From positions 1,240,001 through 1,304,000 of the forward strand of contig CP145413.1 in the NCBI GenBank assembly GCA_036867785.1: a stretch of DNA of 64,000 nucleotides. The letters are read 5' to 3'. This document shows positions 1 to 64,000 of this stretch, in pieces. Every line of letters begins with the position of its first letter. Position 1 is the stretch's first letter. This stretch comes from Plasmodiophora brassicae (taxonomy: Eukaryota). A model generated the notes under the pieces. The model had not been told where the DNA came from. It did not search any database and saw only the letters and a list, made by a program, of their open reading frames with translations. A program made the translations under genes and the position numbers.

Positions 1-3000
1 ATAACAACAGCGTCCCAAGACGATACAATGCTGCTTGACTTGAAAGGAGCATAACCTTCAGGGATCTCCTTTTCACGGAAAGAACCATTTTCCCGTGTAA
101 ACACGCAATTCTTTGGCGATGGATGAACCCTTAAGAGAAAGCGTAGCCGTTCTTTGCAGCGGGCGATTACAGAGCCAGCGTCCGAACCGGCATCGCACTG
201 AGCAGCGAACTTCGAGATTTGTTCAGAAACCCTGCTTGAGTGACGAGAAATATCATGCAGGAGGTCGACTATTGTACCCGTTGAACCATGCACTTCAGAC
301 AAACGTAGATGGAGAACACCAGTGTCCGATGCCAGAAGCTCGCAATCGTTGAAATCTTTTCGCAACATATCAGTAATTCCGCAATGATGCAAAGCAACTG
401 CAAAGCACAGTCGGTCGAGATCGCTAGGAAGATTGAGGCCGCTGCGACCAACTAATTTTAAGACCTGCTGTTCAACAAACTCGAACTCCTGGTCCAGCAG
501 ACTGCAGGCGTCTTCGCCGTTTGAATTTGTGGCCAGGTCATAGATAACTTGAGATATTTCAGGGATAGAATGGGCGAAATCCTCGGACGATATCGATAGA
601 GACGTTCTCAGACCACCGAATAAAAGGCCTGACAGCCATTGACAGTTCGCGTCCTCTGCCGTCGTTTTTATCTTCGTTCCTATAAGAGTATCACCGCACA
701 CGCTAAGAAGATTTGCCATAGTCTTGCTTAGGTCCAGAAACCAGGCCAATGGCTTCGTTTCGACTGAAGCGGTCGCCGTGACAGAGACACCCCACCCGGA
801 GGTAGCCGGTGAAGCATCCGAACTATCGCCAGTTTTAACATGCACGATTACCGTATCGCCAGAGACCTTCAGCGGTTCTGAAGGCCACAGAGAAGCGGCT
901 GCTGCAGAATCCACCGCAAACTGTGGTTGAACATTTGGCCCCCATATCCTTTCGGTAACTGGGACAAAAGCGTTATGACTGGATGTAAGGAGCTGCACAA
1001 AATCATCGCTCGAAGAAGTGCAAGATCGCGAGTCAAACGCTAGAGACAAAGACGACGCATATGGGATCGATAAACGAAACTGGCGGTCCATGTTCCGCGG
1101 CAGTGGATGCTCGGTCTCAACGACCCTTTTCTCAGAGACAATGGAGACGGAATGCAAACAACCCTGGCCGTCAAGAAAAGAGCATATCCTGTCAGCGGCG
1201 CGAAGACACCCAGCCAGGACATGGATGATACACGAAGAGAGTTTCGGCAGGTTGACATGAATCAACGCCAAGAGGCCACAACAGAGCGGTCGGACAAGCT
1301 GCCCGATCAAAGTTTGTTGCAATCCGGAGAAACGATGGAGATAAAATGACTGAGGGTCGGTTCCTGAGAACTGCTCCAGCTCAAGCAGAACCTTAACAAG
1401 GACAGATTCCGCACTCCTGAAGGCCAATTCAGCATACTCGCAAACGATGCCCAACTCGGGCAATGGATGGTCTCCATATCGGTAACAGATAGCCGCATCG
1501 TAATGCCGTTTTCCCGAAAGCCCTAACAGAGCCTTCTGCAAATTCTGGAGAATTCGCAAAGCCTCTCGTTGCCCAGGCTGAGCAGACGTACGGCACGTCT
1601 GCTCCGCCTTGGCATCCAACGATACCGCCGACGTTACGCATAACGATAAGAGGCTAGAGACGACCTTCCTTAAAGACTCGCGTTCATTTCGCGTGTCCTC
1701 TATAAGAGCAATAGCGGCATGGACGGACGAAAACCGCGAGAGAAGCATGTTCAGCAAATTGTTCTCAGGATGGGCCGAGTCTGGCAAATCTTTCGCATAT
1801 TGCCCCCGTGCATAATTAGCAACACGCTTGTCGAGCAAGTCTGTCAGGTAGACTATTTGCTCGTGCGCCGATGAACAGAAAAACTGCAATCCAATGGCAA
1901 AGGCCTGCGTAGCCTCATCTGCGATTACGCTCAACGAACTCTTTCCGGCGCTGTCAGCCGAGCGGTCAACATGACGTAGAACCTGTTTCCGCAACCGTAT
2001 CATATCCTCCTTGGCAACGCCAAGAGCCTCCCGCGGTATGCCAGATTTTGCCTGTTGAAACAAATGCAGTTTGAGCAACCGGATGGCATATCGAACGACA
2101 CGGAGGTAGACAGTGCGATCATGGTCTGGAATCCCCCCAGAAAACACCCTGACGTTACATTTCTCCAAGATGAGAGATAGTTCGGTAAACGTCGCAGCAG
2201 ACACGTCCAAACACAGAGGATGCTGAACAACACCACGCCCTTGACAAGTTGCGTCATCTGGCAGTGATCTCGACAGGTCGCTCATTGACGATGGGGAGAC
2301 GCAGCAACAGAGACGATCAAGTTCAGACATGATAATGAGAACAGCATCAATTTCACAAACATTCGAAAGTGACGGCCAGTCGACCACTCTTGGACCGTCG
2401 AGCCGTTGGAACTCCTGCTCCTCCCGATCGAGGTTGGACGGCGCGTCAGTTGAATGTAAACCAACCGACGACATGGGTGGTCGGACAGTAGATGAACGGC
2501 CGTTTCTGGCGTTATCGGACGCCTCACTGTTACCGTCGATGATTTCAATATGCGAAACAGCAGAGGCAAGCGCGACCACAGCAGCATCGTCGCCAACCTC
2601 AGATCGTGGAACGGGTTGATACGTATGAAGCGCGCGCAACAGATGACCAAAGTTATATTCTCTCTGACGACGCTCCAAGCATCCATCAAGGAGGATGTTG
2701 ACCACAGAAAGTAGCAAAGAGAGAGAACCACGGGCCATTGCGAAACCGAGAATGGCCTCGACGGCTAACTTCGAAGTGTCGTCACTTGAACCCATATCAG
2801 TGCCAACGGCGACATCACGCACGAAGTGAATGATCGGGCCAATAACGTCTACTATGTCTGAGGAGAATACAGAATCGTCAGACAGCGAAAGCACAGGGGT
2901 CTCCGAAACAAGGGTCGAAGCCATTTTGAGGATCTGACTTATTAGGCTTTTGTCAGACCGCCGCGCCATGTCAATAAGGATAAGAAGGAGACGGACGACC

Positions 3001-3452
3001 GACTGCAACCCCAATTTTGTGCTGGTAGCCAAACGTGGTTTGCTGTCCATCACTCGCTTAACTTGCACTGATGTCTTCTGCCCCAAGTTCCGATCCCGGA
3101 TACCCTGCCGCTGAAACGCCTGCAGCATTTCGTAGTGCAAGAACATCAAACGTTGCTGTTCGGCTGCAAACTGGTCAGCCATTGCCTCATCAGCAATGGC
3201 ATCGATGGTCTGCATCAGATCAGCAACTGCCTGGACACGACCGGCGTCCTCATCGACACCCAGCCCAAGGGCGGCACAATTGGCTTCAGTCTGCACATGG
3301 ACAGCCTGCGCTTCAGGAGGTTTGTAACCCTGAGTATGGGCGATAACAAATCCAGGGTCGAAGATGCGGCCATCAGCCTCGAGCAGCTCCTCGTCACGAG
3401 CGCGAGTTGCCTCGAGATCGCGACCGTCGACGGCGCTAACGCCGGCACCCAT
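1..3452 (-). CDS. Large HERC1-like protein (probable HECT E3 ligase), N-terminal part; runs off the window start
   Basis: ATG at 3452 (MGAGVSAVDG). The frame is open wherever I read it, including the first 60 nt, and it is absent from the ORF track, consistent with no stop in the window. LGLQSVVRLLLILI..SLISQILKMASTLVSETPVLSL..LAVEAILGFAMARGSLSLLL resembles the HERC1 N-terminal helical region. No HECT domain is visible in the window. Confidence 0.6.
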   Translation of the reverse strand, partial: MGAGVSAVDGRDLEATRARDEELLEADGRIFDPGFVIAHTQGYKPPEAQAVHVQTEANCAALGLGVDEDAGRVQAVADLMQTIDAIADEAMADQFAAEQQRLMFLHYEMLQAFQRQGIRDRNLGQKTSVQVKRVMDSKPRLATSTKLGLQSVVRLLLILIDMARRSDKSLISQILKMASTLVSETPVLSLSDDSVFSSDIVDVIGPIIHFVRDVAVGTDMGSSDDTSKLAVEAILGFAMARGSLSLLLSVVNILLDGCLERRQREYNFGHLLRALHTYQPVPRSEVGDDAAVVALASAVSHIEIIDGNSEASDNARNGRSSTVRPPMSSVGLHSTDAPSNLDREEQEFQRLDGPRVVDWPSLSNVCEIDAVLIIMSELDRLCCCVSPSSMSDLSRSLPDDATCQGRGVVQHPLCLDVSAATFTELSLILEKCNVRVFSGGIPDHDRTVYLRVVRYAIRLLKLHLFQQAKSGIPREALGVAKEDMIRLRKQVLRHVDRSADSAGKSSLSVIADEATQAFAIGLQFFCSSAHEQIVYLTDLLDKRVANYARGQYAKDLPDSAHPENNLLNMLLSRFSSVHAAIALIEDTRNERESLRKVVSSLLSLCVTSAVSLDAKAEQTCRTSAQPGQREALRILQNLQKALLGLSGKRHYDAAICYRYGDHPLPELGIVCEYAELAFRSAESVLVKVLLELEQFSGTDPQSFYLHRFSGLQQTLIGQLVRPLCCGLLALIHVNLPKLSSCIIHVLAGCLRAADRICSFLDGQGCLHSVSIVSEKRVVETEHPLPRNMDRQFRLSIPYASSLSLAFDSRSCTSSSDDFVQLLTSSHNAFVPVTERIWGPNVQPQFAVDSAAAASLWPSEPLKVSGDTVIVHVKTGDSSDASPATSGWGVSVTATASVETKPLAWFLDLSKTMANLLSVCGDTLIGTKIKTTAEDANCQWLSGLLFGGLRTSLSISSEDFAHSIPEISQVIYDLATNSNGEDACSLLDQEFEFVEQQVLKLVGRSGLNLPSDLDRLCFAVALHHCGITDMLRKDFNDCELLASDTGVLHLRLSEVHGSTGTIVDLLHDISRHSSRVSEQISKFAAQCDAGSDAGSVIARCKERLRFLLRVHPSPKNCVFTRENGSFREKEIPEGYAPFKSSSIVSSWDAVV

Positions 3453-3816
3453 CCCGCGACGCGCGCAAACCGATTCGAGAACACTGAGCCAAACAACGAC
3501 GACGGTGCGACCGCCAGCCACAGTCCCACTGACTGTGGCGGAGCGCTCGGGCGGTTGCAGTTGGTAACAGCAGTTGCAGCATCGACGAACACCCCAAAAA
3601 ATGTGTCTGGCATCGCGTGCGACCCAGCTGGACGACGACAACGTTAAGTAACGGGTCACTTCCATGGCCCACGTGCACAGGTGAATTGATATGCGGTCTG
3701 GCGTTATCGCTACAGTACAAAGATTAATTTCGCTTCGGTACGCTTGATGATCCGTTTATCGGGGGGTCGGTGGTCGTCGGGGATCGACGATAAATAGGCC
3801 TGTCGGTAAGGTGCTT

Positions 3817-5297
3817 ATGGGGAACATCTGCTCAGGTATCAGTGAGGACCCATTTACTATCATGACCAGTATCTGAATGAATGCGTGCGAAGGACGCAAC
3901 ATTGGCATGTCGAATGTGTTTCGTGTCCCGTTGCAGGAGCTCTGGGACCGGGACCACTGCTGTCCGAGATTTATCGAGGAGACCATTAATCACATTACCT
4001 CCCAAGGGCGCGCAACGAAGCACATCTTTCGAGAGAAAGCTGATCATGAGCTGGAGGCTCTCTGCCATACAATGGAGCAATTCGCGTTAAGTACGACGAC
4101 ATCGTTCAGCAGTCACCCCTGTCTGGGTGATTTGTGACCGATGTCGTTAATTCGTAGGGCCGGACCTAGAGCTGACGTTGATGGCATTCTCAATGCAGTC
4201 GGTGACGACGTTCCTGAAGAAGTTCCTGCGGGACCTCCCCGAACCGGTCATTCCAAAGCGCTATCAGAAATCCATGCTTTACACTATGACGAATGTTTCC
4301 AATGTTCTCTTCATATGTTCCGACAAGCAGGACGATTTCGACCGACTTCTCATGCTCCAGGTAAACGTAGAAGAGCGGGTCCTGGCAAATAATCTCACTG
4401 TGGGCTTCTAGAGCATGCTCTTATGTCTACCTCGCCCGAATTTCGACATCGTCCGACGCTTACTTCATTGCCTATCAGTATTGGCGAATGCACCTGACGA
4501 TGACGAGTCGAGTCCATTATCCCTTGGGCAGGTATGTCCGTGTCTAGCTCAATAAGGCGTTGTCGAACGCATTCGACATGCAGATACTGGGCCCGATCGT
4601 GTTCAGACCAACAATTGTGGTGTCGTCGTCCCGACGTTCCCGTCATCTGGAGAAGAAGCGCGGGCCGGTCGCCCTGTATGACGACGCTCTTGACAACGAG
4701 GATGCAATTCTTTCCCAAGTACGAAGCCTTAGACCCGTGCGTCTGTAGACCTGAGCAGTGTTTCAGAAATGCTTGACATTCATGATCAATCATTACGCGG
4801 CATTGTTCCGAGAGAACCCACATCGTAACCTGGGCATACTCTTCTCCGAGACATCGAAGCTCGAAGAGATCAACATGGAGAACATCAGGCGCATGGAGCA
4901 CCAACACATGTCCATTGAGAAGTTCAAAATCAGAGCCGTTCAGCGCATGTACGCACGGTTCGCAATGGCGAAATTCTTCATCGCATGGCGAAGCGTCTCG
5001 GCAACCGCCGAACAACGTCACAGCGTGTACAAGAAACTCCATCACCTCAAACAGGAGCTCGAGGTCACGCGCGCCGAATCCTTGCGTGCCGAACGACGTT
5101 GCACACAGCTCGAGACCAAGCTAGACCTGGAAACCTTCGACACCAACATCAGCACTGCGACGTTCCGCAAATCCATACCGCGTGCCTCGGCCGCCTTCCT
5201 CCTACCCGTACCAAGCCCTGGCAGTCGACCATCTTTCATCCGACAACCGTCCCTGTCGTCTCCCAGGCCAAGGACCACCACGACGTTCGCGTTCTAA
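3817..5297 (+). CDS. RhoGAP-domain protein (multi-exon)
   Basis: Spliced MGNICSG|RNIGMSNVFRVPL..PRFIEETINHI..HIFRE (arginine finger), FLKKFLRDLPEPVIP and ILGPIVFRP; C-terminal coiled coil; stop at 5297. Confidence 0.8.
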
Positions 5298-5476
5298 ACG
5301 TTACCTGTGTAAATGCCGTACCCATCAGTGTGAATTGCAGCAAACAGATGCAGTCCCGCAGGAGCCGTCCTCACAGTGTGGCTGTTGGATGACGTGACCA
5401 GTGACTACAGGTTCGGACGTCCAGAACTGCAGTTGCGGCGCCCCGGGCCTGCGCGGACTCGCCGTATTGCGCAACG

Positions 5477-7033
5477 ATGGCGACCGCTGAGCTGTCGGCC
5501 GAGGAGAAGAAGCGCCTGAAGGAGGAGCGCCGGCGGCAGTTCCTTGCGAGCCGGCCCGACCTGGAGGCGCGGCCCAAACCGAGCAGAGCTGAGCGAAAGA
5601 AGCAACAGCAGCAACAGCAACAGCAGCAGCCGCAGGAACAACAACGGCAAACGCCGAAGCAACACCCTGCAAAGCAGGCCTCGGCACAACAAGACAAAGG
5701 CGGTAAAGCAGAGAGGCAATCCGGGTTGATTGCAACGCCAAAGGCGTCGCCACAATCACGAGCCATCAATGGCCTTCTGAATCATCTGCCAGCGTACACG
5801 AAGCAGTCATCGCAGACGATGGGCATCAAGATGGGTGCTCAAATAAGTATTCATCCCAGCTTCGTTTCGTTAGCGTTAGCGATATCGAAGCACATTCTTG
5901 CAGGTCTCTGATGGTGGTTCTGGGAGAACCTGATTGATCTAATGGTCTGCCGACAGGGTCAAACTCTCGTTCTGCCGGTCTGATCGCCGCGTTGCGCCGA
6001 TTCTTAAACGACTATGAGTGCCCCGGTGGAAGGCCTTTCTCCAGACATTTGGAGCAGCTGCTGACGACGCACATGAAATTCCTGGACAAGATCAGGTCAT
6101 CGATGCTGTTGTCGTTCCGGTGTTTCTATGCTGATTGTCACTGGTCAACAGACCGCTTTCCGTAGGCATGCGCAACGTTGCCGTCACGCTCAAATCGGCT
6201 GTTTCGAAACTGGACCCGTCCCTGCCCAATTCCGAAGCCAAACGGATTCTGTTTGAGATGCTGGACAAGTACACTGAAGAACGCATCGTGTACGCACTGG
6301 CGTCCATTGTTAAGATCGCTGAAGACAAGATTCGTGATGGGGACGTTATCCTGACATTCGGGCGGTCTCACGTTATCGAGGAAATAGTCATCAATGCGCA
6401 CCGCAAAGGCATCAAGTTTCGTGTCATTGTCGCTGATTCAGGACCGCAGTTCGAAGGTCGCCGTGCCGTGCAACGCCTTGTTCGTATGTGCCCTGCGCTT
6501 AATTGTTCCTACGTCCTCATACAGTCCGTTACTTACGTGATGCGCGAGGTGACCAAGGTACGCTTTCAACGCGGGCGTTTCATGGCTGTTTCTAGCTGCT
6601 GACACAATATTAGGTGTTTCTTTCTGCAACGTCGATGTTTGCAAATGGTTCTGTTCTTGGCAGAATCGGAACTGCTGTTGTCGCCGTCATGGCTAGGACG
6701 TATCACGTTCCCTGTATTGTATGCTGCGAGACGCGCAACTTCTCCGAGAAGGTAACCACGCCAATGTACAGTGATGAAGCGCGTCGTGACGTTCGCATTC
6801 AGGCTCAGGTCGATGCGATTACCCAAAACGAGCACCTGGATCCTGATAGTTTGATCATGTCTGCGAACCCCAGCCCGCTGAAGGATCTGCAGCACCTGGC
6901 TAGCCTCAGCGTTCTGAATTTAGCGTACGACGTCACCCCAGCTAATCTAGTAACGATGCTGATCACCGAGGTCGGCTGCATTCCCGCTACTAGCGTCCCT
7001 GCCGTGACTCGCGAGTTCATGAAGAGCATGTAA
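5477..7033 (+). CDS. EIF2B4: Translation initiation factor eIF2B delta subunit
   Basis: Motifs RPLSVGMRN, DGDVILTFGRS, VIVADSGPQFEG, ANGSVLGRIGTA, VCCETRNFSEK and LNLAYDVTP..TEVGCIPATSVP, with a charged N-terminal extension. Confidence 0.92.
5602..5646 (+). repeat. CAG/CAA polyglutamine tract in eIF2B-delta
   Basis: The run gcaacagcagcaacagcaacagcagcag encodes QQQQQQQQQPQEQQ. Confidence 0.8.
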
Positions 7034-7225
7034 TCGTGTTCTTCCTTTCTGCATTCCATACACCTACGCATTTAGACTGTTGGACTCGTATGCATATCAG
7101 AGACTCAAGGGACCCGAGTCGTGTCCACGGAACGCGTTCCAGTAAAGAAACCAGGGAACAGGTTAGGTGCTTGTCGAAGGTGTATTCGTCAGGAATCCAA
7201 ATGTTACAATGGGAAGACATTAGGC

Positions 7226-9686
7226 TCAAGTGTGACCGTCTCTTGCAACTGCCGGGAATGAGGACTCCACGATTCCTAGGTGCAACACGCGGTCGCCCGT
7301 TGAGCAAACGGGGTCGACTGATTTGCCGACCACGATGCCATCCAGAGGCGCTCTGTAGGTTGCTGTAATATCACCGAAAATGTTTCTGATTTGGGCGATA
7401 ACCTGAAGCCCAATCAGTTGAATACCGCAATACATAACGTTGTGGCGTACCTGGCCTTTCTCCACCCAGGTATTGATCTCGGGCGTTACAGTCAACCTGC
7501 ACGTCAACAAATCAGTTTGTACCGTTCCCTCCAGGTATAGTCAGCGACACTGAACATACAGGCCACCTGATCGAATAATTTAGACTGATGATGTGTCAGG
7601 TACATGCAACACTAAACGTACCGTGTTTGGCGAAAATCCAGAAGGACCTGGCGCAGACAGTGGGTTTCGAATCTTCCGAAGGCCCTTCCTGGTCTTCCCT
7701 GATCACCATATGCAACGAGCTAAGAATGTTTTCGACTCCGAGCAGCGCAGCCGTAACGAAACGCCGATGGATTCGCGATGGGTCACCAATCTCAACGGTG
7801 ATGGACGGGATTCCTAGGTTCATTGCCGCGCTTCTCAGGGAGCCCTGGAAGGTGTCAGACGCAAACGGTTAGACACGCAACCATTCCAACATACGTCAGG
7901 TGCCGTATTGTGCACAATAATCTGTGGCTCCTGGAGCAGAGCCATGCTGTGCGTTATCCGGTTGTTCATGTCAGCGCGAACATAGAGTGAGTTAACTCGA
8001 CCGAAGCTCGCCGTATGCAGATCGATATGGTAGTTGAACTTGCAGATGATTGAATTGACAATGTTGTACGCGTATACCTGGCCGCAATTGCCGTTAGGGT
8101 TCCCGGGGAACAAGCGGTTCAGGTCCTGTCCATCATGGAAATTCCTTTGATGCATCAGTAGGCCTGGGCAGTTTAAAACGGGCACCTGAACGGCTAGCTT
8201 TGGCACCGGTATCGGAATACTTAAGATGGGGGCATTCGCTTACCGCTGCAACGGTCCCGTTCAATGTTTCGACATCGAGTTCCCGCAGAAGCCTAAAAAT
8301 AAGGGGGATGCCGTTAAGCTCGTTGCCATGAACGGCAGACGTAATTCCTAAGTTCGCGATTAATGCAGGTGCATACGTTGAATGGCGTAGCGGGATACCG
8401 AGGACGGGGCCTTCGAACGCGCCCTTTGCCACAATGACGGGAACGGTCAGGTTGAAACCAAGCCCGTCTGTTCCAAGTACGATCTTCATGCGGGTAACCG
8501 AGGCCGGCGGTAAAGTCTCAATGTTCAGCGACGTAAAGACGGGAATATCGTCTTCGACGCTGTCAAATTGTTATAAGCAGTGACAAGACTAATTGGACAG
8601 CCGTATGGAGACTTACATTGTCTCGTCCAGCTCCTTTTGGGCAGCCTCGTCTTCTTCCACTGTTGAGATAGGCCCACATTTGACCTACACTGCCTTCAGA
8701 AACCACCATTTGTCAACTGAATATAACTCGCACCATTTCTTCCGCAACAAGCGCTCGAACTTCGTTGACAGCGTTGACGTGGCTTTGCCTCCTAGAAGCA
8801 ACCCTGGCAGACGTCTCTGCCAAAAGATCCCTGTCCAGCGCTTGTAAGGGTACTACAGACAGGAGCAGACATTGCCCTACTTATACTGTGCGGGATCCGT
8901 CTCCCTCCCCCTCATGACCTTATCGTACTTCTTCACAATTTTGTCGAGACCAGAAAAGTTCATTGAGATGAAGTGCTCTAGTCGAATTAATTGCAGCGTG
9001 AAGCCAAGCCTGCATCCCGCAAACGTTAACGTTGGTCAATACGGCATTACAATGGATTCTCACAGTGATTTACGAAGGTCTTGGCTAGACACCTGATTCG
9101 TATCGGTCAAAATCCTCTTTCGGATGCTGGCGGCCTGGTTCGAACAGAACTGGTCGATCTTGTTGAACTCGCGACGGAACAGCTCCTGGAAACACCGTCT
9201 ACGAAAGTCCCCAGTCGCTTCGAATTTCAGCTTAATTTCACTGGCGTGCCGCACTGCCGAATCCCGCCGTTCTTCGGAGTAAGCATCAGCAAGTTCCAGA
9301 TGGGACTAGGCCAGGGACGCTGAGCAGACCTTCAGTGGTTTTCCGCTCTATCTCTGCCTCACTCTCTGATTCGAAATTAGTCACAGATACGCTGCGTTCC
9401 AGCAGCGACTTCGCCTCCAGCAAGACCTGGTTGAGCTTATCCTCCTGATCATGTCCTGCGCTACCGGTCAATAACACGCGGGACACGACTTGTTTCCAGG
9501 TCGAGTTACCAAGCTGTGCGAGCTGATGGATGAGCTGCTTGAACTTCTTGTAATTCAGATAGTAGTCGGCCCACCTGAAGCATGCAAACGATCAGAAACG
9601 CGGAACCGTTCCCGGCGCTCCAGCCCGACTGACTTCGTGTTCCAGGGCAGGTTGGCCTCCAGACGTATCGACTTCCCGAACTTCAT
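7226..9686 (-). CDS. SPX domain fused to succinylglutamate desuccinylase/aspartoacylase (M14 AstE/AspA) family deacylase
   Basis: SPX part: MKFGK..WADYYLNYKKFKQLI and FISMNFSGLDKIVKKYDK. GT-AG introns keep the frame into HGNELNG, DLNRLFPG, HIDLHTA, ITVEIG and a C-terminal APLDGIVVG segment; stop at 7226. Confidence 0.8.
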
Positions 9687-9965
9687 CGTGTTCGGTCGCC
9701 AACGCTCACGCTCGCTCCTTCGATGTCACACGACCGGAACTCGTCGCGCTAGGCCGCCGTCCAGTCAGGTCACTCGCAGTCCGCCAGACTCAGGTTGTCG
9801 GCCTTCGGCGCGGGCGCAGCCGCAACTGGTAATAAGTAGCCTACGTGCCCATCGTCCCGCGGAACACACACAGGCACGCACGCACCTGTCCCAGGCATAT
9901 ACAAATAGTACAACGCTGCACAGAGCAGTCCACCCGTGCACGTACAGTTGCTCGTTTAGTCTGCG

Positions 9966-10875
9966 CTAGCCTGGAAGGGACGCGTCCGATTCGGACCGGG
10001 CGTGTTCGCGGCGCAGAACGCGCGGCTGGATGTGGTACGGGCCGGGCAGCCGCGCGTAGATCATCATCGGGTCGTCGATCCATCTGGACCCGCCGGCGAA
10101 TTTGAACAGGCGCGGGTTGGAGTACGGCGGATGTTTCTGGGCGAGCACCATCAGCTCGTAGTTGTTCGGCGGCATGACGTCGTTGCTGTCCGATGGCCAC
10201 GACGGCGTGAATAGGCAGTCCGGGAGGGCGACTTTGCCACGGGTTGGGAACCATGGGCCGGCGATCGGCAGCTTATCATCACGGGCGGCTGCCGGTGACT
10301 TCGTCTCTGGGGACGGTTTGTGTCCGAATATCACCCGTCGCAGCTTGTCGTTCTCGTGACGTTTCATGTACAGATCCATTTCCAGGTCGGACATGTAGGC
10401 GATGGGCGTGAAATCCCCATTGCGTCCCTGTCAACATCAGTGGAATCATTGGATCTCCTGGCGTAGGCAGCGATGCGACGTACCGATTTCGGAGGGTTGG
10501 GCGCTCTCCATGGTACAGCGCTTGCGTCCTTAGACGACGTCGTTTTCGTTGCGGATGGCGTGAAGACGATACGTGGCGCAGACAGCGAGAAGCTACGCGT
10601 GACCGATGACGAAGCTCTCCAGGGCAGCTTCGGATGAAAGTTGGACGAGTAGTTGCGGTTTATGTGGGGCCCGAATCTGCAGCCGCGACTGAGTTAGCCA
10701 GCATCGGCGGGAGCTCATGTCGGATAGCAGACTCGGCATCGTGGATGTATCGGTACTGGCCTTTGAGAACTTGCGCCGATGTCCTGAACGGACCGGAGTG
10801 CTTCGGGAGTCGCAGGGGCTTCGGCGGCGGGCGCGATGGTGCCCCGGCCGCACGAGCTCGACGACTGGTTGACAT
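9966..10875 (-). CDS. Hypothetical proline-rich protein (3 exons), weak resemblance to flagellar UPF0602/CFAP96-type repeats
   Basis: Two GT-AG introns join MSTSRR..IHDAE|FGPHINRN..WRAPNPPKS|GRNGDFTPIAYMSD to the ORF ending at 9966. The family resemblance is tentative. Confidence 0.5.
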
Positions 10876-11163
10876 TTGACAACGAACAGATATTGAGTCG
10901 CGATGTTGACGTCACCCAAGGCATCGTAATATCTCTGGAGTAGGTAGAGTTGTATACATCGTCGAGGAGAGGCGTTGATGTCGACCGAGAGAGCGAGCGA
11001 CGCGGGGACGGCGGATGAACGATGTGAATATATTGATTGATGCACGGCTGTAGTTGATGCGCATTCGTTGTTAATAGGAGACGATGCGATGGTGTACGCG
11101 ATAGAGTAATAATGGGCGTGGATCGACACGACGGAACGGTCGGGGTTTGGTAGAGGAAGTAGG

Positions 11164-12418
11164 TTACATAGTGGTGCCGAGAGTGAGCTTGCGCAGGGCG
11201 ATATGGAATTTCTTGCGTTGGCCCAGCTTGGTCATACCGAGGGAGACCAGGTCCTGGTCCGTGATATCTTTGATGACATCCAGGCTGTCGACCTCAGCGT
11301 CTTCAAAGTTCTTCGACATGCTCTCAAGACCAGCTTCTTTCAGGAACTCTACAACCTTGGCGAACCCGTCGTTTTTCTTGGGCACGAACGACGTCGACTG
11401 GGCGCTCAGCTGCGACGCGGTAAAGGTCGTTGTCGACTGCGCAAACGCGGTTGTGACTGTGGCCACTGGCCGTGCCCGAGGCGGCCCAGGATGCACGACA
11501 CCAATACGAGCACAGCGGAGGCGCTCTTCAATCTTGTTGATCTCGTCTTCTTCGTCTTCATCGCTATCCCAACCAGAAGAAGAGGCAGGTGGGACTGAGT
11601 CGACGCGACTGCCGTTATCACGGATTGGGTTGGCCTTCTTGGCCGTTGCAATCCCCTCTGCGGCTTGGACGTTCCCAACCGATGATTCGAACGTCGTGCT
11701 CACTATGGGGCCGGGCCGCGTCGGCGGTGGCCTCGATGCGCGAACAACTGCCGGCGTTTGAACCATCGCAGACGTTGACTGATTGGTCTGCGGAAGTTGA
11801 GAATGGCCCCGTTCGGTGGACGATTCGCGCCAACCCTATCAGCAGCTTAGATAGCAGGAAACAAAGGTTGCAGAAGCGTACCTGAGCGGAAGAATTAAAT
11901 CCAGATGAGTTCTTGGCAGTTCCATCATTGTCGGTCGGCCAGCTAGATGCATTAGTGGTAACGGATGACTTCCAGGTCGAATCCGATGTTGCCTGCTTCG
12001 CCGGTGTCGCCTTCGTCGTCCCATTCCAGTCGTTCTTCTCGCCGTCCGGTCTGTGAGACCCCCACACGGCCTCTTTCGGTCCACTGCAACCGTTGTCGTC
12101 CAGAGATCCTCCTCCCCACGATGACTGCGCTTGAGTATGCTTCACGACGTTGTCCCCTTTGGTTGATTGTGGCGCTCCGGCTGATTCTCGCCAATTATTC
12201 GTCGTTGACGATGTCGTTCCACTGCCTCGATTGCCCGAGTCATACGCCGCGCGCGACGACATCGAACCGCCACGTGGGCCGTCCGACGCTCCGACAGGAT
12301 TCACCGTCTTCTTCGTCACCTCGAATCGGCGGTACGTCCCGGCCTCAGGCGCCGTCGCTCCGGGGTCCGGCGTCGCAGGACAGCAACCCGGAGCGCTCTG
12401 CACCGGGCGGCCACTCAT
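11164..12418 (-). CDS. Low-complexity protein with C-terminal SAM domain
   Basis: One intron joins ORFs 11618..12550 and 11164..11766. The C-terminus VVEFLKEAGLESMSKNFEDAEVDSLDVIKDITDQDLVSLGMTKLGQRKKF is a SAM domain. The start codon is uncertain. Confidence 0.75.
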
Positions 12419-12736
12419 CGCATACTTGTTGGCGTGGGTCTCGCCCCCAAGACGCGCGAGTCGCGACGGATGCATCGCCCGCAGCCACACACACGCAAGC
12501 ACGCTTCCCGACGGCAGATCGCGAAAAACACAATACGGCGCACACGGCACGCGCGGCTGGCGGCTGCGGCGCTGTCCTCAGGATCTCGGGGGACCTGTGG
12601 TGGACAAACTCCGATCGAACAAGCGGCGCGCGTCTCCCAAGTCGCCTGAAATAGCCTTTAGTAGCGAGCCTGCGCCGAGACAACGGCAGGCTGGTGCGCT
12701 GCGAAACCCAATGTACATAGGTACTTAATGGGTTTG

Positions 12737-14478
<1,742 letters not shown>

Positions 14479-14785
14479 TGCACTCGCCTCGATATCCGCC
14501 GCTCTCGGGGCGGCCACACCCAGAGCCATCGCCTCGGCAAAATGCCACTATCGGCGTCCATGGTCGGGCGCTCACAGTGATGCAGTCACACCCACACGGC
14601 CCTCGCGACTCTGAAATCATGTCTGCCCCCGGTGCAACCAACAAAAATCATCTAGGGGCCAACGTCTTCTCGGTCGCTAGGCAATCTCCCACAGGCCGGT
14701 GTTACACACTGGACCCGGTGCAGCTCGTTCATTTCGATATTGGTGCGGTTGGGGTTGTTTGGGGATTGGGCGTCGCAGGGTTGGA

Positions 14786-17700
14786 ATGAGGGTCCAGACG
14801 GCTGCTGATGGCAGCATAGAGGGCTCAATTGAGGCTGTGCGGAGAAACGTCGATGCATTGCAAACGGCGGAAATCGAGAACGGTCGCGCTGGTGAGCTCA
14901 TCGACGAGATTACACGCTGGGCGGATCGTAGGGTGGTGGCCTGCCTGCTTGCATACCGACATTGACAGATTTATGCGTCAGGTCTGCAGGCATACACTGC
15001 TCCTCTAGGGTTAGCAGTCTCAAACGTTGTCGAAGACATCGCCATCGATCTGTTCAATTTCACCGCTACGCGAGACAACCTGTCCCTGAAAATCAAGGCA
15101 CACGGTAACCGGCTTGTTTCATTAGATGCTGTTGTTGTGCCGCTGCTGAACATAACCGTCAGTACGATCGCTGTGCTGCATGATCGTATCGTCTCCCGCA
15201 ATATCATGTGAACAATCGCTTGTCGTCAAAATCGCGGTTCAATCTGGGCGAACGTGCATGGAGGCCGGCGACTTCGTCACTGCTGAACAGCATCTATCGC
15301 TTGCATGGAGCCATCTCGAGGCCATGTTTGGTGCATCAGAGTGCACCCTGTCACCTGCGGAATTGTCAGAAACACGTGTAACGGCTAGTAGTGCCTTGGC
15401 GTTGCGGTCAGATGCGGTACGAATGCGCAGGGGTATGCGTCCATGGAAACTGACAAAGATGAGCAGTTGTGGAAACTTGGAAAGCTGGAAATGTCACTTA
15501 GTCAGGCGCAACTGGCACTTGATTTTGTCGATTCATCGCGAGCGTACCAGCTCTACGCGACATTCTACAACCGAGGTATTTGCATGGTCATGTCACGATT
15601 CCAAAGGATTAACTGCTAAAGCAGGCGTCCAACTGTATCAGAAAGGTTTGATCAAAGAGGCAATTGGCTGGCTTGAAATGGTGAGTGCGCATAAACATGT
15701 GGGACCCTGGATCCTGATTTCCTCCAGAGCAATCATGCCCTTCATAAAGACCCGGATCAAAGCAAGATTCTTGATAAGCAGGGGCGCGTTCTTCGAGCGT
15801 TATCCGTGGCCTTAAACGACCTTGATGACCTTGACAAGGCCCTCGATACTGTTGAACGAAGTCTCGAACTTGTCAATGACGATGTCGATTCGCTTTTCTT
15901 ACGCACACAGATCCTAATTAAGTCGAAGGTAATCTGGATGCGGATTCGCTGTCCACATGCAGCTATCAATGAAATCCATGGTCTGCTCATATAGAAGTTC
16001 GACGCAGCCAGTGAGAGCTTGAGCCGAACGATCCAGCATTCCGGTTGTGGCCTGAAGATGTCGGTATCATTGCACCTCAACGTTTTCCTTTACTGAATAC
16101 GATATCCCAGGGGTACTGCGTTGTGTCGACTCTTGGCAGAGTCAGGGTGTCCAGCTTCCAGTGTCCGTGGATATGACGAGCTGCTGGAGAAGTTTCCTGG
16201 GGAGTGCCAGCTACGAATTGGGAAACTCCGATGCCTTATGAGAACAGCAGATTTTGACCAAGCCGCCATTGTTTCTGATCAGCGTACATAGCAGATGCGC
16301 TTTCCTAACGTCGTTCGCATATAACTCATTGGTGGACAGTGATCGCCGACCATATTTCAGGTCGCCACGAGCTGACCAAAGAAGACCATGATTCGCTTCG
16401 TCGCATTATCAATAACATCGCTGTCCAGTTCTTTGAGGTACGCATGAGAACTCGGCGCTCTAAACTAGACGGAATTCGACAAGTCTGTCGTACAGGATAA
16501 GAAGTATGTGGCATGCGCTGACTGGATTGGGAAAAGCGAGCGCTTGTCAACTGCAAGCGACCTTGATCAGACCAGCGCAACTCAGCTTTGCCTGTGCGCC
16601 ATGTCAATGGTCCACTTCGACGCCGGTAACATAGGTAGGAGGGCAACGAATTCGGTTCACGGTTTGGAAATCACTGATTGTAGGATTCTAGAGGAATCGT
16701 TACGGTTTGCACGAAAAGCGGCCGCCCTGCTGGATTCAGCGGTTCCCGACCTACTAGTTGCCAGGTGCTGTATCGCTCTCCATAACGAAGATGAAGGTTT
16801 TGTCAGCGGTTAAACGGACTGTTGAATAATAACTCTGCTCGTTATAGCAAAGCAAAGAATTGAAAATGCTCTCCGTTCAAGCCCTATTGACCAGTCGCTT
16901 GTTGCTGTTATCATGGCGGAATCTGTCAACGTCAGTTTGAAATTGTCACTGTACAGCCCAACATGTTTACCCGGTAATGACTAGGCGGACATGCTTCCGA
17001 TTGCGATACAGTGTTGTGAGGACATGTTGAAATCCGGTACTACAGCCGAATTCAAACATGTTATGTGCGCGCGTATTCCTTCTGGTATGTGTCTGACGTG
17101 GATTTAAAGGTTCAACTGCTACAATGCGCGCTTCAGCTGCACTTCAACATGATACGTAAATCATCAGATTCGTAAGATGCACAAGTTGCATGACGAAAAC
17201 CGTACCAATCTGCCCGTAGTCCAGACCAGGCATCCTTTGAGCGGGCATCATTTCATCTGCGGAACTGTCTGACTCACGTTCGCGGCGATGGAGAACCAGA
17301 TTGCGAGGCACGGCTGGTGCCATGGTTCGCAAAGATCGCCTGGAACATTGGGTAAGTGGTACTTTTATTCGATGTATTGCTTGGGTCAATCACCATTACC
17401 AGAGTAATTGCAGCCCAGCATGACAAGTTCAGAGAGTGCTGCGAATTGTTTTCGACTGCATCTGACCTGTTCAAGGTGGCGCGTGGGTGGCGTCTCTCCT
17501 TATCGCCCTTGTATTGAAAGGCATGCGGCATGTCGTAGATGCTTCCCGATTGTACGGACGGTGAAACACTTAATCGTATACGGCTGTCACTTTGCATGGC
17601 CGCTAGTGCTGCTGTACACAGTGCCTGGAGTTTGAAGGACGATCAGAACACGTCAGGGAGCGCTATTGTCACATGCCAAACGGCAACACGGCTTCTGCGA

Positions 17701-18483
17701 GAGTTCTCGTCGACGTTAGTGATGAGTGGACCGGACAGTTTACTGACCAACCTGTGTCCAATGGTCCATGTTCTCGAATTTCAAGTCAAGCTTCTTATGC
17801 GGGATCCCAACCTAGTTGTTCATGTCAAAGTCGGTCAATACGCCTCGAAGTGGTAACGCCCGCGTACTGACATTACGTTTCAGTCATCCCGCAAAGTCAA
17901 TGGGTGGAAACCCTCAATGTTTGATGACCTTGCGTCACTTGCCCTTTTGCCACCATTCAACCGACGAGATGGTATGTATAGCAGTTTTCTTGGATGTTAG
18001 CTTCTTAATGGCACGTCGCAGCGGCCCTAGCTGCTGTCAGAGAGCGCCTCACTGAAGAGTTGCAGATGGTCGATCGAGCTGTGGGGCACACAATAGATAT
18101 CGTAGTCGTTGCGAAACTTATTCGACAGTTGATTGCGATGACTGAAAACATGGAGTCTCAAATGTCTCTCTTCGATGAAGCCATCAAGCTCAAGATGAAC
18201 CAGCATACGTCGTCGTATCCAAAGCTGGAGGCCCATTGGATAATAGCTCGTGCCTGGAATAATGGCGTTCTTTCGTTCAGGTTAGACCTGGCGAGAGTGG
18301 ATACCGGAACACCTAACAACCTCTCTGTGTAGAGGCGGCCGCCTACTCGACGCTGAGCGTTGGATGTCTCGGTCCATTCAAATGCTGGACATCTTCATTG
18401 ATCCTGACGAGGCTGGAGCGAAAAAACAAGAAATGTTGAGGTCGCACGCGTATGTCATGAGCCGAATTCAAAGCGCTAAATAA
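14786..18483 (+). CDS. TEX11: Meiotic TPR protein ZIP4/SPO22/TEX11-like (many short introns)
   Basis: Helical TPR-like exons; the C-terminal YPKLEAHWIIARAWNNGV..AERWMS matches the TEX11/Zip4 C-terminal motif. Exon boundaries are approximate. Confidence 0.7.
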
Positions 18484-18577
18484 TGTACGATTTGCCGAGT
18501 CCTTCCATACCAGATATCGAAGTATTCTCGCCCGTTCCAGGTTGGCATCGCGACAGTACTGTATTGATGAAGACGGA

Positions 18578-21500
18578 TCACTCCCAAGTGAAGCGGATGG
18601 TCGGATTGCCGGGCGCGGCTCTGCCGGTATCATCGAAGGTCACGGCGACTGGGTTAGTCAGGTGAATACCGTGGATCATCATGGAAATATTCTGCTCCAG
18701 GAGCTGACGCTCGTCGAAAGGCATTTCGGTCGCAAGAGCTTGACGCCCTGCAAAGTCGTTAGCACGAACCAATGCAATACCATAACTGGTTGACCCACCT
18801 TTGGATTTCACTTCATCAACAACACCGATAGCGAACTTTGTTGCACGCTTGAGGTTTGCCTTCAGTTCAGGATCGCGAGTAAACACGTCCTTGATATCCC
18901 TGGAAACGCGGCCCAAGTCAACCGGTTTGGACGGATCCTAGGCTACTTCAGCACACACGAGAAATGGTGTCAATCACCTGACGCCCTACCTCCTGATATA
19001 TCGCCTCGATCCGTTTCAGGACAGTTTTCTGCCACGCAGGATACTCACGAGCAACCTGCGGCACGATGCTGTTACCAACCCTTGTTGCAATCGACATTGG
19101 TGGTATGCTCACGTAGAATGTCAACGTAGACGGGTGAGTCGTAGGCGCGGGACCCTTCTTGGGTTGCATGGCTTCGCCAAATTTGACATTGACAGCACGG
19201 GTGACCTCCTGCAGGTACTTGGCAATTGCGGAAACCTCCAAGTCCACCTCGTCTGCCGTTGGCCACGGTGCATCGATGATCTTGTATGGCGAACACATCG
19301 TCAGCATCACCCACTCTACAAATCTCATGGCATACCATTCCAGAGTGCCCAGCGATGCGCCAGATCTCTTCAGCCGTGTGCGGGCAAATAGGCGCAATCA
19401 GCAACGCAAAGACGTCAACGTACCGACGAAGCAAGTCGCTGTTCATCTTCGACGCATCTTCACCGAAGCTGGCGCGGTACAGGTCACGAGCGTTCAGTAG
19501 ATCGAAGAAACCGTGCTAAATAGAATGCGACGTTAGATTCGACCGATGTGGCCTCCAGTTGAACCACCTTAAGCGCAACGCGGAAATGCATCCGAGCAAA
19601 AGCCTTGTCGGCCGCATGTATGCACTCGTTGATGCTGTAACAACCCCATGAGCAGAAGCGATCGCGAAACTCATTCACCTTTACCGGTTATTGAAAATCT
19701 TGTCAACCAGCGAGAACTCCCTTCGAGTCGCCGGCTCAGCGTTGATGCGATCAAACGTCTCCTGGATCCAGTCAAGCTCCTTTGTGAGCTTCAGAATCGC
19801 GCTGTCACCAGTGTGCACAAGCGAGACGTTGGCGTCATCCAGCGTGTCACCAGCATCAGCAAGAGCGAGTCTACACGATGTATCAGAAGAGTATACCAGA
19901 CGCATCCGAACGAAAAGCCATTACCGAGTTGGATCTGTACCGTACTGCTTGCAGGCGTCGACCATGGTGATGAAGTTGCCAGTCGACTTGGACATCTTTT
20001 CATCGTTCAGCATGGCGTGCCCGTTCGTGTAAAACGAACGCGGCCAGAGCGCAGGCTCAGACTTCCACATCGCCGCATGGTTGTACAATGACATCGTCAG
20101 GTGGTTGCCGATGAGGTCCTTGCCAGAGCATCGCAGGTCGACCGGGTAGAAGTAACGGAACTCCCTGCGCATACGATGCAGGACATCGACAGAGATATCG
20201 CATTCCGGAGGGATCCCAGCGTCTTCGTTCTCGGATTTGAAGATGTAATCGAAGACGGCATCGGTCAGCTGTTCGGGACGAACGACCGTGGCAGGCGTCT
20301 GGCTCCCGTTGAGGACTCCATGCTGAAGGATGTGCGCAATCGTATAGTACGCCATATAGATCGTCGAATCACTCAGCGACTCGATCACGAATTTGGGATC
20401 GAACGGCAGCGGTGTACCCAAGCCGAACGAACGAGAGCATGCCCACTCCTTGAGCCAGTTCACAACGTGGATGAACTGCTCCTTCGCGATATCATTGTAC
20501 GTTTCCAAACGCTCTCGGACATGCTTCTCAACGTCCTTGCGCCAGTTCTCCTCGCCGTACTCTTCGAACCACTGGTCCGTCTTGGCAACAACGCACTCGT
20601 TCCCAGAACGGGCAATGACTTCACGTTCAGGTTCACTAGAACATACGTAATTCAGCGAAGAGCAGGATGTGTGCGCGTATATGCGGATCGCACGAGTATG
20701 AGAACGCCTGGCCCTTGCTGATCATGTCGGCTTTCACGATCGGCTTGGCAATTTCAACGGGCTGTCCAGCACACATGCCAACGAGCATTGTACCCTCGTA
20801 GAATCCTGATCGAATGCAGTGAGGTTAACCGGAACGAAGAGACCGTACAGCGCCTCATACCTTGCTTGTAGACCTCGAGTTTCGCCTCAGCAAGCTTCTT
20901 GCTGTCGTACTGGTTCGCAATCTTCATCTTTTCGCACATGAACTTTGCAGCCCGGTCGCCAAGGGATGGCGTTCGAATGATGGCCGGGGCTTCAAGCGAA
21001 ACCATCTGTGATACGATTAAATATGGAGTTGAGATCGTAGCATAACAACGATGGCAAGCAGACCTCCAGCGTTACGTGATACTTCACGCGGAACGCTTCG
21101 TCCTTGCGAAGATCCTCGAGGGCAGTGTAGTCGTCGGGACTGTCCGAAGGAACCGAAGTAACGATGCCGGTGCCTGGATCGAATCGATTAGCACAGTCCC
21201 AACGACGACTAGGGGCTGGTCGGCACTGCACCCTTGTTCATTTTGATCGTGAGAAGGGGCAGCATGTAAATAACGTCGTGGATGGCGTTAGGAGCCTTGA
21301 CAGCCGCTCCAAGCAGGTCCCAGCCCTTGAGAACGCACAGCGTCTCCACTTTGCCGAACGGCGTCGGCAACAGTTCCTGGTAACTCATGTTCGCGGCCGC
21401 ACGAGCACTGCAGACCCAGATCTCGCTGTTCGGCCCACGAATGCAACTATAGTCACCATGTGGCAGCACCCAGGCATTTGTCTAAACAAAGCAACGTTTA

Positions 21501-22736
21501 GGAAGGCCAGAACGTCCACTACACGTATCCCGGTGCTGACCTGGCCGTACATGGTCTCTGGACGGAGAGTCGCACAGAGAAGGAATACACCGGAATGCGA
21601 CGGCTCGTCGACAAACGACTGAAGCGCAGGTGGCGGCTTCGACACCAAACGCAATTTGATCGCAGTGTACTCTTGCGGGACAACTCCCTCGCCAGAGGCA
21701 CGATCATGGTCGGCGCACGGCTGGTTTTCGTTCGGCGAGAAGATCGACAGGCGCTTGCCGAACATGATCTTGCCGAGCCGTTTCAGCGTGTTGAATTGCC
21801 AGCGAATAAACGCGTCAAAGTACGGGTTCACATCTACGGTGATCATGAGGACGCCGACACCAGGCTATTGTCACAACCGCGTCTTACTCGTTGTGATAAA
21901 CGAACGTCGGAAGTCGGCCTTGATGCCGAAACGTTTCAGGTGCTCGATGGCAATCGGCGGGAAGTGAGCGAGCCAGGTTTTCGGGTCGGCGAATGATGCG
22001 ATCATTTCCGGCGGGACGCCAATCTCCTCCATGATTTGCCACTGCAACGGACATATTACTGAACCGCTGAGGACGTAACGCAGACGACACCGACCTGATA
22101 CCGGTTCTTGGAGGACTTCTTCGACAGCTTGCCCTTCTTCTTCGGGGCGCTCGCTGCGACTTCAGGGGCGGCGATAGCGTCTTCGGAAGCATCATCGCCA
22201 TCATCGGTTGGGAACTCAGGCGGGTTCCCGAAGGCTTCGATTTCGCGGCGAAGCTTCTCTGCGCAGGCGGCGATCGGCATGCCTGTGCAGTGGAAACCGA
22301 ACGGAAACAGGACACGACGACCCTTCATGCGCTGTACGGGTGTCAACGGCAACGTTCCGAAACGTGGACGCGATGAAAGAACCTGGTAGCCGGCTGCGAA
22401 TTCGGCTTTGGACAACGAGAACGCATGACCCAGGTGAAGAATGCCGTTCATGTCTGTAACAAGGGTGTGTTTCAGTGGTAAGCCATACCAGGGGGGAATA
22501 GTGACATATTACGTACATGGGAACGGGAACGTCACCATGAATTTCTCCTGAAGAGGATCACCAGGCTCTGGGGCGTCCACCTCGAACGACTTGTTCTGCT
22601 CCCATTTCTCCTGCGCGATCTTTTCTAACGCGATCAAGCGGTCGCGCCGATCGAAGCTCTGAACGGGCATGTCAGAATACGTCGGCCTGGGCACCTGTTC
22701 CCATTCCCCCCGCAGCACCTGCTTCTCTTCCGTCAT
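18578..22736 (-). CDS. LARS1: Cytoplasmic leucyl-tRNA synthetase
   Basis: FPFP(Y)MNGILHLGH (HIGH motif), [48 protein letters not shown] and KMSKS. Confidence 0.96.
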
Positions 22737-22883
22737 CGCCGCGTTTGCACCACGACCGTGTCAGTCTGCAGCCGGCGTTAACTCCGGACCGGACTCCGTG
22801 GGGCGCCGCGTCCCCTGTCCACTGGTGCTATTTTTGCGCTGTCCCAAGTCGGGGTGTCGTGAGCAGGTGTGGTCGTGGCCGGC

Positions 22884-23353
22884 ATTATCGCGATTCCAAC
22901 GCTCTATGTACTTGGCCGGGAGCGCAGGGCTAACAGCCACATTCTGTCGTTGACCCCGAATTGGGAGCCGGTTTTCGTTGAGAACCTGCGCAACGCTCGG
23001 CGGGTCGCTCTCGATGACGGGAGCAGTTGATCTATCTCGCGGAGCGCGGCACGCCTCCAAGCCCGGCGTTCGAGCAATTGGGGCAGTTGCTGCAAGCGCA
23101 TGTGCCTCATTTGGCACATACGATGATCTCGTTGCTGCACCAGGTCGTTTTAAGGCGACTAGGCAACGCGCCACGTCGCTATATTCAGCAAGCGATCTGT
23201 CAGCAGCCTGTCTGCGGCGGGCACCTGCCATCGAGAGCGATCCGCCGAGCGTTGCGCAGGTTCTCAATGAAGATCGGCTCCCACTTCGGTGTCAACGACA
23301 GTATGTGGCTGTTAGCCGCGCCCGGGCAAGTAGAGCTTTGGAATCGCGATAAT
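22884..23353. repeat. Long imperfect inverted repeat (fold-back, ~470 nt)
   Basis: 22884-23024 is the reverse complement of 23221-23353, with a perfect 26-bp core (22978-23003/23242-23267) and a central mini-hairpin atgtgcc-tcattt-ggcacat at 23100-23119. Confidence 0.92.
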
Positions 23354-23520
23354 ACAATTCCGCGTTCTTGAGTGTCTTGTGGCGCGCCGCTCTGTAGACC
23401 AGGTCGACGTGCAACTGGCTTGTGCCAGGCTTGTACTTCCCGTGCTGTTCGGCGCAGAACGCGAAACGACGACTGGCGCGGACGTTCCTGGGAATGTGCA
23501 ACGAAACAATGCGCCGTTTT
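23221..23520 (-). mobile_element. Degenerate tyrosine-recombinase-like coding fragment (possible YR-element relic)
   Basis: Frameshifted translation KTAHCF..DLVYRAARHKTLKNAELYYRDS resembles the C-terminal His...Tyr catalytic region of tyrosine recombinases. Based on remembered motifs only. Confidence 0.35.
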
Positions 23521-23589
23521 ACTGCGGCGTTACTCGTACGTCGGAATGTGGCACGGGGGTAGCATCGACAGGTTCATCGTCATTTTTGG

Positions 23590-24183
23590 ATGCTGCTGGT
23601 TGTGCTCCTCGCCGCTGTCGTTTGGGTTGTCGTGGCGGTGTCGTGGAGCCGCAGGCCGCGCCACCGGGACGATGCGGGGACGATCGTGACGCTGGCCGTG
23701 CTGGGGTCCGGTGGGCACACGTCCGAGTTGCTGACGGTGATGAAGGGTATGGACCGGGGCCGGTACCGCCCTCTGCATTACGTCGTCGCGGATACGGACC
23801 GGACCAGCCAGGGCCGTGTCCTCGATCAGGACGCGGTCGTGCATCTCCTGCCTCGCAGTCGCCATGTTGGGCAGTCGTTCCTGAGCGCCGTTCCCACGAC
23901 ACTGGTCGCTATACTCGCGGCGATCCGCCTCGTGCTCTCGGTTCGACCGGAACTGGTACTTTGCAATGGGCCCGGGACATGCGTTCCAATCTGCATTGCA
24001 GCGGTCGCCTCGCGCCTGCTTGGTCGTTCCTGTCATATCGTGTTCATCGAGAGCTTCTGTCGCGTCCGGACCCTGTCCCTATCCGGGCGTATCATGTATC
24101 ACGTCGCAGCGTCGTTCTACGTCCAATGGCCGACACTGCAGGCACGATATCCTCGTGCGAAATACATCGGCTTGCTGTGCTGA
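23590..24183 (+). CDS. ALG14: UDP-GlcNAc transferase subunit ALG14
   Basis: N-terminal TM, VLGSGGHTSE, RSRHVGQS, LCNGPGTCVP, FIESFCRVRTLSLSG and VQWP. Confidence 0.95.
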   Translation: MLLVVLLAAVVWVVVAVSWSRRPRHRDDAGTIVTLAVLGSGGHTSELLTVMKGMDRGRYRPLHYVVADTDRTSQGRVLDQDAVVHLLPRSRHVGQSFLSAVPTTLVAILAAIRLVLSVRPELVLCNGPGTCVPICIAAVASRLLGRSCHIVFIESFCRVRTLSLSGRIMYHVAASFYVQWPTLQARYPRAKYIGLLC

Positions 24184-24281
24184 TCGCCGTCCGTCGGCTG
24201 CCAAGATATCTGGCGCCGATCGCCCCGACCCGTACGCTCGTCGATCGATCTCTTGGAGAATCCCCAGGAGTCGTATGCAGT

Positions 24282-27200
24282 ATGGACGACGAGCATGACG
24301 AGGCGCTGAACGACGGCGAAGACGCTGTCGCGCCCGAAGAGTCAGCTCCCGTTGTTGCACCTGGGCAGAAGTCGTCGTTTGCGTCCAAGATCTCCATCGA
24401 CGCCTTATGCTCCTATGTGCCCGCATCCATCATCCGGTTCTTGCAGGAGAACGCGAGCAGCGACAAATCGCACATGGTTGCTCCGTTTAGACACAGTTAC
24501 GAGACGGTCGTGCTGTTCGCCGACGTCTCCGGCTTCACCGACCTCAGCGAGCGCCTCGCGATGAAGGGTCGTGAGGGTTCCGAACAGCTCGCCAAGCACC
24601 TGAACTCGTATTTCGAGCAGTTAGTTCGCGTCATCGCTAGCCAGGGCGGCGACGTCTTCAAGTTCGCCGGCGACGCCTTGCTTGTCCTGTGGCCACCCAG
24701 CGACGACGATCTGTGTACTGTGACGCGGCGAGCGGTGCAGAGTGCGCTGGAGATCCAGCGGAAGATGCACAGTGCCAAACTGCAGGAAGACGTCGTCCTG
24801 AGCGTTAAGCTGGGCATCGGCGTCGGGACATGCTCCATTGTGCATGTCGGAGGCGTTCTTTCCCGAATGGAATACCTTGCCACCGGATCGCCGCTGATCC
24901 AGGCGTTCGCGTCTGAGCACAAGGCCGTTGCCGGCCAGGTCGTGTGCTCGCCAGAGGCGTGGCACATCATCAAGGATCATTTCGCCGCGCAGATCATTCC
25001 GTCGGGCCACGCGTTCATCGACCGTTGCTCCGACCGCCTGCGCAAGGTCGGCATCGTCAAGACGGCGAACCTTGACATCATTAACGACGTCCACCTGATT
25101 GAGTCCATCTCGAACTATGTCCCGGGCGCCGTCCTACCGTTCCTGAATGCCAGCGAAGAACGCTGGGCCTCTGAGCTGCGCCATGTTGCGGTCATATTCG
25201 CCAACCTCGGGTTCACGGAAGCCCAGCTTGCCAAGATCGCTAGCGAGGAGACGACGAATGACCTGGACCGCGTCCAATCCGTCATCTTCTCCGTTCAAAC
25301 GGCGATCTACCAGTACGAGGGATCGGTGAACAAGTTCCTGCTGGACGATAAGGGTTCGACTCTGCTGGCCGTGTTCGGCCTGCCGCCTGTCGCCCACGAG
25401 GACGACTCGGCCAGAGCGATTCTGGCCTCGCTCGTCATCTGCAACCAGCTGTCCAAACTGGGCGTCGTCCCGGCGATCGGAATCACGACTGGGACGGCCT
25501 TCTGTGGCGTGGTCGGCAGCCGCTCCCGTCGCGAGTATTCCGTCCTCGGCGATGTCGTCAACTTGTCAGCGCGCCTCATGCAGTACGCCAAGACGCAAGG
25601 CGGGGGCGTCCTGGTCGACCACACCACGCAGTACTCGGCCCGCGATTGCATCGCGTTCGAAGGGCTGACGAGCATCATGGTCAAGGGCAAGAAGGACTTC
25701 GTGAAAGTGTTCTCGCCCATCGCGTCCAGCGTTGCGCCACATGGGATCTGGAACCAGCACAGGAACGACAAGGCGTCGACGGTGGCACGTGCGGCCACCA
25801 TTGTGCATTCGCAGCACAACCCGCATGCCGAACTGTCGCGAACGTTGGCCGGTGGCAGTACGACGCCATTGTCCCCGGCGACGACCAGCCCGACGTCGAC
25901 CGTCCCGGTGGATTGCACATCGATGACGTTGCCCCAGATCCCATCCCTGTCGAACCTGTGGGAAAAGTTCCCTCCCAGGGACGCCGGCGAGGTCAGCACC
26001 ATCACGGTCGAACGGACCATCAACACGGGCGATTGGGGCCCACCGAAATCCGACGATAGTCTTCGTCTCGGGTCGTCTGGTGCTGCTGACGTCGATGTTG
26101 GCGCATCCATGACGCCTGCTGGAGGCGTCACGGCGCCGGTGGACACTTCTAGTGGCTTGCCGTCCAGTGATCCAACTGCTGTTAGTGTTGGCAGAGGGGC
26201 CGGGAACGTCCACCGAGGAGGACCAGGGGACGACCCGCCTGCTCCAACAGTGGATGACGCGGCCTGGCTGGAGCACACGAAGACGTGGATCGAGGACGAT
26301 GACGATATGCATTTCGAGGCGCCGACCCCCATCTTCCCGGCAGCGGTGCCCGCGTCGCCTCAGACGCCGATGAGCGAATCCGAAATGTGGTCTCGTACCA
26401 TGGACCGTGTCGCGGCCAACGCCCCGCTCCTGTCCGTCCTGCCGCAGTCGCGACTGAACACCTCGTCGTTCTCATCGCAGCGTACCCTGGGGTCGTCGTC
26501 CGAGAACGCGTCGCAGGACGAATCGACGTCCCCGTGGGAAGACGGAGCGTCCAGCGATTACCGGCTTCGAAGTTCGGATTCGCATCCTCCGGCACCTCAG
26601 TTCGCGGCGGATGCACCACACCCGTATAAGACGGCCAGGTTCCAGCTCCAGGACCGGGGGTACATCACGCTGGACGTCACTCGATTGCAGACGGTCCTGC
26701 AGGTCAAGGAGCGTTTGTTCGAGAGCCTACATCGCAAGCACTTTGTGGCGCCGAACGCGAACATGGACCAGTACGCGTTGCACATTGGCGACCGAAACGC
26801 GTTGCTTCAGAACGAGAACGTGACGCTGGCGTTGCTGCCTCGCGTAATCAGCAACATGCCCGGGCCGATGCTCGACATCGTCCTGACACGCAAGGCCGAC
26901 TTCGACGAGCACCTGCCTGGGCAGGACGGTGTGAGCGCCGCTGACGTCGGAATGGCCATCTCCAAGGCGATGCAGAGCCTGATTCGGACGCGCGACCGCG
27001 CGACCATCATTCTGGAGGGCGAGGCGGGCTATGGAAAATCGCGCCTCCTGTCCCAGGTGGTTCGCGAAGCGCCCGCATACGTCCTGTTCCGGGCGGCGAA
27101 CCCGCTCGAATCGAAGACGCCTCTCGGTATCTGGCGCGAGTTCTTCATGCGCCTGATCGACATGGAGATCGCGAACAAATCCTTCGACCACCCTGCAGAA

Positions 27201-30200
27201 CCCGTGCTGATGCGCAAGTGCTTCGTCATGAAATCGCTGGCGTCGTTGCCCGGTTACTCAGCCATTGCCGGCGTTCTTAACGAGGTCCTCCCGCTCGAGT
27301 TGGACGAAACGGAGGTAACAGCGTCGATGCCGTTTCTGGAACGGTTATCCAACTGCATCGTCATCATGCTGGCGCTGCTGCGGGTCTTCGTCAAGCGCAT
27401 CGGATCGACCATCATCATCATCGACGATGCGCTCCTGATGGATAAGCTCAGCTGGGGGTTCGCTCTTCGCGTCAGCTGCGATTTCACCAACGTCCTGTTG
27501 ATTCTGGGGACGCGCCCTGTTAACAAGAGCAACCTGGGCGCCTTCGACCTGGAGGTCCCCATGGATTACCTCGAGTTGCTGTCCCAGAAGACCACGTCGC
27601 GGTACGTTCTTCGCGCGCTGACCAACGAAGAGATTTACAACATTGGCGTGGAGACGCTCGGCGTGTCCAAACTGCCAAACACACTGGCCATCATCCTGCT
27701 CCAGCGATCGCACGGCAACCCGTTGGTCTGCAAGGAGCTTCTGTACTCGCTTCGCAAGAACGAGCTCATCGAGATCCGGACGGAGAAGAGCGGCAAGGTG
27801 TGCACGCTGTCGGACAAGTTCACCGACCTGTCGATCGTGCCTGTGCCGATCTGCCTGCAGAATATCCTCGGCTGCCGGATCGACCGGCTGGGGCACATCC
27901 ACGAGATCGCTCTGAAGGTCGCCAGCGTCATTGGCACCGAATTCCAGATGGACCTGCTGATGAAGACGTACCCGATCCTGGAACACGTGCCCAGCCTGCC
28001 GGACGTCATTGCCGATCTGTGCCAGCTGAACGTCTTCTGTGCCACGCATGTGTCGGCCGACGCCAACCCATCGCAGAACGTGTACCGGTTCGTCGACGGG
28101 TTCATGCGTGACGTGGCGCTGTCCAGGCTGATCGTCAGCCAGAAGCAATTGCTGATGGCGCGCATCAACGAGGCCAAGACGCGCAACACGCGCTTGACGA
28201 AACCGACCGATTTCCAGGTGCAAGGGTCCGTCAAGTTCAGCGGGTTCCTGCACATACGCAAGGCGCTGGACGCATCGAACGTCAGCTCGACGATGCGCAT
28301 GCGCATGGGCACCTGGAAGAAGCGCTGGGTCGTCCTGCACGAGAACAGCGTGTCGCTGTACTACCACCCGACGCACCCGCGCGTCCTGGGCGTCATCTTC
28401 CTGGACAGTGCCAGCGTGTCGATGCTGACCGATTCGTCGATCGGCCGCGACTACACGATCCAGATCCAGGCGCAGTACTGGATGAAGAAGGGCGTCACGC
28501 ACGACAGCAAGCGCCTGTTCTACATGGCGGCCGCCACCCTCGAGGACGCTCGCGTCTGGTCGTACAAGATCGCCGTCACCATCGAGAAGCAGCTGTCCGT
28601 TCGCGAGCGGCACGCCATTCAAGCGTCGTTGGCGTCCGACTCGCAGCGTGACACGACTGACCTCTGGACGCCCGAGTTTTCCCGAGGGCCACCTTCGCAG
28701 GCCTCGTCAGTATCAGCCGACGCGTCGTCGCAGTCCCCGCTCGTGCGCATGACGTCCCATTCGGTCCTGTTCAACGAGCGGAGCACGATGGAACGGACGG
28801 CGTCGTCGTCGAGCACGCCCTTGCTACCGCCAGGCGATGGGAGCACGGCCGCGCACACGTTCCGTTCCAGCCTGGCGAACTCGGTCCAGTACCTGTCGCG
28901 ACGCTTGAAATCGTCCAGCAGCGGGTCGATGTCCCGGCGGTCGATGTCGGCCATGAAGATGAACGGGCGCGTCAACAGCGCCGACATGGACCGGTCGGTA
29001 TCGGTGAACTCGTCGATCAGCGAGGTCGGCCAGCAGCGCGTGCCATGGCGCCCGACGCTCGACCTGGACCTGCTGCCCCTGGCGTCCGACCTGAAATCCG
29101 CTGTCAAGGCCTGGCTCTACCAGGGCGGTTCCTTCGTCACCACCGACGACAACAAGGGCGACGACGGCCTGCTGCGCCCGATCCTCAGCGACTCGGCGAT
29201 CAACAAGTCGGGCATAATGGAGGTGCTGGATCATCAGCTGACGGTGCCGCCTGGGGAAGACCCGAGATGGCGACGTCGCTGGCTGGCGCTCACGTCCGAC
29301 TCGCTCGTCATCACCGCTTCGCAGTTCGACGACGACGTCATGTTCGCGCTCAGCATCAGCCGGATCCGTCATCAGAAGGCGACCGAGAGGCTGACGTTCC
29401 ACGTGGAGTCCGACCTGGCGCTGGACGGCCCGACGCTCCTGTTCGGCAAGCCGACCGCGTTCTCGCTGCGGGCCGAGAACGATGCCACGTTCGCGTCCTG
29501 GTACGACCAGATCTCGCAGATGATCGACGAGGCGGTGCTGATGTCGGAGACGTCGCGTTCGGCGATCGCGCTGGACAACAGCGACCACGCCGGCACCGCC
29601 CTGTGCGACGTGGAAGACCGTTTCGCTGACTACCAGGTCTACGAGTCGAACTTGTTCGCCGACGCCGCCTCCCAGATCCTGCGGCGACTGAACGCGGAGG
29701 TCGGCGCCGACAACGCGAACGCGTCGTGGCCGGCGATTCGTCGCGAGCTGGACGCCCTGCAGAAGCTGATCGACACGTGCCGCAAGGTCGACCCGTCGTC
29801 GGCGCAAGCGCAGGCGCGACTGTCGCTGGGCGTATCCAAATTGGACAGCGGGTCGAGCATCGAACCGGAGACGAGCCTGTCGGCGACGCTGCAGAACGCG
29901 GACGCGGCCAACAGCACGATGGGCAGCGTGACGACGACGACGGCCGACCCGGAAATGTACCGGGACGGCGGCTGGCTCATCAAGATGATGGACGAGTGCG
30001 ACATCGATGATTCGACCAAGATGTGGCTGGCGCGTTGCTACACGCTGGACGGGCAGGAACAGCAACAGCGCCTGGCGTATGCGGTCGGCGGCGACCAGGC
30101 GATGCCCTCGCAGGGCAATGTGTCCGAGACGAGTTCGATCTGCATCAACGAGACCGACATGTCGTCCGAGGACGACAACATGTCGTACGACTATCGTCCG

Positions 30201-32042
30201 TCCATTGGCGGGGGCGACGGTGGCGATACGCCGCGCCGATGGGCGCTGGGTCGTTCCGTGTCGTTCGCCGAAGACGCTGTGTCCAGCGAAACGCTGTTCC
30301 AATGGGATTTCGACATCTTCTCGTACGAGAAGTCGCAGCTCAGCGGCGTCATCGCCCGGCTGTTCGAGGGCATGGACTTTGTCAACACGTTCCACGTCGA
30401 CCCGAAGGCCCTGTCGTCGTTCGTGTCCACTGTCAGCGAATCGTACCTGGACAACCCGTACCACAACCTGTTCCATTCCGTGGACACGTCGCAGACCGTC
30501 TGCTGTCTGCTGAAGACGTTCCACGCCAACGCGTACCTGACCAGCCTGGAGATGTTCGCCCTGCTGATCGCCGCCGCCTGCCACGACGTCGGCCACCCCG
30601 GCCTGAGCAACACGTACCAGGTGAACGCGTCGACCAAGCTGGCCCTGCTGTACAACGACCAGTCCGTCCTCGAGCACCACCACTGCGCCATGACGTTCCA
30701 CATCCTGAAGCGCCCCGGGTGCAACATCCTCAGCGGGCTGACGGAGCCCGAGTACCGGTCGGCGCGCAAGATCATCATCTCGTCGATCCTGTCGACCGAC
30801 ATGACCTGCCACTTCTCGCTGAGCGAGAAGTTCTCCAACCTGCTGCTGCGCCGCTCCGAAGACAGCGCGCGATCGGGCGGGCGTGCCGGTCGCGACACGA
30901 TATCGCCTTCCACGAGCCCGCACGCGTCGATCCTGTCGCCGACAGCCCTGTGCCCGTCGGATCGCGAGACGGTCGCCAACATGCTGCTGCACTCCGCCGA
31001 CATCAGCAACCAGTGCAAGTCGTGGCCGGTGGCGAAGCGATGGTCGGACTGCATCCTGATCGAGCTGTTCCATCAAGGCGACGTCGAGCGGGAATCGAAC
31101 CTGGCCCTGTCGCCGAACTGCGATCGGCACACGACGGACCGGCTGCAATTCACGTTGAACTTCATCGACTTTGTCGTCGCGCCTCTGTTCGTCTCCCTGA
31201 CGCACCTGCTCCCCGCCTGCGTTGTCACCTGCAACTCCCTGCGGTACAACCGCCTGCGATGGGACGCCGTCCTGCTGCAGAACATCGCCCAGTCGAACAT
31301 GTCGCCGGAGAAGAAACGGGAGGAGGAGCTGCGGTGGCGCCGGCGGATGGCGTCGTTCGACGAGATCCTCATGTTCGAGGTCGCCCCGCCCGACAAGCCG
31401 GACGCCAGCAAGGCGAGGAAGAGCAGCATGCAGCTGTTCGAGTCGTTCGTCAAGGCGAACTCCAGTTCGGGCGCGCTGCTCGCGTCGACGCGGGCGCGCA
31501 GCTCGTCGCCCCCGATCAAGGAATCGGCGCTGGAGCGCACCGTCATGCACCCGATCCTCGAGACGAAGCACCACTACCGGAGCAAGTCTGGGTCGTACTC
31601 GCTGGTCGAGAGCGACACGACGACCACCGGGGACGCGCCGGACGCGTCCCCGCTCATGACGTCCGGGTGCTACCCGCCGGCCGATCTGGGCCCGCCGCCC
31701 GAGCCGCCGTCCACCGGCCTGCCCGCTGGGGACAGCTCCAGCTCCCTCGACGACCTGATGCTGTCGTCGATGCCGATTGCAGTGGACGCCAACCCGCGTC
31801 CTGCACTGGGCCTGCGGACCAGCGCCGAGTCCGGCATCGGGACGCCGCGCACGATGACGACGCCCGCCTCGGTGGCCGGCAGGACGCCGGCGAGCAGCGA
31901 TAAGAGCACGCCGTCCAGCATGCCGTCGTCGTCGGCGTCGTCGGCGAACCGGACGCGTATGCGCTCCAGTTTCCTCGGCCTGGCCCGGTTCTGGGAGCGG
32001 AGCAGCGCAGCGAAATCGTCGACCGATAGCGGCAGGACCTAG
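24282..32042 (+). CDS. Multidomain soluble-type adenylyl cyclase - STAND NTPase - 2xPH - class I phosphodiesterase (~2586 aa, single exon)
   Basis: C1: FADVSGFT, KFAGDALL. C2: NKFLLDDKG, EYSVLGDVVNLSARLM, VKGK. NTPase: GEAGYGKS, IIIIDDA, GNPL. PH domains with WKKRWVVL and WRRRWLAL. PDE: YHNLFH, HDVGHPG, LYNDQSVLEHHH, ADISN. Confidence 0.92.
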   Translation: MDDEHDEALNDGEDAVAPEESAPVVAPGQKSSFASKISIDALCSYVPASIIRFLQENASSDKSHMVAPFRHSYETVVLFADVSGFTDLSERLAMKGREGSEQLAKHLNSYFEQLVRVIASQGGDVFKFAGDALLVLWPPSDDDLCTVTRRAVQSALEIQRKMHSAKLQEDVVLSVKLGIGVGTCSIVHVGGVLSRMEYLATGSPLIQAFASEHKAVAGQVVCSPEAWHIIKDHFAAQIIPSGHAFIDRCSDRLRKVGIVKTANLDIINDVHLIESISNYVPGAVLPFLNASEERWASELRHVAVIFANLGFTEAQLAKIASEETTNDLDRVQSVIFSVQTAIYQYEGSVNKFLLDDKGSTLLAVFGLPPVAHEDDSARAILASLVICNQLSKLGVVPAIGITTGTAFCGVVGSRSRREYSVLGDVVNLSARLMQYAKTQGGGVLVDHTTQYSARDCIAFEGLTSIMVKGKKDFVKVFSPIASSVAPHGIWNQHRNDKASTVARAATIVHSQHNPHAELSRTLAGGSTTPLSPATTSPTSTVPVDCTSMTLPQIPSLSNLWEKFPPRDAGEVSTITVERTINTGDWGPPKSDDSLRLGSSGAADVDVGASMTPAGGVTAPVDTSSGLPSSDPTAVSVGRGAGNVHRGGPGDDPPAPTVDDAAWLEHTKTWIEDDDDMHFEAPTPIFPAAVPASPQTPMSESEMWSRTMDRVAANAPLLSVLPQSRLNTSSFSSQRTLGSSSENASQDESTSPWEDGASSDYRLRSSDSHPPAPQFAADAPHPYKTARFQLQDRGYITLDVTRLQTVLQVKERLFESLHRKHFVAPNANMDQYALHIGDRNALLQNENVTLALLPRVISNMPGPMLDIVLTRKADFDEHLPGQDGVSAADVGMAISKAMQSLIRTRDRATIILEGEAGYGKSRLLSQVVREAPAYVLFRAANPLESKTPLGIWREFFMRLIDMEIANKSFDHPAEPVLMRKCFVMKSLASLPGYSAIAGVLNEVLPLELDETEVTASMPFLERLSNCIVIMLALLRVFVKRIGSTIIIIDDALLMDKLSWGFALRVSCDFTNVLLILGTRPVNKSNLGAFDLEVPMDYLELLSQKTTSRYVLRALTNEEIYNIGVETLGVSKLPNTLAIILLQRSHGNPLVCKELLYSLRKNELIEIRTEKSGKVCTLSDKFTDLSIVPVPICLQNILGCRIDRLGHIHEIALKVASVIGTEFQMDLLMKTYPILEHVPSLPDVIADLCQLNVFCATHVSADANPSQNVYRFVDGFMRDVALSRLIVSQKQLLMARINEAKTRNTRLTKPTDFQVQGSVKFSGFLHIRKALDASNVSSTMRMRMGTWKKRWVVLHENSVSLYYHPTHPRVLGVIFLDSASVSMLTDSSIGRDYTIQIQAQYWMKKGVTHDSKRLFYMAAATLEDARVWSYKIAVTIEKQLSVRERHAIQASLASDSQRDTTDLWTPEFSRGPPSQASSVSADASSQSPLVRMTSHSVLFNERSTMERTASSSSTPLLPPGDGSTAAHTFRSSLANSVQYLSRRLKSSSSGSMSRRSMSAMKMNGRVNSADMDRSVSVNSSISEVGQQRVPWRPTLDLDLLPLASDLKSAVKAWLYQGGSFVTTDDNKGDDGLLRPILSDSAINKSGIMEVLDHQLTVPPGEDPRWRRRWLALTSDSLVITASQFDDDVMFALSISRIRHQKATERLTFHVESDLALDGPTLLFGKPTAFSLRAENDATFASWYDQISQMIDEAVLMSETSRSAIALDNSDHAGTALCDVEDRFADYQVYESNLFADAASQILRRLNAEVGADNANASWPAIRRELDALQKLIDTCRKVDPSSAQAQARLSLGVSKLDSGSSIEPETSLSATLQNADAANSTMGSVTTTTADPEMYRDGGWLIKMMDECDIDDSTKMWLARCYTLDGQEQQQRLAYAVGGDQAMPSQGNVSETSSICINETDMSSEDDNMSYDYRPSIGGGDGGDTPRRWALGRSVSFAEDAVSSETLFQWDFDIFSYEKSQLSGVIARLFEGMDFVNTFHVDPKALSSFVSTVSESYLDNPYHNLFHSVDTSQTVCCLLKTFHANAYLTSLEMFALLIAAACHDVGHPGLSNTYQVNASTKLALLYNDQSVLEHHHCAMTFHILKRPGCNILSGLTEPEYRSARKIIISSILSTDMTCHFSLSEKFSNLLLRRSEDSARSGGRAGRDTISPSTSPHASILSPTALCPSDRETVANMLLHSADISNQCKSWPVAKRWSDCILIELFHQGDVERESNLALSPNCDRHTTDRLQFTLNFIDFVVAPLFVSLTHLLPACVVTCNSLRYNRLRWDAVLLQNIAQSNMSPEKKREEELRWRRRMASFDEILMFEVAPPDKPDASKARKSSMQLFESFVKANSSSGALLASTRARSSSPPIKESALERTVMHPILETKHHYRSKSGSYSLVESDTTTTGDAPDASPLMTSGCYPPADLGPPPEPPSTGLPAGDSSSSLDDLMLSSMPIAVDANPRPALGLRTSAESGIGTPRTMTTPASVAGRTPASSDKSTPSSMPSSSASSANRTRMRSSFLGLARFWERSSAAKSSTDSGRT

Positions 32043-32128
32043 CAGCGCGCATGCACAAATAAACCTGCCACCCACCCTGTTTCGCCGCCAACCGTTTGTT
32101 GCTCGCCGGACAGATGTAGGGGCGCGTT

Positions 32129-32728
32129 TCAGACGCGTTCGGAGATCCAGATGGCGGCCCGGCACCCGGTCTTGATGACGGTCGACAGCAGCTGGTAGGC
32201 GGGCGCGCGCAGCGCGTCGTGCTCGATGCCGATGTCGCGATGCTCCATCTCCTCGTCCCGGTGCTTCGCGACCAGGTGCCGCAGGTCGTCCTCCTTGTCG
32301 AATGCCGGCTGCATCAGGTCGCGCAGCTGGTCGTTGTAATGGCTGGCGATGACCTCCTCGACGGCGACCGTGCAGGCCATGGCGGCCTCCTTGCCGAGCA
32401 GCGCCGTGCCGAACCCGAGCGCGTACCCAGCAGCGCCCCAGATCGGCAGCAGGGCGCTGGGGCGCGCACGCCGCTCGGGCATCCGACGCTCCAGCGCCGC
32501 CAGGTGCTCCCGCTCCTGCTCCTTCATCTGGCGCAGCGTCGCCGACAGCGCCGGGTCGCCGCCCCGGCCCAGCACCGCCATCTGCCCGTCGTAGATCCGG
32601 ATGGCGCCGTACTCCCCGGCATGGTCGACACGCAGCATGCGGTCGATCGTCGCCCGGCGCGCATCGCCCCGCGCGTACGCAGGCGCCGCCGCCGCCGTCT
32701 GCACCGACCTGCGCCCCTGCCGCCACAT
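32129..32728 (-). CDS. COQ7: 5-demethoxyubiquinone hydroxylase COQ7
   Basis: RVDHAGEYGA..IYDGQ, EREH, AMACTVAVEEVI..HYNDQ and DEEMEHRD di-iron motifs; Arg-rich presequence. Confidence 0.95.
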   Translation of the reverse strand: MWRQGRRSVQTAAAAPAYARGDARRATIDRMLRVDHAGEYGAIRIYDGQMAVLGRGGDPALSATLRQMKEQEREHLAALERRMPERRARPSALLPIWGAAGYALGFGTALLGKEAAMACTVAVEEVIASHYNDQLRDLMQPAFDKEDDLRHLVAKHRDEEMEHRDIGIEHDALRAPAYQLLSTVIKTGCRAAIWISERV

Positions 32729-32787
32729 CGCCGGACAGAGTCCCGCACCGAACCGACACGATATCAAAATGGACTCGGATAGGTGAC

Positions 32788-32815
32788 GGGGGGAGGGGGA
32801 GATGGGGGAGGGGGG
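32788..32815 (+). other. Potential G-quadruplex motif
   Basis: G6-A-G5-AGAT-G5-A-G6 between the malic enzyme stop and the COQ7 start. Confidence 0.55.
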
Positions 32816-32911
32816 CGTTCTAGTGTGAAAACCCCAGCTGCAGCTGCCGCGTCGTCGACCACGGCTTGTCTGCACGCACCGGGCAGTCGCGACTCGCGAC
32901 CCCGTCGCCAG

Positions 32912-35554
<2,643 letters not shown>

Positions 35555-35902
35555 CACCAACGCTGGTGACGGGCGCGCCTCGACCCCCGTCACGTTAGCA
35601 AAAACGCCGAGGTCGTCACAGACGGGCGACATCGGCCTGCATCAGATCTCACCCCGTCATGCAGCAGTCGTTCCCTGCGGGCGACGTCGCCTGCGACTGC
35701 AGCACGCCTCCGTGGGCATGCTCCCCCCGTCAAAGGGGACACATCGATGATGCGTTTGCAGTTAGGCCAGTGGGAGAGAACGCCGGGCGCTCTTTGACGC
35801 CAAGACCTCTTCGTAGCTTCATCGAGCGCGTCACAACGCGTCACAACGCGCCATGGCGCAGCGTCGCGTAGCCAGCGCCGATCGTGCAGGGAAACGCGTC
35901 GA

Positions 35903-36190
35903 AGTTCGGCCTGGCCAGGGTGCAGACGACCTTCCCCTGCCTGGGACGGGCTCAGGTCTACTTCATGGATCCTGACGCGCAGACCGATGGCCTGCATCGT
36001 CTCGTGGATGATGTGGAGCGCTTCGCGATCGAGGTCGGGGAAGATGGCGGCGCGGCGATCAGACGTCTGCGCGTCAGGATCCATAAAGTAGTTCTGAGCC
36101 GGTCGTCGAACGCTTGCAGGGGACCGATCCATTGGTTCAGCAGGTCGTTGACGCCGAACGTATATACGCCATCGCGCATGCTGGTCAGGG
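35903..36190. repeat. Fold-back hairpin with near-perfect 34-bp stem
   Basis: 35951-35984 pairs with 36065-36098, with a perfect 20-bp core atggatcctgacgcgcagac. Pairing extends outward (tcccctgc/gcagggga, gttcggc/gccgaac). Confidence 0.9.
35985..36190 (-). mobile_element. Degenerate Helitron Rep/helicase N-terminal fragment
   Basis: Frameshifted translation DGVYTFGVNDLLNQWIGPL / AQNYFMDPDAQ..RRAAIFPDLDREALHIIHETM resembles the Helitron pattern GxYTFxxxG...HxIGxL...AQxYxxD....R......LD. Based on remembered motifs. Confidence 0.55.
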
Positions 36191-36317
36191 GCCTGGCTGC
36201 ACAGTGCACCACCTGGACCTCACAAAGTTGGCAGGAGCGACCGCGGAAACTGCGTCTGCGCGGTCCCTCGCCGCTGTGCGTCAGACAGACGGCGCTGCAA
36301 CAACGGCGTGACGCGTG

Positions 36318-37395
36318 ATGTTAATGCAGCCGGTACGGCGCCGGTCGACCCGGTTGTCGGCGAAGTCAGTGGCGGTCCGCGGAGAGGCGCCGGTGGTGGT
36401 GAAGAACGAGGTGGTCGTGTCGAGGTATTTCAGCAGCGAGCCGGCGCCGCCGCCGCCGGGGCGGATGCCGAAAAGGTTCATGGAGCAGTGGAATGGGATC
36501 CTGTCGATGCGGGCGGCGCGCGATGCTGATGTTGACAAGTACGGGGCCGAGGCGCTGCCCGCACCGGATGTTGACCCGAAGACCATGCGGTACCATGCGT
36601 TGATTGCTGTGGGCGGCCGTGTGCTCCATTTGATACCCGGATGGGCCTGAGCATGAAACTTCGATTGCAGGTCATGCTGAGCAGCCAGACCAGGGATCCA
36701 GTAACGGCGGCGGCTATGAGGCGATTACAGTGCTGCCCAGGGGGCCTGACCGTCGACAGCATCAACGCGATGCCTGAGGAGCAGCTCAGAGGTATGTTCG
36801 CGCTGACGCAGGCACGGAGGGCTCTAACGGCGTTGAATCATGCCTCATGCAGATTTGATCTTTGGCGTGTCGTTCTACAACCGGAAAGCGCATTATATCA
36901 AGGAAGCCACTAGAATTCTGTCCGAACAATACGATTCCGACGTCCCGAACGACCTTGACCTGGTCTGCGCGTTACCGGGTGTCGGCCAGAAGATGGCCAA
37001 GATCGCGCTTCGCATTGGCTGGGGGAACATCTGTGGCATATCTGTCGACACACATGTTCATCGCGTGTGCAGGTACCGAGGGCCAGTAGGGTCGTGGACG
37101 CATAACAGGCTCTGACGCGATAACAGGCGGCTCGGTTGGACGACGCCGAAAGCGACGACGCCGGAAAAGACGGCGGCCGAGCTGGAGAGCTGGGTCCCGC
37201 GCGAACTGTGGGATCAAGTGAACCTCGTCGTCGTCGGCTTCGGGCAACAGGTCTGCAAAGCGCCGTACCCTCTTGTAGGTTCTGCCCCGCGCTCAATCAT
37301 GTCTGAAGATCATGATGATGACGTTCCCATAGTGTAGTACATGTGCAATCCGTGAAATTTGTCCAAAGAATGGTGTCGGGTCGCGGAGGCGATAG
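36318..37395 (+). CDS. NTHL1: Endonuclease III-like DNA glycosylase
   Basis: MLSSQTRD, FYNRKA, LPGVGQKMA (HhH), VDTHVHR, GFGQQVC and a spliced C-X6-C-X2-C-X5-C 4Fe-4S motif. Confidence 0.92.
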
Positions 37396-37487
37396 TCGTA
37401 CACATATTCTCACCTGCTTTGCCTCTCCACGACCGTGTGGAATGCCTCACCTGTGTTTGGAGACGAATCCAGTGACCCGGATGGTGC

Positions 37488-38270
37488 CTATGACCTCGAA
37501 CGTGGAACACGGTGTTCACCCGTACGACTTGTGCATATCATGACGAAGCGCCTGTGGTCCAGGTGGTGGTACTCGTACCCTGCCAGGCGATCGTCGCTGA
37601 GCAACAGGTCGAATACGGCCGACCTGCCATGACGTGCGGCACCGTGCAATGCCTGTCCCTGGCAGGCGAGTGGCGAAGCGCGACCATCTCGCAGCAGGAT
37701 ACGGACGATATCGATCCTGCCGGCGGCGGCCGCCTCCCTCAACGCCTGGCTGGCACGAGCCGATGGATCGACGCGATCATCCTGGAGGAGGCATTCCACG
37801 ATGTCCACGAGGTTGCGAGCGCATGCCAGCACGAACGCCTCGTTGCGGTACGCCCCAGGGTCGGCACCTGGGCACGCCAGCCACGCGTTCAGGACGTCGA
37901 CACGAGGCAACTGCCAAAGGATCTCCGACAGGCGAATGAATTCGGCGGATCGATACGGGTCAGCGAAGCATGCAACGACCGTGCCCGCGTCCCGACGTCG
38001 CATGAATGCTCGAACCAGGACCGCGAGTGTCCGCTTGTCAGGGATGGGACGGCGTTCCCGAATGATGCTGGCAGCGACGCCCAGAGCGAACGGCGACACG
38101 CGCGTCCGACGCGGCCGGAATCCGCCCGCCTGCGTCAGGCGCTGCCGAACGGCCACCGTCGCGACGCGTCGCGCCGACCGCGACACGCTCGCGAGGCCTT
38201 GCAGGTCGTCGTCATCCGCGAACGATAGTACCGGATAGCGCAGGTCGTCTGGCAGCAGTTGCCCGACCAT
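37488..38270 (-). CDS. F-box-like plus ankyrin-repeat protein (single exon)
   Basis: N-terminal LPDDLRYPVLSF...DLQGLASVSR (F-box pattern); repeats AFVLACARNLVDIVECLLQDDRVDP, ALREAAAAGRIDIVRILLRDGR and ALHGAARHGRSAVFDLLL. Confidence 0.7.
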   Translation of the reverse strand: MVGQLLPDDLRYPVLSFADDDDLQGLASVSRSARRVATVAVRQRLTQAGGFRPRRTRVSPFALGVAASIIRERRPIPDKRTLAVLVRAFMRRRDAGTVVACFADPYRSAEFIRLSEILWQLPRVDVLNAWLACPGADPGAYRNEAFVLACARNLVDIVECLLQDDRVDPSARASQALREAAAAGRIDIVRILLRDGRASPLACQGQALHGAARHGRSAVFDLLLSDDRLAGYEYHHLDHRRFVMICTSRTGEHRVPRSRS

Positions 38271-38521
38271 GGTGACGATGATGCCGCGCTGGACAACGTG
38301 GCACCGTCGTCCTGTGCCCCGCAAGTTCCGCGTGAATTGCGCCGACTGGTGCTGAGTGCAGCTTGAACTACACAGCCTGCAGCTGTACAGCGGGTCGCAC
38401 TGGACGGTGGCTTGTCTGCCGAAAACGATTTTGGAACGTCCCGGAAAAAGACGCGCAGACGTTGACGAAGCGCACCCTCACTACTTCGTCATCAGACTAT
38501 ACCTCGCGTGCACACCCATCG

Positions 38522-39774
38522 ATGAAGGTGTTGGTGACGGGCGCGTTCGGGTTTGTGGGGGCGGCGCTGTGCCGGCACCTGGCGGACGACGGCCACGAAG
38601 TGTTCGCGTTGGCGCGCGGTGCCGATCGGGATCCGCCCGATACCAGGGTCCGCGTCGTGCGAGGGGACGTCACCAGCGCCGACGACGTTGACGCCGCCGT
38701 CACCGACATGCATGCCGTGTACGGCGTGGGCGTGCTGCTCGTCGTTGCCGTGTAATGCTTAGTAGTCGTGCAGGTTCCATCTGGCCGCGGTCATCTCTTA
38801 TTCGTCGTCGGATCGCGCGAAGATGTTCCATGTGAATGTTGGCGGTACTCGCCTGGTCGCCTTGGCGTGTATCAAACATGGTAACGACGGGAGGCGCGCA
38901 CGGTACCGGCGTTATAGTGTCTCATGTTACATAGGTTGCCGAATGATACACTGTTCCTCAATGGCATCCTGCGGGTTCAACTGGAGAGCCAGCGATGCGG
39001 TTCGCAACGAGCAGTCGACGTATAACCTGGCGGGTTACGCGCTCGGGTACTGCGAAAGTAAACTCGCCAGCGAGCGTGTCGTGCTCGAGTTGCACAAGGA
39101 GAAGGACCTAGACGTCGTCATTGTGAATCCGTGCAACGTGTATGGGTCGGGGGATGCGACCAAGTCGTCGCGACAAACGCAAGTGAAGGTCGCCCGAGGT
39201 CGTATGCCGTTTTACCCGCAGTCAGTGTGGCCTGAGACGCTACACGTTGCTGGTGATATCCTGACTGCCCCCGTCTGGTAGAGGCGGCGTTAATGTCGTT
39301 CACGTCGACGATGTTTGCAATGGGGTGGTACTGGCTTGGCGAAAGGGTGCGTCCGGTCAACGGTACCTTCTTGGTGGAGACAACATTACCATCAAGGCCA
39401 TGTTCGAAGTGATAGCTTCCACGGCCGGCGCGACGCCTCCACGATGGCCGCTCTTTGTGTTTCTCCAGCTGGCCTTGGGAAGACTGGGCCTCGTACCGCT
39501 GGAGAAGGTAACTCGCGCTGACCCGGATCTGTCGTTTGGCCATAGCTCACCTGTATGCCAGGTCGTCCCTGCGAATATGTTCTGCTGGTTCTCGAGTGCC
39601 AAGGCAGAATCGGAACTGGGCTACAGGCATCGCCCAGCGGCGGAAGCCCTTCGAGAAAGCACGCGATGGATGATGGCTAACTCGCCAAACGACGCGTCGC
39701 ATGGAAAGTCAGCTCAGGTGGTCACCGCTGCTGTCGTCCTGCTTGCTGTCGCGTGTGCAATATATTTCAATTAG
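38522..39774 (+). CDS. NAD-dependent epimerase/dehydratase (extended SDR, DFR/HpnA-like) with C-terminal TM
   Basis: MKVLVTGAFGFVG, FHLAA, YCESK (YxxxK), VNPCNVYG and a hydrophobic C-tail. Confidence 0.85.
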
Positions 39775-51749: not shown

Positions 51750-53320
51750 CTAGGCTCGTTGCCGTCTACATTGCCTCCAAACGTAGTTGAGGATGGCGAC
51801 AAGCACTACAATGGCAACAAAGACCGCTATGCAGAAGAACTCGAGCGAGTTGAACCACGTCGGATACGGGAAGCTCGGCAGTGTTCGGCCGGGTCTTGGT
51901 GCGGCTAGCCCAACCCAGTGGTGCACTGCCAGAGCGCTCGGCTCACCTGACAGCGTCTTCGGCCGAGGCCCAGCCTGTCCAACAGTGCTTGGGTCCTCGA
52001 ACGAATACACACCTGGGGCAATGGTAAGTCGTCAGGTGATGGTCTCCACGTTCGATGACTTCGTACTTAGATAATTCAGGAGGAAGGAATCTCCCAGGAT
52101 CCATTGCCCGGATAACGGGACACTGCTAATGCCGACATTGCAGTAGAAGTACGTCTGCCTGTAGGCGTACTGCGATGGGCTCAGCTCGAGGCGCTGGTCG
52201 CCAATTCGGACGACGAAGTTTGGCATTGATCGCACCTTCCAACAGGGCAATACACCATCGCCATTCGCGCCCACCTGCAGACCATCATGTACACCGGCTC
52301 ACATTTACATTGGCCCCGCGCCTAGTTACCTTGTCGTAGATCGCACTCACGGCTTGAGGTGGTCCGCTGATGAACGACGTTCCCGTATCGAAACTGTTCC
52401 GAGACGATCTTCAGGAATATGGTGACCCCAGGTGATACAACAGACGTACATGGCGTCTACTGTGCCCATAGACATGTCGCCAAACGTGATCTGGGCGTTC
52501 TCGACGGTCCAGTACGGTGCCGCTAACGGCGACCGCACTGGCTTGCAGGGGAACCACTGGATAGGCCCTCCTTGGTGCTTATCGTCCCATCCGCCGATGA
52601 CAAGCTGGCCTTTCGATCCTGTCGACAGGTAGAACGAGAAGGCGCGTGAGCCCCCATTACTGCTGCCAGCGACGGTCGCGTCTAGAACAGCGTGAAGTAC
52701 TTTCGAACTCGGGCCAAGTCCCATTAGGCCGCTGAACTCGGAGTACAATGCGGACGCGCCCGACTCCCGCGTCACCAGTCCGACCGGGACACGGTCAGAC
52801 GTCGTCATCGAGCCGATCGTCACGTAGTCGTAGACGACTGTGCCGCTTGCCTGCGTTGAGTTGTTTGGGAAACCGTTTTGACCGTAGGAAGGTGACAACA
52901 CCGTACCGAACTGCTGACGTACTTCTCGTCAAAAGGCTCCGGCGGGACGGGCTTCTCGACCGTTGTCGATCGTTCCACGTTCACAGGACCATTGCAGGGC
53001 TTGGTCTGCCCAGAGTTCGAGGCGGTGCAGGTCGGCGAAGGCACCCAGGTCCGGAACGACCCTGGCAGCTCCAGGTGAGTGAACGTGGGCATGTTACGAA
53101 CCTGGTCGGTACCTGTATCGAATAAGACAGTGACTGTTTGCGGGGGTGTGCCAATGGCAAGCTCGCCGACGAATTGAGTGTCTGACGCCTTGTCGTAGAG
53201 CGCGGTCTGCGCTGAACTCGACGATAGACCCAGAATCTGCAACGATAGCGGGATTGTGAGCTGCGCGCAGCGCGCCGTTGCGGATACGGCGGCAACGACT
53301 AGGAGCCACAGCAGCAGCAT
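51750..53320 (-). CDS. Pepsin-like aspartic protease (A1) with signal peptide and C-terminal TM
   Basis: Signal peptide MLLLWLLVVAAV, IGTPPQ..VLFDTG, GLMGLG, second DTGT, WILGDSFL and TM FFCIAVFVAIVVLVAIL. Confidence 0.88.
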
Positions 53321-53613
53321 ACTCGGACGCGTCGGCCGTTCCGAATCCGACCCACGCCTCCTTAACTTACTGCATTCGTTATTGACAAATGATGACTCAT
53401 TGCGTTCGGCCAGTTGTCAATGGGTGCTGCGCATTGACACATCGGGTCGATCGATGGAAAGGTCGCGATGGTCACGAAGTCACTATCGTCCACCCAGGTA
53501 CCATAGGCAAAAGCTGGTCTGGTTTTGATGGGAAAATACTTATTCGGTTCGCCGAAAATAAAGGCCGGTTCTATTGGCCGAGATCTGCGTCGTAACTCGT
53601 CAGCAGTCGCCCG

Positions 53614-55324
53614 ATGCTCGCCCACCGGGATTCCTTGTCAGGATTCGAGTTTGATGCCGAGAGCAACGTGGTTGACGCGGATGGCGCAACGGAGAGACGC
53701 CTGGACTGGACGCGTATCAACGTCGGCTTGACGCCGAGCGCGGTAGAACTGATCAAATCGGCGGGCACCAGTGCGAAGGACGTCTACAAACAGGTTCGAT
53801 GTCGATCCAGCGAATCGTACGTAGGACTGACCGTATCCACAGGATGGCCCTGCTCTGGTATCCGCGATCTCACAGTGCATCCAGAACAGCGCCGATGAAG
53901 ACGTCGTCCAGTACGTCCTGACGATTGCCGACGAGATTCTTCAATGTAAGATCCTCACTCTTATCTCCCGCTAGACGTTAACTGTGCTCTAGCAAATCCT
54001 GAAGCGGCGAATCTGTTCATGAAGTTGGCCACGAAAGACTACAACCCGGTTGTGCTCTTGATAAGGTTAGCAGGAGCATTACTTGCATCAACGACGGCCG
54101 ACGCTATTGCAGAATGCTCTCTCGATCGAATTACAAGTCGTTCACAATGGGCGCCATATGTTCGGTGCTGTCTGTCATCATGAATGCTCTGCCGAAAAAT
54201 GATACCCAGTACGACAAATGGATACTTCAGCTGGGAGCGTGGGTTAGCTCTAAAGCGACAGACGTTACCGATCGGTATTGTGCCGTTCGTAGTTTGGTCA
54301 TCTCGGTTTGTTGCTGATCGTGCGGCTCAGGTATCATACTGTCGCTCTCTCGTCGTTGAAACTGTTCCTGAGGAGGCATAACACCCAGATTCTTTTCGCT
54401 GACAACGGCACCCTTGCATGGTGAGGAACATGTGTTCGGTTGCTCTTCAAACCCATTAGCGCTGATCTGCCCCGGTCGTCGTTAGCCTTGTCAACATCCT
54501 ACGCATTGAGTCCACGCGCAACACACAACTGGTCTACCAAGCGGCATTCTGCCTATGGATGTTATCCTATAACACCGACGTTCTTCGTCTTTTCCTCCGC
54601 GACAACGTGGCTGTCAGCCTGGTTGAAGTCCTCCAATCTGTCTCTCGCGAAAAAGTCACGCGTGTCATCCTTGCAACTATCAGGGTCGGCTTTGATGTAT
54701 CTCGCTGCGGGTCCTCAACTGAACGTCCAGCATGCAGAACCTGGTTGGCAAGCTTTCATTCAATGAGCTGTTTTTACAGCTCAATTTTCTTAGCGTCGTG
54801 GATTCCGTTACCCAGCGGTTATCATCAACAGACCCTGAACTGCTGGACGATATCCTCGTGATTAGGACAGCCCTGCTGAAAGACGTCAAAATCTATACGT
54901 ACGTCTGTGATGTTCGCGGGTAACAGGGCTTGACAGTTCAGGTTGCTGCAGGTCGATGGAAGTCCTGGAACAAGAGCTTGCTCGGGGAAAGCTTAAATGG
55001 ACTCAAGTCCATACCGAACAGTTCTGGAAGGAGAACGCACTGAAGTGTGAGGCGAACCAGTTCGCAATCATCAAGCAACTTATTGAGCTGCTGGATTCGA
55101 GCGACTCGCGCACGGTTGCTATTGCGTGCTTCGATCTAGGAGAATTCGCTCGCCTGCATCCTGTTGGCAAGAAGATTGTCCGGACACTGGGAGGCCAAGA
55201 GCGGCTGATGAAGCAGATGTCACATGAAAGCAAGGATGTCCAGCAGCAAGCTCTTCTTTGCGTACAAAAGCTGATGGTGAACAACTGGAGCGGCATTCAG
55301 AAAGGTGGCACGCAGCCCGCCTGA
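53614..55324 (+). CDS. ATP6V1H: V-type proton ATPase subunit H
   Basis: QLVYQ..LWMLSY, REKVTRV, LKWTQVH.EQFWKEN, AIACFDLGEF and ALLCVQKLMVNNW. The start is approximate. Confidence 0.9.
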
Positions 55325-55382
55325 AGGCGACGTTGTTGACATTTCTGTCCAAGCAATAGTTTATAAAGATTCAGTGATAATC

Positions 55383-56049
55383 CTACGTCGACTTTGCAGA
55401 CTTGGCCGCTCGATCGAACATTCCCGCCATACGCTTCTTGGTCTCAGCCATCTGTGCGGCGTCACGCTGTCGGCACAGCTTCATCTTCTCGACGATGGCC
55501 CGGTCGGATGGTTGAAGCTCGTGGGCACGTTTCCAGTCTTCCTCCGCAGCGCCCAGCTCTCCCAACATTTCATACGCGCATCCTCGACGGAACAGTGCTT
55601 TAACGTTCGAGGCGTCGCGGTCTAGAACCTGATCACACCCAGCGTTAGGGGGGATGAGCGGACACGACGCGCCAACGTTACAGCGGTTGCGAATTTCTTG
55701 GCTTTATCCGGTTCGTTCAACTTCAGGTAGCAGAAGGACAGGTTCAGATTGGCGCTGCGTATCAAGCCATCGATCTCCCGCTGCATATTGTCGTCGGGCG
55801 CCGCTGGGGCCGGTTGATCCGGCAGCATCGCGGCAGCCGTCTTCGTGTAATCAAACCCGCGAATATAGAGGAACATCTATGGACATCAGTTCACTGGTCA
55901 ACAAACGACTTCCTATCATACGCCTGCATGACCTTGGAGTACTTCGCAGCAGCTTTCTGCAGGTCACCCGATCGGAGCAGATCGTTGCCCTCATCCTTCA
56001 AGCGTCGCGCGATGTCGACTTGCTCGGCGATGCGCTCCTGGTTCGTCAT
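55383..56049 (-). CDS. Small TPR protein (TTC9/FKBP-type TPR)
   Basis: ARRLKDEGNDLLRSGDLQKAAAKY, LNLSFCYLKL, KALFRRG..LGELGAAEEDWKRA and KKRMAGMF. Confidence 0.8.
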
Positions 56050-56542
56050 GGCGATCCCCTGCGGACCACAGGCGCCACTTGCGGCGCCGCACTCGACGAG
56101 CTGTGTCCGCCGGCACTACGTCACCGCTCTAGAGCAAACTGCGGGCGACTACCGAGTACCGAACCATTATCTATCGGGGCTTGGCGAACATTCTCTCCCC
56201 TGCGTTCCGAGGGAAATATGATGATGCCTAAGCCTCGCTTATACAACGAACTAGCAGAATAGCGCAACGTAGCTGACAGGTGCCAAACAAGAGTGAATGC
56301 CCGAGCCAGTGCCGGAACGATTCCCCGGTACGCGGCGCAATGCGATATTGTTGGAATGGCAAACGTTCTTTGAGGCGTACGAACGAGGGGGCTGGTCGAG
56401 GGCCCCAAGCACGGGACGTTCCGTTCAGCGCAATCCGTCCGTGCGGAGTCCGTAGCGGCATCCCCCGCTCGGACCGGTTGATCATCATAATTGGGCACCG
56501 AGGCGGAGTGCCCTCGGCGCGTCTCCAGACATCTAAGCGGCA

Positions 56543-59500
56543 ATGCGGAGCGCCGGCGTGGTGCTTGTCGTCGTCGCTGCGTTATTGTCAACGGCTACTG
56601 ACGCGGTTGTAACATGCGGCGGTGTACTTCGTGTGTCCCCATCCGCGCTTTCGTACGGTGTTATCGGGTTTGACGTCGCCATCCGCTCATTCCCGTTTGC
56701 ATCAGATCGGCGCCGAATCCCTTTGATTTTTCGATCATGAAAATCGTGTTATCGACGTCGAACGGCCTTCGCAAGGAGAGCGTCAAATGCGCTCCAAACG
56801 GGTTCTACATTGTACCCGTGTACGAGCCCGGGTCGTTCCAGATTTCTGTTAAGGGGCCACCTGGCTGGCTCTTCGAACCCGAATCTCATGCGTTCACAGT
56901 CACTGATCAGGTTCCCGGGAATGATCGAATGCCCAACTCCTCGAGTCTAACGTCTGTCCTTGATGCAGATGCAAGGTTGCGAGTCTGATCTTGACTTTTC
57001 GTTGTCCGGATTTCCACTGCGCGGCAAGATTGTCAGCTCGCGGCAGGCGTCGTGTTCAGCTGATTTAGACGTCGCCGAGCCTGTCCAGGTGACGGTTGTC
57101 CCGGTAACGCACCCAGATGCGTCCCCCGTTGTCGTCGAGGTTGCTGTTGGCAGCGAATTTGTGACCCCAGGATTGCATCCCGGTCGCTACATTGTCAGCG
57201 CATCTCACCCTCGGTTAACGCTATCCCCGACATCCGTTGAGGCAACTATCGAATGGGGTGATGCGCGCCTGGAGCAACCGTTCGTGCTGAATGGCGTATC
57301 TGTGTCCGGCTCTGTCTCTTCCGATTTTGGGATCAAAGGAGGCGTGTTCATCGTCAGCGATGATGCCGACGCTGTTATGGATTGCTCACCTGCCCCAGAC
57401 AACGTTGCGGGTCGTCCCGAACGCCCATCTTGCTACACTGCCTTGTCAGACTCTGGCGGGTTCTCCTTCGAGAACGTAGCCTGTGGCCGGTACACTGTTA
57501 AGCCTCACCTTGAATCCCATTCGGGTATCGCGTACGCGCTCAACAAGGACAGTGTCCACATTACCGTCGGACACACTGATGTGAAAATCGGTAGATCGCC
57601 TTTTATTCGTTGCCTTCGACAATGTCCTGACCTTGTTGTAGATGCGTCCACCTTCGTCGTTAATGGAGTTTCCGTTTTCGGTCATGTCACTCATCCGGCA
57701 ACGGGTGCAGGCGTCCCTGATGTGCATATCTTCGTTGATGGCAAGGAAGCTGCTGTATCCGACAGCAACGGATGGTACACCTGGACGACAACATCGTTGA
57801 CGTCCACGCCTGTCCATCTGCAGGCGTTCAAACAGTACCTGCATCTGTCTCAGCCAGCGGCTTACGTTGCGGGGCAATCGGATCCGCCGAACTTTGTCGT
57901 CGAGGAGTACTCGGTCTGTGGAACGCTCGACTGCCAGAATCGCGCTGAGAAACCGCTCGCTGTTGAACTTCTGTCGGGCGGCTCCGTTATTGAGACTGCG
58001 CAGGTGGACAACGATGGGAAGTACTGTTTCAAAGCAAAGGTTCGTCCCCGTCGACCTTCAACTATTCGTGATTCTGACGGTGAGTTTCCTAGCCTGGTGA
58101 ATATGCGGTACGGCCGTCGAGCCAAGTTGTGCTTGTTCCCGCGGTTCGCACAGCGGTTGTCAAGGACGCACCTGTTCTTGATGTTCACTTTTCGCAAGTC
58201 ACCGTTCAGGTTTCCGGATCGGTGACCTGTGTCGGTGGAGCTGGATGCAACGGTGTTCGGGTTGAGCTGTCCTCCGAAAGCCAGGCCCGACCCATGAAGG
58301 TCTCAGTCGATGTCTCTACGGACGGGTCGTTCACGTTTACTGACGTTCCGCCGGGAACGTACACGGTTGAAGCCTCCAAGCCTGGATGCTGTTTCGCTGC
58401 GAAGGCGATTCGGGTTGAGACGGAAAACGTCAGTGACGTCGTCATGCGTCAGACTGGTGTCCTGTACACGACCGATTCGTCGCATTCCACCTCTGCGGTT
58501 GTTAACGGCTTGCCGTCTCCGGAATCTGGTCGGTGGCCCTTTTATCGTTAACGGGGCGTCGTGACTTATTTCACATTAGTGGTCATCCCTCGCGGATCGG
58601 GGTCCTTTTGCGTTCCACCATCGGACCGTGAGCTTTCTCTTGTGCCTACCTCGTGTTTCAAGTTTACTGGCCAGCCCTTCCATCTTACGGCATCGCAGCC
58701 TATTGTGCTTAGGCTCTCCCATCACAAGGTCGATTCTGAACGTTCCAACTAAGTGGATTTGAAATTGACCGAGTGGCAGGTCGTGGGAGAGATTTCGACG
58801 TTGTCTAAGATTATTGCTGCGAATGTTCAGTCGTTGCCTGTGCACGTTTCGTGTGACAACTCGGAAGAGATCGTGCAGGCCGCCCAGTCCGATTCTGGGT
58901 GGCGCTACGAGTTCTGGGCCCATCCTGGGGCGCGATGCTCCATTACGGTTGACGCGCCCAACACGGATCTGGTTTTCGATCCTCCCAAGCTGGACATCAC
59001 GGTGCCGTCGAGCGACGACTGTATCCCCCCAGTTAAGACCATTACTGGCCGACCGGGAGCTTTTCGAACTGGTGCTGTGTCTCCTCCTGTTCCCGGTAGA
59101 ATTTGCACGCAGACTATTTCGCTGTCCCTGAGTACTGACGACCTTGTTGCAGGCGCGGTCGCACACGCGTATGCTGCCTCTGCAACAGCCGACGAGCGCG
59201 TGGCAACGATGTCAGTTCCCGTGTCGGAAGAAAACGGGCAGTACCGTATCGGTCCATTGTCCGACAGCGCAGACTACGCGATCGAAATCGAACGTACTGG
59301 ATACAAGGTCAGGGTAGAAAGTGCCAATCGACTCAAACGAATCTCTAACAGTCGGCGGTTATTTTAGTTTGAGCCTATCGGTAACGGCAACTTCCGCTCT
59401 GTGAAGTTGGGTTCCCTGGAGGTTGTGCTTCTTGATGGTTTGACAGGGTGAGCACCTGCAACTGTGACTTTGCACGACGTAGCGCATTAACGTGCCAACA

Positions 59501-60517
59501 GGGTCCGCCTTGAAAGCGTCATAGTTTCCGCGAGCAGCAAGGAAGCCGGCTATCGCGGAAACTCGCTGACCGACAGCAAGGGCACTGTTCTCTTTAGCGA
59601 TCTGTCCCCCGGTAGCTACTTTATCCATCCTCACCTTAAGGAGTTCGAGTTCACTCCCGCGTCCGATATGGTCGATGTTGCCGAAGGCGCTTCTGTCCGT
59701 CGCGAGTTCTCTGGCCGGCGCAACGCGTTCAGCGTTTTCGGCACAATCCGCTCCGCTACCGGGTCACCCATTCCGAACGTCGTTGTCCAGGCCATCCCCA
59801 GCAACCACGACGACAGAGAGGAGACCGTGTCCGGTGCCGATGGTCGATACCGAATTCGTGGCCTTCAGCCTGGGACGACGTACCGCGTCCAGGTCGGCGC
59901 CCTTGGCGATTCTATTGAGCGTGCTGTCCCTGCCGACGGGCGTTCGCTGGCGATGACCGCGTCGGATGTCCAGGATGTTGACTTCATTGCATTCCGCAAG
60001 CCCACTGAGTTCGACGTTCTGGGCACGCTTCCCAGCGATGTCGGTGGCACTGTCACGCTGACCGCCGTGGGCACCGGTCGCGTTCAGCAGAGCGTCACCG
60101 TCAGCCCGGGCAAGAAGTTCTTCGAGTTCGTCCGCGTTCCTGCCGGCATCTATGTCGTGTCCTTTGACGATGCCGAACCATTGACCATCGATGTCGAATC
60201 GCACATCGTCATCGCCTTGACCGGACAGTCCTCGAAGGTGTGTCGGGTCCTTTGTTGTCTTTATCGGCGTTCGTTGTGTCTGAAATGTTCACGGCCAGGT
60301 CCATGCGGGCCCAGGTGCTCAGACGACGTCCGTCATCACGATCATCATCGGGTTCCTCGCCATCTTCGCCACCATCAACCACGAGCAGGTCCTGACGGCC
60401 ATCAAGTCCATCAGGGAGCGTCGCGGGTCAAAGCCGTCCTCGGAGCCGGGCTCCGGCTGGCTCGACGAGCGCCGTGGGTCGGCCTCTGCCGGATCCATCA
60501 AGAAGTCCAAGAAGTGA
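56543..60517 (+). CDS. NOMO: Nodal modulator (NOMO)-like ER membrane protein
   Basis: Signal peptide, VVTCGG, CAPNGFYIVPVYEPG..VKGPPGWLFEP, repeated beta-sandwich modules, TM and a C-terminal KKSKK ER-retrieval motif. Confidence 0.88.
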
Positions 60518-60694
60518 CCGGAGCATGCATGCTCCATCATCTGTAAACCGCGCACACATCCCGCGTGACCCAACGATGTGTCACATAGCTTCGTGTGTGG
60601 CCGTATTGATATATGGATTCGCGCCCTAATGTCCTCCGGATTGCGATGTTGCGTGACCGCTTGTGGCGCCGTTTAATCGCGGGTGGGGGGTGGG

Positions 60695-62139
60695 ATGACG
60701 ACGGCAGCGGGGCGATTGCCCTTAGATGGCGTCCGCGTCGTTGATGTTAGCAGGATGCTGCCGGGCCCGCTGGCCTCCCAGATTCTATGCGATTTCGTAA
60801 CCCGGCGCCAGCGGACCGGGAATGACGGTAGACCAGCCTGACGTCCCGTTCGTACAGGGGGCAACTGTTATCCGCGTGGAACACCCAACGGCATCGGACT
60901 CGTTGCGAACGTTCCCGATGGCGCCTGCGCCCGACCACCAAGTATGATATTATGCTTTCTGACGCCGGTGCCAATCCCGCTTAAACTGTCTGGGTGAATA
61001 GCCGTTAGCGTTCCATGCGATCAATCGCGGGAAGCAGAGTGTCGTGCTGGACCTCAAGACGTCAGACGGGAAATCCACCTTCCTCAGACTGCTCCAGACG
61101 GCCGATGTGCTTCTGGAGAGTTTCCGTCCAGGAACGCTGAAGAACCTGGGCCTGGATCCGGCAGAATTGCACGCTCGATTCCCGCGCCTAATCATTTGCA
61201 GCATATCTGGGTTCGGCCAGACACATCGCGATCGTAATTACGATTACCGTGCCTTGTCAACGCCGCACTCATTCTTCTAGGGCTACGTGCCGGACACGAC
61301 CTGACATACCTTGCGAGGGTCGGCGCCCTGTCCCTAACAAAAGGTTCCCGCGGGTGCCTATGGAGTATCAGCAGCATTGTGTGCTGAGTTCGCGTGCAAC
61401 CAGAGCCTCGGGTGCCGCCCGTTCAGTTCACCGATATCGCTGGCGGATCATGGCCCGCGGTTTGTCAGATCCTTGCCGCCCTTTACGCCAGGGACAGGAC
61501 CGGGGCGGGATCAATTATCGACGTTTCAATGGCACATGCGTGGGTACATTTCCTGCTCTACGTGTATTCGTATACTCATAGTAATTCGTAGGTCGCGCGC
61601 TTTGTTGGCGTTGGCGCTGAGCGACGAATCCGGCGCGTCGTATAACGGCAGATTCTTCCTCTGCGGGTCACTGCCCAACTACCAGATCTACGAGACAGCT
61701 GATGGAGGCCATGTCGCCGTTGGTGCTCTCGAACCTGAGTACTTCCGCAAACTCCTTGCTGAACTCGGCCTTCCACTAGACCTGGCAAATCTGTACAACG
61801 TCGAATGTCCTGTCGGCGCCCGCAATGCACTCTGACCCGGCTATCTGTGCCAGGAACGCTGCCAGCGCGGCTCGTGAGGCGCTGAGAGAAACATTCCTGA
61901 GCAGGACAACGAAAGAATGGGATGCGTTCTTTGAACCACGAGACGTCATGTGCGAAATCGTTCGAGCGCCTGATGACCCGGTAGCCCGCTCCTTTGACGT
62001 CAACCGCGTCGGCGTCGAGATCGCCGGCCAGACGATCCACCTTCCGTCGCCCGTTGCTGTTCCCGATGGCGCCGCACCTCGCTCCACTCCAGGACCCGTC
62101 CTCGGCGAACATACCGAACAGATCCTTTCCAGTCTCTGA
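60695..62139 (+). CDS. CoA-transferase family III / alpha-methylacyl-CoA racemase-like
   Basis: PLDGVRVVDVSRMLPGP, NRGKQSVVLDLK, DVLLESFRPG, ISGFGQT, GHDL, YETADG.HVAVGALEP and LGEHTEQIL; ends in SSL (possible PTS1). Confidence 0.9.
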
Positions 62140-62181
62140 CTTTGTCACATTACGCGAGGTATCAAGTAGAATACATGCTGC

Positions 62182-63734
62182 TTAAGTGTTTATTGCTGGC
62201 GCTGGGGTACTTGGGGACCCGGACGTCGCGGAAGGCTTCCTCGGCTTTGGTACAATGGCGACCACTCCGGATTTGGACGATGGCCGGCTGGATCGCGGCC
62301 TGAACATGGCCACCCGGAAGGCGCTGTCCAGTGCACGTCCGCTGTAGGACAACGAGAAATAGGTCGTCCAGCCCCATGGCGTGTACATGAATGAGGACAC
62401 GGCCATCAGCAGAGTGCCAGTGCAGATCATGAGCATCGACAGGGCCATGCCCAGGGCGCATCGGCTCAGTCGCCGCAGGATCGTGTCCATACGTGTCACG
62501 TGGCCGGCCGCTTTGCTCGTCTGCTCCTCAACTTTACGAACTGTCCAGTAGAAATGCAGTACGCCAAACAGAACGTGCACGCCGACCGTCAGCTGCAGCA
62601 GAAATATGACGACGGTTACAACCGTCGCAACGATCGGCTCGCTGTGGTACATTGCAAGCAGGACACCGAATGCAGTGTCGATTACAATTGGGACCGTCGT
62701 AAGCAGGACAAAGACAACGGGGTAATCGCCACGAAGAATGCGAGTCAGCAGGGCGTTCGAGACGACGAAGGGCGATACGTGTCGCATCCAGGTCGATGCC
62801 GACAGCATGGACGACGCGAAACTCCACCCGCCGAGCAGGGTTGCGAAGTATTCGACAACGGGGAACGGCAGGTTCGGCGTGCTGTAGTACCCGCCGATGG
62901 CCAGTACGACGCCTGACAGTGTGGCAGTGACCATCTCGATGGACAGGACAGCGTGCGATAGGTCGAATGACTGCCCGATGAATTTCACCAGCCTTAGAAA
63001 CGAACGCCTGCCTTCTGCGACAGAGTTCCTGTAATCGGCGTTAAGAATGCGCATATGGCATGCAAAGTACACTGCAGCCTGCGCCCCCGATACAATCAGG
63101 AGGGCACTGGGCAGGATCCGGATGAACAACTGGTACTGCCACGACCCGAGTACGGCCTGCCAGACATTATCGTCGGGGGAGACGGTGGCGTTCTGCCCAG
63201 GACCATCCCTGATGAGCGCTGTGTACATGTCGCTGCTGGGTCCGATGCGCAGGTACATCATTGGAAGGTGACGAGTCCTACAGCCCTGACACCCATCACT
63301 GCTGTACATGACGCGGGATGGCGTCTCGTCTAAGGTTGGGTCTGTGGACCGGACCCGCCTCAGATATCGTCGGGGACGGTCAAGTACTGTGTGCACTTAC
63401 ATATGAGAGCGGCGGCGTCAGTGGCGTATAGCGACAGGTATCGAGTTTCGTGGGAGCAGCCGCCCAGCGTGGCTTCAGTCGTAGCGAGAATGATGGCGCC
63501 CGGGGCGCGCAGTGAGGTTGGTTTACACAGGTCGTCTGTGTACAGGACAACAGGGCCGCTGCACGTTGTATTGGGGTCGCCCGGTTGCGGCCCGATGAAC
63601 GCGGTGACGGTCGTCATGTACAAGTCCAACCCGGCAAGCGGACTGCCGAGTGCCGCCGATGGGATTCTCATCGAACCGTCAACGACTGCAGTACACGCCA
63701 CAAGGAAGAGCGCCGCCATAGAAATTGGCATCAT
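62182..63734 (-). CDS. Signal peptide + PA-like extracellular domain + multi-TM (GPCR-like) protein
   Basis: Signal peptide, DLC..IILA...GGCSHETR...DAAALI (PA-domain-like), then about 7 hydrophobic helices and a Ser/Pro-rich tail. Confidence 0.6.
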
Positions 63735-64000
63735 CGGTGTAATAGGTCGCCGTTCACCACGATCCGTATCGGCAATTGATCCGCGATACGGTACTAGGCT
63801 ATCGTCCACCGATAGATTGACCTTCAACAGATCGATATCTAGGATCCTCACTGTTGCACTCGAGCACCAGTGTGCTATCGCGGGACGCGACGCTCGAGAC
63901 CTGTCCAGACTCCAGGTACGTAAAGAGAGAACGTCGGGCCTTTATTGACGACGTCAGGCTCTGATGGCAGCGCACTGACAAATGACAACCATGGCATCTG

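Follow-up and report, generated by a model that had tools for sequence, protein, structure and literature searches.

The locus described here raises the question of whether SPX, the domain by which eukaryotes sense inositol pyrophosphates, can be joined in one chain to a zinc deacylase, and what such a protein would do. The window analyzed is a stretch of 64,000 nucleotides from Plasmodiophora brassicae. A first-pass annotation of its letters had proposed an SPX domain fused to an AstE/AspA deacylase at 7226-9686; these coordinates are exact, and the region is organized as follows:

9687-9800, minus strand: 5' untranslated leader of at least 108 nt (RNA-like contigs reaching 9794-9800; ORF listing)
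7226-9686, minus strand: whole coding region, 14 exons and 13 GT-AG introns, product of 584 aa (RNA joints)
9686-9634, 9574-9510, 9455-9330, 9271-9064, 9009-8881 and 8830-8734, minus strand: exons 1-6, SPX domain, aa 1-226
8617-8684, minus strand: exon 7, acidic linker helix, aa 227-248 (joints 8682>8732 and 8559>8617)
8559-8399, 8347-8244, 8185-7895 and 7844-7622, minus strand: exons 8-11, AstE/AspA catalytic domain
7560-7566, minus strand: exon 12, a 7-nt micro-exon (RNA joints and match to the database protein)
7496-7451 and 7402-7226, minus strand: exons 13-14, C-terminal beta-barrel part of the deacylase and stop codon

Translation starts at 9686, where the ORF listing has its first in-frame ATG downstream of a stop (the in-frame stop lies at 9728-9726, inside the leader), and the stop codon occupies 7228-7226 of the minus strand. 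Introns are short, 48-63 nt (the one at 9456-9509 measures 54 nt and is in frame). All 13 joints, with CT..AC ends (GT..AG on the minus strand), occur in three of three RNA-like runs (X1-X3) from three studies, and a single 3984-nt contig spans 7100 to 9794 through every one of them. The DNA-like run X15 contains none of the 13 and reads through the introns; the RNA label of X1-X3 is itself a guess, and they were taken as RNA on the strength of their 13 spliced joints, which X15 does not have. Across 8550-8930, the interval singled out for an RNA check by the first-pass annotation, joints 8829>8880, 8682>8732 and 8559>8617 are found in 3/3 RNA-like and 0/1 DNA-like runs. When rebuilt from window coordinates, the RNA-supported splice model equals P0001, a P. 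brassicae database protein of 584 aa named "SPX domain-containing protein," letter for letter. Only a model that includes the 7-nt exon 12 does so: in all three RNA-like runs, the joint 7496>7620 leaves out 123 nt and has 5 other letters inserted, and the residues encoded by the micro-exon are kept in relatives. Run X1 also contains minor joints at lower depth (7564>7620 and 7531>7597). Two separate genes are ruled out by spliced contigs from three studies, which run through every exon of both halves. Both halves share one transcript, and the fused gene is almost certainly real.

Pfam SPX (PF03105) is called on P0001 in two stretches with 40.9 bits against a gathering cut-off of 27.8; exon by exon the profile scores fall below the cut-off, as expected for pieces. 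In sequence comparisons with the PDB, the SPX half matches the SPX domain of XPR1 (5.3e-8) and rice SPX1 (8.2e-6). The ligand-binding residues lie in motifs that the first-pass annotation had recognized as canonical and that are indeed present:

9686-9672, minus strand: MKFGK (sequence motif)
9538-9552, minus strand: YKKFK, with Tyr26 and Lys30 corresponding to AtSPX1 Y25 and K29 (alignment to rice SPX1/SPX2)
8919-8945, minus strand: DKIVKKYDK, aa 173-181, with K174, K177, K178 and K181 corresponding to AtSPX1 K136, K139, K140 and K143

In AtSPX1 the phosphate binding cluster consists of Y25, K29 and K139 and the lysine surface cluster of K136, K140 and K143, according to a bioRxiv preprint and PMC9911596. 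By alignment to rice SPX1/2, Y26, K30 and K177 of P0001 form the former cluster and K174, K178 and K181 the latter. All six inositol-pyrophosphate-binding residues are thus intact in the SPX half. Among 23 full-length fused proteins, Y26 and K30 are conserved in all 23, K174, K177 and K178 in 22 each, and K181 in 21. The labyrinthulid members receive no Pfam SPX call, yet their ligand residues are conserved. In the Coemansia member (P0098) four of the six are gone, so the enzyme can persist without them. Between Plasmodiophora and Spongospora, identity is 61% in the SPX half and 88% in the enzyme half. The AF2 model of aa 1-248 is all-helical, with three long helices (104-138, 144-186, and 196-228), which may correspond to the N-terminal helical hairpin and three-helix bundle typical of SPX; the Foldseek matches listed for the model all fall on the enzyme half. 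A search with the SPX half by itself returned only P0001 and the Spongospora protein, and did not trace the donor SPX lineage.

In the second domain, AstE_AspA_cat (PF24827) covers aa 299-477 with 108.4 bits (cut-off 25; 4.4e-31), and PDB sequence matches include 3cdx (1.2e-18) and DoeB (6twm, 7.4e-13). In Foldseek, the enzyme half of the AF2 model matches 6twm, 3na6, and 3cdx at E values of about 1e-24 to 1e-25 and TMt 0.79-0.83 (6twm: E 3e-25, TMt 0.82). The C-terminal part aligns with DoeB and 3na6 through residue 570-572, and the model places strands at 496-570. All of the M14-type signatures named in the first-pass annotation (HxxE, NRxF, DxH, and a catalytic Glu) are found:

8330-8319, minus strand: HGNE, with H309 and E312 (sequence motif)
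8125-8108, minus strand: DLNRLF (sequence motif)
8023-8015, minus strand: DLH, with H394 (sequence motif)
7793-7791, minus strand: catalytic E452 (sequence motif)

In alignments with 3cdx, 3na6 and DoeB, H309, E312, H394 and E452 fall on the equivalent residues. As in aspartoacylases and carboxypeptidases, the first three are taken to be metal ligands and E452 the general base. Of 33 fused proteins, 31 keep H309, 32 keep E312, 32 keep H394 and 31 keep E452; all 33 have R351, D358, and R438. The enzyme half is therefore an AstE/AspA zinc amidohydrolase of the DoeB/CphZ-like branch with metal and catalytic residues intact, and both the SPX and deacylase domains are quite probably functional. The best NCBIfam model for P0001 is DoeB/EutE (TIGR02994). 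At 69.6 bits the score is far under the equivalog cut-off of 402.7; assignment as a DoeB equivalog is rejected, and no characterized activity is therefore transferable to P0001. The AstE models, with 25.3 and 23.2 bits against 170 and 305.65, likewise do not identify an equivalog, and no aspartoacylase model of NCBIfam is listed for P0001.

Between the domains, the 35 residues preceding the enzyme contain 11 D+E vs. 1 K+R (net charge -10), which bears out the in-frame acidic linker noted previously. In the AF2 model this region forms a helix (234-248) followed by a low-confidence hinge (249-251). Mean pLDDT is 90.9 and pTM 0.64; because pTM is only 0.64, the model leaves the relative placement of the two domains loose. 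An acidic linker is not general among the 33 fused proteins: 27 have a negative net charge there and 6 a positive one, most fungal members ranging from -4 to +2.

The same fusion occurs in Phytomyxea (Plasmodiophora, Spongospora), a labyrinthulid, Balamuthia, and many zygomycete fungi, arbuscular-mycorrhizal fungi among them; at least four supergroups of eukaryotes are represented. Among the 120 and 150 matches listed, no name belongs to Dikarya, plants or animals. All 31 fused rows of a 102-row tree form one clade (SH-aLRT 95), and all 30 fused rows of a 119-row tree lie inside one starred clade of 39 rows. Nine short "plain" rows of the SPX clade in the latter tree (196-410 aa, mostly from short contigs) were taken for truncated gene calls. 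By these trees the fusion has a single origin and has been retained across distant eukaryotes. Its sister clade consists of HutD-fused enzymes of chytrids (SH-aLRT 95, 102-row tree), and both are placed among bacterial sequences. The suggestion that the enzyme half was acquired horizontally therefore stands in part: a bacterial origin is plausible only if it dates to the ancestor shared by all the eukaryotic members, the HutD sisters included. Any such origin would be old, because the fused clade is broad in eukaryotes and sister to the HutD-fused chytrid clade. Recent transfer was rejected on the 13 spliceosomal introns, the ordinary eukaryotic neighbors, and the wide fused clade.

A hint about the substrate comes from the bacterial relatives, whose deacylase genes lie between two ATP-grasp ligase genes. 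A gene for a protein of about 480 aa adjoins the deacylase in 52 of the 62 loci with enough flank, and a GshB-like ligase gene is found in 46; 41 loci have both partners and 5 neither. The 480-aa protein has the fold of an ATP-grasp ligase, its nearest structures being a putative glutathionylspermidine synthase and gamma-glutamylcysteine synthetase (E 2e-9 to 5e-9). Although the family is very conserved, no Pfam or NCBIfam model matches it; a search gave at least 3693 matches, and the 120 listed are unnamed or labeled bacterial or "hypothetical protein." This three-gene cluster is an uncharacterized pathway in its own right. With the bacterial 480-aa and GshB-like proteins as tblastn queries, the 64-kb window yielded nothing better than E 0.25. 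Because the genes of the bacterial sisters sit between two glutathione-synthetase-like ligases, these neighbors hint at a peptide-like amide: the enzyme probably acts on a small amide or on an amino-acid conjugate of peptide-like kind, and not on N-acetyl-diaminobutyrate specifically.

How the two halves work together can be approached through the control of VTC, XPR1/PHO1 and Pho81 by SPX domains, which provides a precedent for gating. The expressed gene would yield a soluble two-domain enzyme, with an N-terminal SPX domain, an acidic helical linker and a zinc amidohydrolase. The SPX domain would bind InsP7/InsP8 and in this way tie the activity of the enzyme, or its state of assembly, to the phosphate status of the cell. 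One possibility for the Plasmodiophora/labyrinthulid subclade is that the acidic linker covers the basic surface of SPX and is displaced by the ligand. SPX domains that control a catalytic unit, whether attached or a partner, are described in PMC10167327 and PMC9911596. Ligand-dependent control of the enzyme, in either direction, seems to us somewhat better than an even bet. A broader reading, put forward tentatively, is that of an overlooked class of SPX effector. Here a soluble amidase gated by inositol pyrophosphates, descended from the bacterial two-ligase/amidase module, would set the level of an amide metabolite such as a gamma-glutamyl, basic-amino-acid or polyamine conjugate travelling with polyphosphate, and chytrids would have rewired the enzyme to HutD.

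Several other explanations have to be weighed against ligand-dependent control. The SPX half could act, via SPX-SPX or SPX-partner contacts, as a tether or assembly module that places a constitutively active deacylase by the phosphate machinery (for instance vacuolar VTC, which makes polyphosphate) or sets its oligomeric state. Homotypic SPX-SPX contacts are reported to control VTC (PMC10167327). A pTM of 0.64 despite the high mean pLDDT fits loosely coupled domains, and the enzyme half is conserved to the same degree as its stand-alone bacterial relatives. A pure scaffold, however, would not need the six ligand residues kept in 21-23 of 23 members, which makes tethering a rather unlikely explanation, if one that overlaps with ligand-dependent control in that tethering may itself depend on ligand. 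The same residues bear on a relic scenario, in which SPX is decaying and the protein is no more than a constitutive deacylase. The fast evolution of the SPX half between the two phytomyxeans, the labyrinthulids without a Pfam call, and the Coemansia protein minus four ligand residues would suit decay. Conservation of these residues over four supergroups, labyrinthulids included, retention of the fusion in all 31 clade rows and a confident helical fold in the AF2 model make a relic improbable.

The roles could also be reversed, the deacylase fold acting as a sensor that binds a metabolite without turnover and relays the signal via SPX to other proteins. Nothing specific favors this arrangement, which is raised since SPX-only proteins act through binding partners (bioRxiv), and the metal ligands and catalytic Glu kept in 31-32 of 33 fused proteins, as in bacterial relatives, render it very improbable. 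Finally, the 62-67% identity of the enzyme half to bacterial proteins over exon 10 might point to an annotation or assembly artefact, or to a recent bacterial insertion specific to Plasmodiophora. In three studies the passage from SPX to enzyme lies within single spliced contigs, seven spliceosomal introns and the micro-exon lie within the enzyme half alone, and a domain scan of 12 neighboring ORFs in the window found eIF2B-family, SAM, and AAA domains and nothing else. With the same fusion in Spongospora, Balamuthia, a labyrinthulid and many fungi, we give artefact or insertion hardly any weight.

The known SPX effectors comprise VTC, XPR1/PHO1/SYG1, Pho87/90/91, SPX-MFS carriers, the RING ligase NLA, Pho81, Gde1 and stand-alone SPX proteins; they move, store or sense phosphate itself. 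The SPX-amidase would add a new class of SPX partner. The first-pass annotation had known of no SPX-deacylase, and no description of the fusion was found among the literature matches listed. One match on SPX and deacylase was set aside, its "deacylase" being Bst1, and further matches are, to judge from titles and abstracts, host-plant studies. As a local novelty the claim did not hold: the fusions form one clade in several supergroups and are already in public protein databases under automatic names. The absence of Dikarya, plants and animals among the matches listed may explain why they went unnoticed. Among the carriers are a major crop pathogen (the clubroot agent), zygomycete fungi including arbuscular-mycorrhizal ones, labyrinthulids and the amoeba Balamuthia. 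With a conserved SPX-amidase, control by inositol pyrophosphates would reach into the metabolism of nitrogen, amino acids or small peptides. If the enzyme is gated, the amount of a small amide-linked metabolite would depend directly on phosphate status, and a soluble single-chain protein would offer the simplest in vitro read-out of SPX signaling yet. With 584 aa and no predicted membrane part, P0001 makes the hypothesis directly testable with recombinant protein.

Among known systems, we take the nearest examples of SPX joined to an enzyme to be Vtc4 (SPX and polyphosphate polymerase) and Gde1 (SPX, ankyrin and glycerophosphodiesterase). As in P0001, an N-terminal SPX domain with the same Tyr/Lys residues precedes the enzyme in one polypeptide. 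P0001 differs from both in that its partner is a zinc amidohydrolase, soluble and directed at C-N bonds, rather than a phosphate-handling enzyme or transporter. DoeB/EutE (PDB 6TWM/6TWL), an N-acetyl-L-2,4-diaminobutyrate deacetylase, shares the fold and the metal and catalytic motifs with P0001, but identity is about 20% and DoeB has no SPX domain. True eutE genes adjoin eutD in proteobacteria, according to PMC8739950, whereas the bacterial sisters of P0001 have ATP-grasp ligase genes as neighbors; no eutD hydrolase gene was found beside the P0001 gene among the 12 ORFs scanned in the window. CphZ, a cyanophycin dipeptide hydrolase (PDB 8EIP/8EIN), also has the family fold (E 1.7e-17, TMt 0.68) and shows that it can cleave a dipeptide and not only an N-acyl group; it is more distant from P0001 than DoeB and likewise without SPX. 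The uncharacterized COG3608-type deacylases of Myxococcota, Planctomycetota, Cyanobacteria and Bacteroidota are 47-53% identical to the enzyme half of P0001 and have every conserved active-site position in common with the fused proteins. These bacterial enzymes are about 320-350 aa long, lack an N-terminal extension, and are encoded in the three-gene cluster with two ATP-grasp ligases. The HutD-deacylase fusions of chytrids and Amoeboaphelidium contain the same enzyme half as the SPX-fused clade, with HutD/Ves (PF05962) as the N-terminal partner in place of SPX. This suggests that in chytrids the same enzyme has been put under a different sensor, HutD.

The SPX-deacylase gene lies on the minus strand (window 9686-7226), in eukaryotic DNA with short introns. 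An exon-by-exon Pfam search gave weak to clear matches, with SPX at either end of the N-terminal part and AstE_AspA_cat in three downstream exon pieces (best 1.6e-13). In a search aimed at longer proteins with the 97-aa exon 8185-7895, the top match was P0001, a 584-aa database protein named "SPX domain-containing protein [Plasmodiophora brassicae]" that carries both Pfam domains. The stretch is present in twenty public runs: fourteen contain about 0.60-0.65 of its sampled words, a share near that of the exons, and another contains 0.94. Over 7100-9800, splicing in runs X1-X3, each from a different study, was compared with that in X15, the run at 0.94. X1-X3 contain 12 simple joints that end in CT..AC, which reads GT..AG on the minus strand, and one compound joint, 7496>7620, enclosing five other letters; X15 has none of these joints and reads through the introns. 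X1-X3 are taken as RNA because they are spliced, the tool label being a guess. One 3984-nt X3 contig spans every joint, from 7100 to 9794, and when the exons that the joints imply are rebuilt from window coordinates, their translation is identical to P0001. The gene model has 14 exons and 13 GT-AG introns of 48-63 nt, and includes the following:

7566-7560, minus strand: 7-nt micro-exon between introns of 55 and 63 nt, in spliced contigs of all three RNA-like runs
9456-9509, minus strand: 54-nt intron, in frame and stop-free, absent from RNA contigs
8348-8398, minus strand: 51-nt intron, in frame and stop-free, absent from RNA contigs

The micro-exon is required for the reading frame; minor alternative joints occur near it in X1 (7564>7620 and 7531>7597). 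By sequence alone, the introns 9456-9509 and 8348-8398 are indistinguishable from coding sequence. The first-pass annotation had proposed an SPX phosphate sensor spliced to an AstE/AspA zinc deacylase. Given the X1-X3 joints and the exact translation, the two sets of exons do not belong to separate transcripts: both domains are on one.

In full-length P0001 the SPX domain scores 40.9 bits, above the Pfam cut-off, and this half aligns with SPX domains of known structure, those of XPR1 (5.3e-8) and of rice SPX1/SPX2. The N-terminal Tyr/Lys pair corresponds in these alignments to Y26 and K30 of P0001, and the four lysines of the K-x-x-K-K-x-x-K helix to K174, K177, K178 and K181. Together the six positions form the phosphate binding cluster and the lysine surface cluster as defined for AtSPX1 and Vtc4. 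The six residues are conserved in 23, 23, 22, 22, 22 and 21 of 23 full-length fused proteins, respectively; the departures are a Coemansia protein that lacks four and one Lys-to-Arg change. The Tyr/Lys residues predicted to bind inositol pyrophosphates are thus present, as had been claimed. The labyrinthulid members keep all six positions, yet SPX is not called by Pfam. The SPX half is 61% identical between the two phytomyxeans (Plasmodiophora, Spongospora), and a search with it at E<=0.001 gave no match beyond these two proteins. Since the rest of the SPX half diverges fast, the six residues have been kept selectively.

AstE_AspA_cat scores 108.4 bits in full-length P0001 (aa 299-477), above cut-off. 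H309, E312, H394 and E452 are conserved in 31-32 of 33 fused proteins, so the predicted metal and catalytic residues of the deacylase are intact. In sequence as well as in fold (E near 1e-25, TMt near 0.8) the enzyme half resembles 3CDX, 3NA6 and DoeB/EutE (6TWM/6TWL), but P0001 falls far below the DoeB equivalog cut-off (69.6 versus 402.7 bits), and the AstE and aspartoacylase equivalogs, with lower scores still, are rejected as well. The fold matches also include CphZ, a dipeptide hydrolase of the same fold family.

Among the 120 matches listed for exon 8185-7895, precomputed Pfam annotation gives SPX with deacylase in 19 and HutD with deacylase in 6; inspection by eye adds 11 matches with an SPX-like N-terminus or helix-4 motif. 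Among the named organisms listed, the SPX form occurs in Plasmodiophora, Spongospora, Hondaea, Jimgerdemannia, Podila, Haplosporangium, Calcarisporiella, Entrophospora, Smittium, Spiromyces, Martensiomyces, Coemansia and Basidiobolus; a separate search adds Balamuthia mandrillaris. An exhaustive search of representative proteins found 5013 relatives at E<=0.001. Among 55 long proteins chosen from the 150 listed, SPX is above cut-off in 9 and just under in 1, and HutD is present in 8. In chytrids and Amoeboaphelidium the sister enzyme has a HutD/Ves N-terminus instead of SPX:

P0035, P0045, P0052, P0071, P0095, P0119, P0134-P0210: HutD/Ves-deacylase proteins

In the remoter family members P0241 and P0256 the fusion partner is Amidohydro_3 (934 aa) or PF05618 (470 aa), the latter a RimK-associated "putative ATP-dependent zinc protease" domain.

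Two quick trees, with SH-aLRT as the only support, bear on the origin of the enzyme. In the 119-row tree (one row without motif left out), all 30 SPX rows fall within a single starred clade of 39, of which the other 9 are short proteins, taken for truncated gene calls. In the 102-row tree (six rows without motif left out; outgroup a more distant subfamily, joined by one stray "plain" row), the 31 SPX rows form a single clade (95) and the 12 HutD rows another (100). These clades are sister to each other (95), and the eukaryotic clade that they make up sits among bacterial rows. Among the surrounding genes are:

6135-7033, plus strand: eIF2B-family (IF-2B) gene, ending at 7033, convergent with the SPX-deacylase gene
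11167-11835, minus strand: SAM-domain ORF, upstream (higher coordinates)
12740-14269, minus strand: AAA ATPase with Vps4 C-terminal domain, upstream (higher coordinates)

Unstranded RNA contigs continue between the IF-2B and SPX-deacylase genes, so their 3' ends are close or overlapping. Elsewhere, G+C reaches 0.68-0.70 at 42001-48000, against 0.50-0.60 across most of the window. The suggested horizontal acquisition of the enzyme agrees with its nesting among bacterial rows, but a recent transfer into Plasmodiophora conflicts with the trees, the 13 introns and the eukaryotic neighbours. The topology fits a single old entry of the enzyme into eukaryotes, with the N-terminal fusions to SPX and to HutD as two later alternatives.

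The best 80 bacterial loci (Myxococcota, Planctomycetota, Cyanobacteria, Bacteroidota and others) show a conserved cluster, in which a ~480-aa gene and a glutathione-synthetase-like ATP-grasp ligase gene accompany the deacylase gene. In the 62 loci with enough flank, the ~480-aa gene adjoins the deacylase gene in 52 and the ligase gene occurs in 46; 41 have both partners and 5 neither. The GshB-like ligase matches GSH-S_ATP/RimK, yet scores under glutathione synthase cut-offs.

L038:5508-6947, L042:5439-6878 and 50 other bacterial loci: ~480-aa family genes

This family is 53-61% identical between members of different phyla and has at least 3693 relatives; among the 120 matches listed, the only source label is "hypothetical protein", and neither Pfam (15 ORFs) nor NCBIfam (7/7) gave a match. 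The nearest folds of its model (pLDDT 86.5, pTM 0.91) are a putative glutathionylspermidine synthase (E 2e-9) and a putative gamma-glutamylcysteine synthetase (5e-9); the TM scores are modest, at 0.38-0.52. A feature search agrees, and the family is a predicted ATP-grasp ligase. The three genes would constitute an uncharacterised bacterial pathway. Because the amidase gene lies between two amide-forming ligase genes, this bacterial neighbourhood suggests that enzymes of this deacylase branch may cleave a small peptide or conjugate produced by a ligase.

The best reading of the SPX-deacylase is a soluble amidase whose activity or assembly would be linked to the inositol-pyrophosphate level through the putative N-terminal SPX receptor. 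The AF2 model of P0001 is confident (pLDDT 90.9), but a pTM of 0.64 does not fix the arrangement of the two domains. An acidic linker had also been noted: the 35 residues preceding the enzyme domain carry a net charge of -7 to -12 in most members of the Plasmodiophora/labyrinthulid subclade, a net -6 or lower occurring in only 6% of background windows. There the stretch could act as a ligand mimic at the basic face of the SPX domain. The acidity is weak or absent in fungal fused proteins and therefore cannot be the general mechanism.

In the literature library searched, no paper that mentions "SPX domain" also mentions succinylglutamate desuccinylase, aspartoacylase or AstE_AspA; the sole co-occurrence of SPX and deacylase was unrelated to the fusion, and a broader search on the fusion gave nothing further. 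Plasmodiophora papers mentioning SPX have, by title and abstract, host plants as their subject. The fusion thus appears undescribed, as presumed, though the proteins are already in public databases, where automatic annotation gives them names that include "SPX domain-containing protein", "Ectoine utilization protein EutE" and "N-alpha-acetyl-L-2,4-diaminobutyric acid deacetylase". On these grounds the SPX-deacylase is rated a real and conserved new partner class, of putative function and regulation, inside the known SPX scheme.

Follow-up and report, generated by a model that had tools for sequence, protein, structure and literature searches.

The window analysed here, a stretch of 64,000 nucleotides, carries on its forward strand a gene for one large protein, P0002, in which a tandem nucleotide cyclase and a phosphodiesterase (PDE) for cyclic nucleotides are predicted to be joined through a P-loop NTPase and two PH domains. 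Its reading frame opens with an ATG at 24282, inside a stop-to-stop frame of 23379-32042 (+), and continues for 2586 codons with no internal stop, as the preliminary description had stated in reporting a single uninterrupted frame of 7.76 kb. The features recognised at the locus are listed below, with residues of P0002 given as aa.

24282..32042, + strand: whole open reading frame, 2586 codons plus stop (7761 nt), product P0002, no intron seen
23551..24281, + strand: leader, inside the same RNA-like contigs as the frame (contig starts 23551-23635), with an in-frame ATG at 23979
24480..24974, + strand: cyclase C1, sAC type (aa 67-231), metal-binding Asp at the D47 and D99 positions kept
25086..25688, + strand: cyclase C2 (aa 269-469), equivalents of K334, D339, N412 and R416 kept
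25722..26621, + strand: linker (aa 481-780) in which S/T/P/G/A/Q/N make up 0.45-0.67 of each 60 aa, poorly conserved
26628..26897, + strand: conserved module of ~90 aa (aa 783-872), possibly a ubiquitin-like/Ras-binding-type beta-grasp, a lead only
26934..28181, + strand: STAND-like P-loop NTPase with helical part (aa 885-1300), AAA_16 under cutoff, BLAST match to ADCY10
27018-27041, + strand: Walker A GEAGYGKS (aa 913), NTPase motif
27411-27428, + strand: Walker B IIIIDD (aa 1044), NTPase motif
27714-27722, + strand: GNP (GxP motif, aa 1145), NTPase helical arm
28233..28571, + strand: PH1 (aa 1318-1430), WKKRW core, 41.5 bits when scanned alone (cutoff 25.1)
29244..29525, + strand: PH2 (aa 1655-1748), RWRRRW core, 23.6 bits when scanned alone, just under the cutoff of 25.1
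29976..30056, + strand: pre-PDE motif CDIDDxTKxWLxxxYT (aa 1899-1925), conserved in 11 of 13 aligned homologues
30285..31280, + strand: class I PDE catalytic domain (aa 2002-2333), eight metal-pocket residues kept
31152-31154, + strand: Thr2291, at the invariant Gln position of class I PDEs
31329..32039, + strand: C-terminal tail rich in S/T/P (aa 2350-2586), no recognised domain

Owing to the second in-frame ATG within the leader, the true start codon may be either 24282 or 23979; homologues start near residues aligned to aa ~40 in the alignment consensus. No Pfam family was matched by the 301 in-frame codons upstream of 24282 or by the antisense ORFs across the locus.

Transcription of the frame is indicated by RNA-like contigs from public runs, none of which is recorded as RNA. 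Contigs of runs X1, X5, X9 and X12 skip the 50-63 nt GT..AG introns of neighbouring genes, from which it follows that these runs contain spliced, RNA-derived sequence. A single gapless, unspliced contig spans the entire frame both in X1 (record 4, 23622-32587) and in X9 (record 16, 23635-32747), consistent with one transcript, and X5 and X12 each supply one contig that reaches from 24645/24648 to past the stop. Every domain boundary is bridged gaplessly by contigs from these four runs, which represent four studies. The locus is a real intron-less eukaryotic (protist) gene, and it is transcribed.

When the whole of P0002 was scanned, Pfam recognised Guanylate_cyc in two stretches (E 2.6e-17, best aa 75-231), PH in two stretches (E 4.6e-14, best aa 1318-1430) and PDEase_I at aa 2060-2316 (E 6.7e-79), together with AAA_16 at aa 907-1058, which at E 1.5e-3 and 19.5 bits lies under its curated cutoff of 32.6. 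These matches, along with those to structures in the PDB, support the architecture proposed earlier for this gene, namely a tandem sAC-type cyclase followed by a P-loop NTPase, a pair of PH domains and a PDE of class I; the scores for PDEase_I, human sAC and PDE4B greatly exceed what chance would give. The nucleotide ranges first given for the domains agree within a few tens of bases, except for the start of the PDE, which was placed at ~30300 and which Pfam sets at 30459. A 19-residue Kyte-Doolittle scan found no membrane-like segment outside the known domain cores, as had also been proposed; the maximum in P0002, 2.11, falls inside a PDE helix. Between the recognised domains, the linker at aa 481-780 gave no BLAST match among the homologues, and the pre-PDE motif is modelled as short helices with a pLDDT of about 55-61. 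A search of the ESM Atlas with aa 780-2350 returned AAA_16 clusters only, at 0.76-0.79, under the level that counts.

The same order of domains is present in 20 further proteins, comprising 16 of the 73 other matches of the P0002 search together with P0076, P0093, P0208 and P0351, and thus defines a conserved family of at least 21 members. Named members come from Paraphysomonas (a chrysophyte, in MMETSP transcripts) and from the dinoflagellate Durusdinium trenchii, and some members are ORFs flagged 'type:complete' in transcriptome assemblies. In all four members scanned, Pfam confirmed both cyclase domains, AAA_16, PH and PDE, except that AAA_16 was unmatched in P0003. The suggestion that the protein is undescribed stands as far as the literature goes, but the layout is shared by 20 other proteins and is not unique to this genome. 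No published description of a protein combining an sAC-type cyclase, an NTPase, PH domains and a PDE was found in the main texts searched, which covered few subscription journals.

This recurrence of an identical order in 20 other proteins, complete transcriptome ORFs included, also bears on the possibility that the frame is an artefact of gene modelling or assembly that joins two neighbours, or that it is read as two separate transcripts. The contigs cannot prove a single mRNA or show transcript ends, and they continue into the convergent COQ7 gene, which, with no run recorded as RNA, leaves some room for such an artefact. Nevertheless, the absence of stops extends through the poorly conserved linkers, and contigs from four studies would all have to cross the same boundaries without a gap; this explanation is considered highly improbable.

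The two catalytic domains appear to have been passed on together. Pairwise identities of cyclase and PDE co-vary across 12 proteins (66 pairs, r 0.874), a value reached by one of 2000 permutations. In the cyclase tree, all 19 PDE-bearing rows fall within one clade of 32 rows (SH-aLRT 100), the sister, with a support of 98, of the clade containing animal ADCY10. Relatives without a PDE branch within the fused rows, and monophyly of the PDE-bearing rows is rejected (AU test, p 4.7e-5), so that either the fusion is dispensable in some lineages or some rows represent truncated gene models. The oomycete matches (Peronosclerospora P0018 and P0019) consist of FYVE and cyclase domains and lack a PDE; with the Spongospora affinity of a neighbouring katanin gene, this led to rejection of the oomycete origin that the mention of zoospores had implied.

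The human sAC structure 4cm2_A matches P0002 in two stretches (aa 67-230 and 269-469) with an E of 1.9e-42, and the sAC residue numbering used here was read off this alignment. Equivalents of Asp47, Asp99, Lys334, Asn412 and Arg416, presumably the residues with catalytic and metal-binding roles in sAC, are all five present in P0002, and the cyclase metal-binding motif is intact, as previously proposed, with Asp at both the D47 and D99 positions. Among 22 protist rows, N412 is kept in all, D99, K334 and R416 in 21 each, D339 in 20 and D47 in 19, two of the three rows that lack D47 being N-terminally incomplete. In an alignment of 15 cyclase rows, more than 100 columns show no variation at all. 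Some members nevertheless have a degenerate cyclase: P0017 is without D47, D99 and K334, and P0023 has Ala at the R416 position.

The bicarbonate site of mammalian (human) sAC, which we take to be formed by Lys95 and Arg176, is only half represented. The equivalent of Lys95 is kept in P0002, whereas the position of Arg176, an Arg in all three vertebrate rows, is a Phe in P0002 and in 21 of the 22 protist rows, with a gap in the remaining row. The enzyme probably does not sense bicarbonate in the way mammalian sAC does. The sAC-type label consequently holds for the two-domain alignment, the catalytic residues, the P-loop region and the sister clade, but not for Arg176.

The product of the cyclase is predicted to be a 3',5'-cyclic purine nucleotide, of which cAMP is the likelier because Lys and Asp are kept at the K334 and D339 positions. 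In guanylyl cyclases the base-specifying positions are occupied by Glu and Cys, and the near-constant Lys and Asp of the protist rows speak against the alternative that the enzyme handles cGMP, or both nucleotides, as a fusion of a guanylyl cyclase with a cGMP-PDE. This alternative draws on topology: according to the available text of PMC8684759, the Dictyostelium sGC has the same topology as soluble adenylyl cyclase, yet is a guanylyl cyclase, and the part of a 2026 survey that could be consulted terms the soluble class III cyclases of Rhizaria 'soluble GC' (PMC13466520). To name cAMP outright as the product, as was done initially, was thus an assumption, given that a cyclase with sAC topology in Dictyostelium makes cGMP (PMC8684759, available text). 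On balance, a cGMP enzyme is regarded as somewhat unlikely, and the PDE domain bears on it further.

The PDE domain is modelled confidently, with a pLDDT of about 85-95 in the AlphaFold prediction, and it superposes on PDE9 and PDE4 with a TM of 0.8-0.9 by target length. Foldseek returned the all-helical PDE fold, with PDE9 structure 3dy8_A at E 7e-20 and a TM of 0.88 by target length. At the sequence level PDE4B matches with an E of 9e-52, and scores against PDE4 (9e-55) and PDE9 (2e-50) are similar, with no closest metazoan PDE family; as PDE4 is specific for cAMP and PDE9 for cGMP, these nearly equal scores lend the cGMP alternative some support. The eight metal-pocket residues of class I PDEs, as named in the available text of PMC5617230, correspond in P0002 to H2061, H2065, H2101, D2102, H2105, E2131, H2134 and D2240 and do not vary across the 14 rows compared. 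Nor do the clamp Phe and some 30 other columns, at overall identities of 23-34%.

Despite this, the Gln that scans the purine in class I PDEs is missing. Its position, three residues before the clamp Phe in an alignment to PDE4B that is gapless between the CD[KR]H anchor and this Phe, holds Thr, Ser, Ala or Asn in all 25 PDEs of the family and never Gln. A relocated Gln was considered as a substitute: the family often has Gln at clamp-Phe minus 7, where P0002 has Arg, its own Gln lying at minus 5, and so no conserved replacement for the purine-scanning Gln is apparent. The class I PDE with an intact site that had been described is accordingly complete in its metal-binding motif but not in its purine-scanning Gln, which is Thr. 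With this residue replaced throughout the family, the PDE may bind its substrate weakly, or may bind something else. Its way of binding the base probably differs from that of every characterised class I PDE, and the loss of a base-reading Gln is also compatible with an enzyme that handles cGMP. As judged from these alignments, P0002 belongs to a small protist family with a cyclase-NTPase-PH-PDE layout, in which both catalytic centres are conserved and two departures, at Arg176 and at the Gln, are family-wide.

The replacement of the Gln, together with the degenerate cyclase residues of P0017 and P0023, raises the possibility that only one of the catalytic domains is an enzyme and the other is regulatory, the Gln-less PDE serving, for example, as a cyclic-nucleotide sensor or as a hydrolase of very low activity with feedback on the cyclase. 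This is judged quite unlikely, in view of the invariant metal pocket, clamp Phe and further PDE columns at such low overall identity and of the equally invariant columns of the cyclase, conservation of this kind being a hallmark of a working active site.

The region that follows the cyclase carries the Walker A, Walker B and GNP motifs at the positions listed, in line with its earlier description as a P-loop NTPase with a GNP motif. All 17 rows aligned share the G-x-GK of Walker A, the P of GxP and a TRP-type 'R-P' without variation, and AAA_16 scores 19.5-21.2 bits for the region, under the same curated cutoff. Against 1.84 billion representatives the NTPase region matches 218 proteins at E<=1e-30 and 3793 at E<=1e-3; it also matches vertebrate ADCY10 (P0030) by BLAST with an E of 2e-18, and a sequence search of the PDB with this region gave no match. 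In mammalian full-length sAC, no nucleotide regulator acting via the P-loop was found, according to the available text of PMC12802110.

Two further elements may place the protein at membranes. The basic WKKRW and RWRRRW cores of the PH domains were recognised by eye. That of PH2 (as WKKxW) is aligned in nine of 13 homologues, and PH2 is modelled as strands followed by a long helix, with a pLDDT of only 45-60. Immediately before the NTPase, the conserved module at aa 783-872 is a possible Ras-binding-like beta-grasp, which the sequence comparisons offer as a lead only. Its family alignment retrieved the plexin-B2 RBD (E 0.15) and the PI3K-alpha ABD (E 0.25), neither of them significant. Among nine members of the module, Pfam PI3K_rbd was matched in one (E 0.0095) and RBD in one (E 0.19). 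The segment of P0002 itself matched no Pfam family and, searched alone against the PDB by sequence, reached only E 1.3.

Several known proteins resemble P0002 in part. Kinship with ADCY10/sAC, claimed at the outset, is confirmed by the match to 4cm2_A, the NTPase BLAST match and the sister clade. Both proteins have an N-terminal tandem C1-C2 with the same catalytic residues, then a P-loop STAND-type NTPase, and no membrane segment. ADCY10 differs, however, in having neither PH domains nor a PDE, and in its Arg176. In addition, P0002 has a disordered linker of ~300 aa and the beta-grasp-like module between cyclase and NTPase, whereas in vertebrate ADCY10 the NTPase follows close behind C2, the BLAST matches of the P0002 NTPase starting at aa 483-527. 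Over about 400 aa of the NTPase region, bacterial proteins of the type cyclase-STAND(AAA_16)-TPR, about 1350-1400 aa long, are 29-35% identical to P0002, and a tandem cyclase precedes the NTPase in 133 of the 149 best NTPase-matching representatives scanned; these proteins end in TPR repeats, according to precomputed Pfam assignments, and P0002 in PH domains and a PDE. Of the class I PDEs, PDE4 and PDE9 share the fold, the eight metal-pocket residues and the clamp Phe, but not the Thr at the purine-scanning position.

Among fusions of the two activities, CAPE (COMBINED AC with PDE), known from Marchantia and from other streptophytes with motile sperm, likewise unites a cyclase of class III with a class I PDE in one polypeptide. 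As far as the available text of PMC8115329 goes, its PDE is N-terminal and its cyclase C-terminal in about 1250 aa. In P0002 the two stand the other way round, the cyclase belongs to the tandem sAC type, the STAND NTPase and two PH domains lie in between, and the hydropathy scan finds no membrane-like segment, so that the distinction from CAPE drawn previously, in domain order and in the lack of such a segment, is upheld. For Saprolegnia, Achlya and Thraustotheca the same text speaks of AC+PDE proteins that are 'CAPE-like', giving no layout there, and none of these is among the 74 matches of the P0002 search. The pheromone-induced GC/PDE of the diatom Seminavis robusta also combines cyclase and PDE in one protein of a SAR protist. 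It differs in having two predicted TM helices N-terminal of the catalytic domains and in its predicted nucleotide, cGMP, and the available text mentions neither an NTPase nor PH domains (PMC4726125). The Dictyostelium sGC, absent from the sequence matches to P0002, is described in the part of PMC8684759 available as a large cyclase of a protist that combines sAC topology with an AAA-ATPase domain at its C-terminus, the cGMP of which is degraded by separate PDEs, which implies that it carries no fused PDE. It is the best functional counterpart for gating by a small GTPase.

Taken together, the preferred reading, to which a probability of about 0.7 is assigned, is that P0002 is a single cytosolic bifunctional cyclic-nucleotide enzyme of 2586 residues that makes and breaks its signal locally. 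The pseudo-heterodimeric C1-C2 cyclase would make the 3',5'-cyclic purine nucleotide and the tethered PDE would hydrolyse this product beside its source; with the PDE acting next to the cyclase, the signal would be kept short and confined. Positioning or gating at a membrane would fall to the PH domains and perhaps also to the Ras-binding-like module, and the NTPase and the long Ser/Thr-rich linkers would set the balance between synthesis and breakdown. A more elaborate and doubtful version is a gated pulse generator, in which a small GTPase, bound by the beta-grasp, and phosphoinositides, bound by the PH domains, would recruit the enzyme to the membrane and the nucleotide state of the STAND domain would reciprocally open the cyclase and close the PDE. 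Here the Gln-less PDE would be a deliberately low-affinity, base-unselective hydrolase acting only on the high local product of its own cyclase, and so would represent a class I PDE subfamily with new substrate recognition. Bacteria show reciprocal switching of opposed activities in their bifunctional GGDEF-EAL or Rel enzymes.

In animal cells, cyclases and PDEs on shared scaffolds keep cAMP within nanodomains; a cyclase and a PDE in one chain, as proposed for P0002, would be a minimal natural system for local, self-limiting signalling. One neighbouring gene points to a phytomyxid as the host. Phytomyxids are zoospore-forming plant parasites, and if the host of this gene is indeed one of them, the protein may bear on motility or infection signalling. 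The 25 natural class I PDEs that lack a supposedly invariant Gln allow the 'glutamine switch' idea to be tested directly. The family also ties sAC to an output and might reveal the job of its STAND domain, which is still without a known function according to the available text of PMC12802110.

Some minor observations concern the surroundings of the gene. Cover is absent in bins 22606-23206 of X1 and X12, and the loose contig ends at 31839 and 32533 (X5, X9, X12) found no match within the window. The neighbouring katanin gene has its best named match in Spongospora, with 53% identity over 99% of the query.

The stop-to-stop open frame found by ORF scan on the forward strand spans 23379-32042, and translation from the ATG at 24282 gives a protein of 2586 residues (P0002). 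The preliminary description had placed a tandem cyclase, an NTPase, two PH domains and a phosphodiesterase (PDE) in this one ORF, a domain set that is borne out by Pfam and by matches to solved structures, with AAA_16 and PH2 falling under the Pfam cutoff.

Pfam features of P0002 (whole-protein scan; residue numbers)
two stretches, + strand: Guanylate_cyc, E 2.6e-17
907-1058, + strand: AAA_16, under the curated cutoff
two stretches, + strand: PH, E 4.6e-14
2060-2316, + strand: PDEase_I, E 6.7e-79

The domain coordinates proposed earlier are correct to a few tens of bases; the one exception is the start of the PDE, which was put at ~30300 and lies at 30459 according to Pfam. Among solved structures, the N-terminal 470 residues match human soluble adenylyl cyclase (sAC) best (E 1.9e-42) in an alignment that takes in C1 as well as C2, and the C-terminal domain matches PDE4B best (E 9e-52). 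Scored alone, PH1 reaches 41.5 bits against a Pfam cutoff of 25.1, and PH2, at 23.6 bits, is slightly under it; the WKKxW core of PH2, like the Trp in its C-terminal helix, is aligned in 9 of 13 homologues. Outside the domain cores, a simple hydropathy scan of P0002 detected no membrane-like segment, in agreement with the original view that no TM segment is apparent. No Pfam family was found in the long opposite-strand ORFs or in the 301 upstream in-frame codons, and both look like by-products of the 61-66% G+C content. The codons upstream of 24282 look non-coding, and 24282 is the proposed start. An in-frame ATG is also located at 23979, 303 nt upstream of this start.

Contigs of four public sequencing runs from four studies (X1, X5, X9 and X12), none recorded as RNA, were aligned to 19000-37000. 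In the gene at 19.0-22.5 kb these contigs skip at least 14 introns, each 50-63 nt long and bounded by GT..AG, and a further intron is skipped at 36608-36671; the runs therefore contain spliced, RNA-derived sequence. The whole ORF is covered by a single 8966-nt contig in X1 (23622-32587; two differing letters, no gap) and a single 9144-nt contig in X9 (23635-32747), whilst X5 and X12 each provide one contig from ~24646 to past the stop, together with an overlapping 5' piece. None of the joints listed for the four runs lies inside the ORF. The contigs, which continue into the convergent COQ7 gene, are consistent with one unspliced transcript but cannot prove a single mRNA. Independent support for a single gene comes from homologous ORFs flagged as complete in transcriptome assemblies, which combine these domains in a single chain. 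Contigs also cover a leader of ~650 nt within 23551-24281. Contigs of X5, X9 and X12 diverge from the window at two places, 31839 and 32533, and go on with letters that match nowhere within it; an assembly branch, a variant or a different locus could account for this.

In the cyclase, residues are given in mouse-type ADCY10 numbering, verified on the PDB alignment. The metal-binding motif had been described as intact, and D47 and D99 are indeed present in P0002, as are K95, K144, K334, D339, N412 and R416, each of these residues being found in 19-22 of 22 protist rows. At position 176, Phe occurs in 21 of the 22 protist rows (the other has a gap) and Arg in all three vertebrate rows; in human sAC, Arg176 and Lys95 form the pair that binds bicarbonate. 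From this combination of residues, the enzyme is expected to be active, without bicarbonate sensing of the mammalian style. Since Lys and Asp are retained at the base-specifying positions, cAMP is the likelier nucleotide, with cGMP as a less probable alternative.

According to PMC5617230, the metal pocket of class I PDEs is composed of eight listed residues. All eight are present in P0002 and invariant in 14 of 14 family rows, as is the clamp Phe (F2294). To our knowledge, every characterised class I PDE possesses a purine-scanning Gln at clamp Phe minus 3; in P0002 this position is Thr2291. The assignment is firm because the PDE4B alignment has no gap between the CD[KR]H anchor and the Phe. 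Family-wide, all 25 rows have S, T, A or N at this site. The PDE metal-binding motif, described earlier as intact, is borne out; the departure concerns the purine-scanning residue. In an AlphaFold model of residues 1630-2350, the PDE is confident (pLDDT about 85-95) and superposes on PDE9 and PDE4 with TM scores of 0.8-0.9 by target length; PH2 and the stretch ahead of the PDE are poorly modelled. Within that stretch lies a motif, CDIDDxTKxWLxxxYT (residues 1899-1925, window 29976-30056), that is kept in 11 of 13 homologues and matches no known family; confidence in the model is low over this part.

Three elements of the NTPase show no variation among its 17 rows: the Walker A (G-x-GK), the TRP-type 'R-P' and the Pro of GxP. 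A search with this domain gave 3793 matches at E<=1e-3; among the 149 best-matching representatives scanned, 133 carry a tandem cyclase in front and only two a PDE, which is also found in P0006, another of the best 150 matches (3/150). Judged by these matches, the NTPase is of a common sAC and bacterial type. Caution over its role is warranted because, according to PMC12802110, no tested nucleotide acted differently on purified full-length mammalian sAC than on the truncated form. Ahead of the NTPase, residues 783-872 form a module kept in eight homologues. A profile of their alignment gave six PDB matches, all non-significant. Half of them are domains of the ubiquitin-like type with GTPases or adaptors as partners: plexin-B2 RBD (E 0.15 and 0.6) and PI3K-alpha ABD (E 0.25). 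One member matches Pfam PI3K_rbd (E 0.0095) and one matches RBD (E 0.19). A GTPase-binding-type module is a lead here, not a finding.

A whole-protein search returned 73 other proteins, of which 16 show the order cyclase, NTPase (15 of the 16) and PDE in a BLAST map; Pfam verified this order in all four members scanned, two of which have extra C2 and GYF domains. Four additional fused members were identified (P0076, P0093, P0208 and P0351), and several long 'PDE-only' matches start mid-NTPase or mid-C2 and are therefore truncated models. Named fused members come from the chrysophyte Paraphysomonas and the dinoflagellate Durusdinium trenchii, whilst the PDE is missing from one Paulinella transcript and from two oomycete proteins, all of which do have the cyclase and the NTPase. 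Further domains include C2 with GYF (P0010, P0351), C2 (P0012, P0016), a GNAT acetyltransferase (P0005, P0028) and, instead of the PDE, FYVE (P0018 from the oomycete Peronosclerospora, P0019 and P0021). Accessory domains are swapped among members, the putative lipid- or membrane-targeting part varying around a constant cyclase-NTPase core. P0002 is not a one-off; it is a real, conserved and uncharacterised kind of protein whose function is predicted.

A tandem-cyclase tree was built from 101 of 170 covering rows, taking every such row as far as P0076 and, in file order, the first 45 among the representatives. It places all 19 PDE-bearing rows in a single 32-row clade (SH-aLRT 100), sister to a clade with animal ADCY10 (support 98). 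PDE-less rows are nested inside the 32-row clade, and forcing the PDE rows together was rejected (AU test, p 4.7e-5; 41 rows). Cyclase and PDE pairwise identities co-vary across 12 proteins (r 0.874, reached by 1 of 2000 permutations), five partial or degenerate rows being left out, and one unusual substitution, at the purine-scanning Gln position, is common to all family PDEs. From the single clade, the co-variation and the shared substitution, we infer that the fusion is old and occurred once, with later losses or truncated models, repeated gains of the PDE being less probable.

Cyclase-PDE fusions as such are already known. Streptophyte CAPE starts with the PDE and ends in the cyclase (PMC8115329), the reverse of P0002, and the diatom GC/PDE has two transmembrane helices (PMC4726125); unlike in P0002, neither cyclase is of the sAC type, and the descriptions consulted make no mention of a STAND NTPase or PH domains. 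'CAPE-like' proteins also occur in Saprolegniales, according to the same CAPE source (PMC8115329), and may or may not be related to the P0002 family. A full-text literature search with partial journal coverage found neither the P0002 layout nor a class I PDE lacking the purine-scanning Gln described, consistent with the earlier proposal that the layout may be undescribed and is distinct from CAPE. The layout appears new, and it comes with two unexpected family-wide substitutions, Arg176 to Phe and the loss of the purine-scanning Gln. At the level of sequence, cyclase and PDE catalytic residues are shown to be under family-wide constraint in a chain that joins them by putative STAND NTPase and PH domains. 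The tethered PDE would degrade the cyclase product, so that the signal would be short and local. Recruitment to a membrane would fall to the PH domains, whose WKKRW and RWRRRW cores are basic, possibly aided by the candidate GTPase-binding module, and the NTPase and Ser/Thr-rich linkers may tune the balance.

Among neighbouring genes, COQ7 (ubiquinone biosynthesis; 32132-32875, reverse strand; Pfam E 3e-67) ends ~90 nt past the stop of the large ORF. The intron-rich gene (19053-22517, reverse strand) has a contig word depth several-fold that of the large ORF. Its exon at 19921-20721 contains a KMSKS motif and on visual inspection resembles a class I aminoacyl-tRNA synthetase, perhaps LeuRS. 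G+C is 0.68-0.70 at 42000-48000, against 0.49-0.67 in the rest of the window; this G+C-rich block overlaps a La-domain gene (45901-47460, reverse strand) and ORFs for which Pfam has no family. A katanin p60-like AAA ATPase (12740-14194, reverse strand), whose best match with a species name belongs to Spongospora subterranea (53% identity, 99% query coverage) and, as a single gene, hints at a probable phytomyxid rhizarian source for the window, carries AAA, AAA_lid_3 and Vps4_C.
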